From: Escherichia phage vB_Eco_Maverick | Length of the DNA: 42,624 nucleotides | Sequence record: NC_073077.1 | Strand: one strand, 5' to 3' | Part shown: positions 1 to 42,624 of the stretch, in pieces | How positions within the stretch are numbered: the first letter of the stretch is position 1 | Layout: each line of letters opens with the position of its first letter | Made by a program: the position numbers and the translations under genes | The notes under the pieces: model-generated | Seen by the model: the letters and a program-made list of their open reading frames with translations, nothing else | What the model was told of the DNA's origin: nothing | Databases searched by the model: none

Positions 1-127
1 GGGGCGGGACAAAGCGGGACAGCACCCAGTCCCCGCCAGTGCTGCCGCGGTTTTCAGCCGATCGGGACAAGCGGGACAAAGCCCAGTCTTTCAGACTAGA
101 CGGGGGTCAACGGCCCCCCTCGTCTGA
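1..127. repeat. terminal exact repeat; bases 1-127 are identical to 42498-42624 (assembly overlap of a circular or terminally redundant genome)
   Basis: Direct comparison of the first and last 127 nt of the window shows identity; 127 nt is also a common assembler k-mer length. Confidence 0.85.
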
Positions 128-200
128 GACTGAATAAGGTTTGTTTGAAATTCGCTGATACAATGACAGTCGGCAACTGCATAAAAAAGGGGACTGCATA

Positions 201-2843
201 ATGGCAGATCAAGCAGCAGGCATCACGCTGAAGGCTGATGTTGCACAAATCAGAACGGCAAATACTGTGCTGGACTCCTTCGCACAGAAATCCGAGAACA
301 CAGAAAACAAGGTTAAGAAATTAAACGACACCCTCGGCAAATCAAAAAAGGTGACGAGTGACGCCGCGGGCGGAATGGAGAAGCTGGCGACTGAATCGCA
401 GCGCGCTGCCGATGGCATGACGAAACAGGAGCGACTTGCCAACAGGTTAGGCATGTCGACCAAAAACCTGGGCTTTGCCTCGCGTAACGCCGCATTCCAG
501 TTACAGGATATCGCAGTTACGCTTGAGATGGGGATGCCAGTACACCGCGTTATGCTTCAGCAGTTACCGCAGTTAACTGGGGCGTTCGGCGGACTGGGTA
601 ACACGCTGCGTTATGTTGCGGGATTCCTCGGCCCAGTAGGGATCGGCCTTGCCGCCGTAACGGCAACGTTAGGCGTGGGCGTGGCAATTACGTCCCGCGC
701 AGAGAACCAGGTCGCCGCGCTTAACAAGACGCTGGCGCTGTCAGGTAACATTTCCGGCCTCACTGCAAACCAGATCCTGGTGTTATCCGAGAACGCCGAG
801 CGCATGGGCGGATCATTCCGCAAGACGCGTGACACAATCCAGGCGCTGGCGGCGGCGGGTGTGAAAGCGGGTGGTGACTTCGGCGCATTGGCTAAGGTAG
901 TTAATGACTTTGCGAAGGTGTCCAGCCAGCCGATCGAGGATGTGGTGGCGGCGGTGGCGAAGCTGTCAACCGACCCCGTTGGCGGACTGCGTGCGCTGGC
1001 GGATAAGTATCACGTCGTAAACGAAGCGCAGATCCAGCAGGTGCAGTCACTAGTGACGGCTGGTCGCGAAACCGAAGCGGTGGCGCTGGCTAACAAAACA
1101 GCCGCAGCGTCGTTTACCACTATGACCAATGAGATCAAGTCCAACATGGGTACGCTTGAGCGGTCGATGAACGTCGTTACATCGGCAGCTAAATCTATGT
1201 GGGATGCCATCCTGGATGTCGGGCGCGCGCAGTCCTCGAATGAGTCAGAGATGAAAGCGCGTGAATCATTGCAGCGACTGACCACGGCTTACTATGCCGA
1301 GATGAAAGCGGTAAACGCTGCCGGTGGGGTGATGACCGAAGCGCAGAAAGCGCGTATTAACATGCTTTACAGCGAACTGGTAGCCCAGGAAAAAGTAGTG
1401 GCGTCGCTCACCCTGCGCAACCGTGCAGAGCGAGACAACGCAAGTGCCGCTGACGAAGCAGCAAAGGCGAACGAAGAGGCAAACCGCACCGCCCGCGACC
1501 GCGCCGCGTTTGAGAAGGAGTACGCAACCAACGCGAAGAGGCGCGCCGACGAGATCGCCCGCCTCAATTTGCTTAATAAGCGCGGCGTGATTGACGAGAA
1601 AGAGCTTGCCGAGGCGGTGAAGCAGGTCAACGAGCGGTACAAAGACCCCGCCCCGAAGAAGGCCGCCGCTGTTCGAGTCGATGCCGGGCTGAAAATGCTG
1701 GAAGTAGCACGGAGCGAACTGGCCCAGCTTCGAGAATCCGGCAAGCAGATCGAAGCCAACGCATCGACGCAGACCCGCACGCAACGCGCGCAGGCGGCCC
1801 TAAACAAGCTGATCGCGGATAATGAGCAGTTAATCGCAGCAAGCAAAGAAAGAGCACTAACGGCAGCAGAAAAGCAGCAGATGGTCGAATTCGGACGCGT
1901 GAAGGAAGTACGCGAGCAGATCGTCGAAGAAGCCAAATTGCTGGACGCGAAAGAGAAGCAGGTCAAGGCGCACGCGCAGATCGACGCCTTCGTTAAGAAC
2001 CAGAACGCCGAGCTAAAAGCCACCGCGGCGGGCTATGCGCTTTCCACTCGCGAAGCGGCTAACCTGCGCGAAGAATTACAGCTGATTGACCGCCTTAAGC
2101 GCGTTGGTGCTAACGATACCGATATTGACCTGGCGGTGTCTAAGCTGCGCGAAGTGCAGGAAGCACAGACCGGTGCTAACGCCTCGCTATGGGATGGCTT
2201 CAGCCGCGGGCTTAAGGATAGCGTGGATGAAATGGGTAACGGCTACACGCAGATGACGTCACTCACAAAATTCACGTTCGGCGCTATGCAGGACACGATG
2301 AACGAGTTTTTCGAGACTGGCAAGCTGAACGCAAAGGATATGGTTAAGTCCATCCTGAGCGAATTAATCAAGCTGGCTACCTCGCAGGCATTCAAGTCCA
2401 TCGTTAGCGCTTTCGGTGGCGACGGCGGCAAAAACGGATTGTTCGGCGCTATCTTCTCTGGCCTAACTAAGAATGCGGACGGAGGAGCGTACGCAGGGGG
2501 CAATCTCGCGGCCTATTCGGGGCAAGTGGTAAGCCAGCCCACCTTTTTCAGTTACGGCGTCCAGGCGTTCGCAAAGGGCGCGGGATTGATGGGGGAGGCC
2601 GGACCCGAGGCCATCATGCCACTGAAGCGCGGCCCGGACGGCAAACTGGGCGTTGCCGCTGCCGGTGTAGGCGGGGGGATGATTGTAACGACCAACGTTA
2701 ACATGGGGACCGGTAAGACGGATACCAGTGTTAGCGGACCAGACCCGCGCACCGCGCAGGCGTTCGGGAAGCAAATCACCGAGTCGGTCAAGGCCGAGAT
2801 CGTGAAGGCGACGAAACCGGGTGGTGTACTTTACAAACGATGA
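201..2843 (+). CDS. tail tape measure protein
   Basis: 880-aa ORF, Ala/Gln/Lys/Glu-rich with long predicted coiled coils and a Gly-rich C-terminus; lies between tail chaperone G/G-T and M/L/K/I/J-like genes; AAGGGGA Shine-Dalgarno before ATG 201. Confidence 0.8.
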   Translation: MADQAAGITLKADVAQIRTANTVLDSFAQKSENTENKVKKLNDTLGKSKKVTSDAAGGMEKLATESQRAADGMTKQERLANRLGMSTKNLGFASRNAAFQLQDIAVTLEMGMPVHRVMLQQLPQLTGAFGGLGNTLRYVAGFLGPVGIGLAAVTATLGVGVAITSRAENQVAALNKTLALSGNISGLTANQILVLSENAERMGGSFRKTRDTIQALAAAGVKAGGDFGALAKVVNDFAKVSSQPIEDVVAAVAKLSTDPVGGLRALADKYHVVNEAQIQQVQSLVTAGRETEAVALANKTAAASFTTMTNEIKSNMGTLERSMNVVTSAAKSMWDAILDVGRAQSSNESEMKARESLQRLTTAYYAEMKAVNAAGGVMTEAQKARINMLYSELVAQEKVVASLTLRNRAERDNASAADEAAKANEEANRTARDRAAFEKEYATNAKRRADEIARLNLLNKRGVIDEKELAEAVKQVNERYKDPAPKKAAAVRVDAGLKMLEVARSELAQLRESGKQIEANASTQTRTQRAQAALNKLIADNEQLIAASKERALTAAEKQQMVEFGRVKEVREQIVEEAKLLDAKEKQVKAHAQIDAFVKNQNAELKATAAGYALSTREAANLREELQLIDRLKRVGANDTDIDLAVSKLREVQEAQTGANASLWDGFSRGLKDSVDEMGNGYTQMTSLTKFTFGAMQDTMNEFFETGKLNAKDMVKSILSELIKLATSQAFKSIVSAFGGDGGKNGLFGAIFSGLTKNADGGAYAGGNLAAYSGQVVSQPTFFSYGVQAFAKGAGLMGEAGPEAIMPLKRGPDGKLGVAAAGVGGGMIVTTNVNMGTGKTDTSVSGPDPRTAQAFGKQITESVKAEIVKATKPGGVLYKR

Positions 2844-2850
2844 TAAAATG

Positions 2851-2878
2851 GCCCTCACTACAACGTGGGGGCTTTTTT
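2851..2878 (+). terminator. hairpin plus T6 directly after the tape-measure stop (possible attenuator)
   Basis: gccctcac-tacaac-gtgggggc stem-loop (7 of 8 pairs) followed by tttttt, ending 1 nt before ATG 2879. Confidence 0.35.
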
Positions 2879-3478
2879 ATGTCACAAGGTACAATCACAC
2901 TAACGAAAGGAAGTAAGACCGTCACGGGCGCGGGGACGGCGTTCCTGAGCGAGATTGGGAAGGTCCGCGTATTTGCCCGCATCGACGGCAACGACTACAC
3001 CGGCAAAATTGCAGCATTCAACTCTAACACCGTCATCACCCTGGCGGATAACTGGGCAGGTCCGACAAAAGCCGGTGTGGCTTATGAGCTAATCGAAGCG
3101 CACGACCCGCGGTCAAACGAATGGCCATATTACTGGCACATGCAATTGCAAGGCGGCGGGGACGTGCAGTTAGCTTTCCGGTCCGAGGAATTGCAATTTG
3201 GTAACGGTTACGGTCAGAACATCGCGGACGGCCCGAACGCCGAAACGAAACAGTTCCCCGTGCAATTCATCGGACTTACTACTGACAAGTGGTGCGACCC
3301 TAAACTGGTTTACAACTTTCTTCGCGGTCACTTCGTCAAGCCGTTTGTTGTCACCGCGCCGGATGGCGAAACAGGTTTATTCGTGGTCGAGCGTTCGAGC
3401 TTGTCGTACACTGACAACGGGCACTACACGGCAACTGTGTCCGCCACCCTTAAGACAGCTATTGGATTCGTAAGATGA
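2879..3478 (+). CDS. minor tail protein in the lambda gpM (distal tail) position
   Basis: ORF directly after the tape measure in the tail operon; ATG 2879 follows the hairpin/T-run, alternative overlapping ATG at 2840; N-terminal ~70 aa (GTITLTKGSKTVTGAGTAF) is paralogous to ORF 9784-10272. Confidence 0.55.
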   Translation: MSQGTITLTKGSKTVTGAGTAFLSEIGKVRVFARIDGNDYTGKIAAFNSNTVITLADNWAGPTKAGVAYELIEAHDPRSNEWPYYWHMQLQGGGDVQLAFRSEELQFGNGYGQNIADGPNAETKQFPVQFIGLTTDKWCDPKLVYNFLRGHFVKPFVVTAPDGETGLFVVERSSLSYTDNGHYTATVSATLKTAIGFVR

Positions 3479-4263
3479 ATAAACTCTATCGTGAAGCGAC
3501 GCGCTTTGACCCATCGGGCCGCGTTCGCCTGATTCACATTGACGCGCAGGACGTGGAACCCGGCGACGGCGCGATCGGCGCGGGGCACCACTATTTTCAC
3601 TACTGCTTTATTCCGCACACTGCCGAGGATATTGCTGCCGCTGGGGGTGACGAGGATAAGCTAAAACCTAAATCAATCTTCTTCGGCGGGCAGGAGTTCG
3701 AATTTTGGCCCTTTGATTTGTCCGGCCTCAACTTCTCCACGACAACGGCAGCGGAACCGCAGCTGACCATTGTCGATATCGGCGGCATAATCACCCGGCT
3801 GTCGCTGAATCACGACCAGCTACTGGGCGCGAAGGTTGAGATCATTGATACGTTCGCGAAGTTCCTGGACAACGGGACAGATCCAGACCCGACGCAGAAA
3901 CGAGTTCAGGAGTATTACATCGACTCGCAGGTCGGGCGCAATCCGGGCAAGCAAATCACCTTCGCACTATCCTCACCCGCGGATATGGAAGGGCAGGTCG
4001 TCCCGCGTCGCCAAATCATGAACATGTGCGAATGGGCGTTAAATGGGAAGTACGCCAGCGGGGACGGTTGCACGTGGAACCTTGCGAAGCCAGGCATCAA
4101 ATACTACGACGAGCGCGGAAACGAAGTCATCTCTATGAATATGGACCGCTGCGGCGGATGCTTGTCTGACTGCTACCTTCGTTTCGGTCAAGGTCTTGCG
4201 GATCCGAAAGCTGCGGTGCTGGACTTCGGCGGTTTTCCAGGGTCCAAATTGATTAAGGGGTAG
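3475..4263 (+). CDS. minor tail protein L-like
   Basis: 262 aa; C-terminal cysteine cluster (C-x..-CGGCLSDC) like the Fe-S region of lambda gpL; gene order M-L-K-I-J; start overlaps previous stop (ATGA). Confidence 0.7.
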   Translation: MNKLYREATRFDPSGRVRLIHIDAQDVEPGDGAIGAGHHYFHYCFIPHTAEDIAAAGGDEDKLKPKSIFFGGQEFEFWPFDLSGLNFSTTTAAEPQLTIVDIGGIITRLSLNHDQLLGAKVEIIDTFAKFLDNGTDPDPTQKRVQEYYIDSQVGRNPGKQITFALSSPADMEGQVVPRRQIMNMCEWALNGKYASGDGCTWNLAKPGIKYYDERGNEVISMNMDRCGGCLSDCYLRFGQGLADPKAAVLDFGGFPGSKLIKG

Positions 4264-4265
4264 TC

Positions 4266-5006
4266 ATGTTGACTAAAAAGGTTAAAAGCGATATCGCCGC
4301 ACATGTCGCGGCATGTCTGCCGGAAGAAGCCTGCGGCCTTGTCGTCATGGTGGGCCGTAAGCAAGTATTCGTCCCGTGCCTTAACGTGTTTGAAGACCCG
4401 ACCGGCGTGCGCTCACGCAAAGACGCTTTCACGATTAGCGATATGGCCTGGATGGATGCCGAGGATATGGGCGACGTCGTGCGAGTAGTCCACTCGCATC
4501 CAGGCCAGCGAGAGCTTACACCCTCACTTGGCGACGTTAACGGATGCAACGGCAGCGGCGTAGTCTGGACCATCACTAACGAATATGGCGACTTTATCGA
4601 GATCGACCCTGAAGACCCGCCGCTGGTAGGCCGCCGATTTGTTCTCGGAATTACAGATTGTTATGGCCTCGTCATGGACTGGCACAAAAAGCAGGGTGTA
4701 AACCTGCCAGACTTCCGCGTGCCGTATAACTGGTGGGAGACAGGCGAAAATCTGTATATGGATAATTGGTACGGTGCTGGCTTCAGGGAATGCGAGGAGA
4801 ATACGCCGGGGGCAATGGTCATCATGCAGATTAGCGCGCCTGTGCCTAACCACGCTGGGATATTCCTTCCGGGCAACCAACTACTACACCATATCTACGG
4901 CAGCCTGTCGAGCGTGATTCCCTTCCGGGCAGGATTTTTCCGCGACAATGTGGTTAAATGGGTACGTCATAAAGACCTACCAGGGAATATCACAGAATGG
5001 CAATGA
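4266..5006 (+). CDS. tail assembly protein K-like (JAB/MPN plus NlpC/P60 domains)
   Basis: JAMM-like motif VHSHPGQRELTPSLGD (H-x-H-x7-S-x2-D) followed by a Cys/His-containing C-terminal half; position after the L-like gene. Confidence 0.75.
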   Translation: MLTKKVKSDIAAHVAACLPEEACGLVVMVGRKQVFVPCLNVFEDPTGVRSRKDAFTISDMAWMDAEDMGDVVRVVHSHPGQRELTPSLGDVNGCNGSGVVWTITNEYGDFIEIDPEDPPLVGRRFVLGITDCYGLVMDWHKKQGVNLPDFRVPYNWWETGENLYMDNWYGAGFRECEENTPGAMVIMQISAPVPNHAGIFLPGNQLLHHIYGSLSSVIPFRAGFFRDNVVKWVRHKDLPGNITEWQ

Positions 5007-5614
5007 CCACGTTTAAATTGTACGGCGTCTTAGGGCGTCGTTTTGGTAAAGTGCATAAGCTGGACTGCTTCACACCGGGAGAAGGCATCACCGGCCTGTG
5101 TGTGAAGTTGCCAGGGTTACAAGACTTTTTAATGTCGGCCCACCTGGACAATATGATGTTCAAGGTGCGCAAAGGCAACCACACGATGACCGGTTATGAT
5201 GAGCTTGGCGAGTTCCACGGCGACCGCGTCGTTACCATCGCGCCGGTTATGACGGGGGCAAAAAGCGGACTGGGCCAATTGCTGGCGGGTGTCGCGATTG
5301 TAGTGGCGTCGTTCTATACTGGCGGACTTGCTACTGCCGCTTTCGGGGCTTCGGCTGCAACCGCTGCCGCTATCGGTACGGCTACATTTTCGTTTGGCAT
5401 GTCGCTTGCGCTGGGCGGTGCTATGCAATTGCTGTCGCCGCAGCCGAAAGGATTGCAGACCCGGCAGGACGTGGATAACAAAGCGTCGTACGCGTTCGGC
5501 GGGCCAGTGAATACAACAGCGCAAGGCACGGCGCTTGGTGTATTATGGGGCGAGCGTGAGATCGGCGGCGCTATTATTTCAGCCGGAATCGTAACCGAGG
5601 ACTTGAACGAATGA
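4997..5614 (+). CDS. tail assembly protein I-like
   Basis: 205 aa; C-terminal half is Gly/Ala-rich and hydrophobic (GLATAAFGASAATAAAIGTATFSFG); located between the K-like and J-like genes. Confidence 0.6.
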   Translation: MAMTTFKLYGVLGRRFGKVHKLDCFTPGEGITGLCVKLPGLQDFLMSAHLDNMMFKVRKGNHTMTGYDELGEFHGDRVVTIAPVMTGAKSGLGQLLAGVAIVVASFYTGGLATAAFGASAATAAAIGTATFSFGMSLALGGAMQLLSPQPKGLQTRQDVDNKASYAFGGPVNTTAQGTALGVLWGEREIGGAIISAGIVTEDLNE

Positions 5615-8600
5615 CGATTATCTACGACGTCACTGGGCATAAAGGCGGCGGCGGCAAACAGCACACCCCGCAGGAAACGCCGGATAGCCTGCATTCCCTG
5701 GCTAAAATTCGCATCTTGCTTGCGCTAGGGGAAGGGGAATTCGAAAGTATTACCAGCGACAGCGAATTACGGCAGCGTGTATATCTGGACGGCACGCCGA
5801 TCCAGAACGCCGACCTGTCGGAAAACTTCCCCGGCGCGCGCGTGGAGTTCCGCCCAGGCACACAGCACCAGGACGTGATCCACGGATTTTCAGCGGTGGA
5901 AAGTGAGCAATCCGTAGGCGTAAAACTGGAAAACGGCACGCCGTGGGTGCGCCAGATTAACGACACCAGTCTTGACGCCGTGCGCATTCGAATCGGCATT
6001 CCGGCCCTGTACACCAACGAAGACAACGGCGACCTGGTGGGCGGGCGCATCGACTATAAGATAGTTGTGTATACGGATAACGCCGACCCGCGTGAGTTCA
6101 GATTCGCCGCCGTTGGTAAAACAATGTCGCTATATGAGCGCGACCACCGCATCGAATTACCTCCGAACGTTAACACCGGCTGGCGCGTGGAGGTGCACCG
6201 CATAACGGCAGACTCCACATCGGCGAAAGTGGTTAATGATATCCGGGTGCAGTCCATCACTGAGATTATTGACGCCCGCCTGCGTTACCCGCTAACCGCG
6301 CTGTTGTTTGTGGAGTTCGACGCCAAAGCGTTCCAGAACATCCCGCGCGTGTCCATTAAGTGCAAAGGTCGCAAAGTTCTAATACCGAACAACTACGACC
6401 CGATCAATCATACCTATTCCGGGGACTGGGACGGCACGTTTAAACGCGCATGGACGGATAACCCTGCGTGGCACTGGTACGATATTTGTATTACTGAGCG
6501 CTTCGGCCTCGGTCGGCGTATCAAACCGCAAATGCTAAACCGATACGCGCTCTACCAGATTGCGCAGCGCTGCGATCAGTTGGTCAGCGACGGCAACGGT
6601 GGTCGAGAAATCCGCTTTAAGAATGATATGTACATTCAGTCACAGACGGATGCCTGGACCGTGCTTAAGGATTTAGCCGCTATCTTTGCCGGTATGACCT
6701 GGTGGGGAAATCAGATGTTGAATATCGTCAGTGACCAGCCGGTCGCAGCGGTATCGCACACCATCACCAACGCCTCGGTCATTGATGGTCGATTCGACTA
6801 CGCGTCCGGCAGCCAGAAAACTCGATATTCCACATTCGCGGTAGCATACGGCAACCCGAAGAACCACTATGAAGATGCCATTGCTACGGGGCAGCGTGTC
6901 GAACTGGTACGCCGCCATAAGATTAACCGTCTGGACATCACGGCGATCGGCTGTACGCGTGAATCTGAAGCGCAACGCCGCGGGCACTGGGCGCTAATCT
7001 CCAACCAGCTTGACCAGCAAGTTAGCTTTAAGGTTGGCATGGAGGGACTTTTCTTTATTCCGGGTAGCGTAGTCGCGATCGCGGATACAAACATTTCTGG
7101 CGGCTTCGAGACTCGCGGCGGTCGCCTGTTGTCGGATCCTGGCACGCGGACGGTGCTGAACACAGACAGCGAAATCACGTTCCGCCCTGGCGATAAATTC
7201 CTGGTACGCACCGATAGCGGTAATGTGGAGACTCGCGAGATCGCCAGCGTCAACGGCAACAAGGTTACGCTAAAAACCGCACTGGATGCCGACCCGATTC
7301 CGGACCAGCCGTTTTGCGTCGATGGCAACGATATCCAGTTGCAGAAGTTCCGCATCACCGACCTGGAATATGACGACTCTACCAGCACTTTTTCAGTGCG
7401 CGGGATTGAGTACAACGATAGTAAATATGATGCCGTTGATAATGGCGCTCGCCTTGATCCGGGCATCTTTACTCAAGTGCCTGACGGCGTAATGAAGGGG
7501 CCGGAGTCCGTGACCATCACCCCGTCGCAGATTTCATCGCAAGGCCAGCTAATCACCAACGTGGATATTGTATTCCCTCCGGTGAAGGACGCCGTGGTGT
7601 ATGAAATCCAGTGGCGGCGTACCAGCTTGCAGAATATGGAAATCCAGTGGGGTAACGACTGGGTTAACATCCCACGTACGGCGTCGAACGGCGCGCACAT
7701 CCCTAACGTGTTCTCAGGTAACTACCAAGCACGCGTCCGCGCAATCGGTATGGGCGAGATTTCATCCCCGTGGGTGTCGTCTGCCATCACGCCGATAGAA
7801 GGTCGTCTCGGCGGGCTTAACGCGCCTATCATCACCAACGCGATTTCTGGCCTCCACCAAATTTTGTGGAAGTGGAACCACAACAACGCCGCGACGGATA
7901 TTTCGTACACCGAGCTTGAAGTGCGCAAGACCGGTGAAACGGAATGGAAATTTCTTACCAACGTCCCATACCCAGGGTCAGATTATGCGCAAACGTCTCT
8001 GGAGTTCGGGATCTATCAGCAGTTGCGCGCCCGTGTAGCGGATAAAATCGGCAACCTATCGGACTGGTCCGCACCGTTTGAAGGCCAGGTGAGTGACAAA
8101 GTTGACGAGTACATGAAGGGGCTTGATGACGAGTTCTTGACTTCCGAGGATGGTAAACACTTCCAGGAAGCTATTAACACGATCCCGCAAGGCATTTATG
8201 AGTCAATGCTCACCGACGCCCAGCAGCTATTCAACGCCCGCGCCGAGTACAAAGGGATTTATGCGGAAATCAAGGTGGCGTATAACGTGGCGGCAGACGC
8301 CAACAAGGCGGTAGCACAACTGGAGACGTTGATCGGCACGCGACTTGAAGACGCCGAAGCGGCGATCCACACGTTGCAGACGGCGCAGAGTACGCAAGAG
8401 CAGGCCTTCGCCCAGTATCAGCAGACTGTTGCCGCTAAGTTTTCGGAACAGGAAGCCGCCATACAGCAGGTACAAACGGCAACTGCAGACGTCGCGGGCG
8501 CACTGGCGGAGTATAAGACCCAGGTCGCGGCACAGTTCGGTCAGCAGTCCGCCGCTATCGAGCAGAAGATGACGTCTTCGTTTAACCACTCCGGTGGTAG

Positions 8601-9429
8601 CGCCACGTACAGCCTTAAGGCGGGCGTGACGTACAACGGGACTTACTACGATGCAGGTATGCAGCTTTCCGTTGTGACGTCGGGCAGCGCTGTTAAATCA
8701 CGCATCGCGTTCAAGGCGGACCAGTTCTACATCATGCACCCGTCTAATGGGTCGCTTTCGTCTGCGTTTATCGTGGATGGCGGGCAGGTGTATATCAACA
8801 CGGCGCGCATTAAAGACGCATCTATCAACTTTGCGCAGATCACGGACACGCTGCAATCCAACAACTGGATTGCAGGGAGCAGGGGTTGGCGTATCGCGAA
8901 AGATGGAGGCGCGGAGTTTAACGCAGTAACGGTACGCGGCAACGTGTATGCGAATGATGGCGTGTTTAATGGTACGGTTTATGCAAGGGATGGGGTATTT
9001 ACCGGAACGGTCGAAGCTACCAGCTTTGTCGGTGACGTTGCAAATATGTGTGTTATTGGTGCGAAAGCAATACCTAACACAGGCAGGAATGGATCGAGGT
9101 CGTGGTCAGTGACTTTCAACGACTCGTCCAGGTCATCAAAACTAAAAGACTTTGTGTTGTTGTTAAGTTACTCACTGGTTGGGTACACCGCAAGCCAGTC
9201 AAGCCGCATTGCTGTTACCGCCAATATTGGTGGGAAAGTAGTCTCAAGGACTATTGAGCGGGCGGCAAGCGGAAACGCAATCCATACGATGATTCCTTTA
9301 GCTGCGAAAGGTGTAACGGCGGGAAGTGTAACAATTACAGTGACGGAAGAGTATACAAACGTCTACGGCAGCACATTGCATCCATCGGTAATATTAATGA
9401 CTCGCGGCACTGGTAGCTGGTCGCAATAA
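5611..9429 (+). CDS. host specificity protein J-like (central tail fibre / tail tip)
   Basis: 1272-aa ORF as last large gene of the tail operon; coiled-coil stretch and beta-rich C-terminal third typical of J-type receptor-binding proteins; translationally coupled to the I-like gene. Confidence 0.85.
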   Translation: MTIIYDVTGHKGGGGKQHTPQETPDSLHSLAKIRILLALGEGEFESITSDSELRQRVYLDGTPIQNADLSENFPGARVEFRPGTQHQDVIHGFSAVESEQSVGVKLENGTPWVRQINDTSLDAVRIRIGIPALYTNEDNGDLVGGRIDYKIVVYTDNADPREFRFAAVGKTMSLYERDHRIELPPNVNTGWRVEVHRITADSTSAKVVNDIRVQSITEIIDARLRYPLTALLFVEFDAKAFQNIPRVSIKCKGRKVLIPNNYDPINHTYSGDWDGTFKRAWTDNPAWHWYDICITERFGLGRRIKPQMLNRYALYQIAQRCDQLVSDGNGGREIRFKNDMYIQSQTDAWTVLKDLAAIFAGMTWWGNQMLNIVSDQPVAAVSHTITNASVIDGRFDYASGSQKTRYSTFAVAYGNPKNHYEDAIATGQRVELVRRHKINRLDITAIGCTRESEAQRRGHWALISNQLDQQVSFKVGMEGLFFIPGSVVAIADTNISGGFETRGGRLLSDPGTRTVLNTDSEITFRPGDKFLVRTDSGNVETREIASVNGNKVTLKTALDADPIPDQPFCVDGNDIQLQKFRITDLEYDDSTSTFSVRGIEYNDSKYDAVDNGARLDPGIFTQVPDGVMKGPESVTITPSQISSQGQLITNVDIVFPPVKDAVVYEIQWRRTSLQNMEIQWGNDWVNIPRTASNGAHIPNVFSGNYQARVRAIGMGEISSPWVSSAITPIEGRLGGLNAPIITNAISGLHQILWKWNHNNAATDISYTELEVRKTGETEWKFLTNVPYPGSDYAQTSLEFGIYQQLRARVADKIGNLSDWSAPFEGQVSDKVDEYMKGLDDEFLTSEDGKHFQEAINTIPQGIYESMLTDAQQLFNARAEYKGIYAEIKVAYNVAADANKAVAQLETLIGTRLEDAEAAIHTLQTAQSTQEQAFAQYQQTVAAKFSEQEAAIQQVQTATADVAGALAEYKTQVAAQFGQQSAAIEQKMTSSFNHSGGSATYSLKAGVTYNGTYYDAGMQLSVVTSGSAVKSRIAFKADQFYIMHPSNGSLSSAFIVDGGQVYINTARIKDASINFAQITDTLQSNNWIAGSRGWRIAKDGGAEFNAVTVRGNVYANDGVFNGTVYARDGVFTGTVEATSFVGDVANMCVIGAKAIPNTGRNGSRSWSVTFNDSSRSSKLKDFVLLLSYSLVGYTASQSSRIAVTANIGGKVVSRTIERAASGNAIHTMIPLAAKGVTAGSVTITVTEEYTNVYGSTLHPSVILMTRGTGSWSQ

Positions 9430-9435
9430 GCAAAT

Positions 9436-9462
9436 AGCCCCTCGCTGGAGGGGCTATCTTTT
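9436..9462 (+). terminator. rho-independent terminator after the J-like gene
   Basis: agcccctc-gctg-gaggggct perfect 8-bp stem followed by atctttt. Confidence 0.75.
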
Positions 9463-9703
9463 AATAATCAATGACGCAGTTTGATGGGGAGCCAATCCTG
9501 CGGTGTTCGTGGCTAATCTCCTGACACCACTGACCGGTATAGGGTAGCTTTTCGGTATCGTAAACCAAAGACCCGTCTTCATGTCGCTCAATAGGCTTAG
9601 GTATTACGCCGGAATTCGGAACGCCGGTGTCTAAGCCGTTGCCACATGCTGCCATTAGAAGGCACGCCGCTGGTATTATCAGATTTTTGATTAAAGTTTT
9701 CAT
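9461..9703 (-). CDS. small lipoprotein, Cor/Llp-like superinfection-exclusion candidate
   Basis: 80-aa product MKTLIKNLIIPAACLLMAACGNG with signal peptide and lipobox LMAAC; GGAG Shine-Dalgarno 8 nt upstream of the ATG at 9703; sits head-to-head next to the receptor-binding J gene. Confidence 0.6.
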   Translation of the reverse strand: MKTLIKNLIIPAACLLMAACGNGLDTGVPNSGVIPKPIERHEDGSLVYDTEKLPYTGQWCQEISHEHRRIGSPSNCVIDY

Positions 9704-9783
9704 GGTATCATCTCCGGTATTGGGTTGAGTTTTAGTATTACACCGCTCAATCAAGAATGCAACCAATTTATGAGGATTCAGCT

Positions 9784-10272
9784 ATGGCAGCGGGCACACT
9801 ATCCGTAACGAATAACAGCAAGGCGGTTGTCGGAGTAGGCACAACGTTTACCGCGTTTAAAGCTGGCGACTTCTTAACGCTGGTGGTAGGGCAAGTCCCC
9901 TACACCGTGGCAATCGCGTCCATTGAAAGCGCAACCGAGCTTACGCTGGTGCTGCCGTTCGACGGCCCAACGGCAACCGGCCTTGCGTGGGATGGCGTTA
10001 AGCGCGATACCATGTCGCTGGCAACGATGGGCGTTACCGTACAGGCCCAAAAAGCATTGCGCTTGATGATTGCAGATGAAAACAACTGGCGTGCAATCTT
10101 CGGCGACGCTGAAGAAATCACAGTGACGTTACCTACCGGGCAAGTTATGCAGGGTATGTCGTGGGGCTACCTGTCGCAGCTAATGAAGCAGATTCGCCCC
10201 GTTGAAATCGCGGAATTAAAAGCTGCCGTTGAGGAGTTGAAAGCCGCGGTCGCGGCACTGACAAAAGCATAA
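9784..10272 (+). CDS. hypothetical tail-associated protein (N-terminal domain paralogous to 2879-3478)
   Basis: GAGGA Shine-Dalgarno before ATG 9784; N-terminus GTLSVTNNSKAVVGVGTTF resembles 2879 ORF; C-terminal coiled-coil (EIAELKAAVEELKAAVAAL); followed by terminator. Confidence 0.5.
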   Translation: MAAGTLSVTNNSKAVVGVGTTFTAFKAGDFLTLVVGQVPYTVAIASIESATELTLVLPFDGPTATGLAWDGVKRDTMSLATMGVTVQAQKALRLMIADENNWRAIFGDAEEITVTLPTGQVMQGMSWGYLSQLMKQIRPVEIAELKAAVEELKAAVAALTKA

Positions 10273-10277
10273 TGAGA

Positions 10278-10299
10278 AGGGGCCAAACGGCCCCTTTTT
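10278..10299. terminator. bidirectional rho-independent terminator
   Basis: aggggcc-aaac-ggcccct stem followed by ttttt, between convergent genes 9784-10272 (+) and 10300-10875 (-). Confidence 0.7.
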
Positions 10300-10875
10300 C
10301 TAGTTTGAGTTTTCCCAGTCCATTTTGCGCCGCACCAGCGGGCTTTCGTAATATTCCTTGCCCTCAACTTCCACTAATGGCCAGTCATTAACAATCACGT
10401 ACGGCTCCGCGATATCTTCAATAACGCCGTGCGCGCTTTGTGGCCCTAACGACACACCCACCAGGATAACACCGGCAACGCGACGGGTAAGATACTCGCG
10501 AGCGCAACGCGCCTCTACCAGTCCGCGACGGATGCCGCTGGTGGCCTTAATTTCGTAGGTCCATACGGCATCGACCACATGCTCGCGGAAGTCGGGACCG
10601 GACTTTACCTTGCGCTTGCCGACCATGATAATATCGCCGCGGTCAATGGTATTGGCGCTAAACAGGCCGGTACGCATAAGCAAACCTTGCGGGATGCAAC
10701 TACGCCCGCCCGCCTGCCCTTCAAGGTACATGCCTGCAAACATTTCGCCAAGCACACCGACCAGTCGGCTTTGCTTGCACGCGTCAGACTTTAAGCGCCA
10801 CTGATCAAACTCGATGCTTGCTATCATTGCCGCCAGGTGGAATTGTTTACCGGATATTTCATATTCGCCGTACAT
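10300..10875 (-). CDS. hypothetical protein, possible PD-(D/E)xK-type nuclease
   Basis: 191-aa ORF; segment GDIIMVGKRK...VDAVWTYEIKA fits a D...E-x-K nuclease signature; assignment tentative. Confidence 0.45.
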   Translation of the reverse strand: MYGEYEISGKQFHLAAMIASIEFDQWRLKSDACKQSRLVGVLGEMFAGMYLEGQAGGRSCIPQGLLMRTGLFSANTIDRGDIIMVGKRKVKSGPDFREHVVDAVWTYEIKATSGIRRGLVEARCAREYLTRRVAGVILVGVSLGPQSAHGVIEDIAEPYVIVNDWPLVEVEGKEYYESPLVRRKMDWENSN

Positions 10876-10917
10876 CGTGTGGTCCTCATTGATGCGGGCC
10901 GAAGCCCGCGATTAGAA

Positions 10918-11439
10918 TTATTTCAGTGCGCCAGTCACCAGTGTTTTTTCCATGTTGCGGAAGTCTTCCGGCGTCATGAGGATTTTGGACCCGTCTTCGC
11001 CAGTTAGAACGACCATAGGCTGGACGTCTTGATCTGCAATGCCGAAATTGGCGGCTTTAACCATCTTGCCAGCCGATGCAGAAGGATGCCGCGTCCCCGC
11101 GGTGGCGATGGGCCAACCTTTAAGGCTATCGTATTGCGCTGCCGTCGTATCGACCTGAATCTCATCATGAACGGTCATGTAGGATTCGCCCAGCAAGGCC
11201 GCATACGCTACCAGGTCGACGATATTGTCTTCCTGGTGCTTACGGTGCTGGCGCACCAGCTTCAGGCAGATCAAGAAGGTCCAGGCTTCTTGCTCGGTAA
11301 GGTTGCGCCCGGTAAGCGCGTTAAACACGGCGGCGACCTGTTTAGCGCTGCGTTCGTCTTTCGCGTTGTCATAGCCGTTTTCTTTCCCGCGCTGTTCCAT
11401 AGTGGTGGCGGCGTTTTTGCAGTATTCGTATGCTTTCAT
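10918..11439 (-). CDS. hypothetical protein, possibly nucleotide-metabolism related
   Basis: 173-aa ORF with AAGGA Shine-Dalgarno; all-alpha-looking N-terminal region; no firm motif recognised. Confidence 0.45.
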   Translation of the reverse strand: MKAYEYCKNAATTMEQRGKENGYDNAKDERSAKQVAAVFNALTGRNLTEQEAWTFLICLKLVRQHRKHQEDNIVDLVAYAALLGESYMTVHDEIQVDTTAAQYDSLKGWPIATAGTRHPSASAGKMVKAANFGIADQDVQPMVVLTGEDGSKILMTPEDFRNMEKTLVTGALK

Positions 11440-11502
11440 TATGTGGTCCTTTTTATGGGAGGCCGTATTGCCTCCCGACGCGTTAACTATAGTGCAACCA
11501 AC

Positions 11503-11973
11503 CTATTGGTTGCAAGTGAATTTTGCAACGTTTATTGCGTAAATTTTCGGGACCAAATCGCTACACGCCCGACGAATTGCCGCGATGTTCTTCTCGCAAT
11601 CTTCAATGATGACCAGTTCCGACACGTCTGCATAGCAGACCATCTTGAACACGGCACACGCTTTAAACTCTGGCGGCGGGGTGTCATCCAGCATGTGGCG
11701 CATAAACAACCGGCCTGTCGGGAATACTTCCAGTTGCTCGGCGGTAGTCTCCCAACATTCGCGCTGCCGGTTAGTCAGATACGCTATCTCGAAGCCTTGC
11801 TCTTTGTACATGCGCAGCAGCGGCAGCATATCCATGTTCAGGTCTTCGCGTACGTGCGCTTTGTGCCACTTTGCCCAAAAGGTTGATTTCGTTTTTATCC
11901 CCGGCACCAGGTCGGCACGCGCATCGCTTGAGCCATTAATAACGCCATCCAAATCGCAAATCAGTAATTTCAT
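11503..11973 (-). CDS. HAD-superfamily phosphatase-like protein
   Basis: N-terminal MKLLICDLDGVI matches HAD motif I (DxDG); downstream Thr and acidic motifs present; 156 aa. Confidence 0.6.
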   Translation of the reverse strand: MKLLICDLDGVINGSSDARADLVPGIKTKSTFWAKWHKAHVREDLNMDMLPLLRMYKEQGFEIAYLTNRQRECWETTAEQLEVFPTGRLFMRHMLDDTPPPEFKACAVFKMVCYADVSELVIIEDCEKNIAAIRRACSDLVPKIYAINVAKFTCNQ

Positions 11974-12194
11974 TTTAAACTCTCAATAAGGGTGTAACGG
12001 GCGCTTCGCGCAGTAAAGGAGTTGCACACGAAATGGCAACGCTGAGTCATGACAAGCCATCCGGTGAGGTCAAGGCCCAGGATGTATTCGGGGCGAGAAG
12101 CGCGCACCACACGATCTCGGCGCGGGTCGATGTTATAGTCTCTTTGCATTCGGTCTACTACCGCAGGGTCGCGGTCAACGATTAAGATATTCAA
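11970..12194 (-). CDS. hypothetical protein
   Basis: 74-aa ORF translationally coupled to flanking minus-strand genes. Confidence 0.4.
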   Translation of the reverse strand: MNILIVDRDPAVVDRMQRDYNIDPRRDRVVRASRPEYILGLDLTGWLVMTQRCHFVCNSFTARSARYTLIESLK

Positions 12195-12660
12195 GGAGTT
12201 CTCCTTCGCTCATTATTTCAATTTGTGCGCTGCCGATTGGTGGCGCTTCGTCAAAGATTATCAATTGCTGGCACTTGTTATTGCTCGGCCCGACTTCACC
12301 GGAGACGGCGTGAATGAATCTAATCCGCCAGTCCAGAAGAATTATCAGGTTTGCAGTCTTCCGGGCAAGCCTCGCCCACTTCGTCGACGTGTCCTGATTC
12401 AGTAGCATGACAGTCCGTCGTCCGTGCGCGGCACACTCTACCCACGGCAGCGGATCGGAATACGGCGGATTGCACCACTTCCACCCTTTCAACTCGGACC
12501 AGTCCACATCAAGCGCGCTGTGTTCCGCCGTGAAGTAACGCGGTAGCAGATGATTGGCGTCGCTTGCCGCCATATCGTAACGGAATCGGTATTTCCGACG
12601 AAGCGGTTTGAATAAAGCTGGCGGCGTGCGCCAGCTATCTTTTTGCTCACTCTTCTGCAT
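12175..12660 (-). CDS. DNA N6-adenine methyltransferase (phage Dam-like)
   Basis: 161 aa containing the catalytic NPPY tetrapeptide (WCNPPYSD) and the overall shape of small phage Dam methyltransferases. Confidence 0.75.
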   Translation of the reverse strand: MQKSEQKDSWRTPPALFKPLRRKYRFRYDMAASDANHLLPRYFTAEHSALDVDWSELKGWKWCNPPYSDPLPWVECAAHGRRTVMLLNQDTSTKWARLARKTANLIILLDWRIRFIHAVSGEVGPSNNKCQQLIIFDEAPPIGSAQIEIMSEGELLEYLNR

Positions 12661-13111
12661 GACCTGGATCTATCGCGTATAAAGGGACTTTATTGCCGGT
12701 TTTCATAACGCGCTGGACGCGCTTTGACTCCTCGGCGCTCATTGGGCGCATATCAGTGCTATAACCACCGTTTGATGTGTGCCGCCACGCTATCAGCACC
12801 AGATCTTTCCGGTCGATCTTAGACTGGCGGCCCTTCGGTCGCACGTACGCCTCGGCCCGTTTGCAATGCTCGCGCAGACCTTCGGCAGTGATGCGGTTTA
12901 GCGAGACGGTGGTTGTGTACCCGGTGCGCTGCATAATACCCATCAACTCATACAGCAGTTCGAAGCGCTCCTCTAATTCCTTGCGCGCCTTCTCCTCGCC
13001 TTCATAGCTCGCCAGGTAGGTGTCCGCCAGCGCGTTCGCGCGTTCGGCCTGTTCGCGGGCTTCGAGGCATTGCGCGGCCCAGTAATTTTTCTCTTCTTGT
13101 AAAATTTTCAT
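12647..13111 (-). CDS. hypothetical protein (coiled-coil)
   Basis: 154-aa ORF overlapping its neighbours by a few nt; no motif recognised. Confidence 0.5.
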   Translation of the reverse strand: MKILQEEKNYWAAQCLEAREQAERANALADTYLASYEGEEKARKELEERFELLYELMGIMQRTGYTTTVSLNRITAEGLREHCKRAEAYVRPKGRQSKIDRKDLVLIAWRHTSNGGYSTDMRPMSAEESKRVQRVMKTGNKVPLYAIDPGHAEE

Positions 13112-13354
13112 TTATTTAATCTCCGTAGTGCGGATTTCCTTGCGAGGAATAAATTTGCCGTCTTTCTCGACCCAGCAAGTTCCGTAACGCCATTGGGTAT
13201 TACGGCCTGTTTGCTCGGCATATACGGTCTTGCATTCGTAGCGTTCCGTGTAGTAAATAGCCGCGGTAGGTACGAAAATACAAACGGCAAACATGAGGGT
13301 GAGTATCACCCAAAATCGAAGGTCGCCGTCGTAGTCGAAAAATAATGATCTCAT
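13112..13354 (-). CDS. small membrane protein
   Basis: 80 aa with one strongly hydrophobic helix (FWVILTLMFAVCIFVPTAAIYY); GGAG Shine-Dalgarno; own promoter upstream. Confidence 0.5.
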   Translation of the reverse strand: MRSLFFDYDGDLRFWVILTLMFAVCIFVPTAAIYYTERYECKTVYAEQTGRNTQWRYGTCWVEKDGKFIPRKEIRTTEIK

Positions 13355-13370
13355 TGTGTCGTCTCCGGGT

Positions 13371-13398
13371 ATTAAAAAGGGCGTCCAAACCGGACACC
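13371..13398 (-). terminator. minus-strand rho-independent terminator overlapping the downstream promoter
   Basis: On the minus strand gggtgtcc-ggttt-ggacgccc (one G-U pair) followed by ttttt; lies between the -10 box at 13402-13407 and the RBS of gene 13112-13354. Confidence 0.5.
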
Positions 13399-13401
13399 CT
13401 C

Positions 13402-13430
13402 AATATAATGCAACCAATCTAATTATGCAA
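13402..13430 (-). promoter_or_regulatory. sigma70-like promoter TTGCAT-N17-TATATT embedded in tandem ATTGGTTGCAT motifs
   Basis: Minus-strand reading aTTGGTTGCATaattagaTTGGTTGCATTATATT; -35 and -10 hexamers separated by 17 nt. Confidence 0.4.
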
Positions 13431-13435
13431 CCAAT

Positions 13436-13753
13436 TTACGAATAAAAATTTGGGTCGCGTGCAACGTCTACCAGATACAGATTGCTGATTCGGTTGCCGT
13501 AGTGCCCTGGGGTGCGCTGGCGGCACACAACGGCGAAGCCTGGAGGGATTGTATTGCCCGTCGCAATAATCCACGCCACGCGTGCGCCAGACAGCGTCTT
13601 GCCGTTGCATTCGATACGGGTTCCGCCATCGGCGGTGTTGATGTTGCCAATCTTGCATCCGGTGGACTTCAGACGGATGACTCCGGTTTTGCTGTCGTAG
13701 GTGAATAGCTGGTTAGTCATTGCGACCGAAAAATCAATGGCTTCGAATGTCAT
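13436..13753 (-). CDS. hypothetical protein, possibly a degenerate HNH/homing-endonuclease-like DNA-binding protein
   Basis: 105 aa, Gly/Cys-containing beta-rich sequence (GCKIGNINTADGGTRIECNGK...HYGNRISNLYL); weak resemblance only. Confidence 0.35.
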   Translation of the reverse strand: MTFEAIDFSVAMTNQLFTYDSKTGVIRLKSTGCKIGNINTADGGTRIECNGKTLSGARVAWIIATGNTIPPGFAVVCRQRTPGHYGNRISNLYLVDVARDPNFYS

Positions 13754-14445
13754 TTTAAATTTTCCTCGTTAACCGCTATCGCGAAGCCGCGCGGAGTGAG
13801 CGACCGGATTAATTTTGTGCGGGCTGATTTACCACCGAGGCGACTATACTGCTTCGAGTACCCTTTTTCAACGAATACAGGCTTTTTCTCTGGCATACGA
13901 AAGCCGTTGCCGGTCCATAAGCAGGTCCGCTTCGGATATGAATCGCGGGCGTTGATGTATTCCGGGAAGAGCGGGTGTACGTCATCCTCCGGCAGATAGC
14001 CCCCATACTCCCACGGATCAAACGAGTGGTCTGGCTTGCGCCACTGGGAGGAGAGCACACTGCGCGGATTCTCAATCATATATGGCACTTCGAAGAAGTC
14101 ACCCAGGTAAGCGGCGATCTTCGCGGTGCGCACCGCCTTAAGCTGAAAGGCTGGGTCTTTCGCACGCTTGCGCGGGAAAGCTGGCGCGCCGCTCACTGCC
14201 AGATCCGTACACGGAGGGAATGCATAGATGATATCCGGCGTACCGAAATCGCCATTCATCGCGCGGTCCACAAAGTCCATATCTATAAACTCATTGCGAT
14301 ATCGGATTCCGCGACCATAAATCCGGTAGTCAAGGTAAGACCCGTGATCGGCTTCGGAATAGTTGAAGCAATAACACTTATGCCCCATCTCGGCAGCACG
14401 CTCAATCATCAAGCCGCTGCCGTCAAACAATGACCAGATTATCAT
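13750..14445 (-). CDS. DNA cytosine-5 methyltransferase-like protein (short)
   Basis: Motif I-like SLFDGSG, motif IV-like FPPCTDL (catalytic Pro-Cys), motif VI-like MIENP in the canonical order; only 231 aa, so the target-recognition region would be minimal. Confidence 0.55.
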   Translation of the reverse strand: MIIWSLFDGSGLMIERAAEMGHKCYCFNYSEADHGSYLDYRIYGRGIRYRNEFIDMDFVDRAMNGDFGTPDIIYAFPPCTDLAVSGAPAFPRKRAKDPAFQLKAVRTAKIAAYLGDFFEVPYMIENPRSVLSSQWRKPDHSFDPWEYGGYLPEDDVHPLFPEYINARDSYPKRTCLWTGNGFRMPEKKPVFVEKGYSKQYSRLGGKSARTKLIRSLTPRGFAIAVNEENLK

Positions 14446-15866
14446 TTGCGCGCCTTCTTAGCTTTCATGTATTCCATCAAGTCGTCCTGAATGTCTCGCT
14501 TACTGTCGCGACGCTCGGCGACCAGTTCGTCCAGCGTCCCGCGAGCCTGGATAATGTAGACGAATACCGGTCGAGGGTGTCCCGCCTGCATCTGGCGAAC
14601 CGGCCCGATACGTTCAACGATCTGCGAAAAGTGCTCAAAGTTCCAGGTATCGGAGAAGATTGCCAGGTGATGTCCGCCATCCTGCAGGTTGAGGCCGTGG
14701 CCCGCCGACGCCGGGTGTGCAAACATGATGGGGATCTCGCCCCTGTTCCACGCTTCCATATCCTTATTGCCCTGCTTACCTTTACCCAACGCAACGCCGT
14801 GCGGAAATTTCTTCTTAAGACGAGCCAGGTCATGTTTATACTGATATGCGACGAGCAACGGCGCACCGTTCAACTCCTCCACGATACTTTCCAGCGCGTC
14901 CAGCTTCGCGTCGTGAATTTTCACCCACTCGTCGGTCCGTTCGCCGTCTTCGTCCACCTTATACACGGCCCCGGATGCAAGCTGAAGGCACTTAATTGTC
15001 TTCGATGCCGCGTTCGCCGCTTCCACTGTTCCGCTTTCCAGTTCGGCAAATAGCTCGCTTTCAAACTGGTCATAAATCTTGCGCGCTTTCTTCGGCAGGT
15101 CCACAACAACCGGCGTATAGATTGGCTTGTCGCACCCGAAGTATTCCGCCGCGTCAACGGTGAGGGATACATCTGACAGACGTTGTTGTATTTCTTTCTC
15201 GGAGTTCTTAAGCGGGGCGTGCTGCATCGTGAAGCTGCCAGGCTTAACAGGCTTGCTAATAAACCAGCGGTCCGTGAACGCCTTATAGCTACTGCCGAGG
15301 CGTTCGCCGCCGTCGACAAACCACGTCTGGCCCCATAGGTCTTTCAGCCCGTTAGGTGCGGGTGTGCCGGTAAGGTTAATCCAGCGCTTGACGTGCTTAT
15401 GAGCGATCGCTGCCAGCGCACGGGCGCGCTTACTTCCCTGCTTGCTTCTATAGCCTTTCAGCTTAGTGGATTCATCGGCAACCACGACCGTAAATGGCCA
15501 CTCGTCGCCGCAATACTCGACAAGCCACTCAACTACATCATAGTTAATACAAACCACGTTAGCGTCGCTCTCAAGCGCAGCGATGCGGTCCTTCTCTGAC
15601 CCAGTGCCGTCTACTACCAGCAAGGCTGGGAAGCGCCATTTCTCCTGTTCCGGGGGCCATGTACCGGACGCAACGCGCAGCGGGGCCAGCACCAGTACGC
15701 GGTCATCCTGGTTGGACAGGATGCCGGTCTGGAACATTTTATTCAGCGCCCACATGGTCGCGCCGGTTTTACCCGACCCCATTGTCGCCCAAATATTGCA
15801 GCGCTTATGCTTGAGGATGAACGCGGTTATCAACTTCTGATATTCGCGGCGTCGGAATCGTGCCAT
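14442..15866 (-). CDS. SNF2/DEAD-like superfamily II DNA helicase
   Basis: Walker A ATMGSGKTGAT, Walker B VVVADESTKL, later helicase motifs (LTGTPAPNGL...); start chosen at the ATG for MARFRRREY, the longest frame begins at GTG 15902. Confidence 0.8.
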   Translation of the reverse strand: MARFRRREYQKLITAFILKHKRCNIWATMGSGKTGATMWALNKMFQTGILSNQDDRVLVLAPLRVASGTWPPEQEKWRFPALLVVDGTGSEKDRIAALESDANVVCINYDVVEWLVEYCGDEWPFTVVVADESTKLKGYRSKQGSKRARALAAIAHKHVKRWINLTGTPAPNGLKDLWGQTWFVDGGERLGSSYKAFTDRWFISKPVKPGSFTMQHAPLKNSEKEIQQRLSDVSLTVDAAEYFGCDKPIYTPVVVDLPKKARKIYDQFESELFAELESGTVEAANAASKTIKCLQLASGAVYKVDEDGERTDEWVKIHDAKLDALESIVEELNGAPLLVAYQYKHDLARLKKKFPHGVALGKGKQGNKDMEAWNRGEIPIMFAHPASAGHGLNLQDGGHHLAIFSDTWNFEHFSQIVERIGPVRQMQAGHPRPVFVYIIQARGTLDELVAERRDSKRDIQDDLMEYMKAKKARK

Positions 15867-15870
15867 TTCT

Positions 15871-16104
15871 TTATTCCGCCTTTTTCCAGACTTCGGTTTC
15901 ACTGTTCCAGTTCCTTTTTGTGGCGTCGTAGTTGGTGGCGTGTCCGATGTGCACGCCGGTCGCCCGGAAGCTCTTAAATTTTTGCCAGCACACCGTCAAC
16001 GGCAGCGGGTAGTTCATGCCCGCGATAAACCATACGCGATCGCCTGGTTTGCATTCGCCCAGTGTGGTGAGTCGGTAGTGTTCTTTCATCGTCATGTCTC
16101 CCAA
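15871..16104 (-). CDS. hypothetical protein
   Basis: 77-aa ORF immediately upstream of the helicase gene on the same strand. Confidence 0.4.
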   Translation of the reverse strand: MGDMTMKEHYRLTTLGECKPGDRVWFIAGMNYPLPLTVCWQKFKSFRATGVHIGHATNYDATKRNWNSETEVWKKAE

Positions 16105-16132
16105 AAATGGCGGGACAAGCCCGCCGTATTAA

Positions 16133-16306
16133 TTATTCTTGCGCTGCGCGGTAGCGGCGCTGCCGTTCGCGCTCTTTCTTATTGCGGCATGATTTGCACT
16201 CGGCCCGATACCCGTCTGGACTTCGCGCAGTCTTACCGGTGTATTTGTGGAACTGGGATAACGGCTTGATGCAACCGCAATTACTGCAGCGTTTTTCTTC
16301 AATCAT
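16133..16306 (-). CDS. small zinc-ribbon protein
   Basis: 57-aa product MIEEKRCSNCGCIKPLSQFH...ECKSCRNKK with two CxxC pairs; GAGGA Shine-Dalgarno; the longer frame to 16378 lacks an RBS. Confidence 0.4.
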   Translation of the reverse strand: MIEEKRCSNCGCIKPLSQFHKYTGKTARSPDGYRAECKSCRNKKERERQRRYRAAQE

Positions 16307-16346
16307 TTCTAAAATCCTCGTTAGTGCTAACCTGCTCACTATACTG

Positions 16347-16625
16347 TTAAGCGACCAATTCAGCAACCAATAAATCACAGTCGGCTATGTTGTCGATGAC
16401 GCGAACGTCCGCACCGCGGCGGGCCATCCGCTCATGTTCTCGTACCTGGTGCGGCTTCGGTTTGCCTCCGGGGCGCTTCACTTCGACGAAAACTATTCTG
16501 CCGTTGATGATGATAATCAGATCGGGAGCACCTGCGCGCCCCTCCCAAGCAACTTTGCGGCAGAATCCGCCGACGGCTTTCACCCGTCTCATCAAGTGAC
16601 TTTGAATCTTGCCTTCTGGTGTCAT
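16347..16625 (-). CDS. VRR-NUC domain nuclease
   Basis: 92-aa product MTPEGKIQSHLMRRVKAVGGFCRKVAWEGRAGAPDLIIIINGRIVFVEVKRPGGK with PD...E-x-K core; ATG overlaps the polymerase stop (TAATG). Confidence 0.7.
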   Translation of the reverse strand: MTPEGKIQSHLMRRVKAVGGFCRKVAWEGRAGAPDLIIIINGRIVFVEVKRPGGKPKPHQVREHERMARRGADVRVIDNIADCDLLVAELVA

Positions 16626-18916
16626 TATTTCCTGTACCTGTACATAATGTCGCCTTCCGCGGCAAGCGGGAAGCCTTTCGCCCAAACAGGCAGGTCGCAC
16701 ATCAGCGCGCACAACTCCTCGGTTGTGTAGTCGTCAGTATCCGGAACTTCGGTTATCAGTTCATCGTGTACGGACAGTACGATCTCATATCCCGCAGCTT
16801 CAACGCCAGGCATGGACCATGCGAGGATATCGCGACACAGCGCCTGTACGATGTTTTCCGTGAGTTTGCCGCCGTAGGTGTACTGGAAGCCCCACTGGCG
16901 GGTCGTCTGATTCTCGCCCTGATATTTAATGCGGGTGCTGGTGCGTTTCTTGCCAGTATCTTCGTCGATCTCGGTAGTGACAGACAGCGCAATGCCCGGA
17001 TAACTCATAATACGCCCCGACGGCAACTCAATTTTCAACCACCACCCCGCGGCGTTCGGGTCGTCGCGTTCCTCGTCGAAGGTTGGGTCATGCTTCGCCT
17101 TCGTGCGGACTATCTTGAGCGCTTTCTTACCATCCGGGCGAACGTTCGCGCCAGCCCAGTACGCTTTGCCAGGATTGCGGATTGCACACAACACCGCGTC
17201 CTCAAGCTCGGCCCAAAAGGCTACCGTCTTCGGGTGGGCCTCACGCCACATGCGTTTGATCGCGTCGCAGGTCAGCCAAACGTTTTTAGGCAGTATGTAA
17301 GTCGGGCGCTCGTCCTTCTTGCCCGGCTTCGGCGGTCGCTTCGCTTCGTTAATGCGGGCGTACTCATAACCCCGTTTAGCCGCTGCCCAAATGTGATCGG
17401 GGAATGTGCCCTTCATGACGTCCGCCATCGCGTAAAGGTCGAGGCCCAGGTTTTTAGCGAACTGCAAGAACGCAGCCACGCCGCCGCCATAGCCAAGTCC
17501 CAACTCACACGCCTTACCAATCTGGCGTAGGTCTTTGCGGTTGGCTTTAATGTATTCCGGGTCAAGGCCGAACATCTTACCGGCAGTTTCACAATAAATA
17601 TCGCGACCGGCCCTAAACACCATTAGCGCGGTTTTCTCACCAGCGATCCAGGCGAGGCCACGCCCTTCCACGTTAGAGTAGTCCGCTACGACAAACTTCT
17701 TGCCCTTAGCCGGGATAATGCACCCGCGAACGGTCGAGGCTGTTAGCTTAGATATGTCATACGCCCAGTGCGCGGTCCCGCGTAACAGGGAATTGATGCC
17801 GTTGGTGAGCATGTGCGACCGGACCCAAAAAGCAACGTCGCTCTCGCCTTCGCGGCGCTTAATCTTCCCTTCGTGATCGTCGCTATACTCGCCGCGTGCC
17901 AGGTTTTGAGGCTGGAAGCCTTTACCAGCCCAGCGCAGCGTGCGCTTTGCGCCACCATACTGAAGACACCCACGGCGGCGACCATCTGCGGATAAGCCGT
18001 TAACTAGCGGATTGTACTTAGTCGATGCCGTTGATGACGCACCGAGGCGCATTTCGATAAGCGCTTTGCCTTCGTCGGGGAAGTCCGGGTCTTCAAGCAG
18101 GTCGTTAAGTGTGGATTTCTGCGCGTTGTGTATCGTGAATGCTGGCGCAATATCACGCAGGATTGGCAGGAAGTCATTGCCGGTCAGCTTACCGCCAAAC
18201 CGCTCCCAGGCTTCTTCCTTCAATTCTTCCTTATGCGCCTGCACCGCTTTGATCGCGGCGTTCGCCAGGTCAACGTCAACGTAGAAGCCGCGGTCGTTAA
18301 TCAACTGGTCGATGAGCAGGATTTCATCTTCCTTCGGTGAGTTGCCCCAGTCCGGTATGCGCCAGTAGACTTCACGCATGGCAACAATATCCAGCGCGGC
18401 ATAGCGCAAGAATTTGGCCCATTCTTCGGGGTGCGTCTCGCGTGTGTAGCGGCGGATTTTGTAGGTCTTAGGGGTGGGCTTACAGAATCGTTTAATCAGC
18501 GCCTTGCCTGCCTTATCCTTCGCGTGCTCTGCGTCAACGCCCAGCACCTGACACTGCATATCGAGGCTGCCCGGCAGCGCGTGCCGAAAGGCCATAATCA
18601 TGGTATCTTCGATCTGGCTTACCGGCAGGTCGATGCCCCACTTCTCACGGATAACCAGGCGGTCAAACAGGAGGCCGTTAGCCATCACTATTTTTGCTTT
18701 CTTGCGGGATACATGGCGGAGCGCCTTGCGCAGTTCACGCGGCATTGTGGGGGATTCAGTGCAATCCCATGTCTGCACGCGGCCTTCGTCGATGGCGTAG
18801 GTGCAAATCATAATCTCGGTGGTTGGGTGCTCTGCGTAGGCGTACGCCCCTACTTTCTTCAGGTCCACCCCGCTAAATGTCTCGGTGTCGAGAAACAGAC
18901 GTTCGAAGTCTTTCAT
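16625..18916 (-). CDS. family A DNA polymerase (Pol I-like, with 3'-5' exonuclease domain)
   Basis: Exo I motif FLDTETFS at the N-terminus; polymerase motif A VADYSNVEGRGLAWIAGE, motif B KACELGLGYGGGVAAF, motif C LSVHDELITEV. Confidence 0.95.
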   Translation of the reverse strand: MKDFERLFLDTETFSGVDLKKVGAYAYAEHPTTEIMICTYAIDEGRVQTWDCTESPTMPRELRKALRHVSRKKAKIVMANGLLFDRLVIREKWGIDLPVSQIEDTMIMAFRHALPGSLDMQCQVLGVDAEHAKDKAGKALIKRFCKPTPKTYKIRRYTRETHPEEWAKFLRYAALDIVAMREVYWRIPDWGNSPKEDEILLIDQLINDRGFYVDVDLANAAIKAVQAHKEELKEEAWERFGGKLTGNDFLPILRDIAPAFTIHNAQKSTLNDLLEDPDFPDEGKALIEMRLGASSTASTKYNPLVNGLSADGRRRGCLQYGGAKRTLRWAGKGFQPQNLARGEYSDDHEGKIKRREGESDVAFWVRSHMLTNGINSLLRGTAHWAYDISKLTASTVRGCIIPAKGKKFVVADYSNVEGRGLAWIAGEKTALMVFRAGRDIYCETAGKMFGLDPEYIKANRKDLRQIGKACELGLGYGGGVAAFLQFAKNLGLDLYAMADVMKGTFPDHIWAAAKRGYEYARINEAKRPPKPGKKDERPTYILPKNVWLTCDAIKRMWREAHPKTVAFWAELEDAVLCAIRNPGKAYWAGANVRPDGKKALKIVRTKAKHDPTFDEERDDPNAAGWWLKIELPSGRIMSYPGIALSVTTEIDEDTGKKRTSTRIKYQGENQTTRQWGFQYTYGGKLTENIVQALCRDILAWSMPGVEAAGYEIVLSVHDELITEVPDTDDYTTEELCALMCDLPVWAKGFPLAAEGDIMYRYRK

Positions 18917-19083
18917 TGCTTTATCCTCACTACGGCGTCAGCGCTGCCGATCATGGAGAAGATGCCGTCTGACAGGGTGATCTCTTCGCCGTTGTTGCGA
19001 ATCTCGGCAACTGTGAAATATTCCCCCAGTAGCTTGGACCATACTTTCATCCCGACTTTTACTTCGCTGGCTTTAATACGCAT
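18913..19083 (-). CDS. small hypothetical protein
   Basis: 56-aa ORF (below the track cutoff) MRIKASEVKVGMKVWSK..., AGGA Shine-Dalgarno, stop overlaps the polymerase start. Confidence 0.3.
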   Translation of the reverse strand: MRIKASEVKVGMKVWSKLLGEYFTVAEIRNNGEEITLSDGIFSMIGSADAVVRIKQ

Positions 19084-19096
19084 TTTTCATTGTCCT

Positions 19097-19122
19097 ATTA
19101 AAAAGCCCGCATTAAGCGGGCT
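19097..19122 (-). terminator. minus-strand rho-independent terminator after the SSB-like gene
   Basis: On the minus strand agcccgc-ttaat-gcgggct followed by ttttt. Confidence 0.65.
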
Positions 19123-19141
19123 TGAATAGTGGGCTTTGCCC

Positions 19142-19924
19142 TTAACGGCGGCGACGTTTACGTGGCGCTTCGTCTTCGTCGTCGTCCTCATCTTCGTCAT
19201 CGCGTGGCTTACGACGTTTGCGAGGTTTTTCATCTTCCTCATCGTCGTCGTCATCGCGGCGCTTGGATTTCTTGGACTTGCGCGGCTTGTCATCTTCATC
19301 ATCGTCATCACGACGTTTTGACTTCTTAGCCTTGCGCGGTGCTTCGTCTTCGTCGTCGTTGTCCAGGTCTTCATCGGAGCAAGAAGACCCGCCACCGCCG
19401 AAGGCTTCACCGTCATCACGGAAGCGTAAACCCAGCAAGCCAGCACCGAGTCCCTTGCCGTTGGTGTTGTTCCACGCCCAAATATCAAGGGACACGTTGC
19501 AATAACAACCAGAGTAGATCTCCTGGCCTTCAATCTCGTCGCCGTCGATGGTCAGACCTTGTTCAGTCTGCTTCTCGCCGAGTGACGTTTGAATGATTGG
19601 TTGTTTGAACGATTTGGCGTTGATATACAACATGCCTTCGAATTCTTCGGTTACTTCATCGCGCTCGTCGCCGTCGCGCACTGCGCATTCCTTAGAATCC
19701 TGGGCGTAGTGGCGGTCCATCCACTTATCGGCATTCTTCTCGGATTTCAGCTTGTCGGTGAGCACTGCGCGCGCTGCCGCTTCCACTTTGTCCACCTGCG
19801 GATCTTCTTTATCCAGAAGAATCACGGCACGGTATGCCGGTTTTTGTCCATCCTGTTTAGGGGTATCACGTTCCCAAATTTTCAGGAAACATACGCGCAC
19901 ATTTTTCAGGTTGACTTTAGCCAT
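19142..19924 (-). CDS. DUF2815-like single-stranded DNA-binding protein with repetitive charged C-terminal tail
   Basis: N-terminus MAKVNLKNVRVCFLKIWE matches the conserved start of DUF2815 proteins found beside DUF2800 nucleases and PolA; C-terminal 90 aa are alternating poly-D/E and poly-K/R blocks encoded by DNA tandem repeats. Confidence 0.65.
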   Translation of the reverse strand: MAKVNLKNVRVCFLKIWERDTPKQDGQKPAYRAVILLDKEDPQVDKVEAAARAVLTDKLKSEKNADKWMDRHYAQDSKECAVRDGDERDEVTEEFEGMLYINAKSFKQPIIQTSLGEKQTEQGLTIDGDEIEGQEIYSGCYCNVSLDIWAWNNTNGKGLGAGLLGLRFRDDGEAFGGGGSSCSDEDLDNDDEDEAPRKAKKSKRRDDDDEDDKPRKSKKSKRRDDDDDEEDEKPRKRRKPRDDEDEDDDEDEAPRKRRRR

Positions 19925-20014
19925 TTTCCAATTCCTCATTTTCACATGCATCGGGGTTATTGGAAGCCACCCCGTTCGGCTTGGTTGCCAATTTACTTGG
20001 TTGCGCCTAAGCGG

Positions 20015-20257
20015 TCAAGCATTTTCATTAAAAAGATTTCTGGTAACGTAGTCGGTAGCGTTCTCGATCCAGCTTAATGGCGGGCGGTCGATATTCTTCT
20101 CCACCCAATCGGCGGCAGCGTCGCTATAACCGTCATCCAGCCAGCGGGTCGGATGCCGAATCATCCACGCCACCATTAACACGCCATGCACACAATGCAG
20201 GATAAAGCACAGCGCGCCGATAACAAACATCAATAATATTGCGAATACTTTATTCAT
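20015..20257 (-). CDS. small membrane protein
   Basis: 80 aa with two hydrophobic helices (VFAILLMFVIGALCFILHCVHGVLMVAWMI). Confidence 0.4.
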   Translation of the reverse strand: MNKVFAILLMFVIGALCFILHCVHGVLMVAWMIRHPTRWLDDGYSDAAADWVEKNIDRPPLSWIENATDYVTRNLFNENA

Positions 20258-21680
20258 TGCTTAAGTCCTCGTCAGTAGCTACAGACCACGCAGGGCGCGG
20301 GTCGTCGATGGGTGCTAATACCGGTTTAGCTGGTGCGCGCGTTATTTTATCACACAACTTTGCCCACACTTTCGGCTTCTCGTCCTTCAGTACCTTCTCG
20401 GCATCAGTAGGGCTGAGTAATGTTTCTTTGTACATAACATCGCGCTTGATCCGGGCCTTCGTGAAGATTTCAATCACTTCGCTTTCGTCCGCCCACTTGC
20501 GGATCCCTTCCTTACCGGCAACCATTTTGAGGCCCAGAGATTCGCCTTCGCCAGCCATAACCGCCTTGAATACCGCGGACTCTATAGCCTTGATGTGCTG
20601 GCGCATTGCGTCTAAACCTTCATATGCCTTGCGCAGTTCTGCGGCGGTCATAGCGCCTGGGGCCGCTTCTTTCTTACCACGCTTCGCACGTCGTGCCGCT
20701 TTGCGGGCTTCGCGGGCCATATTGCGGTCGTGATTGGCGCATTCTTCCTCTGTCGCAATACTCACGTCGTCGCCCAGGTCTTCGTCTGTTGCCGTTGGTG
20801 GGGCCATCGTGTCGATTGCGGCCTTAGCGCGGGCGCTACACTGATCCGCAAATCTGCACCACTGACACGCATCAACGCTCGGTCGGAAGTCGGCGCGGGT
20901 GAGTCCTTTCTTACCGCGGGCGTACGCTTCCAGGGCGGCGATAGCACGCTTGGACGCAAACTTCGCGAATATCTCCAGGGCTTCTACCGAAATATCCCAC
21001 TCCGACGCCCCGCCGCAATACGGCTGGAAGATAACCAGGCGCACGGTCGTAATGTCGTACATGGTTTTCAGCTTGCGCAGCAGGCCCAGCGCATACAACA
21101 TAAGCTGTTTGTTTTCTTTCGCCTCGACCTTATGCCGCCCAGTCTTCAGGTCGCCAACAATCAGCATGTACGTGCCGTCGGTCTTCTTCATGACCATGAC
21201 CATATCTGCAGTACCGAACGTCTTAACCCGGTTGCCGTCGATCTCGAAGCCAGAGTGTAGGACGCGGGTCAGATCGGCGCGCATCTCAAGCTGAACAAAC
21301 TCCGCCACTTCGAGGAGCGGTCGCCAGTGGTCGATGTATGCGTCGCACTGTTTCACCATGTCGTCGTTGACCAGCACGCCGCCTTTCGGTGCTTTCGGGT
21401 GTGCCTTTACCGGTCCCTTACCCTCGTTCTCGACGTAGCACCCTTTGTACGTCTTCGCGGTTATCAGCTTCTCACCGGCAATGATGCGGTTGAGCACGAC
21501 TTCAGATACGGTGTGCATACTCGTACCGTTAATCGCCGCTTGCCCTGATTCGTTCGGGATATCTTTTTCCACCACCAGGGCGGCGGGGCAACCCATCCAT
21601 TTTTTAGCACCGGATGGGCCGAGTAATGAGTGTTCCGTGTTGCTGCCGGATTGCGTTTTACGTTTTGGTTTAATCGCCAT
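20250..21680 (-). CDS. DUF2800-like PD-(D/E)xK exonuclease (Cas4/RecB-like)
   Basis: N-terminal HSLLGPSGAKKWMGCPA signature, central D...E-x-K region, and C-terminal Cys cluster CQWCRFADQC; adjacent to DUF2815-like and PolA genes. Confidence 0.75.
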   Translation of the reverse strand: MAIKPKRKTQSGSNTEHSLLGPSGAKKWMGCPAALVVEKDIPNESGQAAINGTSMHTVSEVVLNRIIAGEKLITAKTYKGCYVENEGKGPVKAHPKAPKGGVLVNDDMVKQCDAYIDHWRPLLEVAEFVQLEMRADLTRVLHSGFEIDGNRVKTFGTADMVMVMKKTDGTYMLIVGDLKTGRHKVEAKENKQLMLYALGLLRKLKTMYDITTVRLVIFQPYCGGASEWDISVEALEIFAKFASKRAIAALEAYARGKKGLTRADFRPSVDACQWCRFADQCSARAKAAIDTMAPPTATDEDLGDDVSIATEEECANHDRNMAREARKAARRAKRGKKEAAPGAMTAAELRKAYEGLDAMRQHIKAIESAVFKAVMAGEGESLGLKMVAGKEGIRKWADESEVIEIFTKARIKRDVMYKETLLSPTDAEKVLKDEKPKVWAKLCDKITRAPAKPVLAPIDDPRPAWSVATDEDLSNE

Positions 21681-21868
21681 TATTCCACCCTTGAAAATTG
21701 AGCAATGTAATAATCGTGTTCAACATTGGCCCGCTTCGCGGCTTCGTTCATGGTCGAGGCGAGTTCGCAGGCTTGCGTCCAGCAACGGATACAGTCCACA
21801 TTCATAACAATTTCCGGTTGCTCGTCGCCGGTAATACGGCAACGAAATAAAACAAAGAATATAGCCAT
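21680..21868 (-). CDS. hypothetical protein
   Basis: 62-aa ORF, start overlaps the stop of the upstream gene. Confidence 0.35.
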   Translation of the reverse strand: MAIFFVLFRCRITGDEQPEIVMNVDCIRCWTQACELASTMNEAAKRANVEHDYYIAQFSRVE

Positions 21869-22120
21869 TTATTTTGTCTCCCAGCGGTCAATTGTTTTTG
21901 CTTCGGATGCAACTGCGAAGCGAACATATTCCAGATTGGAATCCGCCCAAATATAAAAGTCGGGATTAGTAAAGGTGGTGCGCTTAATTTGCGCGGGGGT
22001 ATTGCGGCGCTTGTCTATTACGGCAACGCGTGACTTAAAATTGCCGATGCGTTCGAATAGCCAATAATATGGGCGCTGGTCGCGGGAGTCCACCGCCTCG
22101 ATTAGCGTGAAACGTGCCAT
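21869..22120 (-). CDS. hypothetical protein
   Basis: 83-aa ORF with GAGGA Shine-Dalgarno, preceded by a minus-strand terminator. Confidence 0.45.
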   Translation of the reverse strand: MARFTLIEAVDSRDQRPYYWLFERIGNFKSRVAVIDKRRNTPAQIKRTTFTNPDFYIWADSNLEYVRFAVASEAKTIDRWETK

Positions 22121-22132
22121 TGTCTCGTCCTC

Positions 22133-22160
22133 TAAAAATAGGCCCGCAGATTAGCGGGCC
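22133..22160 (-). terminator. minus-strand rho-independent terminator
   Basis: On the minus strand ggcccgc-taatct-gcgggcc followed by tattttt. Confidence 0.65.
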
Positions 22161-22168
22161 GGATAATA

Positions 22169-22294
22169 TTAATCTTCACCGCCGAGTTGTCTGTAAACCT
22201 CGTCCGGGTCGTCGCCTCTTTCTTCGCAGAAGGCGGTGAATGCCGCCCAATTTTCCGCTATGAAATCGAGCATGATTCTCATTTCATAGTCCAT
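22169..22294 (-). CDS. small hypothetical acidic protein
   Basis: 41-aa ORF MDYEMRIMLDFIAENWAAF... found by eye, below the track cutoff. Confidence 0.3.
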   Translation of the reverse strand: MDYEMRIMLDFIAENWAAFTAFCEERGDDPDEVYRQLGGED

Positions 22295-22298
22295 GATA

Positions 22299-22812
22299 TT
22301 AATCTTCCAGTTCGAAATAGGTTTCGACGATTTCTTTTAACTCTGTGTGGAAGTCTTCGACGTCGTCATCTTCCAGCTTGGCGATTGATTTTATCTCGAA
22401 CGATTCCAGCAGGTCGTCGAATTCGTCGTTCGCATCGTCGTCATCACCACCGGCGATAATCGCGGCATACTGTTTGATTTCGTCGCGCATCTCCGCCAGC
22501 GGATCGGCATCTTTCTTGCCTTTGCCTTTCGCTTTTTTAGCCTTAGCCGGTTTTTCGTCTTCGGCGTCTTCGTCGTCGTCATCTTCTACGACTTCTTTTT
22601 TGGCCTTACCCTTCGCCGGTGCTTTTTTAGCTTTAGCCGGTTTTTCGTCTTCGGCTTCATCGTCGCCATCTTCGACAACTTCTTTTTTGGCCTTAGACGG
22701 CTTCTTGTCGTCCTGCTTACCAACGGCAGCGCCAACGGTTTCATAATGCTTAGCGATGACTTCCAGTGCTACTACGCCGCGAGTGATCAGGTTTACGATT
22801 TGCTCAAACATG
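22299..22812 (-). CDS. charged-repeat protein (acidic blocks alternating with Lys/Ala-rich blocks)
   Basis: Start at MFEQIVNL with GGAG Shine-Dalgarno 8 nt upstream; contains two near-identical ~78-bp DNA repeats (22531-22608 and 22621-22696) encoding KKEVVEDxDDEAEDEKPAKAKKA; the longer frame to 22991 lacks an RBS. Confidence 0.55.
22531..22696. repeat. intragenic tandem repeat, two ~78-bp units with a ~90-bp period
   Basis: gcttttttagccttagccggtttttcgtcttcggc... repeated with a few substitutions. Confidence 0.8.
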
Positions 22813-23048
22813 GTATATCTCCGATTGGTTAAGTTTAGGTGTCGGCAGTTAACTTCGTCGGTGGCCTTAACATATTGCCAGGTTGCGCGTTCTCCCGTTC
22901 GGGTAGTGGACCTGGTTATATAATCACGGTTGGGAATCCTGACACTTCGATCCGGCCCCTGCGTTGCCCCTCTCCAGTTTGCGTCCTGCATCCTGTCGAC
23001 GGAGTGAATGATAGATTGGTTGCAGGATGGGTGTCAACAACTAATTTC

Positions 23049-23112
23049 AAAAAAAAAGCGCCGAGGCAAAATGCGACGGCGCTAACCAATAAGAGACAAT
23101 GAGACGGGAATT
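23049..23112 (-). ncRNA. candidate small RNA (~60 nt) ending in a strong minus-strand terminator
   Basis: Minus-strand hairpin gcgccg-N13-cggcgc followed by U9 (plus 23049-23082) with an upstream minus-strand TTGAAA-N17-AATAAT promoter (plus 23113-23141); no minus-strand gene lies upstream. Confidence 0.25.
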
Positions 23113-23141
23113 ATTATTACACGCGTGCGCGCCCGTTTCAA
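23113..23141 (-). promoter_or_regulatory. candidate sigma70-like promoter for the putative small RNA
   Basis: Minus strand TTGAAA (plus 23136-23141), 17-nt spacer, AATAAT (plus 23113-23118). Confidence 0.3.
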
Positions 23142-23213
23142 TATCCAAAGGATTTGACACCATGCAGTTTTAGGTGTAGTTTCGTTGGTCATTAACCAAC
23201 AGGAGACTGAATT

Positions 23214-23543
23214 ATGAATATCAAAGAAGCAATTGAAGTGTTATCTAATGCAATCCGCGGCGAAGCGGGTAAATCCTGGTATTACACAAATGCGGTGGAT
23301 ACTCTGTTATTTGAAGTGTCCAGATTATCGCGTGCTGAGAAGGAGCTTACCGCGAAGCTGGAATTGCTCAACGGCACGGCAGCAAGCAAGCTGCAAAAAC
23401 ACAATGAAGAAATGGAAGAATACAAAAAGCAGGTTATCCGTTTGCGCAATGAGGGAAAGTCATGGGCAATGATCGCCGAGTTGACCGGAATTAATCAGAG
23501 CACAGTGCGCTCCTGGGTACGCAATAATAAAACTTCAAAGTAA
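23214..23543 (+). CDS. helix-turn-helix DNA-binding protein (putative transcriptional regulator)
   Basis: 109 aa with coiled-coil centre and C-terminal HTH (KSWAMIAELTGINQSTVRSWV); AGGAG Shine-Dalgarno; first gene of the plus-strand block. Confidence 0.55.
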   Translation: MNIKEAIEVLSNAIRGEAGKSWYYTNAVDTLLFEVSRLSRAEKELTAKLELLNGTAASKLQKHNEEMEEYKKQVIRLRNEGKSWAMIAELTGINQSTVRSWVRNNKTSK

Positions 23544-23553
23544 GGCAACGGCA

Positions 23554-25818
23554 ATGAGCTTGATTAAATTCGCTGTAACACGACCCGCTAAAAAAGGCGA
23601 AAAAGCCAGGGCGGAAAACTTCCAGATGACTACCGAAGAGTTTTTCGAATTTATCAATGATGCGAAAGAAATCTCCTCGGTGCATATCAACAAAACGGAA
23701 GATAAAGCGGAGTATGCGCGCCGCAAGCGTAAGGCTGATGGGATTGTGGCTTATACCAGTGACGGATTACGCCGCAAGACCAGTGCGGTGGATCGCTCGA
23801 TCCTGTTCTTCGATATTGACCGTACCGACACCCGCACCCTGCGCCGCTGCCGTAAGGCGTTCATCGACGCGGGACTGGAACATGTATTTCACACCACAAC
23901 CGGCGATCGCCACCCGCTGAAAGGTGGCACGCGTTGCGCTCGTTTCCTGGTGCTCACTGACAAGCCTGTACCGGCTGAAGACCTGGGCCGCGTCCAGTAT
24001 GCACTATTACACCAACTGGGCCTGTCAGATGTGGACTTCGACGATTGCACGAAAGACACAAACCGCCTTATGTACCTGCCTCACCAGCAATCGGTTGTTA
24101 AGTGTCACTACGGCAAACGTGCCCGCGTCCGTCGTCTGCTGCGCCTGGCGGATAAGCTGGGAGTGGAAAAAGAGGAAGTACGCCGCGAACTAACCCAGGG
24201 CGATGACGGCGTGGCGGACGGCATTCTGGATTGGTGCTTCCAGGCCGGATTCGAACCGCTGTCGTCCGGTCGTGGTTATGAAGTGCCATGCCCGAACGAA
24301 CATCTGCACAGCGGCGAAGGGTCGACGGCTATCATGGTCAAGGATGGCGAGATCCGTTTCAAGTGTATGCACACCGGCAACGAGTGTTGCTCGGAACTGA
24401 ACAGACACCAGCACCTGGCGCTACGTCTTATCGGGATCCCGGACCACCTGAACGTCGAACCGCACAACATGTCACGTAAGCAAATAGCCGCCATCCTCCC
24501 AGGTCTGGACGACGAGGAAGTGGAATCGTGCTATGAACATATCGTTGATGCGGTTGGCGACGGCGACGAGTACGGCGGATGTACGGACGCAGACCTGGAC
24601 AACGAGCCGGTTGCACTGTTCAGTAAACACGACCCGATCATCGAGGGGTTGATTAACTTCAAATCGACCTGGTATATGGCGGGCGAGTCGAACATCGGTA
24701 AATCGTTCTACGTGCTGGGCCAAATGGGTGCTGTTGCCGCGGGTATTCCGTTCGGTGGTGCGAAGGTCGTCCAGTCTCATTGCTTCTATTTCGACGCGGA
24801 AGGTGGCGAAGCCTCCAACCAGCGTAAGGAAGCATTGCAGATTAAATATGAGCACGACCTGGACAAGCTGCACATTATCGATCTGCAATCACGCGGCTGG
24901 GATATCACCAGCAAATCCGGCTTGCGTGAAGTTATCAGCTTCATCAACCGCACCGCTAACGGCGAGCCGGTTGGCCTGGTGGCGTTCGACTCACTCAACC
25001 AGACTGTTGCGCTGCGGTCCGCCGATGCTAAACCGTTCGACGAGAACAACGCCAGCGATATGGGCGAAGTGGTCAAAGCGCTGAAGGCCATTGCGGAAAA
25101 TACAGGCGGCAGTGCGGGCGTCATCCACCACCCGGCGAAAGGTGCAAACGGCAGCAGATCCCCCCGCGGGTCCGGCGCGCTGCATGGTGCTGTTGATTCT
25201 GCGTTCTTCCTGGAACAGCCGGACGACAACCAGCCCGGACAACTGAACCTGTATCACGAGAAGGCACGTAACGGCATCAAGCAAGCGCCGCGCGGATTCG
25301 TCCTGCTCAAGTGCAAGGTTAAGGTGGATCTCCGCAAGTCCGAGGCGTTCGAAGCCCACCAGTCCACCAGCACCGGGCCGGACTTCGGTGACGTCGTTGC
25401 CGGTTGGGACGTCAAGCCGATTGCATCCACGCCTCGCGACGAGACTCTTTACCTCGTACCTGTCGCCCTGGCACCGTTCGCTATCGAACAGGCGAAGGCA
25501 GCGGGCAAGGCCGCAGTTAAGGAAGAGAACACCGCCGGACCGCGCACCGAAAAAGAAAAGGTACTTTACGCGGCCCTGGAAAAACTGATGGAAGATAACC
25601 CGGACCATACCGGATTCAGCAAATCGGCAATTGTCCGCCAGGCTGGGCTTGCGAAAGGTGGCACATCGACGAAGGCAATTGACGATATGGTCGAGCGCGG
25701 CGTGCTAGGTTTTTATACAGACCCACACACCGGGGCCATCTATGGGTCGTCGAATATCGTCATCAAAACGAATATACCCATCACGCTTTCGGCGACCGAC
25801 GACGACCTGAAAGATTAA
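23554..25818 (+). CDS. DNA primase-helicase (primase-polymerase-like N-terminus, RecA/DnaB-type ATPase, C-terminal DNA-binding region)
   Basis: N-terminal acidic motif FFDIDRTD and a Cys/His cluster (CPNEHLH...C..H); Walker A GESNIGKSFYVLG and Walker B LVAFDSLNQ; C-terminal winged-helix-like segment FSKSAIVRQAGLAKGG. Confidence 0.75.
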   Translation: MSLIKFAVTRPAKKGEKARAENFQMTTEEFFEFINDAKEISSVHINKTEDKAEYARRKRKADGIVAYTSDGLRRKTSAVDRSILFFDIDRTDTRTLRRCRKAFIDAGLEHVFHTTTGDRHPLKGGTRCARFLVLTDKPVPAEDLGRVQYALLHQLGLSDVDFDDCTKDTNRLMYLPHQQSVVKCHYGKRARVRRLLRLADKLGVEKEEVRRELTQGDDGVADGILDWCFQAGFEPLSSGRGYEVPCPNEHLHSGEGSTAIMVKDGEIRFKCMHTGNECCSELNRHQHLALRLIGIPDHLNVEPHNMSRKQIAAILPGLDDEEVESCYEHIVDAVGDGDEYGGCTDADLDNEPVALFSKHDPIIEGLINFKSTWYMAGESNIGKSFYVLGQMGAVAAGIPFGGAKVVQSHCFYFDAEGGEASNQRKEALQIKYEHDLDKLHIIDLQSRGWDITSKSGLREVISFINRTANGEPVGLVAFDSLNQTVALRSADAKPFDENNASDMGEVVKALKAIAENTGGSAGVIHHPAKGANGSRSPRGSGALHGAVDSAFFLEQPDDNQPGQLNLYHEKARNGIKQAPRGFVLLKCKVKVDLRKSEAFEAHQSTSTGPDFGDVVAGWDVKPIASTPRDETLYLVPVALAPFAIEQAKAAGKAAVKEENTAGPRTEKEKVLYAALEKLMEDNPDHTGFSKSAIVRQAGLAKGGTSTKAIDDMVERGVLGFYTDPHTGAIYGSSNIVIKTNIPITLSATDDDLKD

Positions 25819-25829
25819 ATTTTGCGTGT

Positions 25830-25928
25830 ATTGGTTGCCGATATGGGAATTCCCATATCGCTAAACGGTTAATTTGTGCGCGCATTGGTTGCCATTTTGA
25901 GTGTTTTTATCTGGTCGTATTGGTTGCC
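25830..25928 (+). repeat. three direct ATTGGTTGCC repeats flanking a perfect 20-bp palindrome
   Basis: ATTGGTTGCC at 25830, 25884 and 25919; GATATGGGAATTCCCATATC at 25840-25859. Confidence 0.8.
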
Positions 25929-25978
25929 GTGTAGTGTAAATATAATGAATAGTTATGCAGTTTTATTGCATAAAGTAG

Positions 25979-26128
25979 GCGGGACAGAAAGCGGGACAAA
26001 CAGGGGGCGGGACAAAGCGGGACAGCACCCCCGTCCCGCCCCGGATGACGCGGCTTCCAGAGGAGCGGGACAGCGGGACAGCACCCCAGTCTTTCAGACT
26101 AGACGGGGGTCAACGGCCCCCCTCGTCT
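25979..26128. repeat. iteron cluster: six direct GCGGGACA octamers plus one inverted copy, ending in a 28-nt GC hairpin (internal copy)
   Basis: GCGGGACA at 25979, 25991, 26007, 26017, 26065, 26073; inverted GTCCCGC at 26033; hairpin agacgggggtcaacggcccccctcgtct at 26101-26128; TGCATAAA box at 25967. Confidence 0.85.
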
Positions 26129-26295
26129 GAGACTGAATAAAATCCGGGGATTGCAAAATACACGGCAGCATGATGCGAAGTGCGGTCGTCGATGAACTAG
26201 GCAACCAATGCGGGTTGTATTATGCTGAGTGAAAAATGCAGTTTTCAGCCACAGCTGATATCGATCAACTTTTTCATGCGCGTGATTAATATTGG

Positions 26296-26324
26296 TTGCA
26301 TTCACCCCAGCACCCTGCTATATT
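26296..26324 (+). promoter_or_regulatory. sigma70-like promoter TTGCAT-N17-TATATT inside ATTGGTTGCA motifs
   Basis: TTGCAT 26296-26301, 17-nt spacer, TATATT 26319-26324, about 28 nt upstream of ATG 26353. Confidence 0.4.
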
Positions 26325-26352
26325 GGTTGCACACCAACATGAGGACTGAACA

Positions 26353-26802
26353 ATGGAACACGAAGACCTGGTCGACGAATTGCTTGAGGCTGAGAACAAA
26401 GCTGATTTGCAAGCACGCGCAGCATACATGGTCGGCAACATTAAGAAATCGCGCCACTACGCCGGATTGCGTGTAAAGGCGCAAGAGGACCGAACAATGA
26501 AAGCATTAATCTGGAATTACACAATGGCTGTGGCGAAGCTGTACGAAGCAAAACACACAAACGGCAACGCAGACGACGCGCGCCAGGCTGTCATCCTGGC
26601 CCAGCAGGGAATCATGAACGCGTTCGACGATATGTTTGCCAGCCTGGACGAACTGGAACCGCTGCGCGTGGCAATCTGCGAATATGCGATGGCATTTGCC
26701 CGTGAGCGCCTGGCGTATCGCTTTGGTATCGGCGAGACGGCAGTGACAAACGTCGCCCGGATTAAAGCCCAGCGCGAACTATTCGCCCAGCTTGCGAAAT
26801 AA
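26353..26802 (+). CDS. hypothetical protein
   Basis: 149-aa ORF with GAGGA Shine-Dalgarno; first gene after the iteron region. Confidence 0.55.
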   Translation: MEHEDLVDELLEAENKADLQARAAYMVGNIKKSRHYAGLRVKAQEDRTMKALIWNYTMAVAKLYEAKHTNGNADDARQAVILAQQGIMNAFDDMFASLDELEPLRVAICEYAMAFARERLAYRFGIGETAVTNVARIKAQRELFAQLAK

Positions 26803-26811
26803 GTGGTGAAA

Positions 26812-27093
26812 ATGGGCCGTAGACGAGCAAAACAGCTTTCGTGGCATATTCCCCTGCATTGCATACGAATATGGGCTAAGAATGCGGTTGAGGGCGAATC
26901 GGTATTCTGGTGCTATCGCGACGATGTGAAGCCGTTGACGCAGACTCGCTACTTGCACCAGTTCGCAGCACAACACGATTTCAGGGTGCGGACTTCCTTG
27001 CAACCAATGGGGATTCGTATTACATTACGCCGGAAGCCCGCCGTTGAGCGGGTAGGCAAACACTGGAGACTGAGCAAATGCAAAGAGCGCTAA
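26812..27093 (+). CDS. hypothetical protein
   Basis: 93-aa ORF starting MGRRRAKQL (longest frame begins at GTG 26803); basic, Trp/Cys-containing. Confidence 0.35.
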   Translation: MGRRRAKQLSWHIPLHCIRIWAKNAVEGESVFWCYRDDVKPLTQTRYLHQFAAQHDFRVRTSLQPMGIRITLRRKPAVERVGKHWRLSKCKER

Positions 27094-27198
27094 TGGCGGG
27101 ATTCTCGCAGAAGTTTATTTCAGCATAGCTGATTATGAGATGGACGGCATCGCTACGGTATGCGATGGCGACTATAAGACTGTTGACGAGATTGAGCA

Positions 27199-27444
27199 AT
27201 GAAATTACTATTCCGCCGTAAAGCTGACGGTCGCATCCTGAAGCCGATCCAGACCCTGGATTCCTACGTCCGCTTGCACCACGCGGCAAGCGATCGGGTA
27301 TTCCGCGCATCGAAGGGCACATTGCCGCAGTTCTTCGAAGTCCTCACACACGATATTGAGCGCGGCGATGTGTTGCGTGATATTCGCGACGGGCAATTGT
27401 CGGTCGTCATGGCCTGCGTATGCAATCCCGCAAGGATGGCGTAG
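27199..27444 (+). CDS. hypothetical protein
   Basis: 81-aa ORF in the plus-strand small-gene block. Confidence 0.4.
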   Translation: MKLLFRRKADGRILKPIQTLDSYVRLHHAASDRVFRASKGTLPQFFEVLTHDIERGDVLRDIRDGQLSVVMACVCNPARMA

Positions 27445-27698
27445 CTGGTATGACGTACTTCGGGCTAATCCACTACGTGCGCGTGGGTCGCAAGTACAGC
27501 CTTCGCGACCGCCAGCCGCATGAGCGCGCTACTTACGACGAGAACAAGGTGCGCCAGCATATCGACAACGCCAGAGCACAGGCTGCCGCTATGATTCAGG
27601 CTGGCAACGATGCCAAACGATTTGGGATTGGTGTTCTTCTGGTCTACCCCGACGGCAGCATGAAGTCTACCGATCCGCGCGGGGTCATTCTGAAATGA
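27420..27698 (+). CDS. hypothetical protein
   Basis: 92-aa ORF overlapping the previous gene. Confidence 0.4.
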   Translation: MQSRKDGVAGMTYFGLIHYVRVGRKYSLRDRQPHERATYDENKVRQHIDNARAQAAAMIQAGNDAKRFGIGVLLVYPDGSMKSTDPRGVILK

Positions 27699-27905
27699 GC
27701 GCCGTGATTCGTGATGTGCTAATGCATAACCGCTTTGAGATAGGCGGTAGGGTATTTCGCAATTACTTCGTGGCGCGAGCATGGGCGCGCCATATTGGCA
27801 AACCGGAAGGGGCAATTCGATGCTATACGTCTTCGCGGTAGTATGTGGCGGTAGTCTGGCGGCCCTGGTGTTGTTGGCGGCTGTTATTAGTCTGGTTAAA
27901 TACCT

Positions 27906-28205
27906 ATGGAGCAGATTATGATTCATGATGTGATTTATTGGTTTGGTATGGCCAGCATGTTATGCCTGGCTACGGGAGTGCTGGGCGCATTATGGGTATT
28001 CCTGGTATGGCCCGCCGTGGAAGCTGCCAGCATTACCCGCATGACGTTCGAGATATACAAGCGCCGTGGAATCACGGAGCACCCGACCAGGTTGCGCATG
28101 TGGTGGCTGTGGTATCGCGATATGATCGGCGGGCGAATGTTCGAGGCCGTCCGATCGGAAGGGTGGGAGTGGAAAGGCGTCGGCAAGTGGTCCATTTTCG
28201 ATTAA
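27906..28205 (+). CDS. small membrane protein
   Basis: 99-aa ORF with hydrophobic N-terminal region (WFGMASMLCLATGVLGALWVFLVWP); lies just upstream of the lysis cassette. Confidence 0.4.
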   Translation: MEQIMIHDVIYWFGMASMLCLATGVLGALWVFLVWPAVEAASITRMTFEIYKRRGITEHPTRLRMWWLWYRDMIGGRMFEAVRSEGWEWKGVGKWSIFD

Positions 28206-28223
28206 TTATGCAAGCGTGATATA

Positions 28224-28257
28224 GTCCCAGTGAGCTAAAACTTACTGGGACTTTTTT
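28224..28257 (+). terminator. rho-independent terminator immediately upstream of the holin start
   Basis: gtcccagtgag-ctaaaa-cttactgggac stem (one G-U pair) followed by tttttt, then ATG 28258. Confidence 0.6.
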
Positions 28258-28548
28258 ATGGATAAGCTAAACGAGTGGTTATTCGCCCTCGCATGTCTGG
28301 CAGGCGGCTTCGTAGGCGCACGCATTCATGGCGAGGCTACGAAAGGCCCGCTGAACTTCGTGTTATATATCGTGGTCGGCTTCTTGTGCGCCATTTTCGG
28401 TGCGCCAGCTATTGCCGAGTGGGCGGGCCTATCTGGCGAGCGCACTGTTGCCGGGTTGGGCTTCGTAACTGCAATCTTCTGGATGCCAATAGCCGCCCGG
28501 ATCAGGGAGACTATTGAGTCGTTCCGACTTCCGGGGGGCGCAAAATGA
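28258..28548 (+). CDS. holin
   Basis: 96 aa with three predicted transmembrane helices and a charged C-terminus; first gene of the holin/endolysin cassette. Confidence 0.6.
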   Translation: MDKLNEWLFALACLAGGFVGARIHGEATKGPLNFVLYIVVGFLCAIFGAPAIAEWAGLSGERTVAGLGFVTAIFWMPIAARIRETIESFRLPGGAK

Positions 28549-28790
28549 TTATCTCCGTCCTGTTGTTTGTTATCATAGGGGCTTCGTCCCTGTTTAACGT
28601 GTATGCGCCGTCCGTCCAGGATGGTGTTTTAGGCCGGGTGCTATATCTGCTAACGGCGATGATCTGCGTTATCGGATTGTTGCAAACAGGAGACGTATCT
28701 GACACCACCTGGACCGCGTTAATCTGGCTGTTTGCATTGCGCACGCTGCGTAATGCTGTTTTGAATGGGGTAAAACATGCGATTCAGTGA
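28545..28790 (+). CDS. second small membrane protein (holin/antiholin-like)
   Basis: 81 aa, two to three hydrophobic helices (ISVLLFVIIGASSLF, VLYLLTAMICVIGLL, ALIWLFAL); overlaps both neighbours. Confidence 0.5.
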   Translation: MIISVLLFVIIGASSLFNVYAPSVQDGVLGRVLYLLTAMICVIGLLQTGDVSDTTWTALIWLFALRTLRNAVLNGVKHAIQ

Positions 28791-29268
28791 CAACGGTCTA
28801 CGATTTACGGCAGCATGGGAGACGTTTAGCCCGGTGCCGTATTTCGCGACTAAGAAAGAGCAGGCCCGCGGCCTGTACACCTGGGGTTATGGTCACACTG
28901 GCACTAACCCGCCTCGAAGCATTACCCGCGCGGAAGCGCTGGAGCTACTTAAGCGCGATGTGGCGTATGCTGAGGACTGGGTGAACAAATACGCGCATAA
29001 GAGCATTAACCAGGCGCAATTCGACGCGCTGGTGGACCTAGTTATCAATGCAGGTCAAGGTCCGATCGTACCGGACCATATTGCCAATGACTTCGACGAC
29101 GCGGTGCGCTTGGGCGACTGGGCGAAGGTCCGTGCTACGCTGCCGCAGTTCCGCAAGCAAGGCGGCGAAGTGCTTAAGGGTCTGGTACGCCGTGCAATCG
29201 GCAGACAGGCGTTGTTTGATGGTAAGCAGTGGGACGTTGCCGAACGAATCGGTCGTAACGCTGCATAA
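28777..29268 (+). CDS. endolysin, T4-type lysozyme (glycoside hydrolase family 24-like)
   Basis: Catalytic-region signature TAAWETFSPVPY...GLYTWGYGHTG (Glu followed by Asp/Thr spacing as in phage lysozymes); 163 aa; follows holin genes. Confidence 0.8.
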   Translation: MRFSDNGLRFTAAWETFSPVPYFATKKEQARGLYTWGYGHTGTNPPRSITRAEALELLKRDVAYAEDWVNKYAHKSINQAQFDALVDLVINAGQGPIVPDHIANDFDDAVRLGDWAKVRATLPQFRKQGGEVLKGLVRRAIGRQALFDGKQWDVAERIGRNAA

Positions 29269-29284
29269 TACGAGGTGACACGAT

Positions 29285-29452
29285 ATGTTAAAAAGTATTC
29301 TTGATCATAATGCGGACGCGCTTGCCGCACTGGCTAAAACCGAAGACCCAGGCGCACGCGCTATCATCGCGGACTCTATCAACCACGCCGGGGTCTTCGA
29401 TGCGAAGCTGCCAAGCCCACCACCGCAGGAGGAATCTGGCCCCGCAGCGTAA
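29285..29452 (+). CDS. small hypothetical protein
   Basis: 55-aa ORF found by eye with GAGG Shine-Dalgarno; followed by a terminator. Confidence 0.3.
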   Translation: MLKSILDHNADALAALAKTEDPGARAIIADSINHAGVFDAKLPSPPPQEESGPAA

Positions 29453-29460
29453 ACAATTAA

Positions 29461-29484
29461 GCCCGGAATTAACCGGGCTTTTTA
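29461..29484 (+). terminator. rho-independent terminator after the lysis cassette
   Basis: gcccgg-aattaa-ccgggc stem followed by ttttt. Confidence 0.7.
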
Positions 29485-29666
29485 TTGCTTGACTCGCAAC
29501 CAATCAACGAGAGGAGTAATCAAGATGGCACGTAAAGATATTTGGGTATTAGCGATCTGGACCACCGCGGCTTTTATCGGCATGGTTATTTGCGAATTGA
29601 TATAGCCCGCCGCCATATGGACCGTGGTATATTGTCCACGGTCCACTAATCAGGAATTAATTAAAT

Positions 29667-30809
29667 ATGCACCCGCAAACTAAAATTACCGATGAGCAAT
29701 TGATCGCAGAAATTCAGGCAGGGACTACGGTTAAAGAGATTGCGAAGAAATACGGCATTGCACTTCGAAATGTCTATATGCGCAAAGCCCGCCTGTCGAA
29801 AAAGGGGATTGGTCATGGCAATGATGCCGTGATCCGTAAGCGCGTTGCCGATGGCTTTGGGGTTAAGCGCGTATCGGCCCTGGTGCGCGGTAATGGCGAA
29901 GAGGTCATGTCGTGGGTCATCACTGAGCAGGACAAGGAGCGCCAACTCGAAGCTATGCGCGCTGTTGTCGAGGGTATGAACAGCGAAATCACACCGGCAG
30001 CGCCAGTAAACGCCCCGCCAGTACCGATCCAGGCGCTAGACTTGCTCAACCTGTACACCGTGTCCGACTTCCACCTGGGTATGTTGGCATGGGGCGAGGA
30101 GACTGGCGAAGACTGGGATATGGCGATAGCCGAAGACCTGTTCTACCGCTGGTTTGTCGAAGCCTTCGCCCGCGCCCCGGACGCAGGCACTGCCGTAATT
30201 AATATCCTCGGTGATATGGCCCACTTTGATAGCCTCGATGCTGTCACTCCGGCAAGTGGTCACATACTGGACGCCGACACCCGATACCAGAAGTTGGTCC
30301 GCTACATGATTCGCATGGTGCGCAACGTCGTCGAACTTGCCCTGCAAAAACACCACAAAGTCAAACTGCTAATCGTCCAGGGGAATCATGATGAGTCGGG
30401 CATGATTTGGCTTGCTGAGATGTTCAACACGCTGTACGAGAACGAGCCGCGCGTCGATGTGGATACGTCCCCGGACGTCTACAAAATGGTGCAGCACGGC
30501 AAGACCACGCTATTTTTCCACCACGGGCATAAAGCGCGCTTTGACGCTATCGAAACCGTCATGATTTCTAAATTCAGACAGGCTTTCGGGGCCAGTGAGT
30601 ACAGCTACGCGCACGTAGGCCACTTGCACCACCAGAAGATTGTAGAATCCCGCAACATGATTGTTGAACAGCACCGGACGCTCGCAGCGAAAGACGCCTA
30701 CGCCAGTCGTGGCGGTTGGATGAGCGGTCGCAGCGCAAACGTCATCACCTATAGCGCCAACTACGGCGAAGTAGCGCGCTTAACCATTAGCCCGGAAATG
30801 TTGAAGTAA
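29667..30809 (+). CDS. HTH-containing calcineurin-like metallophosphoesterase (SbcD/Mre11-like)
   Basis: N-terminal HTH TTVKEIAKKYGIALRNVYMRKAR; phosphoesterase motifs in order SDFHLG, GDMAHFD, GNHDE, HHGH, GHLHH; lies immediately upstream of terS. Confidence 0.65.
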   Translation: MHPQTKITDEQLIAEIQAGTTVKEIAKKYGIALRNVYMRKARLSKKGIGHGNDAVIRKRVADGFGVKRVSALVRGNGEEVMSWVITEQDKERQLEAMRAVVEGMNSEITPAAPVNAPPVPIQALDLLNLYTVSDFHLGMLAWGEETGEDWDMAIAEDLFYRWFVEAFARAPDAGTAVINILGDMAHFDSLDAVTPASGHILDADTRYQKLVRYMIRMVRNVVELALQKHHKVKLLIVQGNHDESGMIWLAEMFNTLYENEPRVDVDTSPDVYKMVQHGKTTLFFHHGHKARFDAIETVMISKFRQAFGASEYSYAHVGHLHHQKIVESRNMIVEQHRTLAAKDAYASRGGWMSGRSANVITYSANYGEVARLTISPEMLK

Positions 30810-30939
30810 CGGCAACCCATAAGCCTCCCAGCCTGCCGATTTGGTGGGCTTTTTTGTGCCTGTTATAATCCCCCTTAGATGGCAGGGCCGTCTCCTATGT
30901 TGCCGATGGTCGGCGCATATGAACAAAAGGGCTTATATC

Positions 30940-31491
30940 ATGGCAGAAATTAAAGTTAAGGGCCGACGCGCCAAACTGGACGGACGAGTAGCAGTAACCC
31001 CTCGCCGTAAACCAGGCGAGCAAACCGAGCACACCAATCTCGGACCTGAAATCGAGTACGGAAAGCGCCGTAAAGGCGGCAAATGTGGACGCCCTACTGA
31101 CTACCGATCCGTTTACTGCGACCAGCTTCGCCGCTATTTTGCCGACGCCGACGCATGGCAGGTCAACTACTCCGATAAAGGCGCTGCGCAAGTAATCCCC
31201 CGGAACAAAATGCCAACCTTCGGCCGATTTGCCGCTGAAATCGGCGTGGGCGTAGCTTGCTTGTATCGCTGGGCGCGTGCGCATGAGGAGTTTGCCGAGG
31301 CGATGGCGGACGCAATGGAGTTGCAGAAAACTTTCCTGATGGAAGCTGGCGGCGTAACCATCGCGGCGGGCTTCGCTACGTTCCTGCTTAAAGCAAACCA
31401 CGGCGTCCGCGACGATGTACCGCTGGATGACGACGAAGATGATAACGGCGACGTAGTTGTCGAACCTTCCGGCAAAGGTCAGGGTGAATAA
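30940..31491 (+). CDS. terminase small subunit
   Basis: 183-aa basic N-terminus and acidic C-terminus, directly upstream of and overlapping the large terminase; start at MAEIKVKG with AAGG Shine-Dalgarno, alternative starts at 30919 or 30841. Confidence 0.6.
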   Translation: MAEIKVKGRRAKLDGRVAVTPRRKPGEQTEHTNLGPEIEYGKRRKGGKCGRPTDYRSVYCDQLRRYFADADAWQVNYSDKGAAQVIPRNKMPTFGRFAAEIGVGVACLYRWARAHEEFAEAMADAMELQKTFLMEAGGVTIAAGFATFLLKANHGVRDDVPLDDDEDDNGDVVVEPSGKGQGE

Positions 31492-32876
31492 TGCGTAACT
31501 ATGCGGCAGAACACCGCGCACTGGAACGCGCGATCGCAAAGCGCAACCGACCGCCACGCCCGACACGCGTTGCGCAGGCCGTCCGCCTTTACCAGCCTGA
31601 TTGCTTGCCGCACCAGGTTGAACTACTGCGCGACACAAAGACTAAAATCCTCGGCCTGTGCTCCGGCTTCGGCGGTGGAAAGTCGTGGGTCGCTGCGCGT
31701 AAGGTCATCCAGCTTTTAACCCTGAACCCAGGTAATGACGGCATCGTTACAGAACCGACTATTCCGCTCCTGGTTAAAATCATGTATCCGGAACTGGAGA
31801 AGGCATTCGACGAGGCTGGATTCCGGTGGAAGTTCAATAAGCAGGACAAGATTTATAGCGTGCTGGTGAAAGGGAAATGGACCCGCGTTATCTGTGAATC
31901 AATGGAGAACTATACCCGCCTGATCGGGGTCAACGCCGCATGGATTGTCGCCGATGAATTCGACACTACTAAGCAAGACGTCGCGCTGGCGGCGTATCAC
32001 AAATTGCTCGGTCGTCTGCGTGCGGGCTTCGTCCGCCAGTTCGTCATCGTGTCAACGCCTGAAGGCTACCGGGCGATGTATCAAATTTTCGAGGTGGAGA
32101 AAGACAACCAGAAACGCTTGATCCGGGCGAAGACCACGGACAACCACCATTTACCGGCAGACTTTATCGACACGCTGCGCAGTCAGTACCCGGCTAACCT
32201 GATTGATGCGTACCTGAACGGCCTGTTTGTTAACCTTACGTCGGGCGCGGTGTACAAGATGTTCAACCGAGAGGAGAACGCCAGCACCGAAGAAGTGCAG
32301 CCGGACGACACGCTGATTATCGGTATGGACTTTAACGTCACTAAGATGGCGGCGGTTGTGTACGTCAGACGGCAGCGAGTCACCGAGAACAAGGAGTTCC
32401 GCGACGAGATTCACGCGGTGGATGAATTTGTGGACCTGTTTGATACCCCGGCTATGATTGAGGCGATCGAGGAGCGATACCCCGATCATTGTGCTGCCGG
32501 TCGTGTTGTCGTTTACCCGGATAGCAGCGGCAAGTCTCGCAAGACTGTCAACGCATCGTCGTCAGATATCGCGCAACTGGAAGACGCGGGCTTCGAGGTG
32601 GAGTATGACAGCGTTAACCCGCCTGTGAAAGACCGATTGATCGCGATGAATACGATGATGTGCAACTCGAAGGGCGTGCGCCAGTATTTTGTCAACCTGG
32701 ATAAATGCCCTACACTAGCGAAATGTCTGGAACAGCAGGTTTACGACCTGAAGAAAGGCGAGCCGGATAAGACCGCCGGTGTGGACCACATGAACGATGC
32801 CGCGGGATACCCAATTGCGCACCTGTTCCCAGTGATTCGTCCGATCGCCGTTGTTCCAACTGTAGACTTCTACTAA
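31491..32876 (+). CDS. terminase large subunit
   Basis: Walker A-like LCSGFGGGKSW, Walker B WIVADEFD, C-terminal nuclease-like acidic motifs; 461 aa; followed by the portal gene. Confidence 0.9.
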   Translation: MRNYAAEHRALERAIAKRNRPPRPTRVAQAVRLYQPDCLPHQVELLRDTKTKILGLCSGFGGGKSWVAARKVIQLLTLNPGNDGIVTEPTIPLLVKIMYPELEKAFDEAGFRWKFNKQDKIYSVLVKGKWTRVICESMENYTRLIGVNAAWIVADEFDTTKQDVALAAYHKLLGRLRAGFVRQFVIVSTPEGYRAMYQIFEVEKDNQKRLIRAKTTDNHHLPADFIDTLRSQYPANLIDAYLNGLFVNLTSGAVYKMFNREENASTEEVQPDDTLIIGMDFNVTKMAAVVYVRRQRVTENKEFRDEIHAVDEFVDLFDTPAMIEAIEERYPDHCAAGRVVVYPDSSGKSRKTVNASSSDIAQLEDAGFEVEYDSVNPPVKDRLIAMNTMMCNSKGVRQYFVNLDKCPTLAKCLEQQVYDLKKGEPDKTAGVDHMNDAAGYPIAHLFPVIRPIAVVPTVDFY

Positions 32877-32886
32877 GGAAACGACC

Positions 32887-34407
32887 ATGACCGTTAACGT
32901 TGACAACCAGCACCCGCTCTATGCGCGCATCGCGCCAGAGTGGAAAATGATCCGCGATTGTGTGGCAGGGGAGCGCGCCGTGAAGGCGTGCGGCCCCTTG
33001 TACTTGCCTCATCCCGCCAGTGGCGACAATACGGACCCGAAAGCACGGGCGCGGTATAAGGCGTACAAGCAACGCGCTGTATTCCTGAACGCCACCGCCC
33101 GCACACTTAACGCGCTGTTAGGCGTTGCCTTTGCTAAACCGGTAAGTCTGGACCTTTCCGGGGCGATGGCTGACCTGATTGACGACGTAGACGGCAGCGG
33201 TATGCCTCTGCCGCAACTACTGCGCGGTGCTATGTCGGAAGTGCTGCAATCAGGCCGTGCGGGCTTTATGGTGGACTACGATCGCCAGGCGCATTTTGAT
33301 GAACTGGGTAACGTAGTTCCGCAGACAGCCGCCGAGATGGCGTCACACCGCCCTCTTATCCGCCTGTACACGGCAGAACAGATCATCAACTGGCGGCAGA
33401 CCCACGGCGTCGATACGCTAATTGTGCTGAAGGAAACGGACGAAATCAGCACCGAAGACCCGGACGACTTCGCAAACCACGAAGTAACAATCTGGACCGA
33501 GCTTCGCATGATTAACGGTGCGGCACACGCCCGCCGCTGGTACTACAACGCGGACACGTCCGAGGTGCAAATGGACTTGCCGCGCGGCTTCACCCGAACC
33601 GACCTTGTACCACTGGTGGATGCTGCCGGTAACGCGCTTACGCAACTACCGTTTTGCTGGTGCGGTGCGGTGGACAACAACGCAACGCCTGACGCCGCTC
33701 CGCTGGCGGATATCGCATCCATCAACATTAAGCACTACAACGCCGAAGCGGACGTCGCCGAGATTGCGCACATCGTGGGCCAGCCTACCCTAGTTGCGAC
33801 GGGCTTGACCCAATCATGGGCGGACAAGAACCTGAAGGGCGGCATTGCCCTCGGTGCGACTAAGGGCGTTATCCTGGGCCAGAACATGGACGCTAAACTG
33901 ATCCAGGCGGAGGAGCGCAACTTGTCTGTTGCACTGTGTGAGCGTCGCGAATTGCAAATGGCTAAACTTGGCGCGGCCCTGGTCGAGAAGGGGACCGCAC
34001 CTAAGACGGCAACGGAAGCGGCCTACGATGCGCAGACTGATAACAGTATCCTGTCACTGATCGCCGGTAACGTCGAGAAGGCTTTCAACCGTGCGCTGCA
34101 AATCGTCCAGCTATTCACGGGCGACACCGCCGACCAGCGTGTGACGCTGAATAAGTTCTACACCGAAATCACGGTTGATGCGCAGCTTATGACCGCGATG
34201 ATGTCGGGTGTGCAGACGGGTACGGTCCGCCTGGCTGACTTCATCAAGTGGATGATGGCGCAGGGTGTCATCGACGACTCGCAAACCGTCGAGCAGGTGG
34301 AAGACGAATTGCGAAATCAGAATCCATTGCCTCAAATGTCCCCTGATGCGGTAGAATCTACCGAAGAAGACCCGGACAAGGTAGCGGACAATGGCGAAGA
34401 CAATTAA
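32887..34407 (+). CDS. portal protein
   Basis: 506-aa ORF directly after the terminase with acidic C-terminus; size and position typical of portal. Confidence 0.8.
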   Translation: MTVNVDNQHPLYARIAPEWKMIRDCVAGERAVKACGPLYLPHPASGDNTDPKARARYKAYKQRAVFLNATARTLNALLGVAFAKPVSLDLSGAMADLIDDVDGSGMPLPQLLRGAMSEVLQSGRAGFMVDYDRQAHFDELGNVVPQTAAEMASHRPLIRLYTAEQIINWRQTHGVDTLIVLKETDEISTEDPDDFANHEVTIWTELRMINGAAHARRWYYNADTSEVQMDLPRGFTRTDLVPLVDAAGNALTQLPFCWCGAVDNNATPDAAPLADIASINIKHYNAEADVAEIAHIVGQPTLVATGLTQSWADKNLKGGIALGATKGVILGQNMDAKLIQAEERNLSVALCERRELQMAKLGAALVEKGTAPKTATEAAYDAQTDNSILSLIAGNVEKAFNRALQIVQLFTGDTADQRVTLNKFYTEITVDAQLMTAMMSGVQTGTVRLADFIKWMMAQGVIDDSQTVEQVEDELRNQNPLPQMSPDAVESTEEDPDKVADNGEDN

Positions 34408-35494
34408 TCAACATTTGGCGGATCGAATGATTCGCCGTCACATCTTCACCCAGCGCCTGAGCAATGATCAGGCGCGGAGGGTGCTGGCTATGTGGGAGAA
34501 GTTCCGGCCCACTTTACTTGGTAAGCTGACCGAGTTACTTGATGGCAAAAAGTCCATGAGCAACAAGGCACTTACCACACTGTTAACCCAAATCGACAAG
34601 ACCGTCAAAACGGAACTGCGCGCCGAGTTTAAAGTGCTGGCGGAGAGCCTTCAGGAGTTCGCCGACACCGAGGCTGATTATCTCGCGGACACACTAACGG
34701 CAGCGATCCAGCCCGCTGTCGCTGTACCAGCGGTTGAGGTGGTGGGTGTAGTTACGGGCGCGCAGATTGCAGCGACTGCAATGAAAAACCCGTTCCAGGG
34801 AAACACCATGATGCAATGGCCTGATTCACTTTCCGAGTGGACTAGGACGCAGATCGGCAATCAGGTGCGCGCTGGATTCATCCAGGGCAAGCCGACGATG
34901 GAAATTATCGCGGATGTGAGGCGCGCGCTAGGCGGTCGTAGTGCGCAAGCAATCTCAAGCGTTGTTAAGTCCGCGGTCAACCACTATGCGGCGACCGCCC
35001 GCGAATTAATGGTAAAAGCTAATGACGATATTCTCGAAGGTCGCCAATGGTTGGCTACATTGGACACGCATACTTCTCCCATGTGCCAGCTACGCGATCG
35101 CCTGTTTTATCCGGTTGATGTTACCCCCGACACCAAAGGAAAGCGCGGCGGGAAAGTGGTGGCGGGGTCACAATATGGCGCTGGTCCGGGCAAGCTGCAT
35201 TATTGCTGCCGTTCGACGGAGACGTGGAAAGTCAAAGGTATGGAAGATTGGCCCAGTGGTAAGCGTCCGGCACTGAAGGCTGACGCAGGCAGATTGCTGA
35301 GTGAGCAGGTCGACGCGCAGACTGATTTCTTCTCATGGGTGCAGCGCCAGCCGCGCCATATTCTGGAGGAATTATATGGGGTGCAGCGCGCCGATCAGAT
35401 TATGCGCGGCGTGAAAGTGCCGAAGATGTTCACCGATACTGGCGAACTAATGACTATTGCACAGCTTAAAAACCGGGGGTTATGGCGTGATTAA
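34391..35494 (+). CDS. minor head protein (Mu F / SPP1 gp7-like head morphogenesis protein)
   Basis: 367 aa following the portal; conserved-looking segment WLATLDTHTSPMCQLRDRLFYPVD as in head morphogenesis proteins. Confidence 0.7.
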   Translation: MAKTINQHLADRMIRRHIFTQRLSNDQARRVLAMWEKFRPTLLGKLTELLDGKKSMSNKALTTLLTQIDKTVKTELRAEFKVLAESLQEFADTEADYLADTLTAAIQPAVAVPAVEVVGVVTGAQIAATAMKNPFQGNTMMQWPDSLSEWTRTQIGNQVRAGFIQGKPTMEIIADVRRALGGRSAQAISSVVKSAVNHYAATARELMVKANDDILEGRQWLATLDTHTSPMCQLRDRLFYPVDVTPDTKGKRGGKVVAGSQYGAGPGKLHYCCRSTETWKVKGMEDWPSGKRPALKADAGRLLSEQVDAQTDFFSWVQRQPRHILEELYGVQRADQIMRGVKVPKMFTDTGELMTIAQLKNRGLWRD

Positions 35495-35816
35495 GTATGC
35501 AGCGATTGGGCTGGTTATCGGTCTGGTGGTAGGATTCTGGCTAGGTGACTCCTATCGCGCTGGCGTAGTGGCGGGGGCGGCGCAAGAAGCGCAAGCAGAA
35601 GCCCAACGGCAGCAAACTAAAGTTATTGAGCGCTCCGTGCAGGCCGAACAAGCCCGCGACGTAGAATACCGGACTATCACGAAAGAGGTTGTTAAATATG
35701 TTACGCGCCCTAACCGCCCTGATTGTAGTTTTGATGCTGAGCGCGTGCGGATCAAGCAACGTGCCGTTGATGCCGCTAACGGAGTCGGCACTGCGACCGC
35801 CGTGCAAGTTCGATAA
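35457..35816 (+). CDS. i-spanin (Rz-like) candidate
   Basis: N-terminal transmembrane helix (AAIGLVIGLVVGFWLG) followed by a charged coiled coil; contains an embedded out-of-frame lipoprotein ORF; true start may be an internal GTG. Confidence 0.5.
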   Translation: MHSLKTGGYGVIKYAAIGLVIGLVVGFWLGDSYRAGVVAGAAQEAQAEAQRQQTKVIERSVQAEQARDVEYRTITKEVVKYVTRPNRPDCSFDAERVRIKQRAVDAANGVGTATAVQVR

Positions 35817-35928
35817 CCCGTCCGCGGACCCCGACGAAGATTTGATGATTGACGTGAAAAATATGGAATGCGGCGCGAAGCTAAGGGCGCAAGTGCTGGA
35901 TTTGCAGAAAATAATTCGGGGGCTGTGA
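35689..35928 (+). CDS. o-spanin (Rz1-like outer-membrane lipoprotein) candidate
   Basis: Signal peptide plus lipobox LMLSAC, Pro-rich mature part, embedded in the +1 frame of the i-spanin candidate. Confidence 0.55.
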   Translation: MLNMLRALTALIVVLMLSACGSSNVPLMPLTESALRPPCKFDNPSADPDEDLMIDVKNMECGAKLRAQVLDLQKIIRGL

Positions 35929-35942
35929 TGGCCCCCTTTTGT
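35918..35942. terminator. hairpin terminator between convergent genes
   Basis: gggggc-tgtgatg-gccccc stem followed by tttt on the plus strand. Confidence 0.55.
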
Positions 35943-36710
35943 TAGCGCGGAATACCGCAGATTTCGTTTAACGTCTTCACGTCCAGCGCCACCGCCGTGG
36001 ATTTTGGCTTGTCAGGGTAAGGAATGAACTGTTCCACTTCAGGCCACGCCTTGATCAGCTTCTTATCGGTATTGTGCATATCCAGCACACCGGTAACGGT
36101 TAGTTTGAACGCGTCATAATTAGCTCGCAACTCGCGGCGGGCCTTGTCGTTGCGATCCAGGCACTTACAGAAATCATGGTCCGCCGGGTAGTCTACGCGA
36201 CCGCGCGGAAGATATATCGGCAGCGATTTTCCGTCCTCGTCCACTTCGCACACTGAAGCCAGCATAACTTCCTCGTACCCCGGTACGATATCACCGAGAT
36301 CGGGAGATAGCTTGTTCATATATTTCTCTTCCCAGTATCCGCGGTGCAGGCGGTATCGGTATCCATCGCCGCTCAATGATACGGTGCGAACATTACCGCC
36401 TGCGTTGATATCGAATCCGGCGCTATAAACGCTGCCGATGCCTTTTGGCCGGTCGGAGTTATAGCTATACGTCGCCTTGTCGGTGTAAACGCTAACGCCA
36501 TACATCTGCGACTGGTTATCGCGGATTTCTGCGATATATGCGCGTAACTCGGCGAACGTGCGAATGCCTTCCGGCATACAGTCCAGCGTAATGGCGTACG
36601 CCAAGTCGCGAGAGTCCATCATGATGGATTTTGCTTCGGTCGCGATTTCATGGTCGCGCAGGATGTTAGCCAGAATCTTGTTTTTAACGTCTTTTGTCAG
36701 TCTCATTTTT
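35942..36710 (-). CDS. hypothetical protein, moron-like gene on the opposite strand inside the structural module
   Basis: 256-aa product starting MRLTKDVKNKIL at ATG 36710; own promoter and leader upstream; the longer frame to 37114 is antisense to the scaffold gene. Confidence 0.55.
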
Positions 36711-36734
36711 GCGTCCTCGTTGTTGGTGTGCAAC

Positions 36735-36763
36735 CAATATATGCAACCAATACGCGGATTGCA
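36735..36763 (-). promoter_or_regulatory. sigma70-like promoter TTGCAA-N17-TATATT for the moron gene
   Basis: Palindromic TTGCAA at 36758-36763 and minus-strand TATATT at plus 36735-36740; followed by leader ggttgcacaccaaca shared with the 26353 gene. Confidence 0.4.
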
Positions 36764-36854
36764 AGCGAATTTTGCGATTATTTTTATCACTGATAATATT
36801 AGAGGCGTGAAGTCGAGCGGGTGGCCCGCTCTGCCACAATCCCAGGGGGATAGC

Positions 36855-37559
36855 ATGAAACTTACTAAAGCAGAATATGACGCGTTGCCGGAAGGTATGA
36901 AGGCGCTTTTTGTTGCCGATGGCGACGGGTATAAATCAACTTTCATGACCGCAGAAGAAGTACAGGCGGAAATCAAGGGTCTGAAAGACAACAACGCGAA
37001 GCTGGTGAGCGAGAAGAAAGCAGAAGCTGAACGCCGCGCCGAAGCTGAGCGCCTTGCGAAAGAGAAAGAGGAAGCCGCCGCGCGCAAAAATGGCGACCTC
37101 GAAGCGATCGACAAGTCCTGGAAAGATAAGTTTGCGAAACACGAAGCAGATACATCGGGAAAAATCGAAGCCTACCGCAAGCAGATCCACGATCTAACCA
37201 TCGGCAGCGCTGCCAAAGACCTGGCGTCGAAGCTGTTCGGTAAGAATGCGGGAATCATGCAACGCCACGTAATGGACCGCCTGACGCTGGAAGACGGCGA
37301 AGACGGCAGCTTGAAAGTGCGTGTCTTGCAGGATGGCAAACCGTCCGCGCTGACTATGGAAGAGCTTGAAAAAGAGTTCCGTAATAACGCCGATTTTGCA
37401 TCAGTCCTGGCTGGCACGCCAGCCGGTGGCGCGCCTAGCAAACCGACGCAGGTTGTCGAAGATGTGAAGTCTAAAATTACGATGGGCCACAGCTTCGGTA
37501 TCACTGACCTTACGAAACAGGCAGGTGAAATCATCGCTAAGATGGGCGACGACGAGTAA
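36855..37559 (+). CDS. capsid scaffolding protein
   Basis: 234 aa, highly charged coiled-coil centre (EKKAEAERRAEAERLAKEKEEAAARK), located directly upstream of the major capsid gene; AGGGGGA Shine-Dalgarno. Confidence 0.6.
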   Translation: MKLTKAEYDALPEGMKALFVADGDGYKSTFMTAEEVQAEIKGLKDNNAKLVSEKKAEAERRAEAERLAKEKEEAAARKNGDLEAIDKSWKDKFAKHEADTSGKIEAYRKQIHDLTIGSAAKDLASKLFGKNAGIMQRHVMDRLTLEDGEDGSLKVRVLQDGKPSALTMEELEKEFRNNADFASVLAGTPAGGAPSKPTQVVEDVKSKITMGHSFGITDLTKQAGEIIAKMGDDE

Positions 37560-37656
37560 GCAGATTGCCCGCGAAAGCGGGCAATTTTGCGAGCGCGTAA
37601 ATCTAAGGTAACATTAACGTCACTGGGCGAATGCTCACAACTCAAAGGATTTCGAT

Positions 37657-38757
37657 ATGTCTTTAACAGTGTTCCAGCGTAAACTCGTTACCGCGGTTAC
37701 GCAAATGATCCCCGACAACCTGAACGTTTTCAACGCCGCCGCCAATGGCGCTGTTGTTCTCGGTACTGGTGAAGTGCTGAAGGATGTTATTGAGAAAATG
37801 TCCGTAGGCTTGATCGCCAACCTCGTTACCGACCGTAACGCCTACGCCCCCGTCGGCACTCCGGCAACCGCGAAAGTTCTGGCGCGTATGCTGACCAACT
37901 CGGTTAACCTTTCCGCAAAAGTGGGTCCGGTAGCAATCACTAAGGCTATGATGGCTAAGATCGAAACCAACGTTAACAGCGTTGCGGCTGAGATTGCGGC
38001 ACAGGCTACTCAAGCGATTATGCTGCACTACCTGAAAGCTGGTATCGGCGCAAGTAAAGCGGCGATCGAAAGCAACGCAGCGGCAAAATACACCCAACCG
38101 GCGCGCGTTGATGGTGTTGGTGGTCGCACCTTCCCGACCCTGGCAGACTTCCCGCTGGCGGCTTCCAAGTTCGGCGATCAGGCGTCTTTGATTAAATCCT
38201 GGTTTATGGACGGCGTTACCTGGGCAAACTTCATTGCGTACCAGGCACTCCCTTCCGCTGAACAGGTATTCGCAATTGGCGATCTACAGGTAATGGGTGA
38301 TGGCCTGGGCCGTCGATTCATTATCTCCGATGCCGCTGCCGATGCTATGGGTGCTGGTAACATGCTGGGTCTGGTTCCTGGCGCGGTTGCAGTTACCACC
38401 AACGGCCTCGATATGCTGGCGCAGGAGAAAGGCGGTAACGAGAACATCGAACGCTGGTGGCAGGGCGAGTTCGACTTCAACGTGGCCGTTAAAGGCTACC
38501 GTCTGAAGGCGTCCGCTCGTACCCCGATCGAAGGTGTGCGCTCGTTCAAACTGGACGATATTACCACTTCCGCTAACTGGGAACTGGACCAGGGCCAGGT
38601 AGACAACGCACCGGCAACCGTGCAGGACGTTGGCGCTGTGGGTGATGGCGATACTAAAGGCCGTCGTAAGACCCAGGCCGCACAGGCAGTGCCTACCCGT
38701 CACATCAAGGAAACCGCTGGCGTACTGGTTACGCTGACGGCGACTACCGCGTCTTAA
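37657..38757 (+). CDS. major capsid protein
   Basis: 366-aa ORF after the scaffold, followed by a strong terminator; composition typical of HK97-fold capsid proteins. Confidence 0.8.
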   Translation: MSLTVFQRKLVTAVTQMIPDNLNVFNAAANGAVVLGTGEVLKDVIEKMSVGLIANLVTDRNAYAPVGTPATAKVLARMLTNSVNLSAKVGPVAITKAMMAKIETNVNSVAAEIAAQATQAIMLHYLKAGIGASKAAIESNAAAKYTQPARVDGVGGRTFPTLADFPLAASKFGDQASLIKSWFMDGVTWANFIAYQALPSAEQVFAIGDLQVMGDGLGRRFIISDAAADAMGAGNMLGLVPGAVAVTTNGLDMLAQEKGGNENIERWWQGEFDFNVAVKGYRLKASARTPIEGVRSFKLDDITTSANWELDQGQVDNAPATVQDVGAVGDGDTKGRRKTQAAQAVPTRHIKETAGVLVTLTATTAS

Positions 38758-38775
38758 CGGGCGCACATCCCAAAT

Positions 38776-38800
38776 GGGCGGGCTTATGCCCGCCTTTTTT
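38776..38800 (+). terminator. rho-independent terminator after the major capsid gene
   Basis: gggcgggc-ttat-gcccgcc stem followed by tttttt. Confidence 0.8.
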
Positions 38801-38815
38801 ATAGGAGTGAATCTA

Positions 38816-39316
38816 ATGTATGGCGACCCGCAAACCTTTGTCGATTATGCCGCTGCGCGAGGCGTTGAAGTCACGTTGGGCGATGCAACGCGACACCTCA
38901 CCATCGTTAATGACTTCCTTAACGGCATCAACTGGATCGGCGAACAGGCGGACCAGACCGGAATAGACGCATGGCCCCGCATCAATTACCCATCGGACGG
39001 GAAGCCGGTGCGCGACACGCTAACCGAAGTCGTGGCGGTAGTGCCGGTCGGGCAAATCGTATACTTTGCATCAATCCCCGTTGCCGTTGAACAAGCTGTT
39101 TACCGGCTGGCGATGTTGGTGGCGGACGAGATCGATATTTCTCCGGTCGGCGATGGTAAAGAGACTATTCGCGAAACGGTCGGCCCGATCACGATGGAGT
39201 ATGACCCGGCGTCGATTGGTAGCGGGGTGTCGTTCCCGTGGTGGGATGGCTTGTTAGGGCACTGGGTTGATTCAGGCGGCAACGCCGCAGGCAATTTCGA
39301 CGTATTCAGGGGGTAA
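38816..39316 (+). CDS. head-tail connector / head completion protein
   Basis: 166-aa ORF with AGGAG Shine-Dalgarno, first of four small genes between capsid and major tail genes. Confidence 0.45.
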   Translation: MYGDPQTFVDYAAARGVEVTLGDATRHLTIVNDFLNGINWIGEQADQTGIDAWPRINYPSDGKPVRDTLTEVVAVVPVGQIVYFASIPVAVEQAVYRLAMLVADEIDISPVGDGKETIRETVGPITMEYDPASIGSGVSFPWWDGLLGHWVDSGGNAAGNFDVFRG

Positions 39317-39420
39317 TATGAATCCGGCATTACTCGCGGCGATAATCGCCGCCAACGCTAAACGGCAATCAGAACAACCGGAGCCAGAACCAGTACCACC
39401 GGCACAGGAGAGTGAAGAAG

Positions 39421-39774
39421 ATGGCGGGCTTTAATTACGCAGGATTAAAGCGGAAAGTGAATCCGCTGATTAAAAAATTCGGCATGACCGTTACGGTTAC
39501 GCGTCCGGGATCTGTTGACCGTGTAGACGGCGACGAAGTGGTAAGACCTCCAACGTCGTTTGACGTCATCGGTCTTCGCGAGGAGTACAAGCCTAGCGAG
39601 ATCGACGGAACGCGTATCGTTGCCGGTGATGTGAAGTTTTTATGTCGGGCGGTTGAGCAATTGCGGGTGGGCGACCTGGTTAACCTGAACGGCACTGACT
39701 ACCGGGTCGTCAACCCCAACCCACTGCAACCGGCTGGCACTGCCATGCTGTTTCAACTACAGCTAAGGGGCTAA
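39421..39774 (+). CDS. head-tail adaptor / head closure protein
   Basis: 117-aa ORF with AGGAGAG Shine-Dalgarno; position in the connector cluster. Confidence 0.45.
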   Translation: MAGFNYAGLKRKVNPLIKKFGMTVTVTRPGSVDRVDGDEVVRPPTSFDVIGLREEYKPSEIDGTRIVAGDVKFLCRAVEQLRVGDLVNLNGTDYRVVNPNPLQPAGTAMLFQLQLRG

Positions 39775-39775
39775 C

Positions 39776-40369
39776 GTGGCTGAAGTCTACTCATTCGCCG
39801 CCACTATTGCTACGTGGGTGGATAAGACGAAGGAGAACAACGATAAGGCGGTGCGGGCGTACGGGATGCAAATACTCGGACGCCTTATTGAGATCTCCCC
39901 GGTGGGCGATCCTCGCCGGTGGAAGATTAACAAGGCTTATGCGATGGCCCGCCAGCACGCGAACAAGGTGAACGCCGCACAGCGCCGCAAGAATGGTGGC
40001 AAACTGAAGCGCGGGCAGAAGAAGCACGCCAGTGTGCTCATCTCATTTAAAACTAAAAACGGCAACGTCACGTTCCGCCAGCGTGGCTGGGCCGCGAAAA
40101 ATTACACCGGCGGACGCTTCCGGGGAAACTGGCAGGTTACGTTCGACCGCCCGGCTGTCGGCGCTATTGACCGCGTGGACAAGGCCGGAACGGCAACATT
40201 AGCCGCAGGGCGTGAAGTGCTGGCGCATTACGATTCTGGTGAATACGTGTCGATCTGGTTTACTAACAATGTGCCGTATGCCCAGCGACTGGAATATGGC
40301 TGGAGTAAACAAGCGCCCGCGGGGATTGTTCGCGTCGTAGCGGCAGAAATCAATTCGAAGGTGAAATAA
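39776..40369 (+). CDS. tail completion / neck protein
   Basis: 197-aa ORF, GTG start with AAGGGG Shine-Dalgarno; position in the connector cluster. Confidence 0.45.
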   Translation: MAEVYSFAATIATWVDKTKENNDKAVRAYGMQILGRLIEISPVGDPRRWKINKAYAMARQHANKVNAAQRRKNGGKLKRGQKKHASVLISFKTKNGNVTFRQRGWAAKNYTGGRFRGNWQVTFDRPAVGAIDRVDKAGTATLAAGREVLAHYDSGEYVSIWFTNNVPYAQRLEYGWSKQAPAGIVRVVAAEINSKVK

Positions 40370-40791
40370 TGAGCAATACTCTAATCCGCAAGGCGCTTAA
40401 CAGCGTTGTCGAAGAGCTATCGGTTAGCCTGAACACTAGCGCGCGCCCGATAAAGGTTAACGGGGAGAACGTGGGCGGCGACCACGCAAACGGCAGCGGT
40501 GTCTACCTGGAACCATATCTGCTTCCGGCCCCGACCCAGTTTGTGGGCTTCCAGCAGAAGGGCCGGATCTATTCAGGCGTGTATCAGGTCGCCGTGGTAT
40601 TTCCTGCGGGCACGGGCACACAGTATGCGAGCGAACTGGCTGACGCCATCGCGACGTCTGACAAGTGGCAGGCCGTAAGACTTACCGGTGCTGCGTTCCA
40701 GCTTCAGGACTCGCCATACACCAGTCCGGTGATCGAGGATGTTGATCGTGCCCGCATCGTGGTCACAGTCCCCTACACCTGTTGCGCCTGA
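40369..40791 (+). CDS. tail terminator / tail tube-head joining protein
   Basis: 140-aa ORF immediately upstream of the major tail gene. Confidence 0.45.
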   Translation: MSNTLIRKALNSVVEELSVSLNTSARPIKVNGENVGGDHANGSGVYLEPYLLPAPTQFVGFQQKGRIYSGVYQVAVVFPAGTGTQYASELADAIATSDKWQAVRLTGAAFQLQDSPYTSPVIEDVDRARIVVTVPYTCCA

Positions 40792-40851
40792 TTTGGCGCA
40801 ATTCTATGCGTGCGGTATCATTAATCCGTATATCTAAACAGGAGCTTTATT

Positions 40852-41577
40852 ATGGGTTATCAACTTCCCAACGGGTCCAGCGTCCAGATCGGGTCCGTAT
40901 TAGGCAGCGGCATCGCGGTTACGGCAGCTACCAACGCCGCGGCGTCGATCTCCGACCTTACGCAAGGTTGCGTAATTACCTGTGCGGCTTCGCATGGTCT
41001 GGTTGTTGGCGACGTTGTTATGTTCACTAAAACCCCGTGGGTCCGAGCGCTTAACCGCGCATTCATCGTGGGTAAAGTGGACACCAACGACGTTACGCTG
41101 GCGCGCTTCGACACCGAAGACGTCACAAAATACCCGACCGGCGCTTTCAGCGTAGGCACTCCAGGCGAAGTGGTGAAGGTGTCGGGCTTTATCGACTTCC
41201 CTTTCATTACTAACGTTGCCGTGTCTGGTGGCGACCAGCAGACGACTACCTTCCAGCCGTTGCAGGTGAACACCGCAATCAGTCTGAACACCACGAAAAA
41301 CCCGTTGGTACAGACTTACACTTTCACCCACGACGAAGAAGACCCGATCCGCCCAATCCTGGAAGACCTGGACGACACACAGAAAACCACTGTGATCAAG
41401 TTCACTAACCCAGCGGCAGCAAGCGGCAAAGGTGAGATTCGTATTTACCCAGCTAAGGTATCTTTCCAGAAGATTCCGTCCGCTGAAGTAAACAACGTGG
41501 AAACGGTACAATCCACTCTGACCATGCAGTCTGATATGGTTATCTACCGTAAGGATCTGGTCGAGGCATTGTCTTGA
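40852..41577 (+). CDS. major tail protein
   Basis: 241-aa beta-rich ORF with AGGAG Shine-Dalgarno, directly upstream of the G/G-T chaperone pair and followed by a terminator. Confidence 0.7.
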   Translation: MGYQLPNGSSVQIGSVLGSGIAVTAATNAAASISDLTQGCVITCAASHGLVVGDVVMFTKTPWVRALNRAFIVGKVDTNDVTLARFDTEDVTKYPTGAFSVGTPGEVVKVSGFIDFPFITNVAVSGGDQQTTTFQPLQVNTAISLNTTKNPLVQTYTFTHDEEDPIRPILEDLDDTQKTTVIKFTNPAAASGKGEIRIYPAKVSFQKIPSAEVNNVETVQSTLTMQSDMVIYRKDLVEALS

Positions 41578-41607
41578 TTTGGTCGCTTAAATAGCGAGTG
41601 ATAATAT

Positions 41608-41630
41608 GGGGCCAGCACGGCCCCTTTTTT
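41608..41630 (+). terminator. rho-independent terminator after the major tail gene
   Basis: ggggcc-agcac-ggcccc stem followed by tttttt. Confidence 0.75.
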
Positions 41631-41646
41631 ATTGGAGAATACTACA

Positions 41647-42009
41647 ATGGCTAAAGCACCACTCTTCACACTTGACCCTAAGCCAACCTTTAAGCTGCCG
41701 ATTGAGATCCCGCGCCCTGGTGAGAACGAACCAGGCAAGATGACGTTTACCGTACGCCACCGCCCGATCGACGAGTTTTCGCAGACCATGCAGGACACCG
41801 AACGCAAGCTGTCGGAATATGACGACAATGACCCGGACGGCTTTAACGTTATGGTCGAGGCCATCATGCACGTCGCAGAAGGCTGGAATCTGCCGGACGA
41901 ATTTAACGCGGAGAACGTCCGCCGCCTGGTGGTCAACTATCCACGCGCGTTCGGTGTGTTCCACACGTCGTACTATCTCGAACTGATGGGGTTGCGTGAA
42001 AAAAACTAA
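41647..42009 (+). CDS. tail assembly chaperone G
   Basis: 120-aa acidic ORF between major tail and tape-measure genes; GGAG Shine-Dalgarno; ends ...REKN-stop with slippery A_AAA_AAC at its 3' end. Confidence 0.7.
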   Translation: MAKAPLFTLDPKPTFKLPIEIPRPGENEPGKMTFTVRHRPIDEFSQTMQDTERKLSEYDDNDPDGFNVMVEAIMHVAEGWNLPDEFNAENVRRLVVNYPRAFGVFHTSYYLELMGLREKN

Positions 42010-42323
42010 TTGAGGCGGCGCGACGCTTTTATGGCCCGCCGCCACCCTCCGAAGATTTAGCCGCAAGTTTATGGGGCGCGGCCCCCGAAGATGTTTGTCC
42101 ACCTGTTGCGCTGTGGCCCGACAACGCGAAGGTAGTCGCAGTCTTCACAGATTGCTCCACGCAATGGCGCACCGGATTTGGTGGCGCATACGGCATCGAC
42201 TACGGCGTGCTGGAGTGGTTATTTAAGATGCACGGTATCGAAAACGAACAGCGCGCGTTTAAAGATATCAAGCTAATGGAACGAATAGCGCTTGATGAGA
42301 TGGCGCAGCAGAACCACGCATAA
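41647..42323 (+). CDS. tail assembly chaperone G-T fusion, made by -1 programmed frameshift at 42000-42006
   Basis: After a -1 slip on A_AAA_AAC the reading frame stays open for about 105 codons (…LIEAARRFYGPPPPSEDLAASLWG…) to the TAA at 42321-42323; this frame has no in-frame start of its own. Confidence 0.6.
42000..42006 (+). other. -1 ribosomal frameshift slippery heptamer A_AAA_AAC
   Basis: Heptamer sits in the zero frame of gene G three codons before its stop; X_XXY_YYZ pattern. Confidence 0.6.
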
Positions 42324-42327
42324 TGAA

Positions 42328-42621
42328 GCGGGACGTCCCGCTTTGTCCCGCCCTGTAAAACCGCATATCTAATCACTTTCATTGCATAAACTCAAAGCGG
42401 GACAGGCGGGACGTCCCGTTTTGTCCCACCCACGAAATGTGCATACCTATTCGAATTTCGTGCATAAAACAAGCGGGACAGAAAGCGGGACAGACAAGGG
42501 GCGGGACAAAGCGGGACAGCACCCAGTCCCCGCCAGTGCTGCCGCGGTTTTCAGCCGATCGGGACAAGCGGGACAAAGCCCAGTCTTTCAGACTAGACGG
42601 GGGTCAACGGCCCCCCTCGTC
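42328..42621. repeat. iteron cluster: GCGGGACGTCCCGC palindromes, about seven direct GCGGGACA octamers, two TGCATAAA boxes, ending in the same 28-nt hairpin (terminal copy, continues into bases 1-200)
   Basis: Palindrome at 42328-42341 and 42406-42418; GCGGGACA at 42397, 42473, 42485, 42501, 42511, 42568; TGCATAAA at 42383 and 42461; hairpin at 42594-42621. Confidence 0.85.
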
Positions 42622-42624
42622 TGA

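Follow-up and report, generated by a model that had tools for sequence, protein, structure and literature searches.

The gene at positions 29667-30809 of the window (the whole stretch of DNA that was analysed, 42,624 nucleotides) encodes a member of the T1 gp16 family, in which an N-terminal helix-turn-helix (HTH) is followed by a metallophosphoesterase (MPE) core whose active site is, judging by its motifs, catalytically intact. We propose, at roughly even confidence, that the protein is a stand-alone, HTH-targeted and Mn-dependent DNA phosphodiesterase or nuclease that works without a Rad50/SbcC ATPase. A first-pass annotation of the sequence had described an HTH-fused SbcD/Mre11-like nuclease heading the packaging module. 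That interpretation is partly supported, in that the protein looks nuclease-like and partner-less, whereas membership of Mre11/SbcD and a link to packaging do not hold.

A widespread phage family

The open reading frame, of 380 codons from an ATG, lies exactly where the first-pass annotation had placed it (Table 1). Its product matches PHROG 704, 'DNA repair exonuclease', along the full length of the profile (E=3.2e-161, residues 5-380 on profile positions 2-390 of 390), and the T1 member of this group, ORF16 (gp16, YP_003929), carries the same annotation. CS16C_054 of Escherichia phage vB_Eco_CS16 (LR999870.1, Dhillonvirus) is 100% identical to the protein, and the 6-kb stretch around the gene shares 100% identity with that genome. 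Dozens of HK578-like coliphages encode the protein at 98-100% identity under the labels 'hypothetical', 'putative phosphoesterase', 'calcineurin-like phosphoesterase superfamily domain protein' or 'DNA repair exonuclease', and 'winged HTH domain-containing protein' is another label used for family members. The gene is a real and already catalogued one, both the two-domain architecture and the exonuclease/phosphoesterase label being present in GenBank or PHROGs; for Klebsiella phage Sushi gp37 the combination of HTH and metallophosphoesterase is noted in the GenBank entry itself. The label 'DNA repair exonuclease' on PHROG 704 is a prediction, and a literature search found no biochemical, genetic or other experimental work on any member of the T1 gp16 family.

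Homologues were found by tblastn in 2,060 phage records, from phages of Escherichia, Klebsiella, Salmonella, Vibrio, Campylobacter, Rhodobacter and other hosts, while HMMER, run exhaustively over 50%-identity representatives, gave 4,649 clusters at E <= 1e-3 and 1,130 at <= 1e-30. The matches in Drexlerviridae (T1-like) phages are full-length, at 42-48% identity, and the T1 gp16 family shares with the window protein both its length (377-380 residues) and its architecture. Matches on plasmids fall on phage-sized replicons of 43-50 kb, with the exception of a 206-kb Deinococcus plasmid (24% identity). As a feature of the window the gene is therefore ordinary and known, with copies in hundreds of near-identical phages; the family is among the most widespread genes of T1-like, Dhillonvirus and Jersey-like phages, with a role assigned by prediction.

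Table 1. Coordinates of the gene, its protein domains and the flanking elements in the window
Feature	Position	Strand	Basis
Intrinsic terminator-like hairpin, closing the lysis cassette upstream of the gene	29459..29489 (hairpin 29459-29480)	+	scan; GenBank record annotation
Promoter-like region	29619..29644	+	read from sequence
Shine-Dalgarno-like AGGA, 11 nt before the ATG	29652..29655	+	sequence; kept as AATCAGGAA in Dhillonvirus loci
CDS, HTH-metallophosphoesterase (T1 gp16 family, phrog_704)	29667..30809	+	ORF call, phrog_704 match, tblastn, HMMER
Predicted N-terminal three-helix HTH, residues 9-45, sigma-70 region 4 / LuxR-GerE type	29691..29801	+	AF2 helices, Pfam in relatives, PDB profile
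Predicted middle element: long beta-hairpin (residues 64-88) and helix (90-106)	29856..29984	+	AF2 model
Predicted binuclear metallophosphoesterase core, residues 126-380	30042..30806	+	conserved columns, pLDDT 92-99, fold matches
Intrinsic terminator-like hairpin directly 3' of the gene	30830..30857 (hairpin 30830-30850)	+	scan; record annotation
terS (context; separate functional unit)	30940..31491	+	phrog_3064; record ATG

Domain architecture, fold and relation to known nucleases

The protein was aligned with 48 diverse representatives at 32-48% identity (49 members), and an AlphaFold2 (AF2) model built from a diverse alignment reached a mean pLDDT of 91.6 and a pTM of 0.79. The claim of an N-terminal HTH is borne out by three helices in this model (residues 9-17, 22-29 and 33-45; pLDDT 91-94). 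The Pfam matches of the protein alone, GerE, HTH_28 and HTH_7 at residues 10-46, are all sub-threshold (15.2 bits against a threshold of 23.5 for GerE), whereas relatives give significant matches to Sigma70_r4_2 (best 1.5e-9) and GerE (2.4e-8), as well as to HTH_1 and HTH_28; in a PDB profile search the family profile aligned with the GerE structure 1fse at E 0.01. From sequence and model together the presence of an HTH is secure, unlike its subtype, and DNA binding is the predicted function. Within the family the HTH shows the lowest conservation: the first 80-120 residues are missing in some lineages (Vibrio and Campylobacter phages), and other HTH types, or two HTHs, stand on the same core in some members. 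This swapping and loss on a constant core suggests that the DNA-binding module is an exchangeable accessory of the catalytic domain. A low-confidence linker (residues 46-63, with a minimum of pLDDT <50 at 51-56) joins the HTH to the middle element, which is modelled at a pLDDT of about 80-85 and contains a nearly invariant tryptophan, W83.

The calcineurin-like motif set is complete, as had been claimed. The core carries motif I (D134-x-H136), motif II (G182-D183, within GDxxH186xD188), motif III (G239-N240-H241-D242), motif IV (H285-H286) and motif V (G318-H319-x-H321); among the 49 members D134, H136, G182, D183, N240, H241, H286, G318 and H321 are invariant, G239, D242, H285 and H319 reach at least 90% conservation, and all seven metal-ligand positions are invariant or near-invariant. 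Motifs I-V together with a beta-sandwich MPE fold place the protein in the calcineurin-like binuclear superfamily, even though the Pfam profiles Metallophos and Metallophos_2 stay just sub-threshold in it and rise above threshold in some relatives. Two signatures are the family's own, namely GDxxH186xD188 and an ordered loop, T194-P...SGH199xL201D202xDxR206.

In the fold comparison the model scored highest against the small subunit DP1 of PolD, a 3'-5' exonuclease (15.6, 209 residues aligned), followed by Thermotoga maritima Mre11 (15.1), Staphylococcus aureus SbcD (15.0), LpxH (13.9), MJ0936 (13.5) and further Mre11/SbcD chains (13.2-13.4). PPP-type protein phosphatases reached about 9, and neither GDxxDRG and GNHE nor the closest fold pointed to a PPP-type Ser/Thr phosphatase (lambda PP / NinI-like); protein phosphatases, which the first-pass annotation had named as the outcome that would speak against a nuclease, are thus not the best structural matches of the predicted structure. 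Foldseek returned Mre11 (2e-8) interleaved with DP1, Rv0805, GpdQ and YfcE, all at 9-17% identity. On the model, the DNA-exonuclease branch (PolD DP1 and Mre11/SbcD) would be the nearest fold, by a small margin over small-molecule phosphodiesterases. All neighbours among predicted viral structures lack characterisation; 'DNA polymerase II small subunit' is the automatic name of several, and a true viral SbcD comes no higher than 50th place. A plain sequence search of the PDB returned designed-repeat noise only, searching the PDB with the family profile turned up no significant MPE match (Mre11/SbcD at E 0.45-1.6), and NCBIfam profiles gave nothing useful.

The likeness to SbcD/Mre11 put forward in the first-pass annotation thus survives at the level of the fold and is lost at the level of sequence membership. 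Identity to Mre11/SbcD (3qg5, T. maritima Mre11; 7dog, S. aureus SbcD; 6s6v, E. coli SbcD) is 13-18%. The NCBIfam sbcD profile gave no match at E <= 1, the Pfam domains SbcD_C and Mre11_DNA_bind were found in neither the protein nor its 48 relatives, and in hhalign the family profile could be aligned with E. coli SbcD over GNHD alone, at a probability of 2.4%. No T1-like or Dhillonvirus phage is among the matches listed for a tblastn search with E. coli SbcD. Motif II reads GDxxHxD in the protein and GDVFD in E. coli SbcD, so GDxxH was rejected as an SbcD signature, and the N-terminal module of HTH and beta-hairpin is absent from Mre11. Only 59 residues follow motif V, and in the AF2 model they form the last core strands, which leaves no capping or Rad50-binding domain. 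By these sequence comparisons, membership of Mre11/SbcD fails. That no SbcC/Rad50-like partner is present had been correctly stated: no such open reading frame exists in the window (42.6 kb, essentially the whole genome), where all those of at least 400 residues are assigned (tape measure, tail fibre, helicase, PolA, PD-(D/E)XK exonuclease, helicase-primase, TerL and portal), and none is annotated in T1.

Other known enzymes resemble the protein in part. Archaeal PolD DP1 (5ihe), a 3'-5' proofreading exonuclease, is 14% identical to it; the AF2 model has no visible OB domain of the DP1 type, there is no DP2 partner, and T1 carries a homologue and has no annotated DNA polymerase. The Pseudomonas putida MPE 6nvo (ligase-associated MPE nuclease, PdeM) is a small stand-alone Mn-dependent DNA endonuclease, and its ligase-operon linkage is echoed by the ligase neighbour of the homologue in a Campylobacter phage. 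A further comparison is Gp48, an MPE of the cluster A mycobacteriophage A10ZJ24, which also stands alone with no Rad50 partner and for which phosphodiesterase and DNase activities were demonstrated experimentally (PMC12287305). Gp48 needs no partner to degrade DNA, either in vitro or in vivo; it is expressed early and takes part in disrupting host DNA and in replicating that of the phage (PMC12287305). The family of Gp48 and Bxb1 gp47 differs from the window protein in its length (255 residues), in the position of motif I (residue 10) and in having no HTH; hhalign between the families gave a probability of 7.3% with motifs III-V alone aligned, which shows no homology beyond the superfamily motifs. 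By analogy Gp48 would be the best functional counterpart of a partner-less phage MPE, though from a different family.

Gene order and transcription signals

In 13 Dhillonvirus loci the order is holin-holin-endolysin-MPE-terS-terL-portal wherever the downstream flank exists. About 56 loci of other lineages, with homologues 41-76% identical, have no terS/terL after the homologue, nor can any of the tested window genes be recognised at a distance of 6 kb or less from it. In T1, ORF16 is flanked by the Dam methylase gene and the lysis cassette, with some 32 kb separating it from terS. In the Webervirus Sushi the homologue is followed by a PNKP-type HAD phosphatase, a dNMP kinase and the holin-endolysin-spanin genes, and in Pantoea phage AAS23 it directly precedes a PNKP-type HAD phosphatase and a dNMP kinase. 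In the Jerseyvirus PK1 it forms a small opposite-strand island within the tail module, in Vibrio and Rhodobacter phages it comes after the lysis genes, and in Campylobacter phage F370 it comes after DNA ligase. An 'exonuclease-holin-endolysin-spanin' module persists in 508 of 522 Drexlerviridae, and the pairing of the MPE with a PNKP phosphatase is frequent across those without an SH3 gene (PMC13164509). In T1-like phages, then, the gene stands upstream of the lysis cassette, often with the PNKP phosphatase and the dNMP kinase, and the window gene differs from the T1 gp16 family in genomic position alone, having the lysis cassette upstream and terS downstream. The place at the start of the packaging module, which had been called unusual, appears from these sequences to be a Dhillonvirus-specific gene order, confined to that group.

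The hairpin that closes the lysis cassette, AAGCCCGG-aattaa-CCGGGCTT followed by TTTTATT, has an 8-bp stem with 6 GC pairs and is present in 13/13 Dhillonvirus loci, 68-428 nt before the homologue. The promoter-like region contains an extended -10-like element, TG(g)TATATT (TG at 29625-29626, hexamer at 29628-33). The two arms of a perfect 9-bp inverted repeat, GGACCGTGG / CCACGGTCC, enclose this element, and the repeat may serve as an operator. A CCGTGrTATATTG core is kept in all 13 Dhillonvirus loci, and the arms of the repeat are recognisable in about 9/13. The element was missed by a consensus promoter scan because it has no good -35; its function as a promoter and the timing of expression we infer from these sequence features. 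Downstream, the second hairpin (AGCCTGCCG-att-TGGTGGGCT, then TTTTTTG) is found in Dhillonvirus loci where terS follows directly and is absent where an extra small open reading frame intervenes. The T1 homologue also has its own terminator after it.

As had been claimed, terS is the next gene, but it does not follow in an operon sense: 130 nt and the downstream hairpin lie between the stop codon and the terS ATG at 30940, the most likely start given that the phrog_3064 match begins at residue 37 of a longer open reading frame with a TTG start. A promoter-like sequence, TTGGTG-N17-TATAAT, lies just downstream of the gene, before terS. From the sequence, the gene appears to be a self-contained transcription unit, made of the -10-like element and the gene itself between two strong terminator-like hairpins. 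Being hairpin-flanked and placed in different modules in each lineage, it looks like a self-contained cassette, and with its own transcription signals and no conserved synteny with terS nothing ties it to packaging.

The link of DNA end processing to packaging that the first-pass annotation had suggested is in consequence unsupported. In its full form that suggestion has an SbcD/Mre11-like nuclease at the head of the packaging module, serving in end processing (pac cleavage or concatemer trimming) or in the coupling of recombination to packaging, and we consider it most unlikely. Mre11 and SbcD are indeed among the top fold matches, the gene directly precedes terS in all Dhillonvirus loci with a downstream flank, and a pac-proximal site is conceivable as a target of the HTH. 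However, adjacency to terS is found neither in the other-lineage loci nor in the T1, Webervirus, Jerseyvirus, Vibrio, Rhodobacter and Campylobacter phages, and the terminator-like hairpin separates the two genes; a canonical terS/terL pair is present, of which TerL has its own RNaseH-like nuclease domain, and the lack of an Mre11 capping or Rad50-binding domain and the poor hhalign result against SbcD also count against it.

The same transcription signals bear on the view that the protein is mainly a transcription factor, its sigma-70-region-4/LuxR-like HTH acting on phage promoters (its own or those of the adjacent late and packaging genes) and its phosphoesterase being a sensor or accessory. 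The Sigma70_r4_2 and GerE matches of the relatives, the inverted repeat around the gene's own -10-like element and the promoter-like sequence before terS are all consistent with this view, which we nevertheless regard as very unlikely: no catalytic residue varies across at least 49 diverse members, which points to catalysis as what selection maintains, whereas the HTH is the most variable part, exchanged or lost in some lineages, and the inverted repeat is only partly conserved.

Possible functions

In the mechanism that we propose for a DNA-directed enzyme, a flexible linker would tether a swappable HTH to the binuclear (Mn2+/Fe-type) metallophosphoesterase. Binding by the HTH would place the core on DNA, where the two metal ions would cleave phosphodiester bonds, either at ends or at nicks. 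The role of such an enzyme would most plausibly lie in host-DNA breakdown and/or in DNA-end processing for phage replication and recombination. We infer the DNA substrate, the nuclease activity and this biological role, and we favour a DNA-directed nuclease because of the intact invariant centre, the exonuclease-like fold, the exchangeable DNA-binding domain, the neighbours from DNA and nucleotide metabolism and the precedent of Gp48; different HTH types on the same core are what would be expected for a DNA-targeting accessory module. Against this proposal, the HTH could serve autoregulation instead of substrate targeting, some members being without it, and the window phage already has a dedicated PD-(D/E)XK exonuclease and a gp2.5-like annealing protein. 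The sensor ApeA has been proposed to detect host-DNA breakdown dinucleotides, and its natural evasion by Dhillonviruses argues weakly against their degrading host DNA to a large extent.

A bolder form of the nuclease proposal, which we think has a minor chance of being right, is that the T1 gp16 family represents a new class of Rad50-independent, HTH-guided and Mre11/DP1-like nuclease, made from a host-type promoter or even carried in the virion, where mass spectrometry detected the AAS23 homologue. Its target would be the host chromosome or other competing DNA, or it would disarm a defence pathway. Degradation of host DNA corresponds to the classical T1 'gene 2.5' phenotype, and mutation of this function raises transduction frequency. 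If the bolder form were true, the new class could identify this long-unassigned function of T1-like phages. Whether or not the enzyme degrades host DNA bears on the risk of generalized transduction and on the triggering of defence systems that sense DNA breakdown products, and many carrier phages are therapy candidates or members of the BASEL model collection. The paper on STAND sensors does not mention the T1 gp16 family, papers on host-genome degradation concern T4 EndoII instead, and the 'exonuclease' of a Vibrio phage that escapes a retron was rejected as a family member, being a DnaQ-type enzyme.

The main rival to the nuclease proposal, unlikely in our judgement but to be taken seriously, is a phosphatase or phosphodiesterase of nucleotides or nucleic-acid ends that is not a nuclease and that cooperates with the HAD-type PNKP phosphatase and the dNMP kinase in nucleotide salvage or in RNA/DNA repair. 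Its activity could be that of a 2',3'-cyclic phosphodiesterase/3'-phosphatase (end healing) or of an NDP/dNDP or oligonucleotide hydrolase. Gene neighbourhoods argue for it, with the PNKP-type phosphatase and the dNMP kinase directly after the homologue in Sushi and AAS23, the frequent MPE-PNKP pairing in Drexlerviridae described above and the ligase beside the homologue in F370. So does the structural comparison, in which small-molecule phosphodiesterases score nearly as well as nucleases, and a calcineurin-like and HAD pair acting on dNTP/dNDP has been documented in a defence system (bioRxiv 2026.01.15.699771).

The good fold matches to the cyclic-nucleotide phosphodiesterases Rv0805, GpdQ and YfcE would also suit a counter-defence enzyme that, expressed from its own host-type promoter, destroys the nucleotide second messengers (cyclic mono-, di- or oligonucleotides) of host immunity. 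The gene acts like a mobile cassette that is transcribed on its own, with 73-76% identity between groups that have unrelated neighbours, and the AAS23 homologue was found by mass spectrometry in virion preparations (PMC8004638), which would suit an immediate-early function. We hold this to be improbable, since the gene is a near-universal, persistent core gene in Drexlerviridae (508 of 522; PMC13164509) whereas anti-defence genes are usually patchy, the PADLOC defence and counter-defence profiles gave no match at E <= 1, the literature offers no support, and the HTH would be left unexplained.

Some neighbouring labels in the window call for correction. The PHROG label 'DNA ligase' on 12647-13111 has no Pfam support, and the open reading frame labelled 'phosphofructokinase' by PHROG was considered as the counterpart of the Webervirus dNMP-kinase partner or as a relative of Bxb1 gp49 and is neither, being DUF6378. 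The only HAD phosphatase of the window is distant from the gene, at 11503-11973 on the minus strand.

Conservation and neighbourhood of the metallophosphoesterase

The 380-aa HTH-metallophosphoesterase (MPE) of Dhillonvirus shares 73-76% protein identity with its counterparts in Jersey-like and Kagunavirus phages (loci L023-L064 and others, compared with the window), and no recognisable relationship was found among the flanking genes tested between these two sets of MPE loci. In Jerseyvirus the homologue is located on the opposite strand, within the tail module and beside a 'putative DNA binding protein' (Salmonella phage PK1, L006, 3489-4619). Such a level of identity amid unrelated flanks suggests either that the cassette has moved horizontally or that it is under unusually strong constraint. 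Another homologue, gp38 of Pantoea phage AAS23, was found by LC-MS/MS in purified virions alongside bona fide structural proteins (PMC8004638); its presence there could reflect either contamination or an enzyme that is packaged and ejected.

Other nucleic-acid genes

The phage carries a recombination module separate from the MPE gene (19142-21680, minus strand), which includes a PD-(D/E)XK exonuclease, and therefore the MPE is not its sole candidate recombination nuclease. The PHROG labels were found to be misleading in the minus-strand region 10918-13111. The ORF at 10918-11439, labelled 'phosphofructokinase', corresponds to DUF6378 and bears no relation to the Webervirus dNMP kinase, and the 154-aa ORF at 12647-13111, labelled 'DNA ligase', has no Pfam support. 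Between them, the ORF at 11503-11973 encodes a HAD phosphatase with weak similarity to the PNKP phosphatase domain.

Sequence features of the window
Feature	Position	Strand	Description
gp2.5-like ssDNA-binding and annealing protein	19142-19951	-	adjoins the PD-(D/E)XK exonuclease
DUF2800 / PD-(D/E)XK exonuclease	20250-21680	-	recombination module
Unannotated 26-codon ORF, MARKDIWVLAIWTTAAFIGMVICELI	29526-29606	+	strong GAGGAG ribosome-binding site; one hydrophobic helix
Perfect 9-bp inverted repeat, GGACCGTGG / CCACGGTCC	29619-29644		flanks the extended -10-like element of the MPE gene on both sides
TTGGTG-N17-TATAAT	30841-30869		just upstream of terS; overlaps the 3' half of a terminator hairpin

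Putative transcription signals and a small ORF around the MPE gene

The -10 core of the MPE gene is kept in all 13 Dhillonvirus loci compared and the arms of the inverted repeat in about nine of them. One variant has corresponding substitutions in the two arms, which lengthen the repeat (GGGACC...GGTCCC). The inverted repeat may represent an operator, whose ligand would perhaps be the HTH of the MPE protein itself. Downstream, the promoter-like element before terS, which is missing from the output of the consensus scan because its -35 is weak, may serve as the promoter of the packaging/head operon. In both the CS16 and T1 records the extended arrays of late (structural) genes are interrupted by many annotated rho-independent terminators, 18 in CS16 and about a dozen, from terS to the tail genes, in T1; late transcription would have to pass them in some way, be it antitermination or many internal promoters.

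The 26-codon ORF lies between the terminator of the lysis cassette and the MPE gene. At this site the GenBank record has instead an antisense ORF (29482-29616, minus strand), and small plus-strand ORFs are annotated at the same position in the related phage Bas84.

Follow-up and report, generated by a model that had tools for sequence, protein, structure and literature searches.

We asked whether two partly shared ORFs lying 3' of the minor head protein gene of Escherichia phage vB_Eco_Maverick (NC_073077.1), one coding for a protein with an N-terminal transmembrane helix and the other, in a different frame, for a putative lipoprotein, encode a spanin, which architecture they have and whether their position in the genome is exceptional. 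The initial annotation of this DNA (42,624 nucleotides, analysed at its full length and called the window hereafter) had regarded them as an embedded i-spanin/o-spanin pair. In our estimate it is about 90% probable that the locus is an overlapped two-component spanin belonging to the published 'Jersey' family, carried by a Dhillonvirus coliphage. We infer the lysis function of the pair from the homology, the anatomy and the context of both genes. The pair and its separation from the holin and endolysin genes are already known and open no new biological question. Coordinates of all features are given in Table 1.

Comparison of nucleotides 34300..37200 with the GenBank phages by megablast yielded 157 records, nearly all of them Escherichia/Shigella Dhillonvirus (HK578-like siphoviruses). 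The top match was Escherichia phage slur05, with 99.3% identity over 100% of the 2.9-kb query, and 80% or more of this stretch was covered in 138 records. Since almost all matches belong to that genus and the identity to slur05 is so high, the window is, judged by its nucleotide sequence, a near-complete genome of a Dhillonvirus, an HK578-like coliphage.

Table 1. Features of the putative spanin locus, its neighbours and the holin and endolysin genes, in positions of the window
Feature	Position	Strand	Description
Holin gene	28258..28548	+	96 aa; phrog_2359 holin, E 1e-31
Second holin-like gene	28545..28790	+	81 aa; phrog_2508 holin, E 1e-26
Endolysin gene	28777..29268	+	Lysozyme family; Pfam Phage_lysozyme, E 3.5e-21; phrog_7 endolysin
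Head morphogenesis (minor head) gene	34391..35494	+	phrog_241, E 6.8e-117; annotation of relatives; stop overlaps i-spanin start
Longest ORF of i-spanin frame	35457..35816	+	TTG start, 119 aa (program ORF list)
i-spanin gene	35487..35816	+	GTG start, 109 aa; phrog_2536 Rz-like spanin, E 4.4e-36
Codons of i-spanin transmembrane helix, YAAIGLVIGLVVGFWLG	35496..35546	+	Kyte-Doolittle hydropathy; kept in all relatives examined
Shine-Dalgarno-like AAAGAGG	35682..35688	+	9 nt 5' of o-spanin ATG; read from the sequence
Longest ORF of o-spanin frame	35689..35928	+	TTG start, 79 aa (program ORF list)
o-spanin gene	35698..35928	+	+1 frame, ATG start; precursor of 76 aa, mature protein of 60 aa; phrog_5672, E 6.3e-26, and phrog_1267, E 5e-12, both Rz-like spanin
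Dual-coding overlap	35698..35816	+	119 nt; C-terminus of i-spanin, signal peptide and linker of o-spanin
Terminator-like hairpin	35918..35940	+	GGGGGC-TGTGAT-GCCCCC, then TTTT; consensus scan

Analysis of the i-spanin frame indicated that translation most likely starts at GTG 35487 rather than at TTG 35457, since in the relative L016 a stop codon is found between the position equivalent to the TTG and the GTG, and since the GTG is the annotated i-spanin start in the phages slur05 and KarlBarth. The first 8 nt of the i-spanin gene, counted from this GTG, are at the same time the last 8 nt of the head morphogenesis gene. Both ORFs listed initially are present, while the stop codon of L016 tells against the TTG start that had been proposed for the first of them.

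Hydropathy analysis recovered the N-terminal transmembrane helix that had been claimed for this ORF as the sole hydrophobic stretch of the protein, located at residues ~4-20 with a Kyte-Doolittle 15-residue maximum of 2.49 at residue 5. The i-spanin is predicted to be a small inner-membrane protein with this single helix and with its remainder presumably in the periplasm. The periplasmic domain consists of 89 aa, is charged and contains one Cys (Cys80, codon 35724-35726); a low-confidence AlphaFold model made from the single sequence (mean pLDDT 61) placed helices at residues 4-72 and 84-97 with the Cys in the loop between them. A crude heptad-periodicity test for a coiled coil in this domain gave a score no better than that of shuffled sequences (348/1000), and the coiled coil named in the initial annotation was not supported by it. 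The C-terminus of the i-spanin varies within the genus, and certain members are 7 residues shorter with a different tail. In lambda Rz the C-terminus is the contact site, and this is the part that varies in the Dhillonvirus i-spanins.

The start of the o-spanin is predicted at ATG 35698 and not at TTG 35689, since in the relatives L005, L006 and L010 the frame opens merely one codon ahead of the ATG. The Shine-Dalgarno-like sequence preceding it lies within the codons of the i-spanin motif ITKEVVKY, which is kept down to homologues of 34-40% identity. The N-terminus of the deduced protein, MLRALTALIVVLMLSA followed by CGSS, comprises a basic n-region, a hydrophobic core and the lipobox LSAC ending at Cys17 (codon 35746-35748), with Gly at position +2. 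These are the features of a small outer-membrane lipoprotein with a predicted signal peptidase II signal and with no inner-membrane retention residue at +2. Pro accounts for 6 of the first 29 residues of the mature protein, which carries two further conserved Cys, Cys36 and Cys58, and the claim of a Pro-rich lipoprotein in the other frame was thus confirmed. A low-confidence AlphaFold model of the single sequence (pLDDT 55) showed a helix for the signal peptide, then a disordered linker rich in Pro and, at residues 53-75, a helix at the C-terminus.

When all six frames of the window were scanned for lipoprotein signals, only four loci emerged, of which the o-spanin locus alone shares sequence with the 3' end of a gene coding for a transmembrane helix. 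A second locus, adjoining the tail fibre gene, is a lipoprotein gene in its own right. The other two hits, with lipoboxes at 17813 and 21481, are antisense inside long minus-strand ORFs and look spurious. A 55-aa ORF beside the endolysin gene (29285..29452), considered as a spanin, lacks any hydrophobic segment, and its PHROG has no assigned function. Neither the lipoprotein-signal scan nor the check beside the endolysin gene found a further spanin candidate in the window.

The two genes share 119 nt, and the o-spanin gene ends 112 nt past the i-spanin stop (35928 and 35816, respectively). By the definitions of Kongari et al. 2018 (PMC6139136) the architecture is overlapped and not embedded, since the o-spanin continues beyond the end of the i-spanin, and on this point the initial annotation has to be corrected. 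The comparison with relatives that it had called for revealed that the pair, its layout and its Cys residues are kept in 22 related loci, all overlapped, with o-spanin extensions of 109-133 nt. Down to ~35% identity these loci have retained the transmembrane helix, the lipobox Cys and the three periplasmic Cys with both frames intact. The conserved Cys occur in the motifs P(D/x)C(S/K)FD of the i-spanin and PPC and EC of the o-spanin; every o-spanin carries a lipobox-like motif with Cys as its last residue, and Asp is absent from position +2 throughout. At least one periplasmic Cys is found in 507 of 528 spanin systems (Kongari 2018, PMC6139136), as it is in the pair described here.

The spanin family to which these genes belong was deduced from similarity searches and from published annotations. 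The i-spanin and the o-spanin of phage KarlBarth (MZ501088, BASEL collection), whose authors used the SpaninDataBase for spanin annotation, are annotated at homologous positions, and the first gene is annotated as Rz-like spanin in the slur05 RefSeq record, in which only one of the pair is annotated. The 'Jersey' family of overlapped two-component spanins comprises both subunits of phages EK99P-1, EP23, HK578, JL1, SSL-2009a and SO-1 (Kongari et al. 2018, PMC6139136), and tblastn searches with the i-spanin found identities of 95% to EK99P-1 and 83% to SO-1. The family reaches, by tblastn, 665 phage records, chiefly Salmonella Jerseyvirus and Kagunavirus; in Jerseyvirus S532 the i-spanin is 36% (E 7e-10) and the o-spanin 46% (E 2e-14) identical to the window proteins. 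Similarity of both subunits places the pair, as far as sequence can tell, in the Jersey overlapped family. Scans of both proteins against Pfam and NCBIfam gave no lysis-related family at E <=0.1 and only chance-level matches, and the weak NCBIfam matches of the o-spanin (MepS, LptM) span just the lipoprotein signal; on the evidence of these scans, the pair is distinct from the Rz/Rz1 sequence family of lambda. In many GenBank records of such phages just one gene is annotated, one or both are labelled hypothetical, the o-spanin is cut short or the names of the two are exchanged.

The holin and endolysin genes were found where the initial annotation had put them, at 28258-29268, by their PHROG and Pfam matches. 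An N-terminal membrane anchor is not obvious in the endolysin sequence. The i-spanin start lies 6219 nt 3' of the endolysin stop, and the pair, located after the minor head gene as had been reported, is not contiguous with the holin and endolysin genes. Seven annotated genes lie in between: the 55-aa ORF, an exonuclease, a small hypothetical gene, both terminase subunits, the portal and the head morphogenesis gene. On its other side the o-spanin gene is convergent with the Nmad5 gene, and the terminator-like hairpin between them carries the o-spanin stop codon in its loop. This hairpin is a match to the terminator consensus whose fold of -17.7 kcal/mol has a z-score of only -1.4 relative to shuffled sequences.

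The distance from the holin and endolysin genes was correctly given by the initial annotation, while the description of this position as unusual did not hold beyond the comparison with lambda. At least 138 Dhillonvirus records show the pair in this position. The homologous pairs of Jerseyvirus vB_SenS_S532 and of the Kagunavirus-like phage GertrudWoker_Bas73 lie between head morphogenesis/decoration and scaffold genes; the holin and lysin genes of S532 are ~8 kb upstream of the spanin pair, and those of GertrudWoker_Bas73 were absent from the 14.8 kb examined. Separation of the spanins from the other lysis genes has been stated in print for phage Schulenberg (PMC6763661), and the T4 spanin genes are located away from t and e (Kongari et al., PMC6139136). 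For this lineage the separated position is conserved, already documented and not unusual.

A position among structural genes, 6.2 kb away from the holin and endolysin, might nevertheless be expected of an envelope system with no part in lysis, acting for example in superinfection exclusion or receptor masking, and such a role would explain the location in the head module. Phage lipoproteins such as Cor and Llp do act in exclusion, and the literature searched contained no experimental test of any Jersey or Dhillonvirus spanin. Against this reading, three metagenomic viral contigs (L018-L020) carry pairs of 36-40% identity that have the same PHROG and the overlapped layout. The gene order of L020 is Q-like antiterminator, methyltransferase, holin, endolysin, i-spanin/o-spanin and terminase, which is a canonical lambdoid lysis cassette, and the order of L019 is identical. 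Since these distant homologues lie directly 3' of holin and endolysin genes, they support a lysis role of the pair. Moreover, the window contains no other spanin candidate, its separate lipoprotein gene adjoins the tail fibre gene, which is the usual place of exclusion lipoproteins, and the spanins of T4 are likewise unlinked to holin and endolysin. We therefore regard a non-lysis system as very unlikely, and the two genes as a probable spanin.

Selection on both frames was determined from an alignment of the 442-nt locus of 18 Dhillonvirus sequences, 17 of them distinct, using pairwise Nei-Gojobori-type counts. Variable sites of the part coding for the i-spanin only were found at 45/70 third positions and 11/70 second positions of i-frame codons, those of the part coding for the o-spanin only at 23/38 third positions of the o-frame versus 6/37, while in the overlap they were divided between the third positions of the i-frame and of the o-frame. 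The pN/pS ratio of the i-only part was 0.17 in the i-frame versus 1.2-2.2 in the other frames, and that of the 112-nt o-only part was 0.13 in the o-frame versus ~4.0 in the other frames. The overlap showed ratios of 0.53 and 0.54 in the two coding frames versus 4.2 in the third frame, and its pS values (0.11-0.13) were below those of the single-coding parts (0.30-0.37). The pN/pS ratios together with the codon-position patterns indicate purifying selection on both genes and a double constraint on the overlap.

These counts bear on two further readings. According to one, the genes are dispensable spanin relics and another factor disrupts the outer membrane; the variable i-spanin C-terminus would agree with it, as would the ~15% of phages of Gram-negative hosts that do without spanins, a figure given in a preprint (bioRxiv 10.1101/515445), but strong purifying selection acts on both genes within the genus and beyond and both frames are intact in 22/22 related loci, so that relics are highly improbable. 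Least probable of all is that only the transmembrane ORF is real and the +1-frame lipoprotein ORF is an untranslated product of chance: overlapping ORFs can arise in this way and many GenBank records, including the slur05 RefSeq, annotate one gene, but the o-only part evolves as o-frame coding sequence, synonymous change is suppressed in both frames of the overlap, the ATG, the Shine-Dalgarno sequence, the lipobox Cys and the two other Cys are kept to ~35% identity, and the deduced protein matches PHROG spanin families. An overlapped Jersey-type spanin thus remains the reading that we adopt, and the i-spanin/o-spanin function proposed at the outset is borne out by the PHROG matches, the annotation of relatives, the published catalogue, the selection test and the distant cassettes, with the embedded label dropped.

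Spanins have no part in setting the time of lysis and do no damage as long as the murein is in place. How the pair would act we infer by analogy with lambda Rz/Rz1 and T4 PseT.3/PseT.2, which applies to localisation, complex formation, membrane fusion and expression timing alike. Late in infection, the transcript of the head-assembly genes would supply both proteins; translation of the i-spanin would be coupled to that of the head morphogenesis gene, and that of the o-spanin would begin at its own Shine-Dalgarno sequence and ATG inside the i-spanin gene. The i-spanin would be inserted in the inner membrane by its N-terminal helix and expose its helical domain to the periplasm, while the o-spanin would be lipidated at Cys17, cut by signal peptidase II and, since it has no Asp at +2, sorted to the outer membrane. 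Joined across the periplasm, the two proteins would be threaded through the murein mesh, which would restrain the complexes, and the conserved Cys, one in the i-spanin and two in the o-spanin, may provide stabilising disulfides. Following holin triggering and destruction of the murein by the endolysin, the freed complexes would collapse and fuse the inner and outer membranes, which would eliminate the final barrier to release. Since spanins do no harm until the murein is gone, linkage to the holin and endolysin genes would be unnecessary and the displaced position could be tolerated.

It is doubtful that the placement in the head operon has been functionally selected rather than being a historical accident. 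This reading starts from a placement conserved in Dhillonvirus, Jerseyvirus and the Kagunavirus-like phage, with the pair coupled in translation to the head gene and followed by a terminator-like hairpin; if it were true, selection could, for example, tie the spanin dose to capsid gene expression. With the pair assigned as a spanin, the lysis gene set of the phage comprises two holin-family genes, an endolysin and a spanin. A spanin search confined to the lysis cassette would miss the pairs of Dhillonvirus and of Guernseyvirinae-like phages, and their correct annotation bears on the engineering of such phages and on their use in therapy.

Comparison with lambda Rz/Rz1 revealed in both systems an inner-membrane protein with an N-terminal anchor, a small Pro-rich lipoprotein in the +1 frame and periplasmic Cys. 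In lambda, Rz1 lies wholly inside Rz and both genes directly follow S and R, while here the o-spanin runs past the i-spanin stop and the pair is remote from the holin and endolysin; the proteins are also smaller here (109 and 76 aa), with no Pfam Rz/Rz1 match. The C-terminal helix predicted for the o-spanin, in a low-confidence model, is lacking in Rz1 and brings the protein closer to the described T4 PseT.2. The LysB/LysC genes of phage P2 are located in the lysis cassette. In this overlapped prototype as in the window, the i-spanin gene contains the +1-frame start of the o-spanin gene, which ends beyond it (PMC6139136). Sequence similarity to the P2 proteins was not detected here. The T4 PseT.3/PseT.2 genes are similarly unlinked to the holin t and endolysin e genes and code for proteins of similar sizes (117 and 83 aa), and the T4 o-spanin resembles that of the window in its two periplasmic Cys and in the helix predicted at its C-terminus; unlike the genes described here, those of T4 do not overlap and the T4 i-spanin has no Cys.

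No substantive difference was found from the members of the Jersey family (HK578, EK99P-1, JL1 and SSL-2009a, which are Dhillonvirus, and Sodalis phage SO-1), which have the same genes in the overlapped layout. Compared with Jerseyvirus, the window proteins are ~36-46% identical and the o-spanin start is shifted downstream by 8 codons; the two genes share 119 nt here, while 155 nt was reported for Jersey (Kongari et al. 2018, PMC6139136). Escherichia phage Schulenberg, a Guernseyvirinae-like phage of another genus compared by its description, has the same separated arrangement (PMC6763661).

Embedded and overlapped architectures have never been found in one family (Kongari 2018, PMC6139136). 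Locus L022 carries an embedded spanin pair whose i-spanin resembles the overlapped i-spanin of the window in its N-terminal half. It is improbable that L022 connects the two architectures; if it did, it would be the first link between them.

Analysis of the i-spanin sequences revealed that the most conserved motif, ITKEVVKY / ITRDVVKY / ITREVVKY (35668..35700 in the window), is also found in the metagenomic viral contigs L018-L020, in the viral contig L022, in Salmonella phage vB_SenS_S532 (L025) and in L026. The DNA encoding this motif contains, read in the +1 frame, the Shine-Dalgarno sequence and the ATG of the o-spanin; therefore, the conservation of the motif may partly reflect the o-spanin translation signal rather than i-spanin function.

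Comparison of the i-spanins of L022 and the window showed 34% identity over the N-terminal half of the L022 protein through the motif TITKEVVKY (BLASTP E 9e-9); the L022 o-spanin showed no similarity. The L022 pair has the embedded architecture and the window pair the overlapped one. The two architectures have been reported never to occur in one family (Kongari 2018, PMC6139136), and the L022 pair is a possible bridge between them.

In the RefSeq annotation of vB_SenS_S532 the label o-spanin is on the upstream 128-aa gene, which bears the transmembrane helix, while the label i-Spanin is on a 47-aa fragment without a signal peptide; the two labels appear to be interchanged. The complete o-frame starts farther upstream than this annotated fragment and carries the lipobox LLSGC. 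PHROG 5672 is just 47 positions long, probably because of truncated gene calls such as this one.

Coordinates of the features discussed (window unless stated)
Feature	Position	Strand or frame	Remarks
Lipoprotein gene, 80 aa	9461..9703	-	phrog_12984 'lipoprotein', E 6e-41
Terminator-like hairpin	28223..28252		
Terminator-like hairpin	29459..29480		
Nmad5 (nucleotide modification associated domain 5) gene, 254 aa	35942..36706	-	Pfam E 3e-55
Sigma-70-like promoter-like site	36764..36736	-	just upstream of Nmad5 gene start
L022 i-spanin	7941..8444		
L022 lipoprotein frame (o-spanin)	about 8209..8409	+1	
L025 (NC_073188) spanin locus	8776..9271		

The two terminator-like hairpins flank the holin-holin-endolysin block together with the next 55-aa ORF, which suggests that the lysis cassette may be a transcription unit of its own, apart from the spanin-bearing packaging and head genes. 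The Nmad5 gene lies between the spanin pair and the scaffold gene, in the orientation opposite to the head module.

The interval from endolysin to portal is 219 nt longer in slur05 than in the window (window about 30809..30940; slur05 5311..5523). In slur05 the exonuclease gene is followed by the small hypothetical gene gp34, and the 219-nt gap is consistent with the absence of this gene.

The gene for the 80-aa lipoprotein, whose sequence begins MKTLIKNLIIPAACLLMAAC, is convergent with the end of J (5611..9429), which encodes the central tail fibre, and a tail fibre gene (9757..10272) comes just after the lipoprotein gene. Its gene position suggests a putative Cor/Llp-type, receptor-blocking superinfection exclusion lipoprotein.

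Follow-up and report, generated by a model that had tools for sequence, protein, structure and literature searches.

Tmn is a host immune system that senses phage proteins by direct binding via its cytosolic arms, and in the case of the T2 protein RIIB a single residue separates Tmn binding from Tmn activation (PMC13001434). Yamashita et al. (2025; PMC11846954) challenged two Dhillonvirus phages, SM_A8 and SMS22, with E. coli expressing Tmn. Mutants that escaped, obtained independently, had the nmad5 substitutions K216E (SM_A8) and K296E (SMS22); when these were reverted alone Tmn sensitivity came back, and when they were introduced alone the phages became resistant (PMC11846954). Deletion of nmad5, on the other hand, left the phage viable and its Tmn sensitivity retained, and cloning of the gene failed, apparently through toxicity (PMC11846954). 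The family to which this gene belongs is also present in M6-like phages, and for M6, purified gp51, gp52, gp53, and gp54 sufficed to reconstitute the 5-NedU modification pathway in vitro; the Nmad5 protein ORF056 was not among them (PMC8989533).

Here we describe nmad5 in the genome of Escherichia phage vB_Eco_Maverick (NC_073077.1; 42,624 nt, the whole of which is referred to as the window). The minus-strand open reading frame between the spanin and scaffold genes is the Dhillonvirus nmad5, an already described gene with an experimentally studied orthologue, and apart from it only a single other handle is known for obtaining Tmn-resistant Dhillonvirus therapy phages. We propose, at a probability of roughly one half, that Nmad5 is a conserved, dispensable, and non-structural accessory protein which binds a partner through a conserved patch, as an adaptor or host-takeover factor, and also offers the surface of interaction with Tmn, rather than being a modification catalyst. 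In this article we summarize the identity and conservation of the gene, weigh the different models for its role, and compare the locus with the known systems.

Gene Identity and Location

The window is the genome of an E. coli siphophage of Dhillonvirus type, in which positions 34000–38800 are 98.9% identical to slur05 and slur06 and show 94–96% identity to more than 100 other Dhillonviruses. Upstream of the nmad5 locus are the genes for the portal and for a MuF-like head morphogenesis protein, and downstream is the major capsid gene; judging from the fully annotated relative Bas84, nmad5 is the sole antisense gene in the 20-kb block from terminase to tail. Its product matches the Pfam family PF18757 (Nmad5, nucleotide modification associated domain 5) at E = 3e-55, with 187.9 bits against a cut-off of 27 and residues 1–253 aligned on profile positions 1–206; a second match, at E = 5e-59, is to phrog_1965, a family without known function. 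The minus-strand frame pointed out by the first-pass annotation is thus a genuine gene, and the statement that it carries no nameable motif gives way to a full-length family match.

The gene had initially been placed at 35942–36710 with a product of 256 aa. The end at 35942 stands and the span is right to within a few bases, whereas the start moves to the ATG at 36706, which is preceded by GAGGA and opens an MRLT reading frame, for a protein of 254 aa; the stop codon occupies 35944–35942 on the minus strand. The translation begins with MRLTKD, and such an N-terminus is kept family-wide. The longest minus-strand frame reaches a TTG at 37114 (390 aa) and passes an in-frame ATG at 36946. Both of these upstream starts were rejected since the extended frames would run into the promoter and the scaffold gene and lack conservation, and since family alignments begin with MRLT. 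The ATG at 36946 is located exactly 80 codons 5' of the nmad5 start and in frame with it, which explains why K296 and K216 are two numberings of the same lysine, the former following a long annotation. Over 254 of 254 residues, aligned without gaps, the window protein is 86% identical to SM_A8 CDS7 with K216 in register, and the lysine stands in the context NTDK-K216-LIKAWPE. Another candidate identity, Ksap1 (the Dhillonvirus activator of KpAvs2), was rejected as this protein has 74 aa and is encoded elsewhere in the genome. Coordinates of the gene, its parts, and its surroundings are collected in Table 1.

Table 1. Features of the nmad5 locus in window coordinates; promoter, ribosome-binding site, and hairpin are predicted elements.
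Feature	Position	Strand	Basis and remarks
Rz-like gene, containing the embedded Rz1-like gene	35487-35816	+	ORF; Bas84: i-spanin, Rz-like spanin
Rz1-like o-spanin lipoprotein gene	35698..35928	+	ORF; Bas84 annotation; convergent with nmad5
G+C hairpin between convergent Rz1 and nmad5	35918..35936	both-strand scan	6-bp all-GC stem, dG -13.7 kcal/mol
nmad5 coding sequence	35942..36706	-	254 aa + stop; translation, Pfam PF18757, phrog_1965, SM_A8 identity
Codons for C-terminal tail TAVALDVKTLNEICGIPR	35945..35998	-	identical in a homologue only 35% identical overall
Codons for T213-E223 (T-x-x-K-L-x-x-W-P-E, the best conserved motif of the family)	36038..36070	-	conservation
K216 codon, residue altered in the published Tmn-escape mutants	36059-36061	-	alignment; PMC11846954
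Codons for residues 45-140, fast-evolving part (predicted helix 3 and beta-rich insert)	36287..36574	-	entropy profile, dN
Divergent intergenic region nmad5/scaffold, empty cassette slot	36707..36854	.	gap survey of 12 loci
Ribosome-binding site GAGGA	36714..36718	-	7-nt spacer to ATG; kept in Bas84 and PTXU06
Two direct copies of (T)ATTGGTTGCA	36729..36752	-	repeat search; overlap the promoter; window-wide motif family
Sigma-70-type promoter	36736..36764	-	-35 TTGCAA 36764-36759, 17-nt spacer, -10 TATATT 36741-36736
Head scaffolding gene	36855..37559	+	ORF, translation, Bas84 annotation; divergent from nmad5

Family Conservation and Predicted Structure

Among 1.84 billion representative proteins, a profile search returned 384 Nmad5 relatives at E ≤ 1e-3, most of them 170–230 aa in length, and the relatives that were aligned all match Pfam PF18757 (139/139). 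The family is mainly phage-borne, and scans of species-representative bacterial genomes with two narrow Nmad5 motif patterns, which gave 0 and 2 loci, say little more. T213, L217, W221, P222, E223, L246, and N247 are near-invariant in the 139-member alignment; together with R2 they are each found in 87–99% of the members (L246 and N247 in at least 94%), and all are present in the window protein. Each of R2, L3, I11, G104, and P229 is shared by more than 80% of the alignment, and T4, which is also present here, by 66%. H177 occurs in 61% of the members, and a semi-conserved D/E-H dyad is present. The signatures of the family, namely an N-terminal R-L-T, the motif T-x-x-K-L-x-x-W-P-E, and a C-terminal L-N-x-x-x-G-[IL]-P, are all found in the window protein. 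Of the 139 members, 105 have K or R at position 216 and a single one has E, and therefore the escape substitution is a charge reversal within the core motif of the family. The C-terminal tail differs from that of the homologue P0043 by 8 synonymous and 0 non-synonymous changes over 18 codons, which argues for constraint on the peptide; inspection by eye noticed no named short motif in it, such as those for clamp binding or of the SSB tip.

Other searches added little. PADLOC, a library that covers defence proteins and not anti-defence proteins, gave 0 families at E ≤ 1, and the NCBIfam search yielded nothing useful. Homology to structural or assembly proteins (capsid, scaffold, protease, portal, decoration) was not found, the hits being Nmad5 and phrog_1965 only, in agreement with the initial view that the protein has no recognizable structural role. 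It has neither a signal peptide nor a transmembrane segment.

An AlphaFold2 model based on an alignment of 8 sequences reached a pLDDT of 52 and was unusable, and it was replaced by a model based on the 139-sequence alignment, with pLDDT 91.2 and pTM 0.84. In this model a stalk would be formed by three helices at the N-terminus and one of 32 residues at the C-terminus, and residues 64–176 are predicted to be a beta-rich insert approximately 50 aa above the family median. The W-P-E residues are placed on two short helices, while the tail is modeled at lower confidence and includes a short helix. The N-terminus is predicted to form a beta-bridge near residue 213, so that the conserved N-terminus would adjoin the T-x-x-K-L motif. 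R2-L3-T4, T213-x-x-K216-L-x-x-W-P-E223, and the L246-N247...G-I-P residues of the tail are modeled as one near-invariant patch, and as a point added by the present analysis, the escape residue K216 is inside this predicted patch. No solved structure resembles the model (pLDDT 91), which has no recognizable catalytic fold or cofactor-binding motif. Structure prediction, put forward by the first-pass annotation as a check, leads to a confident model without a match among solved structures.

Evolutionary Rates and the Proposed Role

In comparison with Bas84, nmad5 shows a dN of 0.062, against 0.002–0.007 for the portal, MuF, scaffold, and MCP genes, and a dN/dS of 0.15 against approximately 0.03 for head genes; its dS is higher too. 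The dS values of 0.65–0.84, vs. 0.09–0.26 in the flanks, indicate that the divergence of the alleles is deeper than that of the surrounding DNA. Changes are concentrated in residues 45–140, where dN is 0.10–0.21 and dN/dS 0.14–0.26, and the C-terminal third has a dN/dS of 0.05–0.09. There is no evidence of positive selection on nmad5, the maximum dN/dS being the 0.26 of the variable part.

In the model that we favor, Nmad5 would consist of a helical stalk, a fast-evolving beta-rich head, and a near-invariant patch through which it may bind a conserved partner. The wild-type protein would serve as an adaptor or in host takeover, with a tie to the early replication and recombination program. The same patch would be the surface by which Nmad5 meets host Tmn immunity, and K216E may render the contact with Tmn, or with its true trigger, non-productive or blocking; such a dominant-negative action is our own suggestion and not a result of the authors who isolated the mutants (PMC11846954). 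Simple loss of a trigger does not fit, because the deletion stays Tmn-sensitive while K216E escapes. An adaptor or host-takeover role is consistent with the toxicity and with the contexts of the gene in other phages, in which the neighbors of nmad5 are mostly replication or recombination genes. A census of genes up to three positions away from nmad5, covering 21 dereplicated IMG/VR loci, found DNA polymerase A, helicases, primase, SSB-like proteins, exonucleases, dUTPase, Ead/Ea22, and cI-like repressors. The purifying selection on the invariant patch and the tail speaks for the model, as does the lack of hypermodification genes in Bas84. On the other side, R2, T4, H177 (61%), T213, K216, E223, and N247 could form a catalytic or ligand site, some members are encoded in thymidine-hypermodification cassettes or beside a methyltransferase or ParB-like gene, and the promoter type of nmad5 also heads operons of uncertain temporal class. 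If Nmad5 is indeed a binding protein with an unsolved fold and a conserved docking patch that includes the escape residue, the search for what Tmn senses in siphophages moves from DNA chemistry to protein recognition.

It is rather unlikely, in our estimation, that Nmad5 is instead a dedicated anti-defence protein, with a variable head that would bind and inhibit some host immune system different from the Tmn allele that was tested, and with K216E only retargeting it. The lambdoid pL operon provides an example in its favor, in which N and a Nun-like gene precede nmad5, and kil, erf, and an anti-RecBCD gene follow it. In phage lambda this place of the pL operon is occupied by accessory and anti-restriction genes such as ral. 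The gene is also dispensable and fast-evolving with its variation concentrated in one domain, its alleles are more deeply diverged than the flanks, its transcription unit is common with swappable small cassette genes (see below), and one substitution suffices for Tmn evasion (PMC11846954). However, no deletion phenotype on any defence system has been reported, dN/dS is well under 1, and the escape mutation sits in the conserved and not in the variable part. PADLOC also gave no hit, though with a library of defence rather than anti-defence proteins. An anti-defence role overlaps with the adaptor model, and computation cannot separate the two. The early view that genes of this architecture are frequently host-interaction, anti-defence, or exclusion factors is supported insofar as the gene belongs to the field of phage–host conflict: for the SM_A8 orthologue, K216E escapes Tmn, phages survive the deletion, and toxicity accompanies cloning (PMC11846954).

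The Improbable Reading as a Modification Enzyme

The name Nmad5 derives from gene neighborhood, and from that of a different phage group. Such an association with hypermodification genes is seen only in M6-like phages; it is a matter of context and not of sequence, and its lack here leaves the membership of the window protein in the family untouched. Both the name and the 2025 paper assume modification (PMC11846954). In the corresponding model Nmad5 would modify DNA, either as the enzyme itself or as a subunit that the enzyme requires, and Tmn would sense the state of modification of phage DNA or be influenced by it. We regard this as improbable. One ground for it is the M6-like group (SN1, M6, CN1), in which the Nmad5 gene is located between the genes for aGPT-Pplase1 and a pyrimidine hydroxymethylase and thus inside a thymidine-hypermodification cassette. 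In phage Pondi, nmad5 directly follows a methyltransferase gene, and another homologue precedes a ParB-like gene; the semi-conserved D/E-H dyad and other polar residues could be read in the same sense, and Dhillonviruses encode methyltransferases elsewhere in the genome, as seen in Bas84.

Several observations argue against an enzyme. The confident model bears no likeness to any solved enzyme fold, and the modification of M6 was reconstituted without ORF056 (PMC8989533). Neither the Dhillonvirus nor the lambdoid contexts contain hypermodification genes: the fully annotated Bas84 has none in its genome, and none flank nmad5 in the window. Among the neighbors in the 21 loci there is one methylase and no aGPT-Pplase, kinase, rSAM, or other hypermodification enzyme. 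In a replication module nmad5 adjoins NADAR, YAcAr, HD, and ParB-like genes, and in other phages it is found among small early genes. Dhillonviruses are also comparatively restriction-sensitive, unlike the modified Queuovirinae (PMC8594841), and deletion of nmad5 leaves Tmn sensitivity unchanged (PMC11846954). The label of modification enzyme is therefore unsupported by structure and by context, which is a point added by the present analysis.

Transcription Unit, Synteny, and the Cassette Slot

From its sequence signals, nmad5 is well supported as an antisense transcription unit of its own, in which a predicted promoter is followed by the ribosome-binding site, the coding sequence, and a hairpin common with Rz1. 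A generic promoter scan gave a single minus-strand site, which is no more than shuffled sequence yields. The composite pattern TTGCA-N18-TATAWT, however, occurs exactly 3 times in the window vs. 0.01 expected by chance, at 13402-13430 (−), 26296-26324 (+), and 36736-36764 (−), each time 5' of a co-oriented gene, and the element ahead of nmad5 is kept in Bas84 and PTXU06. The −10 box and leader, TATATTGGTTGCACACCAACA..GAGGA..ATG, are near-identical ahead of nmad5 and ahead of the gene at 26353, and the 5' leader CACCAACA..GAGGA precedes both genes likewise. The repeated motif ATTGGTTGCA is present 17 times in the window against 3.3 expected, mainly in intergenic regions and frequently in pairs. 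The promoter of nmad5 thus appears to belong to a phage-wide promoter family, a point that had not been part of the earlier reading and is added here. The hairpin at 35918-35936 is annotated as a terminator in PTXU06 and has the canonical form of one for the plus-strand Rz1 transcript; on the minus-strand side the U-run is offset (GAAUUAUUUU) for nmad5, and the element is plausibly a bidirectional terminator. The promoter and 3' hairpin which the first-pass annotation had assigned to the gene are hence both there as predicted elements, and non-random ones (3 vs. 0.01; dG -13.7 kcal/mol).

The same annotation considered the gene a moron inserted into the structural module and pointed to its presence or absence in syntenic relatives as a check, and on this point the comparison of genomes goes the other way. 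By tblastn, nmad5 is found in 144 phage records at ≥80% coverage, and it is present in all 12 Dhillonvirus-like IMG/VR loci as well as in the locus L006; its position and orientation are constant in essentially all Dhillonviruses. In three diverged loci the gene keeps the same place and orientation and is diverging far faster than its flanks, with 62% identity in L022 (Rz/Rz1 and adaptor 76–77%, remaining flanks 89–93%), 41% in L006 (flanking genes 71–81%), and 38% in L024 (flanking genes 63–84%). In L024 a lipoprotein gene is located downstream of nmad5. The composition of the gene (GC 0.524, GC3 0.635) is like that of its neighbors (0.528–0.582 and 0.51–0.69). Deletion variants, truncations, and fusions of nmad5 occur naturally in metagenomes (P0047, P0053, P0055). 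It is therefore an old, syntenic, dispensable, and fast-evolving gene.

That the gene is a moron of recent insertion, such as one for superinfection exclusion, is accordingly very improbable. The antisense orientation, the predicted promoter and terminator of its own, and the lack of structural homology would suit such a gene, and in Vibrio phage VchM-138 a homologue of nmad5 occupies a similar antisense islet within structural genes. Yet the gene is found in the 144 records, is syntenic even where the flanks are only 63–84% identical, equals its neighbors in composition, and encodes no signal peptide or transmembrane segment, and the family resides in early replication regions in most lineages. 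A head-assembly or capsid-packaged protein is the least probable reading. It is suggested by location only, as the neighbors of nmad5 are the spanins, the scaffold gene, and the MuF-like head morphogenesis gene. Against it, the gene is on the opposite strand with its own predicted promoter, no structural family matches its product, lambdoid and other phages carry homologues in early operons, loss of the gene leaves the phage viable (PMC11846954), and deletion variants exist in nature.

Presence/absence polymorphism at the locus belongs not to nmad5 but to small cassette genes upstream of it. Between the nmad5 promoter and start codon there is a slot which over 12 loci measures 148–149 bp (empty, as here), 325, 472, 508, approximately 605, or 742 bp, and which in relatives holds at least five unrelated small genes. 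These are a gene of 104–109 aa (phrog_24635) that is also in SM_A8, one of 135 aa without a family, one of 53 aa, one of 105 aa (phrog_2510), and one of 170 aa that is beta-clamp-like, with matches to phrog_947 (E = 9e-9), phrog_3007, and, below the cut-off, DNA_pol3_beta_2 (E = 7e-4). As a further point added by the present analysis, nmad5 anchors this polymorphic slot. The slot is also a practical place to seek new counter-defence genes and to insert engineered ones. A more specific version of the adaptor model is less probable: Nmad5 would be no modification enzyme but an adaptor of new fold whose patch and C-terminal peptide dock on a highly conserved host or replisome component, Tmn would read the patch, K216E would act as a dominant decoy, and the slot would be a landing pad that swaps counter-defence genes, including the beta-clamp-like protein, under one early antisense promoter.

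Comparison with Known Systems

The closest relative with experimental data is the Nmad5 of SM_A8, which is likewise 254 aa and whose gene has the same locus and arrangement, facing Rz1 and pointing away from the scaffold gene. The two loci differ in that SM_A8 carries the 104-aa cassette gene (phrog_24635) between promoter and nmad5 where the slot is empty here, and residues 45–140 are substantially different between the two proteins; the published experiments refer to the SM_A8 and SMS22 alleles. For SMS22, the K296 numbering of the long annotation is reproduced by the in-frame ATG of the window at 36946.

Within the Pfam family the Dhillonvirus protein is approximately 50 aa longer than the median of 204 aa, as a result of the enlarged beta insert, and shares the RLT, T-x-x-K-L-x-x-W-P-E, and L-N...G-[IL]-P motifs and a predicted fold common to the viral members. 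The gene is antisense within the head module here, whereas elsewhere in the family it is mostly co-oriented in an early replication region. M6 ORF056, SN1_019, and the CN1 protein are of the same family and 38–40% identical to the window protein in the C-terminal third, but the genes of the M6-like 5-NedU thymidine hypermodification cassette are absent from Dhillonvirus.

Classical phage morons are autonomously transcribed extra genes that are flanked by a promoter and a terminator and present only in some relatives. The nmad5 gene shares with them the antisense orientation with a predicted promoter and terminator of its own, and differs in being a conserved core gene of native composition; it is the cassette genes upstream that behave like morons. 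T2 RIIB is likewise non-essential, and in it a single residue decides whether Tmn fires; the separation of binding from activation offers a possible model for K216E (PMC13001434). The two proteins have no sequence or fold relationship, and RIIB loss-of-function mutants escape Tmn whereas deletion of nmad5 does not.

Start site and annotation of nmad5

The minus-strand gene nmad5 (254 aa, Pfam Nmad5) lies between the Rz/Rz1-type spanin genes and the scaffold gene, and its reading frame stays open 5' of the true start. Since this open stretch contains an in-frame ATG and TTG, gene callers can call products of 334 or 390 aa, and either product would extend across the promoter and into the scaffold gene. 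The same lysine is numbered K296 as well as K216 in the literature on Tmn-escape mutants because an upstream in-frame start can lengthen the nmad5 annotation.

Coordinates of features in the window and in related loci
Feature	Location	Strand or note
Open frame 5' of the nmad5 start	36707-37114	minus
Alternative in-frame starts	ATG 36946; TTG 37114	minus
Copies of ATTGGTTGCA	9758, 11493/11505, 13409/13426, 16362, 23015, 25830-25928, 26200, 26291/26322, 26999, 29495, 36729/36742	
Complete promoter TTGCA-N18-TATAWT at ATTGGTTGCA sites	13402-13430	minus
	26296-26324	plus
	36736-36764	minus
Perfect 7-bp stem-loop GAGCGGG-TGG-CCCGCTC	36815-36831	directly 5' of the scaffold gene ribosome-binding site
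Spanin pair	35487-35928	
Cassette slot	36707-36854	
Cassette slot in relatives	L014-L021, L024, L002 3251-3658, L097 846-1160	
Gene for 170-aa cassette product	L017 4359-4919	
Lipoprotein gene	L024 5738-6040	
Three-gene antisense islet with Nmad5 homologue	L012 3635-4589	Vibrio phage vB_VchM-138 gp51-gp49

Gene exchange around nmad5

Between the nmad5 promoter and start codon the window has a slot without any gene, and in relatives the same slot holds at least five unrelated small genes as inserts of 325-742 bp. The slot is thus a hot spot of accessory gene exchange. One of them encodes a 170-aa product (VRYYLNGVFF...ASDGHRLF) that resembles the beta sliding clamp of DNA polymerase III, specifically its central domain, with matches to Pfam DNA_pol3_beta_2 (E=7e-4, under the cut-off) and phrog_947 (E=9e-9); its best PHROGs family is phrog_3007, whose RusA-like label looks like a misannotation. 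In L024, a distant Dhillonvirus-like phage, the antisense unit of nmad5 also includes, 3' of nmad5, a gene for a 100-aa predicted lipoprotein (lipobox LAGC), which is a candidate exclusion factor.

The gene nmad5 itself is found in natural deletion variants among metagenomic relatives (P0047, P0053, and P0055). One has an internal in-frame deletion fusing residue ~42 to ~242, another joins the last ~45 Nmad5 residues to cassette gene A (104-109 aa, phrog_24635), and the third is a C-terminal fragment; the invariant C-terminal peptide is retained in all three.

Possible promoter family and neighboring elements

The 10-mer ATTGGTTGCA occurs 17 times in the window at up to one mismatch against 3.3 expected, for the most part in intergenic positions and frequently as pairs or palindromes. 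These copies may represent either a class of promoter specific to the phage or an operator for an unknown regulator. The stem-loop 5' of the scaffold gene, conserved in the relatives Bas84 and PTXU06, lacks a U-run on both strands and may serve as a 5' stabilizer or processing site of the scaffold/capsid mRNA. The spanin pair is located within the head gene block, 3' of the MuF-like gene, apart from the holin and endolysin; in the annotated relative Bas84, the genes for these two are found 5' of the terminase.

Comparison with an unrelated phage

An Nmad5 homologue is likewise antisense inside the structural genes of the unrelated myovirus vB_VchM-138, where a small HTH protein of the Fis type is encoded after it, and thus the islet architecture recurs independently.

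What the first reader, a model, noticed from the sequence alone, without database searches (positions are those of the whole stretch)
41998..42323. Programmed -1 frameshift (A_AAA_AAC) producing a G-T tail chaperone fusion
Gene G ends three codons after a textbook slippery heptamer, and the -1 frame stays open for about 105 codons with no start codon or RBS of its own, ending at TAA 42321-42323. This is the conserved lambda G/G-T mechanism in long-tailed phages, and the ORF track misses the T part because it has no ATG.
Basis: partly seen in the sequence, partly recalled or inferred. Interest (0 to 1): 0.5.

Follow-up and report, generated by a model that had tools for sequence, protein, structure and literature searches.

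The report
Tail chaperone G-T frameshift site
This is the standard programmed -1 ribosomal frameshift that long-tailed phages use to make a little of an extended tail-assembly chaperone (G-T) from the gene just before the tape-measure gene; it is real and deeply conserved, but ordinary.

Summary
The window is a Dhillonvirus genome, 99.9% identical to Escherichia phage vB_Eco_CS16. Gene G (41647-42009, 120 aa, Pfam Phage_TAC_4) ends with A_AAA_AAC (42000-42006). The -1 frame runs from there for 105 codons to TAA 42321-42323 and encodes a full DUF1799 domain. Its first ATG/GTG/TTG is GTG 42207.

The pair lies between the tail tube gene and the tape-measure gene. The T frame is under purifying selection as protein: 214 synonymous versus 62 non-synonymous codon differences, against 23/256 and 33/253 in the other frames. 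An X_XXA_AAC heptamer followed directly by a stop is kept in relatives down to about 30% identity. AAAAAAC occurs in T1, HK639, Tlsvirus, Aeromonas and Pseudomonas phages; GGGAAAC occurs in Ralstonia and Vibrio phages.

Two corrections:
- The stop follows the heptamer directly, not three codons later.
- The canonical junction is REKN|LIEAARR, not REKK|LIE.

G and T show no sequence homology to lambda G/T, so this is the same mechanism in a different family. A hairpin 7 nt downstream (42014-42043) is a plausible stimulator. No record examined annotates the join. Verdict: correct call of a known mechanism, low interest.

The parts
40852..41577 (+). Major tail (tube) protein gene, upstream neighbour
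   Evidence: Pfam Phage_tail_3, E 7.5e-32. Annotated as major tail protein in the CS16, HK578 and SECphi18 records.
41608..41634 (+). Terminator-like GC hairpin plus T run between the tube gene and G
   Evidence: Consensus scan. Annotated as a terminator in the CS16 record. Function inferred: attenuation of expression downstream of the abundant tube protein gene.
41647..42009 (+). Gene G: tail assembly (tape-measure) chaperone, 120 aa, 14.0 kDa, zero-frame product
   Evidence: Pfam Phage_TAC_4, E 1.4e-23, full length. PHROG 569. Third-position-dominated variation, 10/6/76 by codon position. GGAG ribosome-binding site 10 nt upstream.
42000..42006 (+). Slippery heptamer A_AAA_AAC, in phase with G
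   Evidence: Sequence. The only + strand copy in the window. Invariant in 22 Dhillonvirus loci. Conserved as AAAAAAC or GGGAAAC in distant relatives.
42007..42009 (+). G stop codon TAA, directly after the heptamer (possible 'shifty stop')
   Evidence: A stop (TAA, TGA or TAG) directly follows the heptamer in every relative that carries AAAAAAC or GGGAAAC. In lambda, five sense codons intervene.
42014..42043 (+). Candidate stimulatory hairpin: GGCGGCG 42014-20 pairs with CGCCGCC 42037-43, plus an inner 3-4 bp helix; starts 7 nt after the heptamer
   Evidence: Fold energy -17.1 kcal/mol. Synonymous-site variation is suppressed, 2/13 versus 66/91, p 1.2e-4. A stem in the same register occurs in T1, Tlsvirus and Warwickvirus, with 4 of 7 pairs compensatory. 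Not significant against synonymous recodings in the window itself, z -1.3.
42006..42323 (+). T segment: -1 frame, 105 codons plus TAA. Read only after the shift. The G-T fusion is join(41647..42006,42006..42323), 225 aa, 25.7 kDa
   Evidence: Pfam DUF1799, E 2.8e-21. PHROG 680; PHROG 17368 spans the whole fusion, residues 1-223 on profile positions 1-212 of 213. Synonymous 214 versus non-synonymous 62 in this frame only. No ATG/GTG/TTG before 42207.
201..2843 (+). Tape-measure protein gene, the downstream neighbour across the circular junction (374 nt after the T stop)
   Evidence: Pfam TMP_2, E 2.3e-43, and Tape_meas_lam_C. Window 1-127 duplicates 42498-42624. Contiguous in the CS16 record.

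Best explanation
A programmed -1 ribosomal frameshift at A_AAA_AAC (42000-42006), on the last two sense codons of tail-chaperone gene G.

Most ribosomes terminate at TAA 42007 and make G (120 aa). A small fraction slip back one base, with tRNA-Lys moving from AAA to AAA and tRNA-Asn from AAC to AAA. These ribosomes re-read C42006 as the first base of CTA and continue for 105 codons. The product is the 225-aa G-T fusion, with junction ...REKN-LIEAARR....

By analogy with lambda, G and the G part of G-T coat the tape-measure protein. The T domain (DUF1799) recruits the tail tube protein, and neither protein ends up in the virion. The low slip rate sets the G:G-T ratio. The adjacent stop codon and a hairpin 7 nt downstream probably tune the rate.

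What is shown: the anatomy, that the T frame is translated, the conservation of the site, and the families and synteny. What is inferred: the slip itself, its efficiency, the roles of stop and hairpin, and the protein functions.
For: - Anatomy is exact and in phase.
- G is Phage_TAC_4 and T is DUF1799. PHROG 17368, a 213-position profile, covers the conceptual fusion end to end.
- Synteny runs tail terminator, tube, G, T, tape measure, minor tail (records).
- The T frame is protein-coding. Variable columns are 18/8/64 by codon position. Synonymous/non-synonymous counts are 214/62, against 23/256 and 33/253 in the other frames. The 67 codons before any start codon give 12/3/44.
- The heptamer plus immediate stop is invariant in 22 Dhillonvirus loci. 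It is kept in relatives of 30-56% identity, with X_XXA_AAC preserved while XXX changes from AAA to GGG. All of them have a -1 ORF of 101-107 codons.
- tblastn of the fusion finds 1161 phage records. In 54 of the 60 rows listed, G and T appear as two adjacent pieces, that is in different frames; the other six matched only one of the two parts.
- Among 1122 T-domain cluster representatives, the best 150 are all 38-150 aa. None is an in-frame G-T fusion.
- One homologue record (Serratia phage Smarc4) already annotates a joined 'pre-tape measure frameshift protein'.
- Literature: AAAAAAC adjacent to the chaperone stop in Acinetobacter phage Loki (PMC5313236). AAAAAAC/GGGAAAC in phiCbK-like phages (PMC3556154). 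[quoted passage not shown] Lambda mechanism and a 30:1 ratio (PMC5009743).
Against: - There is no experimental evidence for this phage or, as far as I found, for this protein family. No fusion protein or junction peptide has been reported.
- In E. coli, A_AAA_AAC is much less shift-prone than A_AAA_AAG (PMC5009743), so efficiency may be low. A low rate is what this system needs.
- The hairpin is not significantly more stable than synonymous recodings in the window itself (z -1.3). It is absent in several lineages of the family.
- The T1-like set shows no synonymous-site suppression.
- None of the seven Dhillonvirus records examined annotates a join.
Confidence: 0.9

Rival explanations
1. Transcriptional slippage. 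RNA polymerase stutters on the run of seven A (41999-42005) and adds one A to a fraction of the mRNAs. Standard translation of those mRNAs then gives G-T with junction REKK-LIEAARR.
For: A homopolymeric A7 run is present. The product would have the same length and the same T domain.
Against: Homologues in Ralstonia and Vibrio phages carry GGGAAAC at the same place, and others carry A_AAG-type sites. None of these has a long homopolymer. What is conserved is the X_XXA_AAC tandem-slippage pattern, not run length. From general knowledge, productive slippage by bacterial RNA polymerase usually needs about 9 or more A/T. This was not tested here.
Confidence: 0.04
2. T is translated as a separate small protein from its own start, and no fusion is made. 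Candidate starts are the non-canonical ATT 42009, as annotated in HK578, or GTG 42207, as annotated in CS16 (38 aa).
For: Public records annotate it this way. HK578 gp16 starts at the last base of the G stop. CS16 has a 117-nt CDS. SECphi18 and McMelon have fragments. Gene callers find stand-alone T-domain ORFs of 38-150 aa in many relatives.
Against: No ATG/GTG/TTG precedes 42207, yet the DUF1799 match starts at about codon 24 and selection on the protein extends back to the junction. There is no Shine-Dalgarno sequence before ATT 42009; the upstream sequence is GAAAAAAAC. T-frame protein conservation (KKLxxA...Y.P.P) starts exactly at the slip site in all lineages. The conserved heptamer and the frame offset would be left unexplained.
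Confidence: 0.03
3. Artefact or decay. Either the frame break is a sequencing indel in the A run or a pseudogenised fusion gene, or the -1 ORF is open by chance.
For: Homopolymer runs are prone to indel errors. An open run of 105 codons occurs at about 1.3% of positions in shuffled sequence.
Against: The same A-run length and frame offset are seen in 22 independently sequenced Dhillonvirus genomes, in T1 and in many other genera. There is strong purifying selection in the T frame and a significant Pfam domain.
Confidence: 0.01

Closest known systems
Phage lambda G / G-T (Levin, Hendrix & Casjens 1993; Xu, Hendrix & Duda 2004, 2013, 2014; summarised in PMC5009743)
   Same: Two overlapping ORFs lie between the major tail gene and the tape-measure gene. 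There is a -1 shift on an X_XXA_AAZ heptamer near the end of G. T has no start of its own. The expected output is a low-abundance fusion.
   Different: There is no detectable sequence relationship. Lambda G is Phage_TAC_2 and lambda T is Phage_tail_T, whereas here they are Phage_TAC_4 and DUF1799; hhalign probability is below 1%. Lambda uses G_GGA_AAG with five sense codons before the stop. Here the heptamer is A_AAA_AAC and abuts the stop. Here 374 nt of repeat-rich spacer separate T from the tape-measure gene. In lambda, T and H overlap.
Tape-measure chaperones of T1-like phages (Drexlerviridae: T1, Tlsvirus, Warwickvirus; Citrobacter phage Stevie, PMC4319613) and HK639
   Same: True homologues, about 38-40% identity over G and T by tblastn. 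They carry the same AAAAAAC-plus-stop site. In T1, Tlsvirus and Warwickvirus there is a hairpin in the same register 7 nt downstream. The frameshift is recognised in the literature for this group.
   Different: The T stop and the tape-measure start are only about 40 nt apart in these phages. Sequences are diverged. Webervirus relatives have replaced the heptamer with an A_AAA_G-type site.
Acinetobacter phage Loki gp12/gp13 and the phiCbK-like Caulobacter phages
   Same: [quoted passage not shown] AAAAAAC in the phiCbK-like phages, with GGGAAAC in Colossus (PMC3556154). This is the same alternation of motifs seen here among relatives.
   Different: Homology of those chaperones to this G/T pair was not tested here.
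IS1 insA-insB' frameshift on the A6C motif; dnaX A_AAA_AAG (general knowledge; dnaX also in PMC5009743)
   Same: -1 frameshifting in E. coli on an A-rich heptamer. IS1 uses the identical A_AAA_AAC at low efficiency (my recollection, not checked here).
   Different: Unrelated genes and purposes. dnaX uses the far shiftier AAG A-site codon plus an upstream Shine-Dalgarno-like element. No conserved upstream element of that kind is seen here; the GGG before the site varies at its third position.

Membership tests
Conserved tail-assembly-chaperone frameshift of long-tailed phages (Xu, Hendrix & Duda 2004 class) | Two overlapping ORFs located between the major tail protein gene and the tape-measure gene | tested here: met
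   Tube gene 40852-41577 (Phage_tail_3), G 41647-42009, T frame 42006-42323, tape measure 201-2843 across the circular junction (CS16 record).
Conserved tail-assembly-chaperone frameshift of long-tailed phages (Xu, Hendrix & Duda 2004 class) | A slippery sequence in the correct phase inside the overlap of the two frames | tested here: met
   A_AAA_AAC at 42000-42006. The overlap of the two open frames is only 42000-42009, because of the -1-frame TGA at 41997-9 and the G stop at 42007-9.
Conserved tail-assembly-chaperone frameshift of long-tailed phages (Xu, Hendrix & Duda 2004 class) | The downstream ORF is a real coding sequence but lacks its own initiation signals | tested here: met
   Synonymous 214 versus non-synonymous 62 in the T frame only. 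Codon-position variation of 12/3/44 in the 67 codons before the first ATG/GTG/TTG.
Conserved tail-assembly-chaperone frameshift of long-tailed phages (Xu, Hendrix & Duda 2004 class) | The frame break and shift site are conserved among divergent relatives | tested here: met
   22 Dhillonvirus loci and 17 more distant loci. Two-piece tblastn matches in 54 of the 60 listed rows, out of 1161 matching records. No in-frame fusion among the top 150 T-domain representatives.
Conserved tail-assembly-chaperone frameshift of long-tailed phages (Xu, Hendrix & Duda 2004 class) | A fusion protein is actually made at a low fixed ratio to G; both are needed for tail assembly and are absent from virions | not testable with these tools
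   Needs proteomics, reporter assays or genetics. Known for lambda only (PMC5009743).
Pfam PF08748 Phage_TAC_4 (tail assembly chaperone) | Score above the gathering threshold over the full profile | tested here: met
   83.9 bits against a cutoff of 21.1; residues 1-120 on profile positions 1-124 of 124.
Pfam PF08809 DUF1799 | Score above the gathering threshold over the full profile | tested here: met
   76 bits against a cutoff of 26; profile positions 1-80 of 80, on residues 25-101 of the -1 frame translation.
Lambda gpG (PF06894 Phage_TAC_2) / gpT (PF06223 Phage_tail_T) sequence families | Detectable sequence or profile similarity to lambda G and T | tested here: not met
   No Pfam hit to these families at E <= 0.1. 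hhalign of 14- and 15-member alignments against lambda G and T gives probabilities of 0.4% and 0.9%. Lambda proteins do hit their own families. A shared fold was not tested.
Frameshift sites with a 3' stimulatory RNA structure | A stable structure 5-9 nt after the slippery site, supported by covariation or synonymous-site constraint | tested here: inconclusive
   For: spacing of 7 nt, -17.1 kcal/mol. Synonymous variation 2/13 versus 66/91, p 1.2e-4. 4 of 7 pairs compensatory and 92.9% of cells paired, against 27-70% when slid. Against: z -1.3 versus synonymous recodings in the window. The 8 aligned sequences were chosen after seeing which lineages have the stem. The stem is absent in Pseudomonas/Braunvirinae, Serratia, Pectobacterium and Mingus. 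No suppression in the T1-like set.

The most novel reading that the evidence does not exclude
In the Phage_TAC_4/DUF1799 chaperone family, the shift signal may be a compact three-part cassette rather than a bare heptamer. The parts would be X_XXA_AAC, an obligatorily adjacent stop codon, and a two-tier hairpin exactly 7 nt downstream. Together they would raise and set the output of a heptamer that is intrinsically weak in E. coli. The stop would be kept by holding the first T codon as CTA/CTG. This differs from lambda, where five sense codons separate site and stop. If true, the G:G-T ratio in Dhillonvirus and T1-like phages would be tunable through the hairpin, and the adjacent stop would be a required element.
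Probability: 0.4. Interest if true: 0.3.

Novelty: already known. Interest (0 to 1): 0.12.

Why it matters
The main value is for annotation. None of the seven Dhillonvirus GenBank/RefSeq records examined (CS16, SECphi18, jat, UDS3lw, HK578, McMelon, plus T1 isolate 22 and others outside the genus) annotates the joined G-T product. Several instead carry spurious fragment ORFs, or a minus-strand ORF, over the T segment. The correct feature is join(41647..42006,42006..42323). Dhillonviruses are used as model and therapy-candidate coliphages, so a correct tail-assembly gene set is useful. Biologically this adds one more lineage to a well-established rule. The possible stop-plus-hairpin stimulator is a modest, testable refinement.

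Tried and rejected
- The search for homologous proteins with the conceptual fusion gave only 3 hits: two G-only and one T-only. It was uninformative, so I switched to tblastn on phage records and the exhaustive representative search.
I used T1 G alone instead.
- PDB sequence search of the fusion found no relative with a solved structure. NCBIfam gave no hit. Rfam gave nothing near the gathering score around the site, only weak miRNA-like hits on the palindromic repeats after T.
- An upstream Shine-Dalgarno-like stimulator, as in dnaX, was considered: GGGG at 41988-91. I rejected it because the Gly codon varies (GGG/GGA/GGC) among Dhillonviruses and nothing similar is present in T1 and the others.
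- The whole-region fold z-score for 41985-42090 is not significant, z -1.13.
- A first pass on T1-like synonymous variation was corrupted by an indel-bearing sequence. It was redone without that sequence and showed no suppression.
- Structure prediction and fold search were not run. Pfam membership was already decisive, and no solved structure for gpT was turned up here to compare against (only a sequence search with this window's own G-T fusion was run; that none exists is my recollection).

Full report
**What the window is.** The last 1.8 kb of the window matches 157 phage records. The best match is Escherichia phage vB_Eco_CS16 (genus Dhillonvirus) at 99.9%. The first 127 bases of the window repeat its last 127 bases exactly. 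The window is therefore a circularly closed assembly of 42,497 bp, and the gene after the finding is the ORF at 201-2843.

**Checking the observation.**
- G runs from ATG 41647 to TAA 42007-42009 (120 aa) and ends ...CGT GAA AAA AAC TAA.
- A_AAA_AAC lies at 42000-42006, in the phase needed for tandem -1 slippage.
- The -1 frame contains TGA at 41997-41999. It then stays open from 42000 to TAA 42321-42323, which is 105 codons after the re-read C42006. The two open frames therefore overlap only across the heptamer and the stop.
- The first ATG/GTG/TTG in the -1 frame is GTG 42207.
- AAAAAAC occurs once on the + strand of the whole genome. There are two copies on both strands, where shuffles give 7.9 +/- 2.6. 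An open run of 105 or more codons occurs at about 1.3% of positions in shuffled sequence.

The description is accurate apart from two details. First, the stop follows the heptamer directly rather than three codons later. Second, the junction peptide from canonical slippage is REKN|LIEAARR, because the A-site tRNA decodes the zero-frame AAC before slipping. REKK|LIE would need a slip before A-site decoding, or an extra A in the mRNA.

**What the two reading frames encode.**
- G is a full-length match to Pfam Phage_TAC_4 (E 1.4e-23).
- The -1 frame translation is a full-length match to DUF1799 (E 2.8e-21). The match covers residues 25-101, well upstream of GTG 42207.
- PHROG 17368, a 213-position tail-category profile, aligns to the conceptual fusion from residue 1 to 223.
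- The neighbours are a tail terminator (40369-40791), the tail tube protein (40852-41577, Phage_tail_3), then G and T, then the tape-measure protein (201-2843, TMP_2 and Tape_meas_lam_C), then a minor tail protein.

This is the canonical position of the chaperone pair.

**Is the T frame translated?** I compared 19 distinct Dhillonvirus sequences.
- Variable columns in the T segment fall 18/8/64 on codon positions 1/2/3 of the -1 frame.
- Codon differences from the window are 214 synonymous to 62 non-synonymous in that frame. In the other two frames they are 23/256 and 33/253.
- The 67 codons between the heptamer and the first possible start show the same pattern, 12/3/44.

So the part of T that has no ATG, GTG or TTG start of its own evolves as protein. 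Only ribosomes arriving from G can translate it.

**Conservation of the site.**
- All 22 Dhillonvirus loci examined carry GAAAAAAAC-TAA unchanged, while codons just upstream vary freely.
- Four IMG/VR relatives with 42-56% identity in G carry CG[CT] GAA AAA AAC followed by TAA or TGA, and a -1 ORF of 101-103 codons.
- tblastn of the fusion finds 1161 phage records. In 54 of the 60 rows listed, G and T are two adjacent pieces; the other six matched only one part.
- In thirteen records fetched from different genera, the end of G varies as follows:
  - AAAAAAC plus stop in T1, HK639, Aeromonas pAEv1818, Tlsvirus, Warwickvirus, Braunvirinae and a Pseudomonas phage.
  - GGGAAAC plus stop in Ralstonia and Vibrio phages.
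  - An A_AAG-type motif in Webervirus, Serratia, Pectobacterium and Klebsiella Mingus.
- The pattern X_XXA_AAC is kept while XXX changes. This is the signature of selection for tandem slippage rather than for the encoded amino acids or for a homopolymer.
- The T-frame protein alignment is collinear and conserved (KKLxxA....Y.P.P) from the very junction in all lineages.
- In the exhaustive search, 1122 cluster representatives match T. The best 150 are all 38-150 aa, and none is an in-frame G-T fusion. The frame break is thus maintained.
- One homologue record, Serratia phage Smarc4, annotates a joined 'pre-tape measure frameshift protein'.

**Possible stimulators.**

*The adjacent stop.* A stop (TAA, TGA or TAG) follows the heptamer with no intervening codon in every relative with AAAAAAC or GGGAAAC. 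In lambda, five sense codons intervene. Keeping the stop requires the first T codon to be CTA or CTG.

*A downstream hairpin.* Seven nucleotides after the heptamer, GGCGGCG (42014-20) can pair with CGCCGCC (42037-43) around a small inner helix, at -17.1 kcal/mol.

Evidence for the hairpin:
- Among Dhillonviruses, third-position variation is 2/13 in the first 13 T codons, against 66/91 in the rest (Fisher p 1.2e-4). It is 8/13 in the last 13 G codons before the site. No second ORF overlaps there to explain this.
- The same-register 7-bp stem exists in T1, Tlsvirus and Warwickvirus, and partly in Ralstonia and HK639.
- RNAalifold recovers it with 4 of 7 pairs changed on both sides.
- 92.9% of cells pair, against 27-70% when the partner is slid.
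- T1, Tlsvirus and the Vibrio phage are more stable than synonymous recodings, with z from -2.6 to -4.9.

Caveats:
- The window's own hairpin is not significant against recodings, z -1.3.
- I chose the eight aligned lineages after seeing which ones had the stem.
- Several lineages lack it.
- The T1-like set shows no synonymous suppression.

I rate the hairpin as a plausible lineage-specific enhancer, not an established part.

*An upstream element.* An upstream Shine-Dalgarno-like element is not conserved.

**Mechanism and rivals.** The best explanation is ribosomal -1 frameshifting that gives a 14.0-kDa G and a minor 25.7-kDa G-T. Protein roles are inferred from lambda: G coats the tape measure and T recruits the tube protein, at about 30:1 (PMC5009743). 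A_AAA_AAC is a weak site in E. coli compared with A_AAA_AAG (same review), which suits a low-output switch.

Three rivals were considered:
- Transcriptional slippage on the A7 run. This is disfavoured by the GGGAAAC and A_AAG homologues.
- Independent initiation of T. This is disfavoured by the lack of a start or ribosome-binding site, by the extent of the domain, and by selection reaching back to the junction.
- Sequencing error or chance. This is excluded by the comparative data.

**Comparison with what is known.** The mechanism and synteny are those of lambda G/G-T, but the proteins are not detectably homologous to lambda G or T. Lambda's proteins are Phage_TAC_2 and Phage_tail_T, and hhalign probabilities are below 1%. 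True homologues are the tape-measure chaperones of T1-like phages, for which the conserved frameshift is already noted (PMC4319613). The same motif abutting the stop has been described in Acinetobacter phage Loki (PMC5313236), and AAAAAAC/GGGAAAC in phiCbK-like phages (PMC3556154). A tail-gene frameshift was also noted for Edwardsiella phage eiAU (PMC3025963); CS16's annotation cites eiAU-group phages for its structural proteins. I found no paper describing the site for Dhillonvirus itself.

None of the six Dhillonvirus records inspected joins the two ORFs:
- HK578 annotates T from ATT.
- CS16 keeps only the last 38 codons.
- SECphi18 and McMelon carry fragments, and SECphi18 also carries a minus-strand ORF.

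**Verdict.** It is a textbook instance of a known, widespread recoding event in a known chaperone family. Novelty is confined to annotation and to a testable suggestion about the adjacent stop and hairpin. Interest is low.

Noticed in passing
window 1-127 and 42498-42624: The first 127 bases are an exact copy of the last 127. This looks like a circular-assembly overlap, and 127 is a common assembler k-mer size. The true genome length is 42,497 bp. Features at the window's end continue at position 128.
   Followed up: yes
window 42328-42624 continuing into 128-200, and window 25960-26140: The octamer GCGGGACA (and GCGGGACG) clusters at exactly two places in the genome. About 12 copies lie in the 374-nt spacer between the T stop and the tape-measure start. 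About 7 copies lie just after the helicase-primase gene (23554-25818). The two regions are copies of one module of about 175 nt, with 79% mean column identity across the 342-column alignment. Each copy begins with TGCATAAA and ends in an identical 53-nt tail with a GC hairpin (AGACGGGGG...CCCCCCTCGTCT). Relatives such as T1 and HK639 have only about 40 nt between T and the tape-measure gene. This may be a regulator-binding array or promoter module. Function unknown.
   Followed up: partly
window 42326-42346: A perfect palindrome, GCGGGAC/GTCCCGC, followed by TTTGT sits three bases after the T stop. The equivalent site is annotated as a rho-independent terminator in HK578. A terminator between the chaperone genes and the tape-measure gene is unusual for this module. 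A 63-nt direct repeat (42328-42390 and 42406-42468, 75% identity) and a 19-nt perfect inverted repeat (42335-53 and 42499-517) lie in the same spacer.
   Followed up: partly
window 41608-41634: A terminator-like hairpin, GGGGCC-AGCAC-GGCCCC plus T6, lies between the tail tube gene and G. It is annotated as a terminator in CS16. It probably attenuates read-through from the highly expressed tube gene.
   Followed up: partly
whole window: AAAAAAC is under-represented: 2 copies on both strands against 7.9 +/- 2.6 in dinucleotide shuffles, and every one of 100 shuffles had at least 2. This is consistent with avoidance of slippery runs outside the one functional site.
   Followed up: partly
L002 (SECphi18) 7228-7599; L038 (McMelon) 1572-1824; L001 (CS16) 5893-6009: Public annotations place small 'hypothetical protein' CDSs over the T segment, including one on the minus strand (window 42029-42196). 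These are most likely gene-caller artefacts caused by the unannotated frameshift.
   Followed up: partly
L028 (Webervirus VAC8) 680-692; L030, L033, L036: Some homologous chaperone genes have lost the heptamer. They carry GCA AAA GTT TAA, GAA AAG TCC TAA, CAA AAG TAA or CAA AAG CAC TAA instead. That suggests single-tRNA A_AAG/A_AAA-type slippage at the same position. The shift-site type turns over within one protein family.
   Followed up: no

Follow-up and report, generated by a model that had tools for sequence, protein, structure and literature searches.

A conserved pair of iteron-hairpin elements 16 kb apart as candidate replication sites of Dhillonvirus phages

Introduction

In lambda-type tail operons the G-T chaperone and tape-measure genes normally abut. 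In Escherichia phage vB_Eco_Maverick (NC_073077.1) the same junction is split by repeat-rich, non-coding DNA (hereafter copy A), and a similar element (copy B) stands behind the helicase-primase gene. What are these two elements, and what might they do? The original prediction, made from the letters of this genome, likened them to the bipartite ori/crr arrangement of P4 and named packaging initiation or regulation as alternatives. Here we address the question in a window of 42,624 nt, by which we mean the whole stretch of DNA that was analysed, with positions counted from its first letter.

Dhillonviruses are among the most commonly isolated coliphages, and they include members of the BASEL collection as well as therapy candidates. 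To our knowledge, an origin, a pac site or a late-control element has yet to be mapped in any of them, and the group is described as understudied in published announcements (PMC9022532).

Results

Genome record and length of the gap

The last 127 nt of the window (42498-42624) repeat its first 127 nt (1-127) exactly, which means that the record is a circular assembly with a k-mer overlap and that the unique circle measures 42,497 bp. An overlap of this length is what a circularised de Bruijn assembly with k=127 leaves behind, as opposed to a biological terminal repeat; the assembly break falls inside copy A. Escherichia phage vB_Eco_CS16 shows 100% identity to the window across the regions compared, and 157 Dhillonvirus records give matches to it. 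Rightward genes occupy the arc from 23214 past the window end to about 10272, leftward genes the stretch from 22991 to 10300, and GC skew across the window tracks the direction of transcription only, being uninformative on origins.

The G chaperone ORF ends at 42009, while T, read in the -1 frame from the GAAAAAAAC slip site onward, has its stop at 42321-42323, followed by a TGA. The tape-measure ATG lies at 201, and since 42498-42624 equals 1-127, the non-coding gap from the T stop to this ATG amounts to 374 nt, in agreement with the roughly 375 bp first proposed.

Anatomy of the two elements

The octamer GCGGGACA occurs 18 times in the window, equivalent to 15 times in the unique circle, compared with 1.99 +/- 1.39 in shuffled sequence (0 of 100 shuffles reached 18). 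Thirteen of the 15 unique copies fall into two clusters, 25979-26080 and 42344-42624/1-78, and only two lie elsewhere (14578 on the minus strand, 16110 on the plus strand). Copies A and B stand 16.4 kb apart, carry this same octamer and share one orientation. Aligned from TGCATAAA to GAATAA, a stretch of about 175 nt, the cores of A and B show 83-84% identity, and they do not differ at all in their last 56 nt (CCCAGTCTTTCAGACTAGACGGGGGTCAACGGCCCCCCTCGTCTGAGACTGAATAA), so the idea of a second iteron element made of the same building blocks stands. The 1-nt indels between the copies argue against coding.

Both cores follow one order: an AT-rich box ending in TGCATAAA, four direct repeats, an inverted repeat, a GC-rich spacer of about 30 nt between the repeat sets, two direct repeats and a hairpin. 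The six direct CGGGACA repeats of each core (4+2) start at spacings of 12, 16, 10, 48-49 and then 8 (B) or 9 (A) nt, and the inverted GTCCC(C/G) after repeat 4 could pair with either repeat 3 or repeat 4. Every element has a single conserved hairpin, a 49-nt imperfect structure that ends the core (CAGTC-TT-TCAGAC-TA-GA-C-GGGGG/loop/CCCCC-C-TC-GTCTGA-GACTG) and folds as DNA at -13.4 kcal/mol (z -3.05).

Copy B starts 148 nt after the helicase-primase stop. Its core (25966..26140, plus strand) has GCGGGACA at 25979, 25991, 26007, 26017, 26065 and 26073, the inverted GTCCCG at 26033 and the hairpin at 26087-26135, which is followed by the tail GAATAA. The stretch adjoining the iterons upstream (25930..25969; 23% GC) is in the lowest 0.6% of genome windows in a 30-nt GC profile and makes a candidate unwinding element; it holds TGCATAAA (25967-25974) as well as TGAATAGTTATGCA (25946-25959), a 14-bp near-palindrome unique in the genome and common to Salmonella phage St162.

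Copy A is longer. Its core, unit c, runs on the plus strand from 42461 to 42624 (repeats at 42473, 42485, 42501, 42511, 42560 and 42568; hairpin from 42581) and continues at 1..137 (repeats at 4, 14, 63 and 71; hairpin 84-132; tail GAGACTGAATAA ending at 137). Two extra upstream units, found only in copy A (42328-42390 and 42406-42468, 75% alike), each combine a GCGGGAC-GTCCCGC palindrome with an inverted repeat and an AT-rich box that has TGCATAAA at its end. Unit a (42324..42396, plus strand) begins right after the T stop, with the palindrome at 42328-42341 followed by TTTG, the inverted repeat TGTCCCGC at 42344-42351 and an AT-rich box whose TGCATAAA end lies at 42383-42390. Unit b (42397..42472, plus strand) has a repeat at 42397, the palindrome GCGGGACGTCCCG at 42406-42418, a degenerate inverted repeat and the AT-rich box TGCATACCTATTCG..TGCATAAA at 42440-42468, in which TGCATACCTATTCG (42440-42453) is the reverse complement of the copy-B palindrome TGAATAGTTATGCA. 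The three AT-rich boxes of copy A have a GC content of 33-40%.

Conservation and gene conversion within Dhillonvirus

Essentially every one of the 157 Dhillonvirus records has both copies, at these same positions. We found them in SO-1, Ioannina, LM40P1, UAE_MI-01 and HH3, and also in metagenomic relatives whose helicase-primases are as little as 68% identical. The element measures 173-175 nt with invariant repeat spacing (10 + 28 homologous elements). A scan of IMG/VR with the left hairpin arm gave 29 matches, all in Dhillonvirus contigs of 42-45 kb, most of which had two; within IMG/VR the hairpin was not found outside Dhillonvirus genomes and never in more than two copies per contig. The pair had already been annotated in the GenBank record of Sodalis phage SO-1 (NC_013600, 2009) as the repeat_region features 'region A' and 'region B'. 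They correspond in kind and position to our two copies; the entry is annotation only and speaks of direct, inverted and palindromic repeats that resemble each other. A search of the literature library found nothing on Dhillonvirus repeats, promoters or origins beyond this GenBank note. A and B are a real, ancient and strongly constrained pair of cis-elements.

The two copies nevertheless exchange sequence. A-type and B-type spacers are orthologous across genomes, and Ioannina and LM40P1 each show lineage-specific changes common to their own A and B. Full identity of the A and B hairpins, as first described for this isolate, is limited to it and a few others; in most genomes loops and tails differ, with TCAAYGG + GAATAA as the A type and GTCTGGCA or GTATTGT + GCATAAAA as the B type. 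These loop and tail types are swapped between A and B in several isolates, this one included (26085-26140 vs 79-137; loci L020-L048): copy B of the window bears an A-type hairpin, implying that gene conversion is frequent. The pattern points to recurrent conversion between sites 16 kb apart. Variation in the hairpin is confined to the loop, the stems being essentially constant, and there are accordingly no compensatory changes that could speak for or against an RNA structure.

Relatives outside the genus

A short-repeat array stands directly after the helicase-primase gene in five lineages, with CGGGACA in Dhillonvirus and L015, (A/T)CGCCCCG / GCCCGCCCC in Eiauvirus, TTGCGAGT/ACTCGCAA in the metagenomic L017 (helicase-primase 49% identical), GGGGGAGA in Salmonella phage St162 and inverted pairs of TTCCGCACA in Serratia phage Smarc3. 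A lineage-specific repeat array next to this gene is thus common; Golestan, T102 and UTEC10, with helicase-primases 32-34% identical, have no non-coding gap after it.

The second site can be followed as well. Eiauvirus, the sister genus (Edwardsiella phage eiAU-183), has long non-coding DNA at both the A and the B position, and its two sites share the repeat, an AT-rich TTATTGATTTA box and a 50-nt block that is 88% identical, with a related hairpin in copy A. In eiAU-183 about 1.1 kb of DNA separate G-T from the tape measure and include an annotated leftward ORF, gp54 (L014, 42367-42720), which shows that this junction tolerates insertions. L017 has its second copy 9.8 kb downstream of the first, after a head-morphogenesis gene (78-nt block, 83% identical), and Smarc3 has a third inverted TTCCGCACA pair at 10436, together with a large GC hairpin, in the head-gene region; in St162 a second repeat cluster was not found. 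A second site with the same repeat thus recurs at varying places of the late region in Eiauvirus, L017 and Smarc3. Relatives lacking the insert had been named as a possible objection to a role for the element, and St162 and Smarc3 do lack it between G-T and the tape measure, a junction that the L017 sequence does not cover. This does not refute such a role; two of the three relatives checked (L017 and Smarc3, not St162) carry the second copy after a head-morphogenesis gene.

Could the pair simply be a selfish or neutral, MITE-like repeat that was duplicated and persists without function? The existence of two copies and the frequent A/B conversion at the hairpin would suit such an origin, but fixation at the same two positions in essentially all records, invariant repeat number and spacing, the confinement of the IMG/VR hairpin to Dhillonvirus at no more than two per contig, and the fact that Eiauvirus keeps both sites with a different repeat make it very improbable. 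The related objection that the second copy is a recent duplication fails on the same distribution.

The helicase-primase and other candidate binders

The helicase-primase gene (23554..25818, plus strand) encodes 754 aa with a predicted AEP prim-pol, Zn ribbon, RepA/AAA_25 helicase and C-terminal winged helix, and on the strength of the models its product is a candidate iteron-binding initiator. Pfam recognises AAA_25 alone (2.4e-19), and the protein belongs to PHROG 3228, replicative helicase-primase. The AF2 prediction was built on a 42-sequence alignment; the C-terminal fragment as sole protein query gave a single match, and a full-length query was needed. The N-terminal model (pLDDT 86) best matches the AEP domain of the cyanophage S-2L PrimPol (6zp9_A, E 3.7e-5), followed by Prim-PolC and LigD polymerase, and the domain has an invariant DxD and a Cys/His cluster. 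Residues 666-737 are modelled as an H-b-H-H-b-b winged helix (pLDDT 81-90). Almost all of the top PDB matches listed for it are winged-helix DNA binders, with weak E values (8e-3 to 0.3), and the P4 alpha domain is absent among them.

Between repeat lineages the winged helix diverges most, at 26-36% identity compared with 62-69% for the helicase core. Every phage with the CGGGACA repeat retains the putative recognition helix of this domain, GGT(S/N)T(K/T)AI. TerS and a small HTH protein (109 aa, encoded just before the helicase-primase) also diverge in parallel with the repeats, and because all three diverge together, covariation cannot name the binder.

A side observation concerns L016, a metagenomic Dhillonvirus (10001-12244), in which the N-terminal primase domain is 60% identical to ours and the helicase, linker and winged helix 95-100%. 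It is a case of domain-level mosaicism inside a replication gene; the L016 repeats are unchanged despite the swapped N-terminal domain.

Position relative to terS and the ends of records

The parallel divergence of TerS brings in another explanation, namely that the repeats are packaging signals: TerS sites flanking a pac cleavage region, with headful series that start at B and perhaps A. The pac hexamers of P1 and the pacL/pacR sites of SPP1 are models for such an arrangement. In P22/Sf6-type TerS phages, pac usually lies in or beside terS. Here, both sites are distant from the small terminase gene terS (30841-31491), copy B lying 4.7 kb upstream and copy A 11.5 kb downstream of it, and two pac sites in the same orientation would be unusual. 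On the other side, Dhillonviruses do package by headful (PMC9022532; PMC10059673), and the syntenic non-coding DNA of Smarc3 bears a 'pac site' in its GenBank record, which lies about 450 nt past the stop codon of the helicase-primase gene but about 370 nt from the repeats.

Four independent records or assemblies break inside A or B. The linear HH3 record (L013) ends exactly at the copy-B hairpin tail, after ...GAGACTGCATAA, and the records of UAE_MI-01 (L009 position 1), eiAU-183 (L014 ends) and the window itself break inside copy A. These ends would fit packaging initiation, but assemblers break at two-copy repeats, so that such breaks need no physical end, and the BF9 record starts at an arbitrary break inside a tail gene. 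Record starts as a clue to physical ends are further weakened by the many records that are set to terS by convention. The cos sequence reported for EE09 (ATCTTAAGGG) is absent from the window. Weighing these points, we regard a packaging function of the repeats as unlikely.

Transcription signals around the elements

Both copies lie at operon boundaries, oriented with rightward transcription, and they could be transcriptional control modules heading two late units, in which a lineage-specific regulator such as the 109-aa HTH protein binds the repeats and the hairpin acts in RNA, by processing, stabilising or put/nut-like antitermination. Several features of the flanks would suit this explanation. 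Right after the T stop comes the unit-a palindrome with its TTTG, which is weakly terminator-like (T-runs follow only the 42328 and 42406 palindromes, as TTTG or TTTTG); in Ioannina and LM40P1 a canonical terminator (GGCCGG..CCGGCCTTTTT) stands in its place. Downstream of copy A there is a conserved extended -10-like element, TGATACAAT (156..164, plus strand), which precedes the tape-measure ATG by about 37 nt. It has no second copy in the window, is kept in all five Dhillonvirus genomes compared while its flanks vary, and suggests that the tape-measure gene starts a new transcription unit; a simple -35/-10 scan did not pick it up. Copy B is flanked by ATTGGTTGC boxes and a TTGCAT-17-TATATT promoter, the type of the small HTH protein changes between repeat lineages, and in L017 and Smarc3 the second site also sits in an intergenic gap of a late operon.

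Other results speak against it. An early regulator should act at the early divergent promoters, yet that region is free of repeat copies; within 100 nt downstream of the copy-B hairpin there is no recognisable promoter, and promoter and terminator scans at both elements gave nothing convincing. The 49-nt hairpin is ruled out as an intrinsic terminator, having no U tract on either strand and being followed by GAATAA/GCATAA. Rfam 15 gave 0 matches at the gathering threshold across the whole window, the whole element as RNA is not unusually structured (z -1.6), and the stems stay constant instead of covarying, a pattern that recognition at the level of DNA would also explain. Control of late transcription therefore strikes us as a doubtful main role. 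We also dropped the idea of a CsrA sponge (GGA in GGGACA), because the repeats of other lineages have no GGA.

Other repeated boxes in the genome

Several further boxes were noted along the way. The octamer ACGGCAGC is present in 28 copies against about 3 expected (z 13) and ACGGCAAC in 22 against 3.6. As ACGGCARC they total 50 copies, 37 of them on the plus strand, in all reading frames and in sense, antisense and intergenic positions (for example 1860, 3745, 4549, 9365, 26162 and 40921 on the plus strand; 9951, 14416 and 35205 on the minus strand). A related box follows each A/B hairpin by 27-39 nt (ACGGCAGC at 26162, TCGGCAAC at 170), and CGGCAGC/CGGCAAC boxes are found in the matching non-coding regions of relatives. 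ACGGCARC is a signal at the level of DNA, with a primase start site or a Chi-like role as candidates.

Of the box ATTGGTTGC there are 16 copies where 0.3 would be expected, and by our reading of the ORF list most of them lie at gene boundaries or close to them (9759, 11505, 13410, 13427, 16363, 23015, 25830, 25884, 25919, 26201, 26291, 26322, 27000, 29496, 36730 and 36743), with three copies just upstream and three just downstream of copy B. As GCAACCAAC the motif forms arrays in both non-coding regions of eiAU-183, and TGGTTGC is found in Smarc3 and L017 even though their small HTH regulators are of a different type. ATTGGTTGC is probably a promoter-associated box for a conserved factor. In 23130-23215 there is a candidate rightward early promoter (TTGACA-17-TAGTTT), followed, just before the HTH gene, by the palindrome GTTGGTCATTAACCAAC, a likely operator whose half-site resembles the ATTGGTTGC box.

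Finally, TGAATAGTTATGCA is common to Dhillonvirus and St162 although their repeats differ (25946-25959; 42440-42453 as reverse complement; L006 12718-12752), and St162 has two such boxes 21 bp apart. The box resembles an ARG box of ArgR, which we judge to be 12/14 to the consensus. Its conservation may point to a host factor used by both or to a phage factor that is itself conserved.

Discussion

What, then, could hold two such elements in place? The most economical explanation, to which we give about even chances, is that A and B are cis-acting replication sites, with an origin (B) beside the initiator gene and a second site (A) for the same protein. Copy B would be the ancestral origin. Its initiator would unite three parts in one polypeptide, namely an AEP primase, a hexameric helicase of RepA type and a C-terminal winged helix. 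The winged helices would recognise the six GCGGGACA repeats, the helicase would assemble and open the adjacent AT-rich box, and the 49-nt inverted repeat would be extruded as a hairpin, serving as a structural or priming signal in the manner of ssiA/ssiB of RSF1010 or the stem-loop of pRN1. The same protein would engage copy A, which would be either a second origin in its own right or, like P4 crr, an enhancer in cis of the first. Here we infer both which protein binds the repeats and that replication starts at the elements.

Speaking for an origin are the rigid, non-random repeat architecture, the position after the helicase-primase gene, the recurring two-site layout, the predicted protein domains, the AT-rich neighbour and the precedents of P4, RSF1010 and pRN1. 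The points against it are that GC-rich DNA separates the two repeat sets, in contrast to SaPI-type origins, that the GenBank record of a relative places a pac site in the syntenic non-coding region, that Golestan, T102 and UTEC10 do without a gap after the helicase-primase gene, and that the winged-helix matches are weak. The roles in replication, packaging and transcription are not mutually exclusive.

The comparison with P4 deserves some care. The resemblance to ori/crr seen in the original prediction is borne out as regards two separated cis regions that share the same short repeat; an alpha-type protein, however, is not part of it. P4 alpha uses a winged helix to bind origin repeats (PMC4234260), and a multifunctional primase-helicase with a C-terminal winged helix is likewise predicted here. 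Further support comes from the fact that copy B adjoins the 3' end of the primase-helicase gene and that the lineage-specific repeats change in step at both sites. On the other hand, alpha joins a Toprim primase to an SF3 helicase, whereas the protein here has AEP and RepA/AAA_25 parts, so that the catalytic parts are not homologous, and the elements here are 16.4 kb apart, each with a conserved hairpin. Since the protein is AEP/RepA-type and not alpha-type, this is analogy with P4 and not membership.

RSF1010 oriV (IncQ), at which RepC binds iterons, RepA is the helicase and RepB' the primase acting at ssiA/ssiB, offers a second precedent, as it too uses iterons and ssi stem-loops (PMC4234260). 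The likeness lies in iterons beside GC-rich and AT-rich segments with a conserved stem-loop, in a helicase of the same broad family (AAA_25; weak PDB match to 1g8y RepA) and in a primase of archaeo-eukaryotic type. The differences are that the three activities would here sit on one polypeptide, that each element has one hairpin orientation as opposed to two opposed ssi sites, and that this is a virulent phage with its own Pol A. In pRN1 the origin has been described directly as a stem-loop downstream of the gene for an AEP-helicase-WH protein (orf904), and a similar stem-loop follows the replication gene of Bordetella phage BIP-1 (PMC4234260). The order of a small regulator, an AEP-helicase-winged-helix protein and a non-coding stem-loop directly downstream is the same as here (PMC4234260), but pRN1 has no iterons and an SF3 helicase, whereas in our phage a short 49-nt hairpin follows six repeats and there is a second copy. 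By analogy, the elements would resemble P4 ori/crr or RSF1010 oriV in their working while being homologous to neither. The element pair, flagged before in one GenBank record, is best filed under the theme of iteron origins.

A bolder hypothesis is that Dhillonvirus, Eiauvirus, Smarc3-like and L017-like siphoviruses, a widespread set of virulent enterobacterial phages, share an obligatory two-site origin. One AEP-primase/RepA-helicase/winged-helix protein would have to engage both distant iteron-hairpin elements, of which one adjoins its gene and the other occupies a gap in the structural operon; the working would be that of P4 ori/crr, and DNA looping might be involved. Through the second site, replication would further be coupled to the expression of downstream late genes (here the tape measure and tail tip), and the ACGGCARC octamer, dispersed in 50 copies, would tell the primase where to start. 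In this full form we consider the proposal speculative and unlikely.

The element pair is the most conspicuous non-coding feature of this genome and provides a concrete candidate for its origin. If the pair should instead turn out to serve packaging or late control, a basic gap for the engineering of these phages would still be filled. If the need for two sites is true, it would explain the split junction between G-T and the tape measure, and it would extend the ori/crr principle of P4 from one satellite to many virulent phages, with an AEP-based initiator.
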